Shown here piece after piece: positions 1 through 64,000 of a DNA stretch of 64,000 bases. Origin of the DNA: Syncephalis fuscata S228 (Eukaryota > Fungi > Zoopagomycota); the NCBI GenBank assembly GCA_025786725.1, contig JAHLTZ010000040.1, positions 62,001-126,000 of the forward strand, given 5' to 3'. A program made the position numbers and the translations under genes. The notes under the pieces were generated by a model. The model did no database searches. It was not told the DNA's origin and saw nothing but the letters and a program-made list of their open reading frames with translations. Within the stretch, counting starts at the first letter, position 1. Every line of letters begins with the position of its first letter.

Positions 1-179
1 ATTACGACTCAATCGTCGTTTTAAAGCATCGTTTTAACGTTCGATTGCCTTGCCAAGCCATTAAACTACGTTTGGCTTTGTTCTCTAGCCATACGTTTGG
101 AAAGTGTATGCATTTATACGATCTGTATTCCTGCATACACGGTAGAAATAGTATTTAGTATATTGCTGCCGTTCGGTAA

Positions 180-3059
<2,880 letters not shown>

Positions 3060-3652
3060 TCACGTATTTTCTTTATTGTTTTCCGGCCATTAATACTACG
3101 TATTCTACACCACTATTCGGTGTAGAACATACGACCACTATTACTATTATTGCTACAATCTGTCATCTGTTCTTTCGCGTTTCCCTCTAACTCTTACGCA
3201 AGCACTTGAATATACGTTGTCACTCTGCGTGCACATACAGTAGTTTATGATTGACTAAAATCGATTGATAAAAACATGCTATTGATAACAAACTAAATAG
3301 CTGGCTTGTTTTTTGTATTTAATCCTGAATTGATCACTATAATAATAAGCAATTTATAATGAATAATAAGTGATAGTTATATATTATTATTACAAAATGT
3401 ATTGTTTTTATTAATCTATTATTGATGCTATTATTGTCGATATTACGTGTTTTATTATTAAAATCATAACAAATTATTTTTACCTATTAATTTCTTTCTT
3501 TCACCTCCAATACTTTTATTACCACTGATAACTATCCCATTGGTGTTTATAACACTGGATTGTCGTGTTGAAACAATTACTCATTAAATTTCATTGTTAT
3601 TTGGCGTGTTTCTGTTATTATTAGTTCAATTATCTATTGTAAACGTTTGGAC

Positions 3653-6600
3653 ATGGAGATTGAATTCGCTAAAAGCTTTGTTTATTTGCATCATAAGCCT
3701 GATGTACCACTGGAGGTTATTCGGCCCAGCGCTGATAAACAAACGCTTCTCGTGCAGAATATCGGCTCTAATGATGTAGATAGGTTAGTCTGAACGATGA
3801 ATATTTCTGTAAATATACTAACAATAGTATATATCTAGCACGTTTAACGTCGATTATTGCGTCGATACTCTTGATAACCAGGATCATTTACGCGTCCAAG
3901 CACATATTAAAAACTTGGTTGAATCAGTGTGTGAAGGTATTCGTAATACAAATGTCCATATAGATGTATATACTGATTAACTGACTAATTGATTAATTAA
4001 AAGGTATTAGCGCTAGTGTATTTAGTATGAGTGCTAGGTAAATAGATCAGTTGGTGATCCAACTATTATTAACACGTCTATTTTATCTATCTACGCAATA
4101 ACTAGTCGATGCACCTATGATAGAAGTACAGTAGCTATACAAGCATTGGAACATTTACAGCTTCAATGGAATAAGCATCCAGATCGGTATCAAATATCCT
4201 ATGTGTAAGTAAATAGATACTTGGTTAAAACACAATATCTTATAACAAGTACTAGATTTATGGGTATTACTGACACTCGATGCCTTGATATCTCAAATGG
4301 ATCCACTATTGACGGTCAGTCATATAGATAATCAAATACTTTAATATTAATACAAATCAATAGGAGAAATATTGGAAAAAGAGGGTCTTGATCGATTTTA
4401 CGAGAAGGTGAAGGGCTGTGATAGCATTAATAAACTAGTGGCCCGTGGTAAGTAGCAACAACTACACATATTATATTGAGTATGGATTAATAAAATCAAT
4501 AGGGTGTTCACGACCCTCACTAATGAGTATTCGAGTTGAACGAATTGACAATAGTCCTACTTGTGCCTTTCTTTCATTGGTAAGTAGCAATAAATGAGCT
4601 ATACTATTTAGTTAGTACTATGTTAATTATGATTAATTGAGTAGGTAGATCTTGGTCATTCTGAATTTACATCAAATCCATTGGTGGATATACAGAGCCC
4701 CACTTCAGTCAATGTGCTTTCTAGATCCTTTGACGTATTCAGTGAGTACTTTTCGATTAATATTAATAGATATTATAACAAAGGCTATTATAGTGCAAGT
4801 AGTCCGTTATGGTTCACAGTCTACATTCAGCGGCTATCTTCCTACAAAAATTCAATGTTGACACGTTTGACGGCTAGTAAGTAGTATAAAAACAGCCATT
4901 AAGCCAGCATGGCTTATTTCTTTGATAGGTGCCATTGGACAAAATTGTATGACCACCTTTATATTCCATATTGAGGTATTACTATACACACCATTTAAAC
5001 ATTGGCAATATTAATAAATGTATAGGCCACCAAACCAGCTGCACTACCAGAAGCTACAATGGCTATGAAATTTGCTGAAACTGCCCGTAAGATCCGTTGT
5101 CAATTGGTAAGTTAAATGTGCATCTATACTGTATCAATACAAATAACCTATTATAATTAGGCGCCTTCCAAAATTGATCTAAGACTGCCGTATTATGAAA
5201 AGAAATACCGGGATAATTGTGATGCCATCGAAAAGATGGAGGTAAGACTAAACTTAGTCGATTAATAAACAATAATTGCTAATAACATTTACTAGGAGGA
5301 GAAAATGAATAACAATTTAGGAAATGAACAAATAAACGAGATTAAGGCTCTGCTTCAAGAGGAACAGGAAAGCAAAGCGAAGCTTTTAACTCGTTGCAAA
5401 GTACTTGAACAAGAACTGGCATTCACTGCTGAGGATCTGCAATTTCAGCGTGAATTATATTCAGCTGAGGTAATTGTTTATTAATACTTGGCTATGATAA
5501 GCTAGATTAATGAATTATATTAGGCGAATAGTAAGATTGATGTATTAACGAAGGAGACACGTATGAAAGTATCACGTTCAGAGACCGAGTCTATTTCTGC
5601 ACAAGAAGCAATAAGACAAGCTAACGTTCAGCTAGGTAAGCCATTATAACTATACAATATTTATCAGCATTTATTTATACCGTTGATAGCTATGATTGAA
5701 GACGATAAAGAGGCAGCGTTACAAGCAAAAGTGTTACTTGAAAAGATGTTGAATAGCGCCAAGGTAAATAAATACGAATTAGCTTAGTGTTTACTTACCA
5801 CTATAGGTGGAAACACAACGAGTTCTTACACTTAACGAAGAATTACAGCTAGCTATTCACAAGCAGGAACAATCGGCGCAAAAAACAGAACAAAAGCTGA
5901 ACCGAGAACTGGTAGAAATGAAAGAGAAATATGAAGCGTTAAAGGACAATTATATGGATATCAAGACAAACAATGAACAGCTAAATCAGCAATTGAAGAC
6001 GGCCCAGTCTCAGCTGGAATCAACGGCAAATACACAAGACAGAACGGCACAAAAGACGGAGCAAGCATTAAATAAGAAATTAGCTGCTACTGAAAAGAAG
6101 TATGCCAGTTTGGAGAAAAGTCATACAGCCCTCAAAGACTCAAATAAGCAATTAGCAAGTGAATTGGAAGAGGCACGATCCCAACTACGTTTAGCGATTA
6201 ATATGGCGGAAGCGACACAAAAACAGCTTGATCAAACGTTAAATCAAGCTGGAGAGGCCGCATCTTTGACAAAGAATATGCGTAATGTCGAACAAGAGAA
6301 TGTCAAATTAAAGGTATGCTGATCATATTGATTTATCATTTTCTAATCGGCAGTTATTTAGTTTGAGATAGAACAGTTGACTAAGCAACTGGCTCATACG
6401 ACCATTAAGATGGACAAGTTAAAAAAGAAGAAACAACAGCCAAATACAGTAGCCAAGAATAATAATACTATTAGTGAGAAGGTAAATAGTCTATATTAAC
6501 AAATGATCAAATACTAATAATAGATTTACTATAACTATAATGAAAAAGACTCAAGCTAAACATCATCGGCCGTTACTTATTCTGCAATGATGGTACAAAG

Positions 6601-7333
6601 TCATAGTGTTGAATCTGATCATCCAGACACAGATAATGATGATATGTTTATTGATGATGCTGCACCAAAGACATCCAGTGGCAATAATACGACATTGAAG
6701 CAGTTGGCCAATGAGAATGACCAAATGACTGTTCAACCAAAACAAAGTCGTCCCAAGACTAAATCGGCCGAGACAACTAGTCTAAATAATACTGCTGCTT
6801 TGCCTAAACGAACACCTGGTCGTCCTAAAAAGTTGACCACAGATACAGATGGCATGATGTCACCGGCTAATAAAAGTCTACGGCTATCAAACCAAAGTCA
6901 GTCAAGTCTAAAACACCGAGTCTAGATACCGATGATACATCGTCAGATGGTTTACCACCATCCAATGCAAACACTACAACTAGCACGAGTGCCACAATGG
7001 TAAGTGCCAATACATTTAATTACATTTTTGTAGAACAGGTGTATTAATGCTATATTAATTAGCGTAAGCCATTGCATCAAATGGCCAGTAATACTGCACC
7101 CAAAACAACACTGCCACCGGCTGATGGTAAAAAACGCCGTAAACTTATGAATAGTCGTGTAATGATGAATATTAAGGTAAGTAAAAACACACACAGTGTA
7201 ACCATATAGCTACTATGCAAATATAATAACGCTCATTCACTTATGCACATTGTAGAGCCCTGATACAAAACCATCTAATCCAACATTACCTGGTATTCGC
7301 ATTGGATTCTCTTACAAGCATCCACATATTTAG
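3653..7333 (+). CDS. Degenerate kinesin motor-homology protein with long coiled coil and basic/AT-hook-like tail
   Basis: Spliced exons give LSLVDLGHSE (cf. LVDLAGSE), YLP[Y]KNSMLTRL (cf. IPYRDSKLTRL), SAIGQNCMTTFI (cf. SLGGNxxT) and EATMAMKFAETARKI (cf. ETLSTLRFAxRAKxI). Coiled-coil exons span ~5160-6480. KRTPGRPKK lies near 6810-6835. The start codon is uncertain. Confidence 0.8.
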
Positions 7334-7561
7334 TTTGTTATTGGCTGAGTTATTTCATACGTAGCGTTTAAAGTAAATTTTCCATTGTTATCTTCCATTA
7401 TTCATTCATATTATGGTCTTTCTACCAACATTAATAACATAATCATTATAAGCAAATGCATATATATCGAAGCAGAGCTAAAATAACCCTTTAGTATGAA
7501 TTGAGCAGCGAAACAACGGGTGGTTAATAATCGTGTCTCGATGAACGAGGTCTTTGCTGAA

Positions 7562-8092
7562 TTAGCGAAGACGACGGGCTTCACGCTCAGACTCGAGCAA
7601 GCAGAGGACATCGTTTTCACGGATTGGGCCCTTGACGTTACGGATGATTTGACGATGGCTGTCGTCCATGAGTTCAACGCGGACCTGGGTGACACCACCA
7701 CGGGAGCCGGTACGGCCGAGAACCTTAAGAACGCGAGCAAGCTTGACTGGTTGTTTGTCCTATATACATACACAGATATATTTGTAAAACGGCGCGTTAA
7801 CAATCTATTCGTCTCATCTATTATACAAGTTATGCCTATCCCATAGCTATATAATGTTTATTCTATCCACTATTAGTAGTGGCATACTATTGACCATAGA
7901 TTGGGTCAAGTATAGAATTCCACTACAATTGTCTTTTTTAACCTGAATAGTATGTATTGATAGATTCATCCATCGATATATCCATCCATCCATCCATCCA
8001 TCTACTCTGTTCTATGTATATTTATCTCTCTCTCTAGTATACTGGATGGCCATAGCTATTTGACGGGGCCATCTTGTCTGTATACATACCAT
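7562..8092 (-). CDS. RPS28: 40S ribosomal protein S28 (eS28)
   Basis: ATG-only first coding exon, intron 7760-8089, then [65 protein letters not shown]. Confidence 0.97.
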
Positions 8093-8137
8093 GTTGATGA
8101 TCTGCTGCAATTGCTGATGTGAACAGGCAAGAGCTGT

Positions 8138-8151
8138 GGAAAGAGGAGGAG
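8138..8151 (-). promoter_or_regulatory. Pyrimidine tract CTCCTCCTCTTTCC upstream of RPS28 (TOP/TCT-like)
   Basis: Lies ~50 nt upstream of the ATG. Shares CCTCCTCTTTC with the RPS4 upstream region. Confidence 0.5.
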
Positions 8152-8672
8152 CGTGATTGTGTGGTAGTGGAGGCACACCACAAAGCACACTCAGCCGCCA
8201 CTCAATCGGCAATAGTCATTCTGCACACAATCACTCATCCACACACACACACACACACACGTATGTAAAATTATAGAGTTGATTGTCAAAGTATTAATAT
8301 TTATGTACATTAAATTGATTTTAATAGTAACTAACATAGTAACATACTGAATACAACGTATAAAAGTATATATTGTTTAATAAATAATGAGGTTATACAC
8401 TAATAATTATTGAATATAATAATAATAATATTGTTAATAATAATTGTAATTTTAATACTGATATTAACCGTAATGTTGGTGATTTAGTTTGTCATAGTTT
8501 GTGTGACGATCACAATAGCAATGGTTTCCAAAATGTAGAGTTGAACACCCTTCTATATTTCATAGAGCTATTTATTGGATAAAGAAATATATTTATTATA
8601 GTGTGCTAAAATAATGTGATATGTGCTATATATATATATATATATATATGTAATGATAAGCGATTGGAATAA

Positions 8673-9203
8673 CTAGGTAATAATCGGATGGCAATTGGCC
8701 GTAGCACATGAATGGCAGGTCTCTTTTTTGGCAATACAAATATGTCCTGGTGGGCATATTTTAGTTTCACAGGTTGGTGCCCAAAGACAATTAATGCACC
8801 CAGATCCTTTCTTTGGCGTTGGTTCATTGCTTGGTTCTCCAATAGGTTGTGATAATGAATCATTGTCTGGTTCGTCGGTGAATGGTGGTAATGAATCTAA
8901 ACTATCGTCATCATCGGTTTCTATTCTAACAAAAAATTAAAAGTCGATTTTATATTATTGACTATGCTTACCATCGCCAGAAAGACACTTGGCATATGAA
9001 CAGACACAGCGAGTTTGGGGAATTACTTGGCACTTGGTGCAGCCTTTTTTACACGTTGGAACAGAAGCAATACAATCAATTTTGGGACATGTCTTGTCGC
9101 TACCATTGGATCTTCGTAGCATGGTCATGCCATTGACTTGAGTATGGCTATTCATGGCGCTTAAAGCCAAGATAGTAGCGATAAGTACAGAGTGTCGCAG
9201 CAT
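8673..9203 (-). CDS. Small secreted cysteine-rich protein with two 8-Cys Opy2-like modules (~159 aa)
   Basis: Hydrophobic signal peptide and RR dibasic site. One intron at 8921-8971. Two 8-Cys repeats are separated by an acidic/Pro linker. No transmembrane helix. Confidence 0.8.
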
Positions 9204-10820
9204 TTTTTAAAGAAATTAGTAGAATAGAAAGATAAATGTAAAAAGAGCGGATGCACATCAATCAGTCGCTATTTAAACTTAACAGGTTCCTCTTTGCAAT
9301 GCACTGTGCTGCATAGATTAATCACGCTGTGCGCAACTTAATAGGCCAGCTGCCTTAGATCTTCGTTCTGGTAGCATGATGCTGGTCATGAGGATGGCAA
9401 GCTTACTGTTTACAAGTACTGGCCTTTGTTTATTGAGTCCCATCAGGTTATGGCCATTTTTGCGTTTTGGTATACTTGTATTGCTACCTTACTAGCTTGT
9501 ATGGAATAAAAAATAACCTTTTGGGTTTTTTAAGAACATTTCAAATACCAAAGTGACAGGATTGGTAATAATATTATTAAATGTTAATGCATTATGGCGT
9601 TACCATATTTGGATATGTATATAATTCGGCTCTTCTTGCTTTTTTATCGCTGTACTATTTTTCAAATGCAATGCAATAGTCATATGAACTACGCTGATTT
9701 TACTATTGAATAAAAAAAGACTTTTTTCCTGTGTGTGTGTGTGTTATTAACCCTACAGCAATCAACCTTCTATTTCTTTATTCTATTATATACTGTTTCA
9801 TGATCGTTGTTCAAGGTGTAATCTAGTGTGAATTGCGTGTCTGATGCAATACTTACTGCATTATTTCTACCTATACTGAAGATTCAGCTATAAACTATTT
9901 AATAAACTTACTGACTATATTTATATTGATTATTTTTGGACGAATCAAAAGTACAGTGCGTAAGGTTAGAATGCTGAGCAATAGCACAGCTGCTGTATTA
10001 AATTGTAAAGTAAATACTATAGCTAAATACAGAACTTGTGCTATATAGAAGCATAATGTGACGGCCACATTAAGTTCAAGTCATAATAAAAGTCCTGACA
10101 AATTCAAAACTTGAATTTGGCTATTTCGCATAAAGCTGTTGGCCTTTGGATATTAATAACATTTTTACGTCACTTTTTTGTAAAGATTTTTCGGGCGCTT
10201 AGTCATTTTATACCAATACATTTCGTACGGTGCTTATAATAAAATACTATTAATAGAATAAATTAATAATCTAACCTCTTATTTGTTCGGCATTGGAACC
10301 GTCAGAGGCCTATACATAGTATATAGCTGTGTGACAAACAAGTTTTGGATATAAGAGGAATAGTCTATACCTATTTGTACACCTAGCATCAGTATGGTCA
10401 TTTCTCATGAACTTGACAATTGTATGAAGATCCTAATCTATATTCATACCATGTATCAAATATGTACTACCATATGGCAAGATGGCATGACTTTACCGAC
10501 ACATTAACTTGTTCTAATTATATCTACTATGGACAACGGCCAGAATCAATTGTGTTCTAGCCGTCTGACTAATCTTTTAATAAAGTTTACTAATAATAAT
10601 AATAAAGCGATGCGTATTTAAAGCGACGAATATTTACATTTTAACAGCGTCTTATCATACTCCAACCACCACTCCAATCAGCGTTTCAACCGTTATCCTT
10701 TGCTACAAGTTGGCTTTGTGTTTTCACTTAGTTTACTTGCCTATAAGCCAATAGTCGTTATTTCAACGAAATAATTTCTGTTGTCACTTGTGTTTTTATT
10801 TGCTTTCACTTTTTGTGACC

Positions 10821-11670
10821 ATGACTGCTGCCCTTGCTGCCCCTGCTGCTCCAAGCAAGAAGGTTCTCATGATTATTACCATGACAGTGTCGCCTCCGAG
10901 CTCGTAGGACCTTGTAGGATAACAAGCGACAAGACTGATGATTTTTATTAACTATACAGTCTCTAGGGGAAGTATTCCGCCGTATTGGCATGGACGTAAC
11001 GGTAGCTAGCGTGGACACCGAAACGGTCGAAGTTCTCTCAGATACAAAGATCAAAATGATTGCTGATGTTCCTTTCAGCGCCGTTAACCAGGTAGGTAGC
11101 GTATTATTCACATAATTATTTTTTATTTATACAATTCTAGGACGAATATGATGCTATTGTCGTTCCAGGTGGCATCTCGGCCCACACGCTGTCTCAAAAT
11201 GAAGAGGTCAAACGCTTGTTACAACGCTATCATGCTCAAGGCAAGCTTTTGGCTCTTATCTGTGCCGGTAAATAACTATTCTATTGGAAGTTCCAAAGAC
11301 TTATTTTAATTACTACTAGCACCTACAATTCTGGCTGCTGCTAAAGTGGCTCCAGGCATCAGGATCACGTCCTACCCATTATTTGAGGATCATTTTGAAG
11401 GCAAGTTCAATGTTGCATCCAATAATAGACAAGCTAATATTAGGAAATACCTTTTAGATTATGTATATGTCAAAGATCCAGTGGTTATTGAGGGCAATAT
11501 TATTACTAGGTAAGTTTGCTGGCATTAAATTATATACTGCAATCTAATATATTATAATTGCCAAATAGCCGTGGCCCAGCCACTACATTCGATTTGCCAT
11601 GGCCATTGTTGGATATTTGTTGGGCGATGAAATTCTCGCCAAGGCCAAGGCTGAAAACGTATTCGATTAA
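10821..11670 (+). CDS. DJ-1/PfpI/ThiJ family protein, paralog A
   Basis: Motifs KKVLMII, YDAIVVPGG, nucleophile elbow ALICAAP, ITSYP, VVIEGNIITSRGP. Apparent -1 deletions at ~10880 and ~11594. GC-AG intron at 11401. Confidence 0.9.
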
Positions 11671-12237
11671 TTTCTGCTGCACGTTGTTACTGAACTATTA
11701 TTGTTTAATCAATAAATGAGCACAGTTATTAGAATTAATATTTTATTGTTAGTAATTGTAATGAATTATAATGTTACAATAAATAAATAGAATTTATAAG
11801 CATACAAAATGCATAAAATATAAATTGGAATGTCTTAGTTGTTTTTATTGATAGTAGGAACTAATCAATTATATAGCTGCTTCCGTGCAAGTGGAAAACA
11901 TGCCAGAAATATGGTAAAATAATGTGTAGCAACAATTATTTAGCATAAAAGATTAAGTAATTTATAATTATTAACGATGGCTTTCCTCGTAGTTATTAGC
12001 ATACTGCCACAAATAAAACTCTTTATTTGAAGACAAGAAACCGATAAAAGATACGCTTTCTTTTAGCTTGCCATCTTTCAATCAGTACAGGCTGGAAAAA
12101 CATAACTCCACTATGACATTACACAGTGTAACAATGACCTCTATTTAAACCATCATGTCTCACGTCATCCACACTTCGCTCTACTTCAACTCACTTCCTG
12201 TTTTTATTCAGCCATTTGTTCTATTCAACAGCCAACC

Positions 12238-13061
12238 ATGCCAGCTACAAAGAAAGTGCTTTTAGTGCTGACTCACGGTAATGTCCCATGTGAGGCCCTT
12301 GTACCCAGTAAGTTGCTCTACTGCTTCATAGTTTTGTACTTGATATGATGACAATTATTTAGCTGAAATGCTTCGTCGTGTTGGCGCGCATGTAACGGTG
12401 GCCAGTGTACAGACGGAGACCACGATTGTAAACTGCAGCATGGGCATTAATATTGTAGCAGATACAAAATTTGAAGATCTTACTGAAGTGGGTCAATTCG
12501 TTATACGTTAAATCCGTCTAATTGTGTGTATTAGGATGATTTTGATGCTGTTATCCTCCCGGGCGGTCTTGATGCCTCAAAAACAATGGCCGCCAATAAA
12601 GATATGCAGAATCTATTCAGGAAATATCATGCCGCGGGCAAATTGATTGCTCTTATCTGTGCCGGTGAGTGAATCTAATAGCTATTTAGAATCATGCTTA
12701 GCGTGTGTTTTATTGGCACTAGGACCTACGCTATTGGCCGCTGCAGGAATTGCTCCTGGCAGTAGAATCACCTCGTATCCTACTGTCAAATCGACATTTT
12801 CCGGTAAGTAAATACACCATGTAACGAACAAGCTAGTAATTATATTGTTTATTAGACTACGAATACGTTGAAGAAAACGTTGTAATTGATAAGAATATCA
12901 TTACTAGGTAAGTAAATCGTTATTCAATGTGACTAGCCAGCTTATTCTGTTACTACTAGCCGTGCTCCTGGCACGTATTCCCATTTGCCATGGCCATTCT
13001 TGAATATCTTTTGGGCAAGGAAGCGACCGATAAACTGCGAGCATCTAGCCTGATTTACTAA
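12238..13061 (+). CDS. DJ-1/PfpI/ThiJ family protein, paralog B
   Basis: Motifs KKVLLVL, FDAVILPGG, ALICAGP, ITSYP, VVIDKNIITSRAPG. Intron positions match paralog A. Apparent -1 deletion at ~12975. Confidence 0.9.
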
Positions 13062-13289
13062 ATTTATTAGTACTTATTTGAACATTTCTCTATAGCGTAA
13101 TTTTCAAATAAAACTACTTCACTAATACATCCGTTAATTAAAAAAATATACAAATGTATCTTTATTTATTTAATGTATAAATGGCAAATCATTAATGGCT
13201 ATATTTATGGTTGAGATATGACGTGGCAGATCAGTGCCAATTTTAATTTAATTGGCTCTTTTTACCTAAATCACATATTGCTGATCAGT

Positions 13290-14143
13290 ATGAATCCTGA
13301 AGAAGACACAGAATGGAACGACATTCTACGTGCCCATGGCATTCTGCCACCCAAAGTTGGAGAGAAAGAAGAGTCGGACGGTGAACCAGAAAGCGTGGAC
13401 GAGCAACGAACACGACAACTGGATGGTGTGGCACTTGACGAACTCGATGAGCTTGACGAGTTTGCCGACGACCATTTTGTCGAAGCTTACCGGTAAGTTA
13501 GCCGTATTGCCACTTAATCACTAAGTGCTTATGACGCAACAGTCGACAGCGTATGGCAGAAATAAAAGCTCAAGCAGAACAGGAGCGCTTTGGCACGCTA
13601 GTCCAAATCAGCAAACCTGACTTTATCCGTGAAGTAACTGAGGCTAGCAAAGAAGTCTGGGTTGTTGTTCATTTATTCCAAAATAGGTCAGTATCTATTG
13701 ATCACTTGTCATATAGCAAGTATTCATTCTATACTTCTACTATCTAGTCTACCATTATGCCGTTTGTTAAATGAACGGTTAAGTGTATTGGCAGCAAATA
13801 TCGATCCACCAAGTTTATTAAAATATTTTCTACTGATTGTATTCCCAATTATCCCGATCGTAATCTACCTACACTGCTCATTTATGGCAATGGAGATATG
13901 CAACGGCAATGTGTTGGTACTGCTCAACTGGGTGGCCCTCAACTGGATATTAAAAGTAAGTAACACATTCTTTTATTTACTAATCATTTCTAACAACGAT
14001 AATTTATTGATTGTTGTTTAGAACTTGAACGAATTCTAGAACATGCCGGTGCATTAACCGTGACCACAGCATTTGACGAGGATCAAGATCACAAGCAGAA
14101 TAATACGAACAATAGTGACGATGACGATGACGATTTTGACTAA
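13290..14143 (+). CDS. PLP2: Phosducin-like protein (PhLP2/Plp2/PDCL3 class)
   Basis: Motifs MNPEEDTEWNDILRAHGILPPK, ISKPDFIREVTEAS, WVVVHL, CIPNYPDRNLPTL, then an acidic tail. Apparent -1 deletion at 13796-13798. Confidence 0.92.
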
Positions 14144-14169
14144 TCCTCTTCGTCATGGTAATAAACGAT

Positions 14170-15357
14170 TTAAGCACGATACTTTTTTAAAATACGCTTT
14201 TCAACATTTTGTAATTCCCATCGGTGTACTGTTAATTCAAGATTTTCTTTTTCTGCCGAGAAGAGCTTGTTGAAGTCTTGTGGCTGGCCGGTTTGAGCCA
14301 TGCCCATGCCACCCATTGCTTGCATATCACGCATGCCATCAGCCGCTAGACATTTATATCATTATCAATATTTACATTATATAGTTACAGCCAAATATGC
14401 TACTACTCACCATTATCTTCGCCAAGAATAATATTAAAGATACTACGTAGACCAAATAGATTAAGGAAATACCAGGAAAGTGAAGATACCCATGCAACAT
14501 CCATATCTGATGTATTGATGCCACGTTGTAACATACTTTTAAACCGTAATGTTAAAGGAAATGGCAATTTAACTAATAAAATCATTAGCATTTACATCTA
14601 TTTACTAACAACAACAACAACAATAATAATAATAATAATACTTACTTAATACAAATCCTGAAAAGAAATAATTAACCCAACCCATAATAATTGTCTGTGG
14701 AATAATCATAGCTAATCGTCATTAGTAAGCCATCTTCATTGAAGTAATAAGCTACACATGCTTACCCATATTATTCTTCATGCCAGACATCATCACCTCC
14801 ATACCGGCCGGATCAGTCATAGGATTTGATGTACCGGATGCAGCATTTGGATTCTTTAAATAAATGCCGTCCTCGTAAGCCTTGCATAGAAATGTTTTAC
14901 GCTGAGTGAATGATGCCAGTGGCAAATGATTGGCCGAGTTACGTAACAGCATACCACGAGCCAGTGCTTTTCTATTATACCATTATAATTGTTTAATAAT
15001 ACGTTAATTCTTATTCAATATCTAGTAAAGAAATGCCTACGTCTCTTTTACGGCTTTAACGGTGCTTTTTGGCGGCTCTCCAGTAATAAGTAGCGTTACT
15101 TGATGGCGTAACACGCCCACCATAATCATTACTACCATGATGGGAATAAGTACCCAATCGCGAATGGCTTAACAAAAGGATTAGCACGTGTATGTTATAT
15201 GTATGAATAAGCATGTGTCGCGCCATACATGTATGACGCGTGCTATGACCAGGCCACGGGGTCTACTTACCTGGATCGAGGTACATTGATTGGCTATACG
15301 CATGTCAGTAAGACAGTATATTGCAAATACAATAACTTACTTATCAAGGGACGACAT
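14170..15357 (-). CDS. EMC3: ER membrane protein complex subunit 3
   Basis: Motifs [58 protein letters not shown]. Confidence 0.95.
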
Positions 15358-15752
15358 TGTGCTATTGGTATGTTGCTATTGTTACTGTTGTTGTTGTTGT
15401 TGTTGCCGATGCTACAACGGCTGTTAATACTACGACTACAACCACGATGACTACTATTGATACGAAATGGCTGGTTAAGAATAAGGAAACAAAGCTTACA
15501 GTAACGTATGTGTGGAAATAGATTTAATAGTAAATGATCAACAGCCATTAATATAATAGATCATTAACTACAAGTTGCCCCAATCAATTAATTAATTAAC
15601 TTTTCCTGTTCCTGCTCCGCTTAAAGCTTTTACCTTCACTTTCATTTGCCACCACCACCACTACTACTACTACTACTGCCATTTAGTTCCTCGCTTTCCG
15701 TTCATTCTCTTAGCTGTTGCTTTCCCTTCTAGTCTCGCTACACTTCTCCGCC

Positions 15753-18988
<3,236 letters not shown>

Positions 18989-19190
18989 TTTTTTGTATAT
19001 AGTTTATTATCTCTTCTTTCTTCTTTCTTTCTTTCCCCTTCTATTACTCGCGTCATTACACAAATAATAATAATAATACTTATGGTGTTGACCCATAATG
19101 ACGGTTGTAGTGCCACGAGTGATAATAATAGTAACGATAATGACGATGATGTTAATAGTAATCGTAATAATGGTAAGGACCACTGTTTGT

Positions 19191-21365
19191 TTATTTGCTT
19201 GAATTGAGTGCATCCTTCTTGCGTTGGAGTCGTCGTGCCTATAAATAGCATAATTAGTCAATGTATTTATATATATATATACGAATTAATTACCGTGGCT
19301 TCCTTCTTGATCTGTTCTTGACGTATGCTTGAATACACCTTGCGATCCTTCTTTGACATCATAATGGTGGCCATTTGTTTCTTTTCTTGTTCGGCCTTTT
19401 GAGTAGCAGTCAGCTTCTTTGTCTTCTTTCCAGCTGATTGTTCTGATTGGTATTCTGAGAAGTTGACACCGGCCGATTCTGCTTCCAACTCCATTTGGTG
19501 CTGTTCCTATTCATTGTATAAATAAACAAAATACCATTATACTAAGCTGTACTTACCTCATCTTCACTCAATACTTCGGTGGCCACTGCCTCATCCTCAT
19601 TAGTATCAGGTAGTGTGTCATCAAGTAGACGTGCTTCAGCTGGCACGTAGTCACCCGCCTCATACTGAACGAAGGGTGAAAGATGTGCAGGTAGTGTGGC
19701 ACCGGGTGCATAATCATCAGTAACCAGTAGTTTGCCGGCATTGATGCAGTCATAGACCCATTGAGGTTGCACGTAACTACGACCATAATATTGACGGTCC
19801 TGTTGTGGTCTATCGCAGATATGATGTGTAATACGATCATCACTGTCTGAGTAAGGGGAACCGCCACCGAGAATAGCGTCCCAGCCTACTTGGCCGCCAC
19901 AGGCACGAATAACAAATTCTAACGAGTTACGTGGTACTTCGCGTGACAGATAGAATATGCGATTGACAAATAGTTCACTGCGGTCTTGTAGACGTGCTGT
20001 TATAACGAGTGGCTTGGCAACGTCGCCTTCTTCACCGGCTGCTTCAATGGCGGCAAATTCATCTGCAGTTAATGATTGTGGCTCATCTTCTTCCATGTCA
20101 TCATTGCCGGATGTTTCGGCAGCAGCAGCAGCTTTCATATCAGATGCTACAATATCGGTCAATTTAGACGATAAAGTTTTTAGTCGTTTGTTAGATGCCT
20201 CAATCTATTAATACGCATTATTAGATATATTATTTATAATATAATATTAAATAAATGCTTACCAAATCGGCCATATTCGTTACATCTTCATTTTCCTTTT
20301 CATCGTCGTTCTTTACTTCCTCAGTAACTGTTGCATGCTTGGACCAGTCGAACAACTTTGACTCAATTTGCAAAGCATCAACCTCGGCACCTTCAGCCAC
20401 CTTTGTATAGTCAATCTTGGGTGGATAGACCAGATTCAATTCGCTGTATAAACGATAATTGACAAATCCAACAAGTGTGCGATAGAACTCGAGGAAGGTC
20501 AGCATAACACGCAGATCTACATCACCGGGGATCTAATAGATATATATCGTGTGAGTTATTTAATTCTTTTATATTAATGATAATAATAATAATTACCTGT
20601 TGTACAAATTGATATGGTACGAGCCAAGTAATAGGCTGTCCTTTAATCTCAGCCTGGTAGTAAATACCCTTGATGGACAAAAAGACCTTTTTGATACACT
20701 TGGCACGCATGACATAGTGTTGGAATTCAGCTGTAAGACGTTGACATTCGGTAACAAGCGGTGCCTTAACCTTATCGCTCACTGGGAAGGTTGAGAAAAG
20801 GAATAGTAAACAAAGAGCATCATCAAGATCGCGCAAAGCATCAATAAAGCTTGGATAACTAATAAAAAATAACAAATAATAGTAAATTGAATAGGTATAT
20901 ATATATATATATAATAAACTTACCGTTCACGAACAATATGATGTAGTGAATACGTAGGACGGTTGTCACGAAGAGCACGCGCCGTAGATAGATTTCGTTT
21001 GGCTAATGCCCGTGTTACTCGACGTAGATAGGCCTTATGGTCGCGGAAGTGGTTCAATAGCGGTTCATGTAATAGATATTGAATATCTTTGTAGTAATAA
21101 AAGGTACGTGGAGCAGTTGAACCTTTATTGGCCTTCTTCTTGTTCTTTGGTTCACGTGGATAGACACCCTTGATGATACAGATACGACTATATAATAACA
21201 AGTATATTTGTTAATAAATAAGTTACATACTTCTAGTGCTATAATAGCGAGTTAATAAACATACCGGAAATCAGCAAGTGTTACTTGTAGCTTCTTTAGC
21301 GCCTGATTACGCGTAATATACTTGACGGCCGCTCCCGACGTTCCTTTCTTCTTAAGCTTGCCCAT
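19191..21365 (-). CDS. NOP7: Pescadillo homolog (PeBoW/Nop7 complex subunit)
   Basis: Motifs [50 protein letters not shown] segment [20 protein letters not shown]. Confidence 0.97.
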
Positions 21366-22338
21366 AATGAATAGTATCCACCGACGTGTAGACTGTTAAA
21401 TATACCAACACTGCGCTATTATTATCCATAGACATCATCCATAGCCATTAGTACAAATAAATAAAGGAATGGTCATAGTATATACCATATACTATAGTAC
21501 TTACGTTAATGGCCAACCGACGATAAAGAAGGATACGTGAAGAGACAAAACTCTACAAAAAAAAGCAAAAAAAAAACTATTTCCCATTGAATATGGCAAT
21601 TGAATAAAACGAGATGACAGTTTTTAAACTTTTATTTGATAGTTTTCATTTTTACGAATAAATCAAAGTTATTTAATTTGTGTGTGTGTGTGTCTATTAA
21701 TGACTATAGTAAATAGAATGTGTGTGGTGCTCGTCAATAACACACGCACACAACGTATTCTTTCGATCATAAGGAAAAAAACATTATAGGGCGTATTTCC
21801 TTCGTTTTCCTCTCTTAATTTGTCTGGTTTTCCTTCTCTTCTTCTCTTGACTAGGTAACTACTACAATTATTACAATTTCTACAACACCTTTGTTTATTT
21901 ACTTTATTTTGACAGCCTAGTGGCTATCCTGTGCTATAATTGTCAGATTGTATCGTGTTGGTTTTGTGTGCGATCCTGCACATTTTTTGTTACTTTGGTA
22001 GGTGGTCTACGTCATCAGAAGGCGTTATTGTGTTTATTTATATTACAACTTTTATTACTGCGTTGTTATATGCACGCGAACTATGCGTGTTTGTTGTGTC
22101 TTCATGCTATGTATTGTTTATTGGTGAAAACAAATACGAGCGTATATTGTAGTGTGGCAGAGCATAGAGAAATAACCTTTTTTCCATACTATTTGGCCTA
22201 AAAGTGGTCGGCTTTTTGTTTACACACAGTATTATCAGCCAGTTACCAATAGTACTATAATGTATTTTACTTGTATTCTAACATTCTATGGTGTCTACTC
22301 GCTTTATTTCTAGACTGGTCACATTTATAAAAGCAAAT

Positions 22339-24331
22339 ATGTCTGAAAATCGAGTACCTGAGCATCGCCGAGATGCCTTTAAAAACAAGGGCGTTTTTAA
22401 GGCCGATGAGCTGCGTCGTCGTCGCGAGGAGCAGAACGTTGAAATTCGCAGACAAAAGCGCGAAGAATCTCACTCAAAGAGACGCAATCTTGCTATTCCA
22501 TTGGAGAATGATACCGAAAGCGAGGAAGAAGATAACATTACCGCTTTGGCCCAGGGTCAGGTAAATAGTTGTTAATAGTATTATAGTTAAAGTTGACTAA
22601 ATCTATGTATTACCATTATATGCCATCGCTATATATGCTACCATTATATAACACTACTATATGCTATTGCTATAATAGCTGCAAGAACAGTTGCCAGAAA
22701 TGATGGCACGGATTATGTCGGACAACGTAGAAGAACAGCTGGTAGCTACGACAAAGTTCCGTAAATTCCTATCAAAAGAGCGTAACCCACCAATCGATGA
22801 AGTAATTCATTGCAATGTTGTACCTCGATTTGCCGTATTGTTGCAATCAACGAATTCATTGCTTCAGGTAATGAATGTCAATGAAATAGTGGTAGACTAT
22901 ACTAATTGAATGAACGATAGTTTGAAGCTGCCTGGGCACTTACCAATATCGCTTCAGGTAACTCTGATCAAACACGTGTCGTAGTTGAATCAGGTGCCAT
23001 TTCTACATTTATTGAGCTATTGGGCAGTCAAGTGCCAGATGTTAAAGAACAGGTAAGTTTACTAATTTATTAAGTTACTGAGTGTATGCATATAACTAAT
23101 CACGATATATATGCTATTGACTATTGTAGGCCGTATGGGCACTAGGTAACATTGCTGGTGATAGCACTACATATCGTGATTTCGTCTTGCAACAAGGTGC
23201 ACTACCGTCTCTTTTGAAACTATTGACAGAAGAGAATAAGACATCCATGTTGCGCAATGCTACCTGGACACTATCAAACTTTTGCCGTGGTAAGAATCCA
23301 CCACCCAATTGGTCATTGGTAAGTCATTTAGCTAGCATTACTGATGAAATAGTATATTAAATGCTTGTAAATATACTATTTAACAGATCTCTCCAGCGTT
23401 GCCGGTATTAGCCAATCTTATCTACTCGATTGACGATGAAGTACTTACCGACTCGTGCTGGGCCATTTCCTATCTATCCGACGGTGCCAATGAAAAGATT
23501 CAAGCCGTTATTGAATCAGGTGTCTCTCGTCGTTTGGTAGATTTGCTTATGTAGGTCATATTATATAGCTATTACACTGTTACTGTACTTATTTCTGTTA
23601 TCAACTATGAATAGGCACCCACATACGACTGTGCAAACACCGGCCTTCGTTCAGTCGGCAACATTGTTACCGGCGATGATGTCCAAACACAAGTTATTGT
23701 CAACTGCGGTGCACTTCCAGCACTTCTCGGTCTATTGTCAAGCTCCAAGGAAGGTATCCGCAAAGAAGCATGCTGGACTATTTCAAACATCACAGCTGGT
23801 AATACCGCTCAAATCCAAGCAGTGATTGATGCCAACATTATTCCACCACTTGTTAACATTCTTCAACACGGCGACTTTAAGACGAAGAAAGAAGCGTGTT
23901 GGGCCATTTCAAATGCCACTTCAGGCGGACTACACAAGCCAGATCAGATCAAGTATCTTGTATCGCAAGGCTGCATTAAACCCCTATGCGATCTATTGCA
24001 ATGCATGGATAACAAGATCATTCAAGTGGCCCTTGACGGTCTTGAGAACATTCTTAAGGTCGGCGAGCAAGAGAAGCCAGTTACAAATGGTATCAACCAA
24101 TTTGCTCTATTTGTTGAAGATGCTGGTGGCATGGAGAAGATTAATGCTCTGCAGATCCACGACAACGTCGATATCTACAAAAAGGCCTACCAGATTATTG
24201 ACAAATACTTTTCGGAAGAGGACGAAGAGGATGCCACATTGGCACCGACAGTCAATGAGAATACTGGTGCCTACGCTTTCCAACCTGATGTCAATGTACC
24301 ACAAGGTGGTTTTGACTTTACACAGCAATAA
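22339..24331 (+). CDS. SRP1: Importin alpha (karyopherin alpha)
   Basis: IBB domain [23 protein letters not shown] repeats ([26 protein letters not shown]). C-terminal QGGFDF. Apparent -1 deletion at ~23645. 5'UTR introns present. Confidence 0.97.
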
Positions 24332-24739
24332 GCGCATAACTATTGCGCATCTGTAAGCAGTTAATGGGTTGGTGGATGGATAGTTTATCTATCTATCGAT
24401 CTGCCTATCTATTACCTATTTAATTGTTTACTTCTTTGGCTTATTACTTACTGACGCTCCGGCTCTGGCACTAGAGGTTAGAAGTATAAGTACGATGATG
24501 GGAGTGTACAAGGCGTGAATACATTTATTGAATTGAACGATGTTGCTTTCTTCACGTGTGTGTATGGTTGTAGTGTTTTTTGAATACAAATTGAATTAAT
24601 CTGAATTTGTACAAATGTCTTTTTTCTTTTTTTTGTTCAGAATGAAATTATACGTATTGTGATTTGTAGAGTGGCACTTTGCGTTTTCCTCTTTTATTTT
24701 CACTGCTATACTATAACTACTATAGTATACGGAATATCA

Positions 24740-26608
24740 ATGGTGACTAGTACAATGAATACTACTACAAAGACAACTGCTCTACAGCAGATACAAGTGC
24801 GTTTTGTGGCACAACAGGAAAAGTATGCCGTGACCGACGCACCAACTTTAGTTCCAGTGAATCTAAAGCGTTACGGTCTTTCAGAAATTGTTAATCATTT
24901 ACTTGGCACCACCGGTAAGTAGTGACGAGAACGGCGTGAATAGCAACAGTACTTATTGATATCTAATAAATTCGTACATTCGTATAGATTCACCGATTCC
25001 ATTTGCATTCTTTATTCAAGGCAAGCATTTGCAAAGTAGTTTGGCTGACTACATACAAGAACATGGTCTATCAACAGTAAGTGCTTAATTATAATAGGAT
25101 TAAGAAGTAAGTACTTATATATATATAATATAATATAGGAACATATTGTTGAATTGCAATATACGACAACGGCCAAACCACCACGTGAACTAGGCACAAT
25201 TCCTCACGACGATTGGATTGCTGCAATTGAAGTAACAAAGACGTAAGTTGATTAATATAGCTATTCATCGATGGATTAATGTTATTATAGTCATTTTCTA
25301 TCAGGTGCTTATGATGGTGTAGTACGTATTTTTAATCAAAGTGCCGAAGTAATTGATCAATTGACGGGACACGAAGGACCAGTCACTGCTGTACATACAG
25401 TACAACACACCAATGGTAATAGATCATTGTTATTAATATAAGTAATCAATTATCTAACTATAGCAGTATAGATAACACAATGATCTATTCTGGATCTCAT
25501 GACCAAACAATTCTTGGTTGGACAGTATGTATTAGTGTATAATATAAATATAATATAAATATATTAATTATTGGTTATACTATATATTGTATATTATATA
25601 CTATATATTAATATTATTAATTATATATTATAGTCAGATGGCAAAGCAGTATTTAAATGCATTGGACACGAAGGAAGTGTAACTGCATTGGCATCTAGTC
25701 AATCAAACAAAATAGTAAGTAGCTATTATTATATAATCAACTAGATATTAATGACAAATATTAGCTGTATAGTGCATCATGGGATGGTACAGTTAAAGCA
25801 TGGCGATTATCATCAAATGACGACGACGATGATGAAGATGATCAAGCTGTGTCTATTGCTAATAAGCGTCGTAAAGGTGCATTGCCTGTCAAGGTAAATA
25901 ATAATAATAATAATAGTATAGTATAGTGATTTGTAATTTATAATTAACATATTTATATTTAGACACCATTCACAAGTTTTATTGGCCACACTGGTCCAGT
26001 AACAACTATTGTGGCTGGTTCATCGTCATCCAGTCTTTTATATAGTGCTGGATGGGATCATACATTACGTACATGGGATATTACGGCTAATATGTGCACC
26101 CAGCAAATAGTAAGCTGTTTATTGGTATATACTAGATACACGTAACTTATAAATCCGTGTATTATTTATAGAACTGTGGTAAATCAGTTAATACAATGGA
26201 CTACAGCGGTGCTGCTCAATTACTGGCTACAGGACATAGCGATGGCCTAGTACGTGTTTGGGATGCAAGAATATCAAGTAAGATAGAGTAAATATGCACT
26301 TATTAGCTATTAATACTAATGACATTGTGCCTGTTTGTTCATTAGATACATCGGCTACAGCCAAATTGAATCTAACTACAAAACAAGGTTGGATATCATC
26401 AGTTAGCTGGTCCGATACAAGTGCCTTCTTGTTGGCTTGTGCAAGCTATGATGGCACCATTAAAGTCATGGATATTCGGGCTCAAGTACCACTTTATTCA
26501 ATTAAAGAAACGGCAGCCGGAAAAGTATTGGCTTGCCAATGGCGGCATGGCTGGCTCGTGTCGGGAGGCGAGGATGCCGCGCTACATATACGCTCTTGTA
26601 CGGAATAG
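24740..26608 (+). CDS. YTM1: Ribosome biogenesis WD40 protein Ytm1/WDR12
   Basis: NLE/UBL domain (PTLVPVNLKRYGLSEIVNHLL, PIPFAFFI), PHDDWI, WD repeats, terminal VSGGED. Confidence 0.93.
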
Positions 26609-26621
26609 AGAAGTGTAAGCG

Positions 26622-28251
26622 TTAAAGCTCGGCGGCCTTTGGATATTTTGCATGGTAGACGGCCTCGGGCACCAACGAAGCCGAGATTTGTTGACCGCCA
26701 AACCATCGCTTATCCAATGCTTGTATCGCCTTGTCACTCGCGTCGGTAGAGTCAAATTTAATATAGACTTCATTCTAGTACGCGCAAATAAAAGTAAAAG
26801 AGCAATGATGATAACGACGATCGAAATCAATAATAGCAATAATAAAAATAAAAAACAACCATATCGCAATGATTTAATTCAAATAAATCTCTATTTCTAT
26901 TATGATTCATAGCTATCGATAGTAACTTACCTCTGAATGATCTAGTTTAATGTGTACGATATTACCAAATTTACTACACTCCAACGTTATATCTTCTTGT
27001 AGTTCCCTTTCCCAATTAGGTTCCGTTTCTCTAAATGAGTTTATTAATAAATATTGTTGTCGATTGAATTGATCAATTACTTACGATGCTGCATCATACA
27101 TATTGCGTAATACAATACCTCGTGATGTAACCGCTACCGGCAAACGAACACTAGGACTATAGTGTATTATTTATAAGTAACTATACACCAGACTAATTAT
27201 ACTACTTACGCTATAGGCGGTGGTGCCACTTCTGTACCAGTAGGTCGATTTGCTAGTTTCTGCATTAGTTCATGTCGCGATTGTGAAGAAAGTGAAAATC
27301 CTTCCGTTTCTATAGGTTTGTGTATGCATATATTGATAATATACACCAATAGTTAGTATGCATATATCTTGTTAAATAGAATAATCGCTTACCATTGTCA
27401 TCTAGTCTTAGCATTGACGGGTTAATATGCTGTTCATTCATTAAACCAATTTGAAGCTATAAACAATCTAATTAGTATTCTGTTGCAGGCAAGCTATATT
27501 TCACTTTATAGGTTATTTACCGTATTGCCTAATAAACTAGTACCATTCATACTAGCCATGGCCGAATTGGCATCCAGTGCCCGTGTATATCTAGTATATA
27601 GATATCAATTAGCATCATATTGCTTAAATGGATGCTTATACATCATTACACCTACTGAACATAACCACTGCCTTTAGGTTCTCCGGAGACGGCATCTCGT
27701 TGCAAGTGTACCAATTCTATTTGTCCAAATGGTGCAAACAACTCACGTACATCATCTTCTTTAAGCAAGAGAGGCAGCGAATTGATATATAATCTTCTGA
27801 ACGCAATAGCATCCGATTGCATACTATAATAAAGGCATGGATTTATAAGCAACTGAATAAATAAATAAATTCATTAATCATTCTACTTTACTTACGCTGC
27901 TTGTACTTGAGCCGCCTGGGCTGCTTGAGCTGCTTGAGCCGCCAATCGATTCTTCTCTGCTTCCGTCGGCTGGACAATCACCGGAATACCTAACAATTTC
28001 TGACCCGTCAAAGCGATGGCCCGTGCCACCGAGCTCATTTCATAAAATTCGACATAAGCTACACTAAAATAATTGATAAATAAAATTACTAATACAAATG
28101 ATTTATAATAGTTACCCTTTAGAACGGCCGGTATTTTTATCTGTTACTATCTTGGCCTCTCGAACCCGCCCTGCTTGAACAAAAAAGTCATATAATTCAC
28201 TATTTTTTAAACGTGCTGACAACTGCATAACAAATACCGCTCCTATAATGT

Positions 28252-28293
<42 letters not shown>

Positions 28294-29090
28294 TAATATA
28301 CTAATAATTACTATACTATATATATATATTACTAATATACATACGTTGATCACGATCGGAATCATCGACTAATGGCGATGGTGATCGAGGTTGAGAATGC
28401 CTATTATAAAGTTAATAGGTGTATATATATGTTTAGTTACTTTAACACCAATGGCCCATTAAACACCTACTTGGACGATCGATGTCCGCCATCTCGATGC
28501 GACCGTTCAGGTGTACGAGAACGATGCGATCTACGACGCGATGACGATCGATGACGACGGCGATGCTGCTGCTCGACGGATCCTGACCGAGACCGACTAC
28601 GATGGGATCTATAACGTCGGTGAGAACGACTAGGACTACGGTTGTCGCGATCTTTGTCGCGATCTCTTTCACGCTCTCTGTCACGCTCGCGATCTCTGTC
28701 GCGATCTCTGTCCCGTTCGCGATGACGGTCACGATCGCGTTGTCGCGAACGAGATCGACGCCGTGAACGAGAACGAGAGTGTCGATGCGATGATCGTGTA
28801 GATTCACGCTCACGCACTTGCTTATCCTGTGTTCTAATAATATTAATTCAACGTACAAGCGGTTAGTTGCATCTATTACTTTACATCAATGTATATAGCT
28901 GTTTATCTATATTAACTTACTTTTCGACGCCATTCATCGCGTTATCCTCCTCCGTAATACCCGCTTGAGTCTATTCAAATGCGTATAGACATACATTATA
29001 TATATATTATAAATACATATTTAATAAAATTGAATTATCTACCTTAAAAGGTGCATCTAACAGCGCCTCGACGTCAATGTCGTCCGCCAT
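26622..29090 (-). CDS. RBM39/RBM23 (CAPER/Rsd1)-like splicing factor
   Basis: N-terminus [19 protein letters not shown] region, RRM1 ([11 protein letters not shown]...SKGVAYVEF), RRM2, and a C-terminal UHM with RWFGGQQI. Confidence 0.92.
28254..28292. repeat. (AAT)n intronic microsatellite
   Basis: Read directly, inside an intron of the RBM39-like gene. Confidence 0.9.
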
Positions 29091-29505
29091 TCTTGTTTAT
29101 GTATTTGCTAGATTGTTCGTTATACTATATGTTGGCGGTAGGAGTAGTAGAGTATGAGAATGTAAAGAAAAAAGAACTCAATGAATTATTGTCGTTAGTC
29201 AATCAATGACTTGAACTAACTAATAAACTATCGTGGTAGATTTAAACAACACTTGTATTTAATACACTCACTCACTCACTTCCATCTTTCTTTAGGTGCT
29301 AGATTGCTTCTTTTCATCTGTGCTTATTTACTACTGCCTCTTTGCCAACCCATACTTGGCTGCCTGTTATATTTATAGTAATCTATATATATAACTGTGC
29401 AAACGGTAACGGGTCTAGTTTCCGTTGACTGATAGAGAAAAACACTAATCTACGACGCGTACAAGTCTTGCTGAAGTGGAATGCGATAATTTGGCTTAGT
29501 AAACA

Positions 29506-31285
29506 ATGAAAGGACATAATCGCTCATGGCGCCGTACCGATACGGCTCGACTTTCAAGTGTTGATAATGAAGAAGATATGGAAGCAATGAGCAGTGGGTA
29601 GTGGTGGTGGTGGCTCTATTACAGCAACACAAAGACGCGAACGTTTTGAACAAGTACCTGATGCCAACCGATATGAACAAGTAAGTTTGACGTTATAATA
29701 AATAACAAATATAGTATATTGATTATATTAATTGCTAATATGTATTAATCTACAATTGCTTTAGATGAAAAAAGACCGCGAACAATTGCGCCAAAAGTAT
29801 ATTGATCAAGGATTGCTACAAGATCCCAATCAAAAGACTGATTTACGTAATGCTATCAAGTTTATTGGCACTTGTCAGGATATGTGTCCAGAATTTGAAC
29901 GGGAAGAACGGGAATATCAGAAAAGTGTTGACAAACTTGAACTTGTAAGATAATAGCAATCTAATGTATTATATAAACACTAATAACACTCTACACTAAT
30001 AGAAAGCTGGAACAACCAATCGAATTGACCATGCAAAGGCCGTAAAAACATTTCATCGACCAGCTGCTGGTAATGAACAACCATTACCGCGTGATGTACG
30101 GCCACCGCACATTCTTGAAGTAAGTACTGTCGATGATATTAGTAGATGGCATATTTATTCTATTGAAATAGCACACATTGTCCTATTTAATCCATGATAT
30201 TGTTATGAGACATGGCGTTGAAAATAGCCATTTCTTTGTACGTGATCGTATGCGATCTATTCGACAAGATTATACACTACAGAATGAACGGGGTATTTCA
30301 GCGATTACGGTTCATGAAAAGGTAGCCCGTTATCATATTGCCTGTACCCATTTATTATGTGAAGTGTCAAGTTTTAGTGAAAGTCAAGAAATGGAACAAT
30401 TACGTAAAGGTAATAGTCATATTATTATTGTTATTGTACTACAAATTATTTAATCGTTTATACATAAATGATTAGTATTACAAAGTTTACATGAATTTTA
30501 CGATGATGCCGAATCAAATGGATGGACTTGTGAAAATGAAGCTGAATTTCGTAGTTACCATTTGGTGGCACATTTGGGTGATAAAGACATTTTACGACAA
30601 TCTCAATTTTATTCAGCTTCGGTCATTCGATCACCAATGGTACAACATGCATTAAAGTTTCATGCTTTGTATCAACAAGAAGGTTCATTTCAGATGGTGG
30701 ATATGGTGCGGTTTTTTAGATTAGTGGCTCATCCAGCCACATCTTTTCTTACCGCTTGTTTACTTGAGCATTTCTTTATTGCTATACGGAAGGCAGGATT
30801 AAGTCTTTTACGTAATGCAGTCAATCTACGCCAAAAGCCATCAATATCTATTGATCGATTTGCTTCGATGTTTGCCTTCACAGATTACGGTGAAATGTTA
30901 CAATTCTGCAATTTCTTTGGCATGTCTGTAAACGATAATCAAGTTATCTTATCGTCAGAAGATACAACTGTATTGAATACATCGTTATCACAATCGCCAT
31001 TTGTTCCATCCATGTCGACTGAATTAAGTAAGTTGCTGATATGTATGTTATATTTTAATTTATTAATAACATTATTAATATAGGTAATGGTACAACAGAA
31101 AAGAAGGTCAACCCACTGCCTCGTAGAAAGAATGAACGATTAGTAACAGTTAAAATGACGGATACATTAGCTTCTTATATTGAACATGTCCATATACCTG
31201 ATATTAATAGTTTCCATAATTCTATATGGCCGCCTTCTGCTTTATTACCGAATGTTAATGCTTTTATTAATAATAATACGTATAA

Positions 31286-31317
<32 letters not shown>

Positions 31318-34049
31318 TAACAGTTAAATCTGGCTTTTCATTTGCTCCATTTGGCACAAGTGTTAATACTATGGGTAGTAATGCTATTCAAGGATCAAGT
31401 ATTCAGCCAACAGCATCATTCTCGACGCCTTCATTTGGATTAAATACTAGTGTTAATACTAGTATGGTGCACAACCACCTAGCATACCATTTAATTCATT
31501 TAATGCAAAGGCATTTGGCGTTAATACTAGTACAAATATTCCTTCAAAGCCAATAACGCCAACTGCCTTTAATCCTACGGCTGTACCAACACCTTCAGCA
31601 ATATCAATTACGCCTAGTTCTGTCAATTCTTTAATAGCCGCTTCTCCAGCTACATCATTACCATTACCGCCACCACCTGTACCAGTAACCAAACGTGACA
31701 CACCACCCATTGATGGTGTATCAAAAGAAATGGCCCAAGATATGTTGAATGAGCAATTAAGACAGGCTATTTTTTCAGTATGGACACAGTCAATGGAAGA
31801 AGCAAAGGAACAAGATAGAGCAACTAAAGAACGTGTAGCCCGTGATTTAACATCAACTATACTACAATCCTTATTACAAGAGACATTAGCTGAGACATTA
31901 AAGACAACGCAACATCAAGCGGATATCACTCAAGCTATTATCAAAACTAGTTATACTATATCGCAACAACTTATGGAAACAGCACTATTAACGACTATTA
32001 CTAAATTAGTGGCCGATAAACGAGTTGAAGCTGCTCTTTATCGATCAACGATGCGTCGCTGGCGTGCAGCTTATCAAGCACGAGAAGCACAGCGTATAGA
32101 ACAACAACGCCGTATTGAACTATTCCGAGTGAATACGACGGGTATTAAATTGGGTCCAACTCGATGTGATCAATTAACACTACCATTAACAGAATTCCAC
32201 GTAGTACGTGATTCATTAACCACTACTACTGCTACTACATCTTCAACAGCTGACACAATACAAGAGAATCCATGGCGTCCAATTGATTGGACAGAACGTT
32301 TAACGCAATTAAAGATATCTGATGATCAACAATCAAGATCACATTTATGGCAATTATCGGTATCGGTAGAAGAAGAGGATAAACTATCAGCTGCATGGTT
32401 AGAAGCAAAGATGATTACACGTCAACAACAACAATCATCATTAGATAATAACAACAGTAACAGTAATGATAAAGGAATTACATACTTAATTACACCAGAA
32501 ATGAACAATAGTAAACTATTAGACAAGGTAGTACAAATAATGATGTTATTATTAACTGATTGATTAATTGATTAATGTTAATACTAGAATGTTGAAGCAT
32601 CGGCTATTTTATTTATTGGATCAGATTTAAGTCAAGTGGATGAAAATGATACAGTTTCAATGTAAGTTGTTATTTTGAATTATATTGATGTATATTGTAT
32701 TTATATTAATATTTATACTATTTAGGTCGAGTTATACGTTGGAACAACGTGAACGACTTTATGCGTTATCTTCATCTATACCTGGTCGTCATATACCGTT
32801 ATTAATGGTATTCTGGGCCCATACAGGTTCTGCTCAAGAAGTAGCTTTTGTTCATCGAGTAAGTAACTATTTAATATATATACATATATATATATATTAA
32901 TACTAATATTAATATTGTTATTGTTGTTATTATTATAGGTTACAGATCAATGTTCTCGTGAATTAACCAAAAAACGATGTGTTATTCTTTCGAGTCAAGA
33001 ATCATTTAATGAATTTGATAAACAAATAGACTGGCTTATTGAACATAGCAGTCTACACCCTATTATATCATTCTATGGTAATTACATTGTATTGTATTAT
33101 ATTTACATACTTATTAATATGATTTATTGAATAGAATTAACCCGTGACTTTTCTGACGTATTTCGATGGACATGTCGACGTGTTAATCAATTTGAGACAA
33201 CTTGGTTATTGCCATTCTCGACATCATCATCAACAACAATAACAACAGCATCGAATATACGCTCTGATCAACATAGAAAAAGGTCCACCTCATTTACTGA
33301 TGCTGTATTACGACATACTATCGATTATGTTAATCTGTTAATTGAATTGTTTAATAGCTATTTAATTACTTTGGAACAGCTAATTAGTAGTTATTTATTA
33401 AATGATCAACAAATGAATAATCATGAATTTTTTAATCAACTTAAAATAGCCCCCACTTATGAATTGTAAGTAATTATAACTATATTATATATTGTCTATG
33501 ATATATGATCTAATATATATATATATATGTATATATTGTTATATTGTTATATAGATTAACTTTACAAATGACGGCTCAAAGACTATTGGCCAGTATTCAT
33601 TGGATTCCACCGGCTATGACACTATCTTGTAATGGTACGTTGATATTTCAACACTTTATTATTGTATATTAATTATAATTATATTATTAGCTGAATTGAT
33701 GCTATCTCAATTGTTTAGAGAGTTGGAAGTAATTGTATTGTCATTGATAGAACAGCATACAACATCATACAATGCATTGATTTACATGCATTCAACTCAG
33801 CAACAAGAACTGTTATCTAATTTCCGATTAAAGGCCCAACATATATTGGATAGAATAGAACGAGACTTCCGTATTTTACCTCAAACATCCGAGATTACAA
33901 AGTAATTAGAAATGCTATCACTTTTATTAATTAATTAATATGTTTATTGTAGGAAACCACGCCGTATTACAACTCAATCAAGTTTAAGCCAATTGCGATC
34001 GCTAGTTCACGACGTACAAGATTGGCTACATCAATCGGAATCATCTTAA
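29506..34049 (+). CDS. SAC3: SAC3/GANP family TREX-2 scaffold
   Basis: Motifs FIGTCQDMCPEFERE, AVKTFHRPAAG, DVRPP, FVRDRMRSIRQDYTLQ, NEAEFRSY. FG-containing low-complexity mid region and a CID-like helical region. The 3' exons are approximate. Confidence 0.9.
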
Positions 34050-34134
34050 TTATTCTAATTGTATATTATTTCATCGTTTACGTATTTAGTTTGTTTTGTT
34101 TTATAATAATTAATGATATTACAATCAATAACCG

Positions 34135-35406
34135 TTATACTTTATTGTCATCCGCTTTTTTGTGAAGTAAAGTAAGACCAAAAAATATGGGCAAATAAAC
34201 GAGACTGGCAAAGAAAAGTTTACGCGCAGTGCCATTATTTGGGTTCCGCCAAAACCGCCATGCACCAACTGAAAACAGTAAATTAACGAGTGTGACATCT
34301 GCGGCAAACCACCAAGTGGTAACATCTAGCGCAGGCAATAGAGCGCCAATAGGCAATAACAGGAGACAGTTACGAAGTGATGACGCTGTATTTAGACTAG
34401 GCCGTAGTATAGAAGTCATATGATAGCCTGCTTTAGCGTATTCAGCCCGAATTAAATAGCTTAATGAATTAAAGTGAGGGAATTGCCAGGCATACAATAC
34501 GGCCCCCAATGCTAATGCGGGTAATTCAATACCGCCCGTACAAGCACTCCAGCCCATAATGGGTGGAATAGCACCGACAACAGCTCCTATCCATGTATTA
34601 GCAATTGAACGACGCTTCATAGGTGTATATACAGCGGTGTAGAGTAGAATGTTGGCGGCACCCAATACGGCCGTCGTTGGATTGACACACGTCCATAGAA
34701 TGGTGGCCCCAGAAAGGCCACTTAATGTACCAACGGTAAATGCTTGTAACGGGCTACAGGCCCGTCTTACTAGAGCCCGTTTACGCGTACGGGCCATTTG
34801 AGCATCGAATGGCACCTCAAGCCATTGATTAATGGCATTGGCTGATCCCACACATAATGCTGTACCAGTAGTAGTCCAGAATAATGTAGCCAAATTAGTG
34901 GCACCAGGAGCGAGTGCATAGCCACACATCGTAGTCAATACTAACCGTATATATTAATAAATAGTGTATATTTTGCTATTGTTATATTATTATTTACCAA
35001 CGAGTGCGGCCAATCGACCTTTGCTTAACTCTTTAATAACACCAGGCCAACTTGATAGCGACGTGGTAGGTATAGCTTTCCATCGTAGTTCATCATCATT
35101 GATGGATGATATAGATATCTTTGATGGTATAGTAGTGATTGGTGTTGTTGTTGAAGTATTAGTATTAGTAGTAGGCGACAGTGTAGATTTTTCTTTGGCT
35201 GCATTGGTCACTAATACACGCTTTACTATATCGCCTCCACTGCCCCTACCAATATTAATACCGCGTCTTAGATGAAATGACTCATTTGTATTGTAGCCTA
35301 TTAATCTTTTTGTGATTGTTAGAGATCTAGTAGTTATAGTAAGGCTTTTCGGTCTCGGTACGTGTACACGCGCCAAACCTAATAGCGGTCGCGATAACAT
35401 TAACAT
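34135..35406 (-). CDS. COX10: Protoheme IX farnesyltransferase (heme O synthase)
   Basis: Mitochondrial-like N-terminus. Motifs ELSKGRL, NQWLEVPFDAQMART, YTPMKR, NTWIGAVVGAIPPIMGW, WQFPHFNSL. Confidence 0.96.
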
Positions 35407-35760
35407 GGCCACTACTAACAAAGAAAGGGAAATAGTAGCTACAAACTATTATTTCCACTGAGCTATTTTACTTTGACTTTCTATCCTTAAACTGGGAACA
35501 AAAAGATCTATAACTCAAATAAACCATCGACCAGTCTTACTACTGAAAAGTGTGATTTGTTGAAGCAGTGTCATATCAACTCCGATTGAATTAATCAGAG
35601 TCAATTAATCAGCACTATTTTCAATGTCCAACATTAGTGTTAATGCTGTTAAATAGTATTTCATGCCAATTACAATAAAATATAATAAATAGATAAATGA
35701 TAGTAATAAGTAAATGTTGATTCATATTATTGTCGTTGTTAAGTATTCAAAGTATTACAC

Positions 35761-35808
35761 TTTGATGATGGATGTCATTCACCAGTCACCATCATGTTCA
35801 ATAGATTG
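35761..35808. repeat. Dispersed repeat similar to ~54138-54186
   Basis: TCATGTTCAATAGATTG is identical in both copies, and each is preceded by similar TTTGAT...GATGTCAT sequence. Confidence 0.6.
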
Positions 35809-35875
35809 AATATTGTAAAATGCTAGTCAAAGGTTGTCTTGTTTAATTATAAATTTATTAACAATTTGAATATAA

Positions 35876-37705
35876 TCACGCCTTTTTAAACTTGTGTGAA
35901 GTGGGCTTTTGAGTACGATTGAATTGTTGATATGCTAAACAAATGGTGTAGGCAATACCAGCTAATACGCTCATCAAGCCTAGGACAGTAACAATCCATA
36001 CATCAACATTTCTTGCCCGCCACCAATCCATACGCACACCGGCTGGTTCGAGTAATTTTAATGCACCAGGAACCGCAGCCAACTCAACCATGTCTGCGGC
36101 ATGGGATAATTGGCGGTTATACGTTCTTGTAATCTTTTGAAGTTTAGCCACGGCTTGTCGAGCTTTTTCGGCACTTTCACCTTCAAGTAGATGTTGGAAC
36201 GCAGCGTGCATCACCTTGGTACCAACTTGATTCCATTTGACAAAAACAGCTGCACCAAGGCTTGCTAGTTTTCTAGCATTATCTAGCTGATCACTGAATC
36301 CAGGAATGGCCAATATTGGCTTGCCTGCATCCATGGCTTCATGGACTGATCCACTGCCACAATGTGAAATAAAAATCTTTACCGATGGGTGATTTAATAA
36401 AGCCCGTTGAGGTGCAACATTGGTAATGTAAATAAATGGATGCTTTCCTGTTTGCATATCTTGAAGTGTGTGCTCTTCTTCTACTTCAATAGAAGTGGAA
36501 GTTTGAACTTTTGTATGAACGGATAGTGGTAGTTTGTCAGCTTTGGTGTTCATTAGGCCCCAGACAACACCGTCGATTAGACCGGCGTGGTATGCTTTGA
36601 CTAACGAGTGTATCATATCTTGGAATTGAGTTGATCCAATAACAAAGATGCTACCAAAGCCAATAAAAATAGTTTTGCTGCGTGTAGATAAAAAGTCTTT
36701 GAGTTCGGTGGTCAGCGGTGTGTATGTGTCTGATAGTGCCGGTCCTATATAAACAACATTAGGTCGGACAGGACGTGGTTGCTATAATATAGAAACAGTT
36801 GTTGGATGTTAGATGCTAACTATTAAATCTGCTTTACATCATATTGCTTACATCGTAACCAGGAACGGTAACAACAAATATCAAACTTTTGTCATATAAA
36901 TGAGAAAGGCCGGTGTATGGCTTAACACCAGCCTTTTTTAATACGCTTGCTTGAAACTCGAGCCCAGGTTGTATGGTGTTTTGTACCATAAGTGGCATAA
37001 TGATGGCACTATGAAAACGTCTCCAAAACGAAGAATGTTCATGAGTAGGTAGACCTTCATCGTTAGGTATGGGCAAATACGGTTGATTGCTAGTTTCTAT
37101 TATTATTATTATTATTAAAATACATTAGTACTAAATACAACATCCATGACTATCTTACCATCCAGGCTTAGAGTGGATAGTCTAATGACACACGAAACAT
37201 CAAGAGAATGAGCGGCATCGATGCATGAGCGCATAAAGTAATCACACATTACAACATCCATTGGGCCACCATCTCCCGATTTGCCAGATATAATATCGCG
37301 AAGAGTATGGTATTGCCATTCATAATTTCTGTAAATTATTTTTATAAATATGTTAAATAAAGAGGCTGGATTTTTTTCTTGTGCAATTGCGATGTCGTTT
37401 AAACGAGCAACTCTCTCTTCATGTGATAGCTGCGTGTCTCCTAGGTCAATAAGCTTTATTTTTGGCTGGTCAGCGGCCCATTTTAGCCGGCCTCTCATGG
37501 TAGCAAAGTGGACTTCATGGCCACGAGCTATCAGTTCTTTACATACAGCAAGGAAATAAGCAGCATGTGATTTTGTCCCAGTTCCAACGCCCAATAGAAC
37601 GCGTATCGGTGTTGGTTCATTGGTACTGGATATAGCTAGTGCCGATGAAGCTAAAAAGACGGCAAGAGCCGCAGAAATAAGGCTAAGGTTAAAAAATAAT
37701 CTCAT
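35876..37705 (-). CDS. Family GT1 UDP-glycosyltransferase, ER type-I membrane topology
   Basis: Signal peptide, N-terminal catalytic His region (KSH), UGT signature APQRALLNHPSVKIFISHCGSGSVHEA...PGFSDQLDNA, C-terminal TM helix and KxKxx end. Two introns. Confidence 0.92.
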
Positions 37706-40700
37706 GGTAACTATCAGATTAGTATGCTATCACAAAAACGATAAAACAAAAGCCATTTTATTATATAGTCGTATTATGACTATTGATAAAGTATGGATGG
37801 CCAGAGTTATGCACGTCGACGCATGCATTTTGACGCATGAGCATAGGCCTATTTTTGCTAAACGATTTTTTAATTTCAACAAATGTGATCTTTGGGCTTT
37901 TGCAACCTGGTGTTAATAACTATATTTTATTCTTTGTTTTTTAATATGTTCTTTATTTAATAGAATATGGTTATTAACACCAGATCAGAACAAAGTGATC
38001 CTTGGATTTTAGGGATGTAAAATTAGTCTAATTACTAGTTTTACTTTTCCAAGTTAATAAAGCTCCAGTTTTAATGCTTATCGACCAATCCTTAAGTGAA
38101 AAATTCTTGTTAATGTAGCATATCGGCATAGCTTACCTTACAGTATGGTTCTGCTCTTATCTGTGTTCAGCAATCGGCCATCTTGTTGAATTGTTAAGCC
38201 TGCAACAAGTTAAAGCAATTGCTATTTTGTTTAGTTTATTAATTAAATATAATCATTTCTTTACATATATCAACATGTGCAATTAGTTATATTTGATACA
38301 GCTACATTGACAGTGCTCATTTTACCGATAATATCAATTATTTATTTACATTATTTCCAATACATTAATATTAAACAATTCATTAATAATCTAGTGTGAT
38401 TTGGTGGTTAAATGACTAAATTCAATAATATTCAGTACACATGTTATTTCTATTCTATCACATACTACTATATATTGTATAATGATATATTGGGTACATT
38501 TTATTGTTATGGGTTTCAATTACATATAGCTTGCTAAATGAATGAGGTGAATAAGTTAAAGTTTATTAATAATAGTGCTAGAACCAAAAGAACAACTCCA
38601 ATAGCTAGCACGTATTTACTGGACAATAAAATAATATACAATATAAATAATTTACAATGTGAAATGGCGATTAAATATGTCAAAATTATTGAGCATATAT
38701 GCATGCTGAATGAGCAGAATTAGTCGACATTTGTTAATAAGGTGTTAGATTTAAAATGAAAGCAATTTTGAATAGATGGAAGTTGGACGAGTATAGAATG
38801 ATATATAAAATGATAAATATACTGTTGTTACGCTTCTAGTTTTAGAAATCGCAACTTAGATGACCAAGCAACACCTTATTCTGTCGTTATCCTATAACGT
38901 TAATTTCTTATGCTTATTAACGCTTACCTTGACGCTCAGAATACAATGTGTTGTTTGGTTGTATTGCTTTTATAATAAAACTATTCCTTATTGGTCATTA
39001 ATTACCACAGTTTAACTATAATAAACTGAATAACTTGTATGACACTAAGTAGAAATAACATTGGACTAGAAACTTGATTATTCCTTTATTGATATTGAAT
39101 AAAGCTATCATTAGATAGTAAACATAACTAATAATAGAACTGAAATGCCTTGTAGTATTTCATCATTAATACAGCATATTAGTTCAGGTGACTGCTCATA
39201 TGCTCACAACTAACAAGTAGCTACTCGTCATATTGTCGTAATAGGCATTTGTTACTAGTAATCGGTACTAATATCCAATAGGTATATTATTCTTGTGACC
39301 AATCACATGCGACTTTAACTGGTGATCCAATCACATAGTATAGCTCTTGGTCACACTTTCACAAGACCCTGTATGGAATATCAGAACAGTAACACTGTAA
39401 GAAAGCATATTAAACTATATCAAAGTTACAGTATGTATAGCGTAATGAATGGAATGAGCAAAGTATGTTGTTGCATATAAACAATAAATGTGTCTAGTGT
39501 ATCATATAATGATATATATATATATATATTGGTATAGAATAAAATGGGAATGCTACAATAAATAGAGTATATATGCATACTGGATATATGTATATTGGAT
39601 AATAAATCTATAATGCTGTGTATTTTGGACCCTGATGTGAATTGCCACCCACTTCCATATTTAATAGAAAAAAATTTAGTTTAAATGTGTAATATTATTA
39701 AATGTAGTCATTTGACATTCAAAACAAACAATAAAGACAACTATATTTATAGAACAATGTCATCAATAAAATAAGAAGAATGGATATCAATGCATAAACA
39801 AATGTCATTAACATAGAACATGATATTATAATTAACAACTAAACTTGTAAGCATTGGATTTAGCATACAAGCAACAATTTTTATTGAATGTTAAATAAAA
39901 TACTTGTAAACATATCTATTCTAAACTACATCTTGTATATATCATTAAGTATTGATCCATCAAGAAAGAAAGAGAAAGAGTTAATAAATAAATAAAGTAT
40001 AAATGGTTATACCAACACGCTATCTTAGTCTGTCAAAACTGCCAAGTGGTGTGGAATTGGGATGTCATGGTAAGCAAAAATCTTTTTCATATCAATAGAT
40101 CAATATGGAGTGGGAATGACAGACCAGCTGAGTTTGCCAGATCATTTCAGACCAACATAATCACCGCTGAGAACGCAGGTTTAATCTTCCCTGGAAAATG
40201 ATTTAGATATCGAAGGCAAGTTTTATTAAAAGGTTTAACATTGTTACTAATACAATTATTTGTTATATTCAATTCTATTTTATGGAAACGATAATAAACA
40301 ATAATATTACGTTAATGTTTATTGTGAATGACGACTTAAACACAAATCAATTAATCGAATCATTACAATCGATTGCGTAAAATAATTTATTGTGCTGAAC
40401 TAGAGAAATGGTAGAAAGAAGTAGGGGGATGAAAGTACAATTCAGCCACTTTAATCTATTGCTCTATTTCTCTCTCTCTCTCTCTATCTATCTCTCTATC
40501 TATCTCCACTTACTTTTAGTATTGCTTCTGGTTCTCTCTTATTCTCTTATTCTTGTTTTCTCTAAACTCGTTTATTGCTTTCTATTACATTGCCTTATAA
40601 CGGGTTATTATCTTTATTAACACCTTTATTAGTTGCTATTAACTAAATACTATTGTTTCTTGATAGTGACGCGTTTGTCCTTTGTTAAAACAATTAGTCT

Positions 40701-40893
40701 AAACGACTATTGTTTAATAAGAAACATTATACAAACAACGTAGTAGTAACCGCGCCATTCCTGCTGGGTGACAGTAAGTAGCTACAACAACCAGTATGAT
40801 GTATTAAAACGTGTCATCTATATGAATAGGGTGGCAATTTAAATCTACTGACTTCAATAGCTATATTACGCTGTACTACAAGACACGCTAGTC

Positions 40894-42085
40894 ATGTTGC
40901 CACTAGGTCAATTGATTGGCTATTTACTAATACTTGGCGTATTAGCAGTGATTAGTGTAAGCTGTATTATCCCATATGTATTATTCGATGTGTATTAACT
41001 ACTAGTAACTAATAGGTTTGTACCTATTTGGTACTTACTTCACCGGCTAAACGGGTACGGACGCCTCATGGATTGAAACTTCGAGATGCTCAAAATGATC
41101 TTCCTATGACATTGCCTAATTTGAGTGATGATGCCAGTGTTTACCTTTCTGTAGTTGTGCCGGCATACAATGAAGAGGAACGACTTGGTATCATGTTGGA
41201 TGAAACGGCACAGTTCTTATATGAACGACAACAACAACAGTCTAGTTTTACCTATGAAATTCTTATTGTTGATGATGGCAGCAAAGATAAGACATCGGCT
41301 GTGGCACTTGATTATGCCCAAAAGCATACTGAATACAATATTCGAGTACTTACACTAGCACAGAATCGTGGTAAAGGTGGCGCTGTAGCCGAGGTAATAG
41401 TAGTATATTATAGATGATAATTACTATCATATTAATAGATGTGGATAGGGCATGATGCGTGCTCGTGGTGAATATTTACTATTTGCCGATGCAGATGGCG
41501 CGACCAAGTTTGCAGACATTAATGCACTTGAAGATAAATTGACCCAAATTAATAAAGATAATCGAGGTGTTGTCGTTGGCTCACGTGCTCATCTTGTTCA
41601 AACAGATGCCGTGGTTAAAGTAAGCTATTTGAATAATACCCGTTTTAATCCTATTAATGCCATGTTGGTAATTTAGCGTTCGGCCATTCGTAATTTCCTT
41701 ATGCATGGCTTCCATCAATTGCTTTATGTACTTGGTGTACGTGAGATTCAAGATACACAATGTGGATTTAAATTATTTACACGATCAGCAGCCCAGCATA
41801 TCTTTACTAATGTCCATGTTGAAGGATGGATATTTGATGTAGAAGTGCTACTTATCGCTATGGTATGTCATTGATAGAGTAATGATGAATAATTCAATAA
41901 CATAGCCTTTATTTGCATAGCGTTGTGGCATTCCTATAGCCGAAGTACCAGTTACCTGGCACGAGGTTGATGGATCTAAAGTGTCGCTTATTCAAGACTC
42001 AATTCAAATGGCATTGGATCTGTTTACCATTCGACTTAACTATTTCCTAGGCATATGGCGTATTGAAACTGAATTATTGGATTAA
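40894..42085 (+). CDS. ALG5: Dolichyl-phosphate beta-glucosyltransferase
   Basis: Motifs [61 protein letters not shown]. Confidence 0.96.
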
Positions 42086-42478
42086 ATACTATTTTAACCA
42101 TCATAGCCCTGTGTTAATAATGAATGGATCATAACAAAATATTGAATTTAATTTAATAAAATAAAATTACTTTTAATAATCATTTAATTAAAACTTTTGT
42201 TCCTATTTAATTTTAACAAAGTATATACACACTTTATGCTATACTGTTAAACGGTTTTTGAATCTATTATAGAACTAGTCATACTATGTTATAATTTAGT
42301 GATAAACTAAACCGCCATATATCTTTTGTATAGTATACGGAATAATTAATTGTACACTAAAGCCGATTCACTTTGCAATACACATTTAACATAAGGAAAT
42401 ACACATGAATTGGAGTGGTAATTTAAATTCGGGATATACCGTTTGCATGTTTACTAATGTCCCGCAACTTTACATTTT

Positions 42479-43508
42479 TCAGACGACATATTTGTCCTTA
42501 TTGTAAGGCCCGCTCTTAGAAGCATCCGAGTGCGCCTGGAACTCGAATTGCATATTTAGACCAAGTGATTCTTTAAATTGATATCTATAGATGATCGATA
42601 CAATATTAGTTAACAGGTGTAGTAACAGCCGTCAAATGTACACACCCAATTCGCTCGCAAACATCACGCTTGTTGCATGAGCGTGTCCAGAGCGCTAAAC
42701 GATTAAATGATTTTCGCACTGACATAACAGCGCCGCAGATCTCGTCTTCGGTTTCGAATGTTTCGCCAATACATGCCAACATCTACAAAGAACAACATTA
42801 GTATTCGTTACCATACTAGTATACAATAGTACAGCATCAACTTCTCTATTACTGTTACAACCACTTACCGTAAATAACCAATAGTCATTGATGTCAGTAC
42901 TACGCGATTTTTGTAACTGCACAACCCATTTGCCACCCTTGGCATTAGCAGCATCTTCCCACATGGGCTTGATGCCTTTTTTGAATAAATGATAATTGGC
43001 TCCGGATTGTAACTCGTTTACTTTGGAAACATTGTTATACACGCTAACCGCATCTATTAGTATGTCTAATTTATGGCATATATCGTACAGAAGACAAACA
43101 TACCCCCAAAAGTCTTCTACAGAATCAAAAGTAACAATTTCCTTAAGATTTTGTGACCAAGTTTGCGCACTGGCAGTCCGTTTGCCTCCTTGATCGTACC
43201 AAAGCGTCCAGCTGTGGTAGAGTGGATGCTTCACATTGAAATTAACGGGATCGGCCAAGACCGTAGTATAGGATGGGTCGTCCAGATCTTCTGCATTGTC
43301 TAGCCGTCGTAGAAATAGACGCGATCGTAATCGTCGCAAGTACAGCCAGTTAGAAATAGCCATAAAAGTCACCATATTCTTTTTTATACAGCAGTCTCCT
43401 TTTCTACTTACCACCACTGTCACCATTACCACCAACAACTGCAACTGGTTCTTCTTCGGGGCGTGTATCTTCACTAGTGTTGTTATGGATTTCACTCAGC
43501 GATGCCAT
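42479..43508 (-). CDS. Translation initiation factor eIF4E (class I)
   Basis: Motifs KHPLYHSWTLWYD, TWSQNL, VEDFWG, FKKGIKPMWED, GGKW, LALWT. The cap-binding tryptophans are present. Confidence 0.96.
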
Positions 43509-44286
43509 TCTATAGTTATAGCGGTAAAGGCAGCCATAAGTAAAAAAGCCATGAAATACACTTTGTTAAGCAAAACTTACGCGTAGATAGGGAAATAGTA
43601 CGATGAAAATAAAATAATACTCAATTGCGCTTAAAGTAAACGAATCGTGCGGTAAAAGATAGTGTAGGCAAACGATCGTGTAGGAGAAGCAAGAGAGGGC
43701 AGAACGAAGAGATGAACGGATGTACGTGAGTAAGATCCAGAGTGTATGTTTGAAGGAATCGAGACGAGACTGTAAAGGAACGAAGACGGAAAGACTTGAG
43801 AGAAAAAGAAAAGGGTGGTGCTGTGCTGTGTGTTATGCTGTGTGTGTGTGTAGTGAACTTTACTTTTATTTCTTGTTATTTCTATTGTATTATTATTATG
43901 AAAATATGGATATCGTGTTTTATTATGATTAGTATTAATGTTGTTATTACTGTTATTATAGCATTTTTATTATTGTTATTATGTGTATCTATTATTATTG
44001 TGGTTATTGTTATTGTTATTATTATGCTTTGTCATTAGTCTCCTTCTCTTTATTTATAATAGAATAAAATAAAACAATGGATTAATGATAAAGATAATGG
44101 TACACAATAGCTAGTTACCAATTTAACAAAGAAACTTTTCAATCTTCAAAATTGTGTGTATATAATTTTTCTGTAAATAGGATCGATAATAGAAACTGTC
44201 AAGCTTGAGTGAGTGGGTGAGTGATGGGAGGTGTGTGTGTGTGTGTGTGTTCATCATATCCCGCCACCAACCAGTCCACTCAAGTG

Positions 44287-44300
44287 TTCCTCCTCTTTCT
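44287..44300 (+). promoter_or_regulatory. Pyrimidine tract TTCCTCCTCTTTCT upstream of RPS4 (TOP/TCT-like)
   Basis: Lies ~55 nt upstream of the ATG. Shares CCTCCTCTTTC with RPS28. Confidence 0.5.
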
Positions 44301-44354
44301 GACCGTTCGGGATAGGCTACATCGTCGCTCTCTCGGCACTATATACCATTCACA

Positions 44355-45880
44355 ATGGTACGTTACGCGTATAATGCTACAGCATCTATCCATCCATCTA
44401 TCCATCCATCCATCCATTCATTCAATGGACATGTATATATATGCATTATTGTTAGATGGTGCATGAATGATAGATAGCATATAGACGCGGTTGTTCAATG
44501 GATGGATTGGTGGATAGGTAGATGGCTAGGTAGATAGGCGACAATGACAGCTAGTCATTGTATGCTATAGAACTGTAAAGTAATCGTCTAGACTTGTCAA
44601 GCCTACATAATAGTGCACGTTAATAGAGCACTTGACGTTGTGTTACTGTGTGTGTACATGCACAATTGGACAAGTTTAGACGACTTTAATACATGGTACT
44701 AACGAACTGATTGCTATTTTGGCTATTTTATTATATAGGCGCGGGGTCCCAAGAAGCATATGAAGCGGCTCAATGCCCCTAAGCATTGGATGCTGGACAA
44801 ACTTACCGGCACCTATGTATGTATTGTGATAAACTAGAGCCATGGTATATATTTTTGTCAAATAGTGTAGATAGCGCTGTTGTTGTTGCTGTTGTCGGCG
44901 CTATTGTTATAAGCACTATTTGGATCAAATATTAGTGCTATATTATCGTTATAGTTGCATATACTGATGGATCGATCTCTATACATGCGCACTATTTAGG
45001 CACCAAGACCATCTGCCGGTCCTCACAAGCTTCGTGAGTGCTTGCCACTCATCGTCTTCTTGCGTAACCGCCTCAAGTATGCTTTGAACCGCAAGGAGGT
45101 TCAGAACATTTTGATGCAGCGTTTGGTCAAGGTTGACGGCAAGGTTCGCACCGATACTACCTACCCAAGTGGCTTCATGGGTAAGTGGTGGTAGTTGTAC
45201 GAGTGTGGCTTTAGTGTACAGTATTAATAATGGACGGGTATTGAATCAATCTAGATGTCATCTCTATTGAAAAGACTGGCGAGAACTTCCGTCTCCTTTA
45301 TGACACCAAGGGACGCTTCACCATCCACCGCATCACCGCTGAAGAGGCTAAGGTAATTAGCGACACTAGTATTATAGTGGCCAGTTATTAATTTACATTA
45401 TTTATTGTGCTATTTCAACCATTTACACTTAATTTAACGTGTTTAGTACAAGCTCTGCAAGGTGAAGAAGGTCCAGGTTGGCACCAAGGCTATTCCATTC
45501 GTTGTCACCCACGATGGTCGCACCATCCGTTACCCAGACCCACTCGTCAAGGCCAACGACACTATCAAGTTTGACTTGGAGACCGGCAAGATTGTCGAAC
45601 CGTCAAGTTCGACGTCGGTAACGTTGCCATCATCACCGGTGGACGTAACACAGGCCGTGTTGGTGTCATCACTCACCGCGAGCGTCACCATGGTGGTTTC
45701 GACATTGTCCACGTTAAGGATGTCCTCGACAGACAATTCGCCACCCGTATGACCAACGTGTTCGTGATCGGTCAGGGCAGCAAGCCATGGATCAGCCTAC
45801 CAAAGGGCAAGGGCGTCAAGCTCACCATCACCGAAGAGCGTGATCGTCGTCGTCAGCGTGCTATTGCTGCCTCCTCTTAA
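44355..45880 (+). CDS. RPS4: 40S ribosomal protein S4 (eS4)
   Basis: ATG|gtacgt at 44355, intron to 44738 with TACTAAC branch point. Protein [22 protein letters not shown]...[18 protein letters not shown]. Apparent -1 deletion at ~45599. Confidence 0.97.
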
Positions 45881-46277
45881 GCTTACCTTGTCTGTCTATT
45901 GCCATTTGAGCCCGACTGTCACGGAATGCGAAATAAACCGGCCTTTAACTGCCGTTCTCTTTGCTTATTCAGAATATTATTATAATTATATATGTGTGTA
46001 TTGGTGTCTATGTATTTATTTGTATTTGTTGTGTATGTGTATTTGTGTTTGTATATGTGTGCTATTTAGATATGAAACAACATTGTGTATATGTTTAAAT
46101 TGTAGAATACATTAAAATGATACGTTTAGTGTATGTAATACTTTATAGAGATGAAACCATATTCAACTAGTAACTATTTCATTAATACTTTTGTCATACA
46201 ATTGTCATACAATGACGATACAACTGGTATGTAAAAGCCAAAGAGAATAGAGTTCAGACTGGATTGAAGGATTGTAA

Positions 46278-47645
46278 TTATTTCTTAGTTAATTCGGCAC
46301 CAATCTTATAGTTGGCAATCTAATTAAAAATAATAATATATTATTATTATAATTGCAATAAAAAGTTAATAAATATCAATAATATTATATAGTATGGTTA
46401 TTATTATATATGTATTACCTTATCCCATTCTAATCGTTTTCGTGTAATGGGCAATGTACGTCGTAGATTTTTAAACGTACATCCCGATAACTGGGTATAA
46501 GTGGTATTTAATCCGCGTTGATATTCATCTTCAGCATGCGTAACTAGCTTTACAATTTGACTAGCAGCTATTTTAGGAATCTAAAAAGCAAATATATTAA
46601 ATTGTTAAATAGGTTAAAGTAGGATTTAAGCGTATTATTGTTAATTTTAATGATAACAATGCTATTATTGCTGTCTTAACTGTACTTACACTGGTACCTG
46701 CAACTGAATCTTCAATGGATTTAGATGAGGCCATTTGAACATTACCATCTTCATAGTAATGGATATTTGTAGTGATTTTGCCTTTAAACACATTTGAATT
46801 GCGGGTCCATGTCCATACAGAGCGCCATCGACCATTCCTATTTATTAGTTATTAATATTGCTGTTATTAATGCTGCTATAACTATACAGTGTTAACTAGC
46901 TTACCAGAAATTGCTTGGATTGTACTTATTGTCTACAATAACAATAGTAACTTCATCTTCTTTTTTAAACACGGCCGATGTGCCTTGTGGATAACGATCA
47001 GCTACATATTGAACAATAGCATCACTAATCACTTGTCTAATGATTATAGCTCATTAATATTGGGATTGACAATTGACCATTAGGTTATCTACCGGTACAA
47101 TTCATCCTCTGTATCTTCTGCTTCTATGTCCTCAATCTCGGAAATGGCCTATTAATACATTATCTAGTTAATTGTTTATAAGTAATCTTGTTTATCTACT
47201 TACCTGGCGTACATGATCAAATTCAAATGTCTTTTTAGACGATGGATCAAGATAGCGATTATCGCCTAAAGATGCAGCCTCACAAATAATGGCCTAACAT
47301 ATGTATTAATATTATTAATTAGTTAATTAGCTATTGATTTATTTTAGCTAAAATACACTTACCGATTCTGATTGACCAGAAAGTTTTACAGTGACTAGTT
47401 GTTCAGTATTGTATTTTTTTAACGTATCTGCAATGCCTTCTTCTATCGCCTCGTCTTCACCAACTAGAGCGCGGATATCTATAGTTAATAATAGGGACCA
47501 TTTGTATTAGAATAGTATTTACACATATACAGATATAATATAGCTTACCGTTGAGTACATCTGTTACCTCGCCTGGTGGACTATCCAATAGGAATCCCGA
47601 AATAATACGCAGTTTCTCCTCGGTACTGATCTCCTCGTAATCCAT
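46278..47645 (-). CDS. CAP1: F-actin capping protein alpha subunit
   Basis: Motifs FLLDSPPGEV, NFWNGRWRS, IHYYEDGNVQ, FKNLRRTLPITRKRLEWDKI. Confidence 0.96.
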
Positions 47646-47791
47646 AGTGCTAGTAGCGGTATACAGGCGTTGAAAGAATACGCAAGATGATGAAGAGAAC
47701 AGTCAGTATGTAGAGTGTTATGTGTGAAGGCAAGCTAAAGAAGGGAAGGAGGGAAGGCGCTGTTATGTAGAAGGGCACGTCATCTGCCACA

Positions 47792-47818
47792 ACACACACA
47801 CACACACACACACACACA
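47792..47818. repeat. (CA)n microsatellite in the CAP1/UBC8 divergent promoter
   Basis: Read directly. Similar tracts occur at ~8240, ~9730, ~21679, ~44231 and ~51319. Confidence 0.85.
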
Positions 47819-48155
47819 AATATATAACATTAATAACTTGTCCATTTGGTTTCTCTTCTTTCACATAACTACGCCCAACTGCTTACTTGTCAAGCTTACT
47901 TCATTCGTTCTTTTCCTAGTAACCAATCAATCAATCAATCAATCTATCATCTATCTGAATACTGCGCCTTTTATAGTATTATCGACTATTAGGGACACGG
48001 TTTGATTTCAGCTTGTATACGTAAGTCATCATCGAGTGTATACCCAATAGACCATTGACAAAGTCTTTACAACCACTTGATAATAGCATCTTGTTCCTTT
48101 CTAGAGGTTTACATACAAGTACAGCTACGCAGCAGACGTAACAACAGTATCAGCC

Positions 48156-49017
48156 ATGTCTTCGCCACGTAGACGAATTGAGACAGATGTTATGAAACTG
48201 TAAGTAGATTGAAGCAATAGGCCGATACACTTGTTAGCTAATCTACCGATCGTAGCTTAATGAGTGATTACGAGGTCACTTTGGTCAATGATAACATGCA
48301 AGAGTTTTATGTTCGTTTCCGTGGTCCTTCTGATAGTAAGTGGTGTTTATTATAGAAATAGAGCTGTATCTAATAGTCCCTTCAATTGTTTATGATATAG
48401 CACCATTCAGTGAAGGCGTTTGGAAGATCCATGTTGAATTGCCTGATCAGTATCCTTACAAAAGCCCGAGTATTGGATTTATGAACAAAATATTTCATCC
48501 TAATATTGATGAATTGTAAGTAATTAGCAATAAATGCATCATAATACTTATTATGGGCTGTAGAAGCGGTTCTGTATGTTTGGATGTTATTAATCAAACA
48601 TGGAGTCCAATGTTTGGTAGGTAGATTTATTATAACATAACAATTCTAGTATTTACCAATATAATGTTGAATATTAATTATGGAATTGTATTTATTCTTT
48701 AGATATGATTAATATTTTTGAAGTCTTTTTGCCACAATTACTACGTTATCCAAATCCAACGGATCCATTAAATGGTGAAGCAGCAGCTTTAATAATGCGT
48801 GAACCTGAAAGTTACAATCGAAAAGTGAAAGGCGAGTATTGCGTCAATTAAGTAGTTTATTTTGATATTTATTAATATTTTACAATTTATAGAATATGTA
48901 CAGAAATATGCTACCGCTGATGCCATTGAAGCAGGTACCGATGCCAGCGAAGATGACGAGGATATGAGTTCTATTGAATCGTTTTCAGATGAAGAAACGG
49001 CGGGTATGGAGCTGTAA
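48156..49017 (+). CDS. UBC8: Ubiquitin-conjugating enzyme E2 H / Ubc8
   Basis: Motifs [48 protein letters not shown], acidic tail. The last intron has a GC donor. Confidence 0.97.
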
Positions 49018-49216
49018 ACAAACAAGCATATATTATGCATAGATTCATGGATGGCTTTTAATCATAATGCATAACTATGCGTATCTATTTGTTTGTTTGT
49101 TTTTATGTGTGTTTGTGTGTTTGTTTGTCTATTCATTTTTTTCTTTTAGTAATAAGAATTTTACTTCATTGTAATATTTAATGTTTAAAAAGGATGGTGC
49201 TATTATTGTTTATTGT

Positions 49217-50985
49217 TTATTGAGATTTAGCGGTTAATTCTGCTTCAAGTAGCTTATCTAGAATGGCGACGGCTTGATAGACATCGGTAAACCGATTATA
49301 TAGCGGAACTGGTGCCAATCGAATGCAGTTGGGCTTGCGTTCATCGCATATCACGCCGGCCTTTAACAGTGCGTCAAAAAGGGTTGTTATATCCTGTTTG
49401 AACAAGACAGACAATTGGCAACCTCGTTGATCTGGAGAACGAGGAGTAATGATACTAATGCCATACTTGTTTTCTAAGGGGCCAATAAACGTTCCAAATA
49501 AGCTGTTAGCAATAGTGATTTGGCTCGTAGTTGTTGTATTGTCGTAAGCTTAAATACTTGAAGACTACCAATAAGACTGGCTGTCGATAATGCTGGTGTA
49601 TTTGATATACGGTATGCCGCAGCACCCTGTGAAGGTTTTAACTCTACATAAAATATTAATTAATTAATTGATTAATACATTGTTTATTATATACTTACGT
49701 TCAGCCATTTCAAATCGCGTCTCTGTATCATTACTCCACCATCCGGAAAGACTGTAATAATTAAGTTTAGTTAACTTGTTTGACCGTATAATCGAATACA
49801 CCTTACCGTGGTAAATTCGAACTATTTGTATGTTTTTCATGAACATAAATACCACCAATACCACCGGCACCTGAATTCAAATACTTGTAGGAACACCAAG
49901 CAGCAAAATCAACATCCCATTCATGAAGAGCAAGTGGTACATTGCCAATAGCATGGGCCAAGTCAAATCCTACATAACATCCCTAGTATGATGGTAATTG
50001 TAGTAATAAAGGGGTCCAAATTAATAACATTCTATTGAATATATTTACCACCAGTACCTTTGCATGTCCAGCCCGTGTAATGCTTGGCATATCGAATAGC
50101 TGTCCCGTGTAGAATTGTACACCTGGAAACATAATTAGTGCCACTTCATCGCCATGTTCTTCAATAGCGCTTAGAATATCCTCTGGTCGTAACGTGTGCT
50201 CCCCTTCGCGTGGCTCTAGCATAAGCATACCATCCCGTGGATTAAAGCCATGCATTTGGATCTGAGAACTAATAGCATACTAGATTGCGATGGATGATCC
50301 ATTAGATACTAACATATTCTATCCATACTGTAACTTACTATATCTGATGGAAATGCCTTTTTTTCAAACATAATCTTAAATCGTTTGGGCGTTGGTCGAT
50401 AGAAACTGACCATTAACAGATGTAGATTAACCGTTAATGTGCCCATAATCGCCACTTCCAACGGATTGGCCCCTATTAACTAGCTATTTAGGTAACTATG
50501 TAAACAATAGCCCTTTTTTACTAACCGACCAACTTGGCACTCTGCTCAATAGCATGTTCATCGATAGTAATCCACGGTCGACCATAAGCATGTTGTGAAT
50601 GGCCTAAAACACCTCTAAACAAATTGGTTATCCACATTAAGTATTAATAGCTAACAGTTCAACTTACTCATTTGCCCATACTTCTAGTTCTTCTTGAACC
50701 AGTTGCTTAGCACGTTTTGGTAGTGCACCCAATGAATTACCGCATAAATAAACCGATTCTACTCCAGTATTTAATAAGCATTTTTGAATAATAGTGTAGT
50801 CATAGTTATAGTAATTAGTATGTACCTTTGCCGTCGGCGGCTTTTGGAATAATAAACTCTTGTCGAAGTGCCGTTAATGAGTCGCGTTTATCCATGGCTG
50901 TGGCAAACGCGCTATCTAACATGTTTAGGCCCGTTTCATGAGCTACATGCTCCAACTCATGCACTGGATGACTAGTCGACGCCAT
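49217..50985 (-). CDS. BNA5: Kynureninase
   Basis: Motifs [44 protein letters not shown] (PLP lysine), [11 protein letters not shown]. Apparent -1 deletion at 49478-49481. Confidence 0.96.
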
Positions 50986-51550
50986 CAACAAATATTTTAT
51001 GCTTGGTGGTGGTATTTTAAAAGTAGAGGTACTAGCCTAGAAGACAGAGATCCAATAGATTATTGCGGCTATTGTTGCTACTATCGTGCTGGGTGGTTAT
51101 TAATACTATTTCTGTTAGTGTGAAAAGAAGCGTGTGGATAATCTGTCAAACATAAAGCACGTATTTTATTTATATACAAATGTAGCCAATCTAGGCCTGT
51201 TTAATCTTTATTCCTCGGATGTAGATTGAAACTGGCCTCGTGGATTTTTGGTGGTTTGGGGGTCTTTAAAAAAGAAAAAGCGATTAATGATCAAATAATG
51301 GCGATAACAGTGCGAGTCTGTGTGTGTGTGCGGGAGCCTTAAGAATACCACAGATTTACTGACGTCGGTGTGCATTTTTCTCTTTCCGCTGGCCTTTTTG
51401 TTAGTTTGTTTGTCTGCTTGCTTGCTTCTATTTCATTGGCCACCGTGTAGCGTCATAGTTATTTACGGCTCCAATATCCCCAACGTTTATTAAAAGCACA
51501 TTATTGACTGATCACGCGTACGCTAGCATATAAACACCCACAAAATAATC

Positions 51551-53627
51551 ATGCTATCCCGTACGATCTCTCGATTGGCGCGTTCGTCTGCGGGACAACC
51601 ATCAACAAGTTGCGCTGGCGCAGTGCGTCGGGCCTATCCTATGGCGGCTGTTGCGTTGGCTCGCTCATCACTATCAGCACATACTGCCCGTAGCAGTGTC
51701 GTTTGCAGCACACGTTCTTTATCGTCGATTGCTCGTTCGGCCAATACCTTATCGGTACCGCGCCATGGACGCGCTTATAGCGCTAAGAGTAAGTAGCCGT
51801 ACACGACTACGGGTAATAGCTAAAACAATCAATACTTGCATGCTATTATGTTCGTCACTCTAGCCTATCCTCCCCATATTGTTATCAATATGCCGGCCCT
51901 TTCGCCTACCATGACCCATGGTAACATTGGTACTTGGAAGAAGCAACCTGGCGATGAAATCGTGCCAGGTGATGTATTGGTGGAGATTGAGACGGATAAG
52001 GCTCAGATGGACTTTGAATGTCAAGAGGAAGGTTATTTGGCCAAAATTCTAGTAGATTCTGGAGCTAAAGACGTGGATATTCGTACAGTAAGCAATAGTA
52101 ATGGTTGATTGATTATTAGTTATTAATTGTGTGTGTGTTATTATAGCCTATTGCTGTACTAGTTGAAAACAAAGATGATCTAAGCAAGTTTAGCGATTTT
52201 ACAGCGACTGAATCAGCCAAGCCTGCTGAATCAAAGCCAGAACCACCAAAAGAAACACCAGCACCAGCAGCACCCAAGTCAGAGACACCAGTGCCAGCAC
52301 CAAAGGCTGCCGCAACTACATCCAAATCAACAACAGGTAATTTGATCAAATAAATATAAATATAGTACTTAGTGTATTTTAGGACGCGTTAAAGCAAGCC
52401 CAATGGCCCGAGTAAGTGTTAAAATAGATTAATAATAATTAATTACTAATTAATGTTATTGTATAGTCACTTGCTGTTGAACATGGTATTTCACTCAAGA
52501 ATGTCAACGGCACTGGTCCAGATGGCCGTATTGTAAAATCAGATGTAGAGAAGCTGATTTCTTCTGGTAATATGAATTTATAAGTGTATTATAATTATAG
52601 ATTAATTAATATATATGTATATATGTATATGTAATAGGTGCATCGGCATCAAGCTCACCTCCAGTCCAAGCAGGTGCTGGTGGATCTGTTACCGCATCAT
52701 ATGCTGAGGCCAGTTACGAGGATATCCCATTGACTAATATGCGTAAGGTAATACCTATTACATAAATAGTAATAGCAATAATAATAATAATAATAATAGG
52801 TTATTGCTAAGCGTTTAACTGAAGCCAAACAATCAATTCCTCATTATTACCAAACAATTGAAGTTCAAATGGATAAAATCAACAAGTAAGTTGTGTATTT
52901 TTGCACAAGTATACATATATATATTTAATAATAATTTACAGATTGCGTGAAGCCTTCAACCAGACCTCAGAGGGCAAATACCGATTGTCAGTCAATGACT
53001 TTATTATTAAGGCATCGGCTCTTGCTCTTAAGGCCGTGCCAGAAGTCAACAGCGCTTGGCAGGGAGAAAGCATTAGACGGTAAATATTAATACTAATATA
53101 TAAACTGATAGCTAACATACAGCTATTAATTAAAGCTACAAGACAGCCGATATTTGTGTGGCCACTGCAACCCCCACCGGCCTTATCACACCTATTGTCA
53201 CCAAGGTAGAAGCCAAGGGGCTTGCCGAAATCTCCAACCAAGTCAAGGAGCTGGCAGGTCGTGCCCGTAAGAACGAACTTATGCCACATGAATACCAGGT
53301 GAGTCAATTGACATTGATCCTATTTATAACGACAACAACAACTTATTGTTTACTTGAATAGGGCGGTTCATTCACTATTTCGAACCTTGGTATGTATGGC
53401 ATCCAATCGTTCACGGCCATTATCAATCCTCCACAGTCCTGTATCTTAGCGGTTGGCACCACAGAAAAGAAGGTTGTACCATCGCCAACTGGAGAAGGAT
53501 TTGTCGTACATGATGTGATGAAGGTCACCCTTAGCTGTGATCATCGAGTAGTCGATGGCGCGGTTGGAGCACAATGGCTACAAGCCTGGAAAGGCTACAT
53601 GGAGAACCCTGTTACGATGATGCTTAG
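51551..53627 (+). CDS. LAT1: Pyruvate dehydrogenase E2 (dihydrolipoamide acetyltransferase)
   Basis: Mitochondrial presequence, lipoyl domain MPALSPTM...IETDKA, E3-binding GTGPDGRI, catalytic DHRVVDGA. The true end is probably MML* once a missing T at 53624-53625 is restored. Confidence 0.97.
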
Positions 53628-53943
53628 ATTCGATAAGTTTCTCCGTTTTCTATGTTCTAATTGCCTACATTTGTGTTGGCAAATCTGATTCATTGTCGTC
53701 ATTACAACAATAACAACAATAAACGCGCTATATCAATGACTATAACATAATGATCAACAAAGTAATTGCCGTTTCACTTAAGAAGTAAAGGAAAGAATAG
53801 TTTTATGCTACTTTTGTTTTATTCTTTAGTTGAATACAAATATTATTAGTATATTTAATTGTTTTTAGCAATAAAATATTGTTGATTTAGTGTGCTTTAA
53901 TAGTCATTTTGATTATATTTACGCAATTGAACTAGATATTTGT

Positions 53944-54183
53944 TCTATTGAACATGAAAACAAATAGTGAGTTTTATTTAATCATTACATTATCACATTT
54001 ATTGTTAATAAAGCTAGAGCAAAAGAGAATAGTTTTGGATAAAGCAAGATTAGATAGGTATAAAATAGTATGATTGGAATAATATAAGTAAATATAAAAT
54101 ATATGCATACTGAATAGTAAATCTATAATAAGCAGTGTTTTGATCCCTGATGTCATACGCCACCCATCGTCATGTTCAATAGA
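53944..54183. repeat. 14-bp perfect inverted repeat flanking ~210 bp of AT-rich DNA (possible MITE relic)
   Basis: TCTATTGAACATGA at 53944-53957 and TCATGTTCAATAGA at 54170-54183. Confidence 0.5.
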
Positions 54184-54848
54184 TTGGATGTTTAATTTAA
54201 TTACATGGATATTATTAATTAAATCAAATCACTATGGCGTGTGTAGCCACATCATTTATTCCACTTAATAGTGATTAACAAGACGGTTGTTGGCGTTTCA
54301 GTTGAGGAAGCACAAGTGGCACAGACATATTCTTTCTTTATTCCTTAGCTGAAACAATATTGGCAATTGCCTTGTTAATCGCTATTAAATGGGGTAAATG
54401 ATATGGTCACACACATTATAATGGCGCTATTTTACACATTGTTATTATAGACAAGAATAGTAAAATTACAAAAATAATTAATATCACAAAGTAATTACTA
54501 TTATTATCATCGCTACTACACTTTTACCAGTATCACCTTGTATCTTTTCCATTCTCCTCGTACCGACGACAACAAGCAATCACATCTACCGTCAACTACT
54601 CGTTACTGCCACTCCTTGTTTCTCTCCTTCGGTATTATTTCTCCTCGCTTATTACCAAGTGCGAAATTCATTGACCAACGACTCCTTTTCATCATTACTC
54701 GTATACTATTCAATTGCACTTGAACGTTCACTACTACTACTACTACTGCTACTACTGCTACTACTGCTACTATTTGCTGCACTCTGCCTTATTGCAACTA
54801 CGGCTATTGCTTCAATTATTGTCTTTATTAGTTGGCTTTATTATTGTC

Positions 54849-57675
54849 ATGTCTACCGTTGCGTCAAGACCGAATCTACCGGGTCGTGCGCTACAAACGC
54901 CGGTGACTCCACATACGCCGGGCTTTAGTACGGAAGAGCAAGACCCACTCTTGAAATTACTATGTCACGCTGATGTAAGCTATTAGAAGACTAATTCTTA
55001 ATACATTCATAATAATAGTATATATTCTATATGTATAGAATGGACTCGATACCATGTTGGAACGCGCAAAACAAACAGTATTTTCATGTAAAGTATGTAA
55101 AATGTATTTATTCGGTTAATTGTTATGGTGTAGCGATATAGATGGCTGACAAAGCATTGGTGTACCATTTAGGATCTATTGATATTTCTACGTAAACGTG
55201 CGGCCATCGAGGAAGAATATGGACGAGCTATGCTTAAATTAGTAGTAGCAGCAAGAAACGGTGGACCGACCGGATCGCAAACAGCAGTAAGTATAATTGC
55301 ACTGTGTAGCGGATGTGTGCATCAACGTGCATATCGCCAAGTGGAGAATATGTTTGTTACGAAGGAGTGTGAAGAAAGGAGAAAATACTACTGCTCGTCA
55401 AAGTAGTGACAACTATGACAGTGCATTCACCGACCATTGCAATGGTGATCGTCATCATGTGCAGTCGATAGAGAGAGTGAAATGTGGCCATATGCATACA
55501 AAACATCAATGCGCTGACACATGCCACGTAGTTCGTATGGAGAATCCATGCAGTCAATTTTTAAAATCCACGAGACATTGGACAAAACCACATTAAATTA
55601 TCATCGACTATTGGCGATATTGCCGAAGGATTACAATCACTACTTAAAGATACAGATCGTGCTCGTAAAAGTGTAAGTTAATATTGGTATCAGTTAAATA
55701 TTGGCTAATATAGTTTATTTAATTATTTGGTGATCAGTTAAGAGAAATGGGATTAAAATTTTATCGTGGATTACTTGAGGCAGAAACCTCAGTAGACAAG
55801 GTGTGTATGCATGTGGATGATATGTGGTGTGTGTATGTGTGTATGTGTGTGCACATGAACATTTGTATGGTTGGCTGTATGTACATGTATGTAATGTGTG
55901 ATGAGTGTGGCTGATGAGCGATTTACCTGTACAGAAGTATGCATTGACACATGTGTACATCTATACCGGTTTTATTGGTTATTCAATGTGAGATGTTCTA
56001 TAGCTTACAGGTTTTTTCTTTTTATTTATTTTATTAGGCTCGATCTAAATACGATTCATCTTGTGAAGAATGGGAACGTACACTTATACAACAAAGAAAT
56101 GGAGAAGTGCTGTCACCGGGCAGAAAGCCTGCATCCAATCCATTGTCGCGGTTTAAACAACGCACCCCACATAGTGTAAGTAGTATAGAAAGTGGATCTG
56201 TAAATACTAATAGCAACGGCAACGACTAGTTGAATCGAAATGAAGAAGATGCACGTGTACGCGTCGATTCGGCCAATGACAACTATAAAGCACAATTAGC
56301 ACTGGCCAATGCAGTACGACACGACTATTTCCACTCTAATATGCCATTAGTGCTTCAGGTGATTAGTAACAATTTATTGTATTAGCTTGTATATTTAGCA
56401 ATCTATAGGCACTATTAGAAGCACTCGAGGAATGTGACTATGGCATGCAGTATTATTTGGCCAAATATGCCTTTAATACAGAGTCTTTACAATTGTTGGA
56501 TGCCACAGCTGTATCACCATCTGATCGTAAAGGTAATGAATATCTGTATATATTAGATTAGTTTTAGTTCTAATATATATGTGTGTGTGTATATGTATAT
56601 ATTTAATTTGAAATATAGTCATAGGATTGCGGGCACAAGTTGATCAAATTAACCATCAAAAGGATTTACAAGCTTATATTATGAAATTCCATGCACGGGA
56701 TGTTGGCGTTAAACGACGTGAAGATATTCCTTACGAAGAATATCCATTCGTAAGTTATAATTATAACATTTGTTCATTAGACTAACAAACATATACAATG
56801 ATAGTCTGATCAAGCCCGTTCTATTGTTAATCCACGTCCTATTTTCGGCGTTGATTTAGCAACACAGCTTAAACGAGATAATATGGATATACCGCCCATT
56901 ATATCAAAATGTGCTGCATCTATCGAAAAGCACGGTAATATGATATACATATAATTACAAATATATCGACTAACCACTTATAATCAATTAGGTATTAAAA
57001 GTGAAGGCATCTATCGTATTTCCGGTCCTGTTTCTCAACTTCGTCAATTAAAGGCGGCATTCGACAAAGGTACTACTATCATTATTATTATTATTATTAT
57101 TATTATTGACATGGCAATGAATAACATATAAACTAACCTATTATTTATTTAGATAATGAGTTGGTAGTATTGGGTGAAAAAGATCCATTATACGATATCA
57201 ATGCCATTGCCGGTGTATTAAAACAATATTTACGTGAACTACCCGAACCACTACTTACACGCTCGTTAAGTGAAGAGTTTATACAAGCAGCAGGTAAGTC
57301 GATGGATATTTCTATTTAATTATTTACTAATAGAAATGTTATAGCCGCAGATGATACCAAATCACTGGCTGCCTGTGTTAAAAGAATGCCTATTGCCAAT
57401 GCAAAAGTATTAAATTTCCTAATTGCCCATCTATGCCGGTAAGTATTTTATTTAATGCCATTTAACACAGTTAACATATTTCTATTAGTGTACGTGACTA
57501 TGAAGCACTTAATCGTATGGGAGCCAACAATATTTCCATTATATTTGGACCCACGATCACTTGTGGCGATGAATCACTGAATCCAATGGTTGATATGGCA
57601 CGAAGATGTAAAGTCATTGAAATGATGATCATCTATCGAACGGCAATCTTTACCGGTGAAAATAATATATTTTAA
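54849..57675 (+). CDS. F-BAR + RhoGAP protein (Rgd1/Rga7-like)
   Basis: FCH motif [22 protein letters not shown], Arg finger [39 protein letters not shown]. Confidence 0.9.
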
Positions 57676-58880
57676 TCATTGCAAGACACTTGCTATTATC
57701 TATGTATTAGAACTAATTAACTATTTCATATTAATCATTTGTTTTATGCTTGCAAATAATAAATTTCGTTTTCATTCTTTCATTTATTAATTGGTTGGTT
57801 GATATGTCTTGTCATTTTAGTATTAATATTATATTACAATTAATTATTCATTTATTGATTAATTGGTGTATTAGATGGCGTGTTCGGTTTATTTGCTAGT
57901 TAATCCGCTCATTCGTTTCGTTTCGTTTCCTTTTCATCTATACTCGCTTACATATCCATTTTTTTCTGTCCAAATATAGGTACGCGTTATATTGCTGTGA
58001 ATAGTATGAGTATTACGACCACCGTGGTTACTCGACAGCAGGTAAGCGTTTAGGGTAGAGAACGCATGCTTATTTCTACCATGAATTATCGGATGTGGAA
58101 ACGGACCTGCAAATGTTGATGCGCTGCATGTGCATCATAATGATAGTAGACTAGTCATTCTCTATAGATGTTTATTGATGGTAGCATAGTTAATGGTGAT
58201 TCATTTTCTAACACGTCGATACTACTGATACAATTCAAGGCTTCATCCCATTACGTATCATATTAATCTGCTTAAAACACGCGTATTTGTAACTTGTTCT
58301 ATTTTTCTTTCCATTACAAATCAAGAAAGAATATATATATATATGTGTGTGTATTTTGAATTTAAATCTTTCTACTGCGGCGCAATTATCCTTTTCTATT
58401 TCACTTTGGATTCCTTTGGTCATCTCTTCTTTTACTTACTTGCACCACTCCTTCTTACTTTGAGATAGACTCATCTGGTCTATGTTGGCATAGTAGTCGA
58501 GTACAAGGTTGTGTACGTATACAGACGGTAGTGAATCAATTTTATTTTGATACCTGGTCGGCAGATTAAGCTCTCCTAGTCTGTTGGCACGCTTTCCCTA
58601 CAGACTGTTACTTCTACTGGCACACCAACAACAACAGCAACACCACCACCACGACAACGACGACTTTATTGTTACTACACTCTATTATTGCGCACTCAAA
58701 GCCTATTTTACTCGCTCACTCATCCTACCACATTCTTTATTTCCATCGTACTCTTTTCTTTTATACACAACAGCAATAACCAATAGCCGTTTTGCTTACC
58801 ATCCAACGAATTTATTACTATAGTCTGCTTGCTTTTCGATTGCACCTTGTTTAGACGGCCAAGGCTGCGCACTACTCAGT

Positions 58881-60977
58881 ATGTCTCATCCCGATACTGC
58901 CGATGTTGAAAATAGGACCGATGGACAGGAATTGGTATTGGATGTTGCCAACACTACCATAGACGCCGTTGTCGAGTCAGCGTTAGCGTCGTTGAGCACG
59001 TCGACCGAACAGACGACCAGTAACGAGAATGAAAAGAGTATCAAAGATGAAGAGACTGAAGATCCACTCCTGGGACTATCGGCTGATCGGACCAAGTCGT
59101 TTGGGTGCCGGCTCGTCTTCATCCAACCATTGCGCCACATGAGTTTAAATCATGGCTTGAAGAACACTCGAGCGCGGTTAATCTTAACGAGACTATGCTT
59201 GGACGTCGTCGATCGATTCTATCGCTGCACTCGTACTCAAAACGAGCCAGTGTTTCAATGGACCAAGATGTTATTGGGCCAGTGAAGGAGGAAGAGGCAG
59301 CTGCGGCTTCGGCCTCTTTCCACGATGTAGCTGACGACATGTCGACCTACGACGAGTCAACGAGTACGCTAAAGGCTGTGCTTAAACGACGATTCAGTCT
59401 AAATGTGCCTAGTAAGCTGTGATATAGCATATAGAGTGAAATAAGCATTAATCTTTATGTTTGAACAATAGAGGGACTTTTAGAGGATGAGGATAGCACA
59501 GAAGCTATAAACGAGGCGGCTCGCCATCTACAAGCAATAGAGCGAGTATGCGACGTTCTGTTAGATCACGCATATATCGTACTGGATCGACCGGTACAGC
59601 TGGTGGCCGTAGCGCTGTACTATCTCGTCGTGGTGCTCATCGACGCTTTACTTCGTCGACAAACGATCAACTTGGAGCTGATGGCGATAAAACCGACGGC
59701 GATTCACCGCCTAACAGCTCTGTACCGCCACAAGAAGAAAGAGCTAGCCTTGATGCGCTTCCAAACACCCCACCGCCCATACCAATTATGGAACCACACG
59801 CACGACTTAACTATATGCAGGATAAAGAGTTTAAAGTATTGGATCGACCATATAGCCTTGGTGCACAAAAAAGCCTACCAGAAGAGCCAATACCGTCTAA
59901 ACGATCCATGGATGCAATATCAATTAATGAACGACGTCATACTGCATTGTCAAATGTACAGCATTCAGTTGTGCGTAGTACACGTTCTAGTGATAATATG
60001 CTAGCTGCATTCCGTAAGGATAGTTCATTGGTTCGGGCGCATACAACATCAATTGGCGGCGGCAATGATGTTAGTAATGAGGAGAAGCGATCCACGAAAA
60101 AGGCATCTGCTTGGTCATGGCTATGGGGCGGTGACTCACAGGTTGAAGCAGAAACGGCTAGAATGCGTAAACGTAACATTCCTACACCAATAATTGACAC
60201 ATCAATTGCATCCGAAAATGACAGCGGTTCTGAAGGCCGACCATCAATTGAATTGGGCCAACCAAATATTGAAATGAGTCTTAATAATGGAAAAGAAACT
60301 GAAAAGAAAAAGAAGGCGGCGTATCATCGTTCTTCTTTTCATCCTCTCGTTCAAAACAGAAGCAGCAACAGAATACATCGGGACGTGGAAACGACGACGC
60401 TAATGGTAATGGTCTATCGTCGGCTTCTATTTCACCTGCATCGCCAGCCACTCCAAACCAGACTTTACTCGACGGTATGTCAGCTACTGGCGATTCAGCT
60501 AATGCGCGGTCAACACTGCCACCCATGCGCTACACGAACTACAACCGATTCCCTATTCATATTGAACGAGCCATCTATCGTCTGTCGCATGTTAAACTAT
60601 CTAATCCACGACGTGCTCTTAATGAGCAGGTGCTTATTTCAAATATGATGTTCTGGTATTTGTCGTTGATTAGCCAACAGACTGGCATGAATGCATCGAC
60701 TGAGCCATCGGCACAAGATGGTCGAGTGGCACGTGAAACAGCTGCCGTTAAAAGCCGAGTCGCTAAAGGCGCCGGTGGCCGTAAGAAGAAGAGCAGCAAT
60801 AAACGACAAGCACCTGCCGCTCCCTTACTTGGACAAGAGTTTACAACGCCTGCTTATAACGGCTATCGATCATCGGCATCGGCGTCGCCTTCAGCCTCGG
60901 AGGACGATGACGATGACGATGATGAAGATGATGTGCCATTGGCGCGTATTCGCCATAGTCCAATTCCGGCCTCGTAA
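58881..60977 (+). CDS. Zds1-like PP2A-Cdc55 regulator
   Basis: N-terminal FWVPARLHPTIAPHEFKSWL and C-terminal Zds_C YNRFPIHIERAIYRLSHVKLSNPRRALNEQVLISNMMFWYL. Apparent -1 deletions at ~59101 and ~60312. Confidence 0.88.
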
Positions 60978-61224
60978 TTATTGCCTCTTGTATGTACTAT
61001 ATCTATATCTATACACGCACTCTATCCATCTACACCAGTAGTTTATCATACACACACCTACACCTATTAGTAAAATGACCCAATCACACCAACTATATAT
61101 GATATAATTTAAAGTGTATATTTTAAATAGATTTTGTTACTTTCTAATGAATTAAATATAAATAATGAATAGAACAGTAAGCATATTAATACTAATACTA
61201 ATTTATTGGACTAAATGAAACTAT

Positions 61225-64000
61225 TTAATTGTATTGTTTGATCATTTCCAATAGTTGTTTGCCATAAGCAACTGGTTCAACGGGTGATGCATCAACGGCA
61301 CTCATACGAACACGTTGTGTATCCTAAATAAGGAATAGTTACAAATTGTTAATATATTATAAAGTGTCAGTTTAATTATCCTACATTATAAGTTTCTTCT
61401 TTAGCTCTGCATCTAAATATATATGGTTTGAAAAGTGCATCTTGAATAGCCGATTTATAAGCCTCATCGTTGGATAACTGATTAATGTTCAGCAGATATT
61501 AGCAATAATTATACTAGTATATTAATTACTTACTCTTATATTTTCAAGTTCATCGGCTGTACGGCCAAATATTTGAATACCCGTCTCGTTAAAGCCTTGA
61601 AGCCAACCTTGTCCACACAGATCACTAACATTGAAACTAAGAATATAGCTATTTATGATTAATTAGTCAACTATTTAATCAACACACATATATATACATA
61701 TGTATATATGTAACTTACCGGTGTTCAGGTGATCCATAAGCACGTTGACATTTTTCGCAGAACCAACTGCCATCACTTTCAGATGTGACTTTTTTATTAC
61801 AGTTTTCACTTGGACAGGCAGTGTAGTAGAGGTTATCGCGTACTTTAGTGATAACACCTTTAATGTTGAAATAATCAGCCTATCAATGATTTATTAGATG
61901 GCCATAGATACATTTTGCTATAATTTCCTTACCTTTTCACCTGTACCAATATTTTCATCTTTAACTTGTTCAAATGTTTTAAAGTTATTGCGACGGGAAC
62001 CACCTGCACCTGCACCACCGCCAATATGACCACCAGTGAAACTGCTAAAGTTAACACTTGCTCCTTGAGCATCATACCTATTGTACATAGTAGAATTGTA
62101 TTAGTAACAATGCTATTATGTTGTATTATAATCCTACCAGCCACGTAGTCGATGTGATTCAGGAATGTCTGGATTAACGGCCATAATAGCCGAACTCAAC
62201 ATTGATAGCGACCGACCTATAGTATATATATATATATATATGAGTTGATATTTCATTTTACTTATTCGATTTACCTTGAAAGTCACCAACACGTACACCT
62301 TTAAATGCAATTACTGGCTGGTTATCACCATTAAACGTTTCAGCTTGATTGCCCCATAGTGTTAATCGAACGGCAAATAGACTTTCATCAACAAGTGTTA
62401 TTTCACGTTTAACCAACTGTTATCGCCATGAATATAATTAGTTATGTATTAGCCATATATCAGCTATGATCTAATCATTACTTACTGGACGTTGTGTAGT
62501 TTTTGAAATAATCTGTGACAATTCTTCTACATCTTTAACCACACCAATGACATCTAAAAACAGTATATAAATATACGATTGTTTGATTTACCTATTAATT
62601 AGCTTACCAACTGAGGCGTCTTTATCAACATTGATCAGATCAGCAATACGGACAAAGTTAAATCGAATAGATGGAACAGCTGAACTATCAGGACACTAAT
62701 ATACTAATAAGTCATTATAATTAAAGATCCACTTCGCTTACTAGTCTAATTTGTGTGCCACTTTCAAAGGTAAGTTCATAGCTATTTTGTACAGTTGAAA
62801 ATTGCTGTTTTGCAATATTGACTCTAGCGTTGGAGACGTAATAAACCTTTTATACAATTAGCTAATTATACAAAGCTTATGTATTGTATTATTAACTACC
62901 TTATTCTCCTCTAACATTGGATAGAATTGATCGACTTGGTCACGGAAAGCAGTGGCCCGGATTTCACCCTATATTATGAATAAGTACAGCGTATTACTGG
63001 TACAGTTGTCGATCTTACTGAGTCATCGAGGAAAGTAACATTGAATAGCTTTCCTTCACCACGAGCATTCTTCCAAGTTCTAATGTCCGACTTGGTTAAT
63101 ACACGAGCTCGAATGGTCCATCTGTGTTTAATAGTATGTATATATATATATATATGAGTCATAGTATATCATTTTTTGTTTAATAAATTACCTATTTTGA
63201 TACGGATTCACACTGCTAATCGGGTGTAGATCTGCTGGTTCACCGGGTCTACTACTATAATATTACGTTAATATATCAATCCATTTACTGGCTTGCATTA
63301 CTAACCCGCTTGATGTATTCGTATTATTTGTATACGATGTTGGATTGTTTGGTCTTGATGCGTTGGTCGTGGCTGTTGCGGTAGGTGCAGCATTATAAGG
63401 TTTTGGTGCTGGCGCAGTAGGTGCATTTGATGGTGCAGATGCAGATGTTGTTCCAGTTGTGGTGGCTGTATTGGGAATAGGCTCAATAGAAGTAGGATTA
63501 CCAATACGATCAGCAATACCAACAACACTGGTAAGCAATACAATAACAATACTATCAAATAGATTAGTTTAATACAACATATATCGCTTTATTTTGTTCT
63601 TACCGACGATTTTGAACAGCATTACAACTATATTTATCAAGACGAATAATAGAGTTCTTTACCAGTTGATCACTGGTAATTATATCGTTTAGTTGCGTAG
63701 AAAGCATAGCTAAATAGATATTGAATAAACAACTACAACTCCTCTCTCTCTATATATATTCTTACCTTGCATGTACAGTGTGCCATCCGAGATAATAAGT
63801 CTATAATATTGTAGTTGTAAACGCAGTTTAGCAATCAATCAGATTCATAGCTATATATATATATATACTAAAACTATTCTTACCGATAGCGATCAGGACT
63901 ATCAGGAGAGTTGGCTGGTAGTTTTTTAACATTGATTACTTGAACCAATGGATCAATCAGTGACGGCTCAATACTGACGTCGTCATAGATTTGGCGAATA
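61225..64000 (-). CDS. RFA1: Replication protein A 70 kDa subunit (5' end outside window)
   Basis: Motifs [47 protein letters not shown], and a Zn-finger containing CEKC. Confidence 0.96.

Follow-up and report, generated by a model that had tools for sequence, protein, structure and literature searches.

Can a kinesin head that has lost its nucleotide site remain a working part of a protein, and in what capacity? The question is raised by a gene on the forward strand, at 3653 to 7333, of a 64,000-nucleotide stretch of the Syncephalis fuscata S228 genome (contig JAHLTZ010000040.1, positions 62,001 to 126,000; hereafter the window). A sequence-only reading of this locus had proposed a kinesin derivative with an N-terminal head, eroded nucleotide motifs, and a chromatin- or partner-binding role. 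No paper joining Syncephalis and kinesin was found in the literature, and the gene encodes a real, lineage-specific pseudo-kinesin, apparently undescribed so far.

The exon model was built from a three-frame reading combined with GT-AG sites and compared with contigs of run X1, which were taken as RNA by guess, yet are spliced at GT-AG sites; they indicate presence rather than expression level. These contigs span 3504 to 7517 and bear out the splicing of a 20-exon gene. Its N-terminal kinesin motor-homology domain (aa 1 to 297, 3653 to 5106), delimited by homology runs on the Syncephalis plumigaleata ortholog P0004, occupies exons 1 to 11 (3653-3783, 3839-3936, 4004-4037, 4106-4204, 4256-4314, 4364-4447, 4503-4579, 4645-4741, 4794-4876, 4929-4975, and 5026-5106). 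Exons 12 to 20 follow at 5161-5241, 5296-5469, 5524-5635, 5690-5763, 5807-6313, 6362-6481, 6549-6999, 7063-7176, and 7256-7333. The earlier proposal of about nine short exons at 3653 to 5106 was right in place and too low in number. Fifteen splice joints are directly visible in the RNA contigs; for the remaining five, the exon model predicts depths that coincide exactly with those observed in 6 of 6 bins (164.6, 111.7, 39.5, 110.7, 117.4, and 81.8), and RNA contig size agrees with the model too. Since this exact match includes the joint within the P-loop region, no GKT-bearing exon has been overlooked, and the possibility that a missed exon carries an intact P-loop falls away. In intron 17 (6482-6548), an AAG acceptor at 6548 is used despite a TAG acceptor at 6523, and the upstream choice would run into a stop codon.

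In the assembly as it stands, translation ends at residue 249. The complete frame of 867 aa, with no internal stops, requires three corrections seen in the RNA (4848, ∼6563, and 6873): one base is missing relative to the RNA contig at 4848 to 4849, where orthologs agree with the RNA frame, and another at 6873 to 6874, and at the start of exon 18 (6560 to 6564) the frame differs from that of the RNA contig. An acceptor at 4817 that would sidestep the first frameshift was rejected, as the RNA uses 4794. The motif PYKNSMLTRL, quoted in the sequence-only reading, occurs in neither assembly nor RNA; the assembly is short of one base after 4848. The RNA contig gives YLPTNNSMLTRL, with L12 as PTNNSMLTRL, and orthologs have PTDNSM or PTDGSM. 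The other quoted segments (TFNVDY, LVESVCEGISASVFSMSASRCTY, YVFMGITDTRCLDI, KLVARGCSRPSLMSIRV, LSLVDLGHSE, SAIGQNCMT, and EATMAMKFAETARKI) are present where they had been placed, in kinesin order and separated by GT-AG introns, as are a coiled coil of ∼330 aa and, after it, KRTPGRPKK and KKRRKL. Single-base deletions are frequent in this assembly: besides the three in the pseudo-kinesin gene, there is an apparent one in the kinesin-1 gene (L027:341-350), and there are apparent ones in other kinesin genes. Findings based on frameshifts in the S. fuscata assembly need support from reads.

Is the head a kinesin by descent? Queries for homology searches were single exons or the ortholog protein P0004; the joined spliced protein of the window was not used as a query. 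P0004 scores above the cut-off of Pfam PF00225 (30.3 bits against 29.3; E, 2.7e-7), a profile built from 87 motors finds both ends of its head in order, and hhalign aligned it over 282 collinear columns (E, 4e-5). Its PDB matches are kinesins, led by human kinesin-1, where the match extends over neck linker and neck, and all 41 PDB matches obtained with the 80-aa end of the head are kinesins too. A six-frame scan with PF00225 gave no match at the locus, and the head exons taken singly matched no Pfam family. The case shows that genes of this kind escape standard kinesin inventories. Language-model features lie nearest kinesin clusters, at 0.89 only. Single-sequence AF2 gave no usable fold (pLDDT, 32). 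With canonical kinesins in the alignment, the P0004 head reached a pLDDT of 64 and a pTM of 0.66 in a compatible fold, a partly circular result from a sequence without six skipped residues; this alignment-biased model is nearer to canonical motors (Z of ∼20) than to Vik1 (Z of 12.6). Descent from kinesin-9, which occupied the top Foldseek rows, is unsupported, with an rmsd of >20 from the neck helix. [quoted passage not shown]

The roles of the kinesin nucleotide motifs are established, and their positions are invariant in the 65 canonical motors used for comparison. None of GxxxxGK[ST], SSRSH, and DLAG occurs in the six frames of 3400 to 7500, and GxxxxGK[ST] is also absent from the spliced frame, in agreement with the eroded P-loop and switch I and altered switch II noted earlier. 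At the adenine-binding RxRP, YLHH stands instead (3683 to 3694), the position reading VYLHH in both the window and S. plumigaleata. The P-loop remnant, SVFSM-SASRCTYDR, lies across intron 4038-4105 (4015 to 4124); P-loop, alpha2a, and L5 together amount to 9 residues, compared to ∼25 in canonical motors, with no Gly-Lys and no GKT. At this site the S. plumigaleata DNA encodes MSAG-RCTYDR, matching MSAS-RCTYDR in the window. In the switch I remnant (G-CSRPS, 4447 to 4519), the 14-residue L9 loop is deleted and Ser-Arg is kept, invariantly in four genomes where covered. The switch II remnant (VDLGHSE, 4645 to 4665) has His in place of the catalytic Gly234 and Pro in three orthologs (DLGHSE in the window; DFGPAD, DLGPSD, and DLGPSE in orthologs). 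These losses are common to all covering orthologs, which means four genomes for the two switches and two for P-loop and RxRP, and the sequences that replace the deleted P-loop/L5 and L9 are nearly invariant across species. An active motor would be expected to have a P-loop, switch I, switch II, RxRP, and a basic tubulin interface, and the head fails in all five. With RxRP, P-loop, switch I, and the Gly of switch II gone, it is not credible that the head turns over ATP as kinesins do, and it very probably keeps the kinesin fold while neither binding nor hydrolyzing ATP in the kinesin way, as proposed from the sequence. Around the former pocket lie the His-His pair (3683-3694) and conserved Cys residues in what is left of the P-loop (4107-4124) and of switch I (4505-4519), and T92-, S202-, and D231-like residues may persist; there could conceivably be a metal site or a disulfide.

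Loss of catalytic residues could also mean that the gene is decaying into a pseudogene, or that an ordinary kinesin is concealed by errors of assembly, and the three assembly frameshifts and the empty PF00225 scan at the locus would fit either. Orthologs argue otherwise. A stalk-exon query, also used for the exhaustive HMMER search, retrieved RKP24574.1 of Syncephalis pseudoplumigaleata (locus L031) and a JGI metagenome fragment (L032), and a word search added the S. plumigaleata protein P0004 (L033). Each of the three loci is followed by rps28, as is the gene in the window, and at L033 the gene is also preceded by the PAK kinase that lies before it in the window. Over exon pieces, head identity with P0004 is 67%, and the dN/dS of the head is 0.09 relative to S. 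plumigaleata, 0.076 between two relatives, and 0.074 between the window and L032, the last figure including one short spurious piece; synonymous sites across the compared species are near saturation. The head is more conserved between orthologs than the stalk, which indicates that the dead head is under selection. RNA contigs that restore the 867-aa frame, depth arithmetic that excludes an extra exon, motif losses common to orthologs, and a dN/dS of <0.1 leave a pseudogene or artefact only a very slender chance, and the check for orthologs under purifying selection (head dN/dS, 0.07 to 0.09) came out in favor of a functional gene.

The gene is single-copy in the S. fuscata genome, and metagenome scans and word searches, of limited sensitivity, found no ortholog beyond Syncephalis-like loci. 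The public annotation of P0004 leaves out an exon of 18 nt (L033:6407-6424), which has a GC donor and codes for RCTYDR, and it stops short, at 413 aa. In S. pseudoplumigaleata, exons 7 and 8 are inverted at the start of the contig (L031:1-270), probably an amplification chimera, which truncates the public protein. The introns around the P-loop remnant differ (3937-4003 in the window; L033:6300 and L033:6425-6484 in S. plumigaleata), each species having one that the other is without. At the 5′ end of rps28 (8081 to 8172), a short stretch of the window is conserved, the three related loci being 80 to 85% identical to it at the DNA level.

Whether the head still grips microtubules is a separate matter. 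The L12/alpha5 segment (4835 to 4869, in the RNA reading) lies in the exon most conserved between orthologs (23/26 identical), and the alpha4-L12-alpha5 exons are 72 to 88% identical. To this extent L12/helix 5 is the best-preserved part, as had been stated, and its conservation is also compatible with retained microtubule binding. The tubulin-contacting basic residues, however, are replaced. Y277 has become T, R278 is N in the window and D in three orthologs, and K281 is M; K237 and K240 are lost, N255 is S, E250 is changed, and R321 is T. K256, R284, E311, and a basic alpha6 are retained, so that among K237, K240, K256, R278, K281, and R284 only K256 and R284 are kept. The L11-alpha4-L12-alpha5 region has 3 basic residues and a net charge of 0, where canonical motors average 9.2 basic residues (never fewer than 7) and +5. 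With these residues replaced and this charge lost, canonical microtubule binding by the head appears doubtful, and the label “ATP-independent microtubule-binding” is not supported.

These substitutions bear directly on one alternative, in which the dead head would bind microtubules without nucleotide, as a foothold, and tune the processivity, speed, or direction of an active N-type partner. Vik1 and Cik1, the nucleotide-free partners of Kar3, bind microtubules (PMC4338441, PMC3384419), Vik1 tightly, at 12% identity to Ncd (PMC3384419), and the conserved alpha4-L12-alpha5 exons, the four retained features of the tubulin face, and the retained neck linker and neck helix are in keeping with such a role. 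Against it stand R278 as Asp in three orthologs and Asn in the window and the loss of K281, K237, K240, N255, and R321, and we regard it as rather unlikely. Like Vik1/Cik1 (PDB 2O0A), the Syncephalis head is predicted to have a kinesin fold without nucleotide site and is shortened; unlike their C-terminal, kinesin-14-type, microtubule-binding domains, it is N-terminal. Judged by this architecture, the protein is not a Vik1/Cik1 member, which upholds the separate origin suggested earlier.

Beyond the head, alpha6, a neck-linker-like strand, and the start of a neck helix (KFAETARKIRCQL, then DLRLPYYE) are recognizable at 5026 to 5200 from PDB matches and the model. The coiled-coil stalk (∼aa 310 to 645; 5200 to 6420) is 36 to 58% identical in blocks to orthologs, below the head. 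No stalk paralog was detected in the S. fuscata genome, a match on contig C328 being an unrelated ankyrin-type region. Stalk length varies between species, S. plumigaleata having a tandemly expanded heptad block (L033:8460-8900).

The tail is otherwise unalignable between orthologs, and three motifs in it are kept in four genomes. They resemble a D-box (R[KP]PLHQ[MV], 7063 to 7083), a nuclear localization signal (NLS; KKRRKL[ML], 7129 to 7149), and, near the C terminus, a PP1-docking RVxF motif (G[IL]RIGF[SA], 7292 to 7312), the labels being assigned by consensus only. The D-box-like pattern, chosen after it had been seen, has a chance of 0.005 in shuffled tail, and the RVxF-like motif, which fits the loose consensus [KR]x(0-1)[VI]x[FW], one of 0.028; Gly at the x position of RVxF is atypical. 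The AT-hook-like KRTPGRPKK (6806 to 6832), which is also the sole full CDK site, is not conserved: its core reads PGRPK in the window and QGRPR in genomic L031, where exon status is unsure, and is absent in L032 and L033. The chromatin-microtubule tether considered in the sequence-only reading rested on this AT-hook and loses its footing. A homodimeric static tether or crosslinker, with head or basic tail on microtubules and tail on chromatin or nuclear envelope, would still suit the long stalk, the Lys-rich tail, and the conserved NLS-like motif, and KIF26A binds microtubules without ATP hydrolysis (PMC10585591). Absence of the AT-hook in two of three orthologs and the eroded tubulin-facing charge make it improbable.

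The parent family is less clear. Canonical kinesin-1, -3, -4, -5, -6, -7, -8, -10, -13, and -14 also occur in the genome (families assigned by reading), and the head is 14 to 22% identical to canonical N-type kinesins. Like those of kinesin-1, -7, and -8 (PF00225), it is predicted to have the kinesin fold, and it shows their order of motifs, beta8-alpha6, a neck linker, and a neck in the corresponding place; unlike them, it has lost all catalytic motifs and has L5 and L9 deleted. The best PDB and pairwise scores, neck included, suggest a weak lean toward kinesin-1 ancestry. No intron position is common to the pseudo-kinesin and any paralog read, and in the tree, whose set did not include Smy1, the pseudo-kinesin branch is saturated and has no supported placement. 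Descent from kinesin-8, considered in view of the best nonself match in the genome (E, 0.09) and of a Klp5/6-style tail, is unsupported. The canonical kinesin-1 gene (C157:1-627, L027) is cut by a contig end after ∼120 residues, and a Pfam scan did not find the remainder. Several giant-virus contigs (L048 to L054) carry single-exon canonical kinesins, and L053 retrieves kinesin-1 proteins as its closest named cellular matches; they served here solely to seed a search.

A kinesin-1 origin would accommodate a cytoplasmic, microtubule-independent adaptor working with myosin V or vesicle cargo. Smy1, which showed no motility, ATP binding, or microtubule cosedimentation (PMC2141741), is the non-motor precedent, and with Smy1p and the kinesin-11 group (KIF26A/B and VAB-8) the Syncephalis protein shares a divergent N-terminal head, here predicted from sequence to lack motor activity, and possible kinesin-1 ancestry. 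Smy1 keeps the R278-equivalent Arg and has a P-loop region, whereas the Syncephalis head has lost R278 together with part of the P-loop. The kinesin-1 lean is weak and the branch saturated, and the conserved NLS-like and D-box-like motifs suggest nucleus and mitosis, so that an adaptor of this kind appears quite improbable.

The closest match in design is probably KIN-B of Trypanosoma brucei, whose N-terminal head has neither a P-loop nor switches I and II and is missing many alpha4-L12 residues; KIN-B fails to cosediment with microtubules and, in the chromosomal passenger complex, pairs with KIN-A as a parallel heterodimer (PMC10987093). The Syncephalis protein likewise has an inactive N-terminal head without P-loop, switches, and alpha4-L12 residues, followed by a coiled coil, and, by inference, a nuclear and mitotic setting. 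KIN-B belongs to another supergroup, with no sequence link expected, and unlike it the Syncephalis subunit continues into a long disordered tail in which D-box-like, NLS-like, and RVxF-like motifs occur. The novelty implied earlier for an N-terminal dead head was consequently overstated, KIN-B already being one (PMC10987093). What the Zoopagomycota contribute is apparently a further independent origin of a dead kinesin head.

We therefore favor, at a probability of roughly 0.4, a KIN-B-like, nuclear, nucleotide-free, non-motor kinesin subunit that acts as dimer partner or scaffold. This reading draws on the intact, spliced, expressed ORF, syntenic orthologs, low dN/dS, lost nucleotide motifs, and eroded tubulin-face charge, as well as on the three conserved tail motifs, the KIN-B precedent, and the known mitotic kinesins with PP1 carried through RVxF (PMC6406801). 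A kinesin paralog in the Syncephalis lineage would have become a non-motor subunit that enters the nucleus, is turned over with the cell cycle, and uses neck and stalk to dimerize, its partner most likely being a catalytic N-type kinesin and its tail carrying regulators such as PP1. The conserved dead head would then be a protein-binding or motor-tuning surface rather than a strong microtubule grip, as in KIN-B with KIN-A. A heterodimer role appears plausible from the sequence; the canonical kinesin set makes possible partners available, and an N-type partner is favored because with a C-terminal motor (e.g., Kar3) the two heads of a parallel coil would lie at opposite ends. Among the inferred roles, confidence falls from nuclear, to dimeric through the stalk, to partner of a catalytic N-type kinesin, to carrier of regulators. 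Against the KIN-B-like reading speak the weak lean to kinesin-1, a cytoplasmic family; the shortness of the tail motifs; the absence of a detected stalk paralog in the genome; and the strong conservation of the tubulin-facing exon, which would suit retained microtubule binding as well, Vik1 being able to bind despite its low identity to Ncd (PMC3384419).

Syncephalis is an obligate mycoparasite without genetics, and follow-up is limited to in vitro and heterologous work. A bolder version, which would come as a surprise, is that the protein is the first N-terminal, plus-end-type counterpart of Kar3-Vik1, with a rebuilt, low-charge microtubule grip, a canonical N-type kinesin as heterodimer partner, and PP1 delivery under APC/C control. 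Dead kinesin heads are known from few lineages (Vik1/Cik1, Smy1, KIF26/VAB-8, and KIN-B), and the present one is an unusually clean case, in which P-loop/L5 and L9 are physically deleted and their substitutes are nearly invariant. It provides a natural experiment on the use of a kinesin head in the absence of ATP turnover and on whether an N-type dimer with one active head can be useful.
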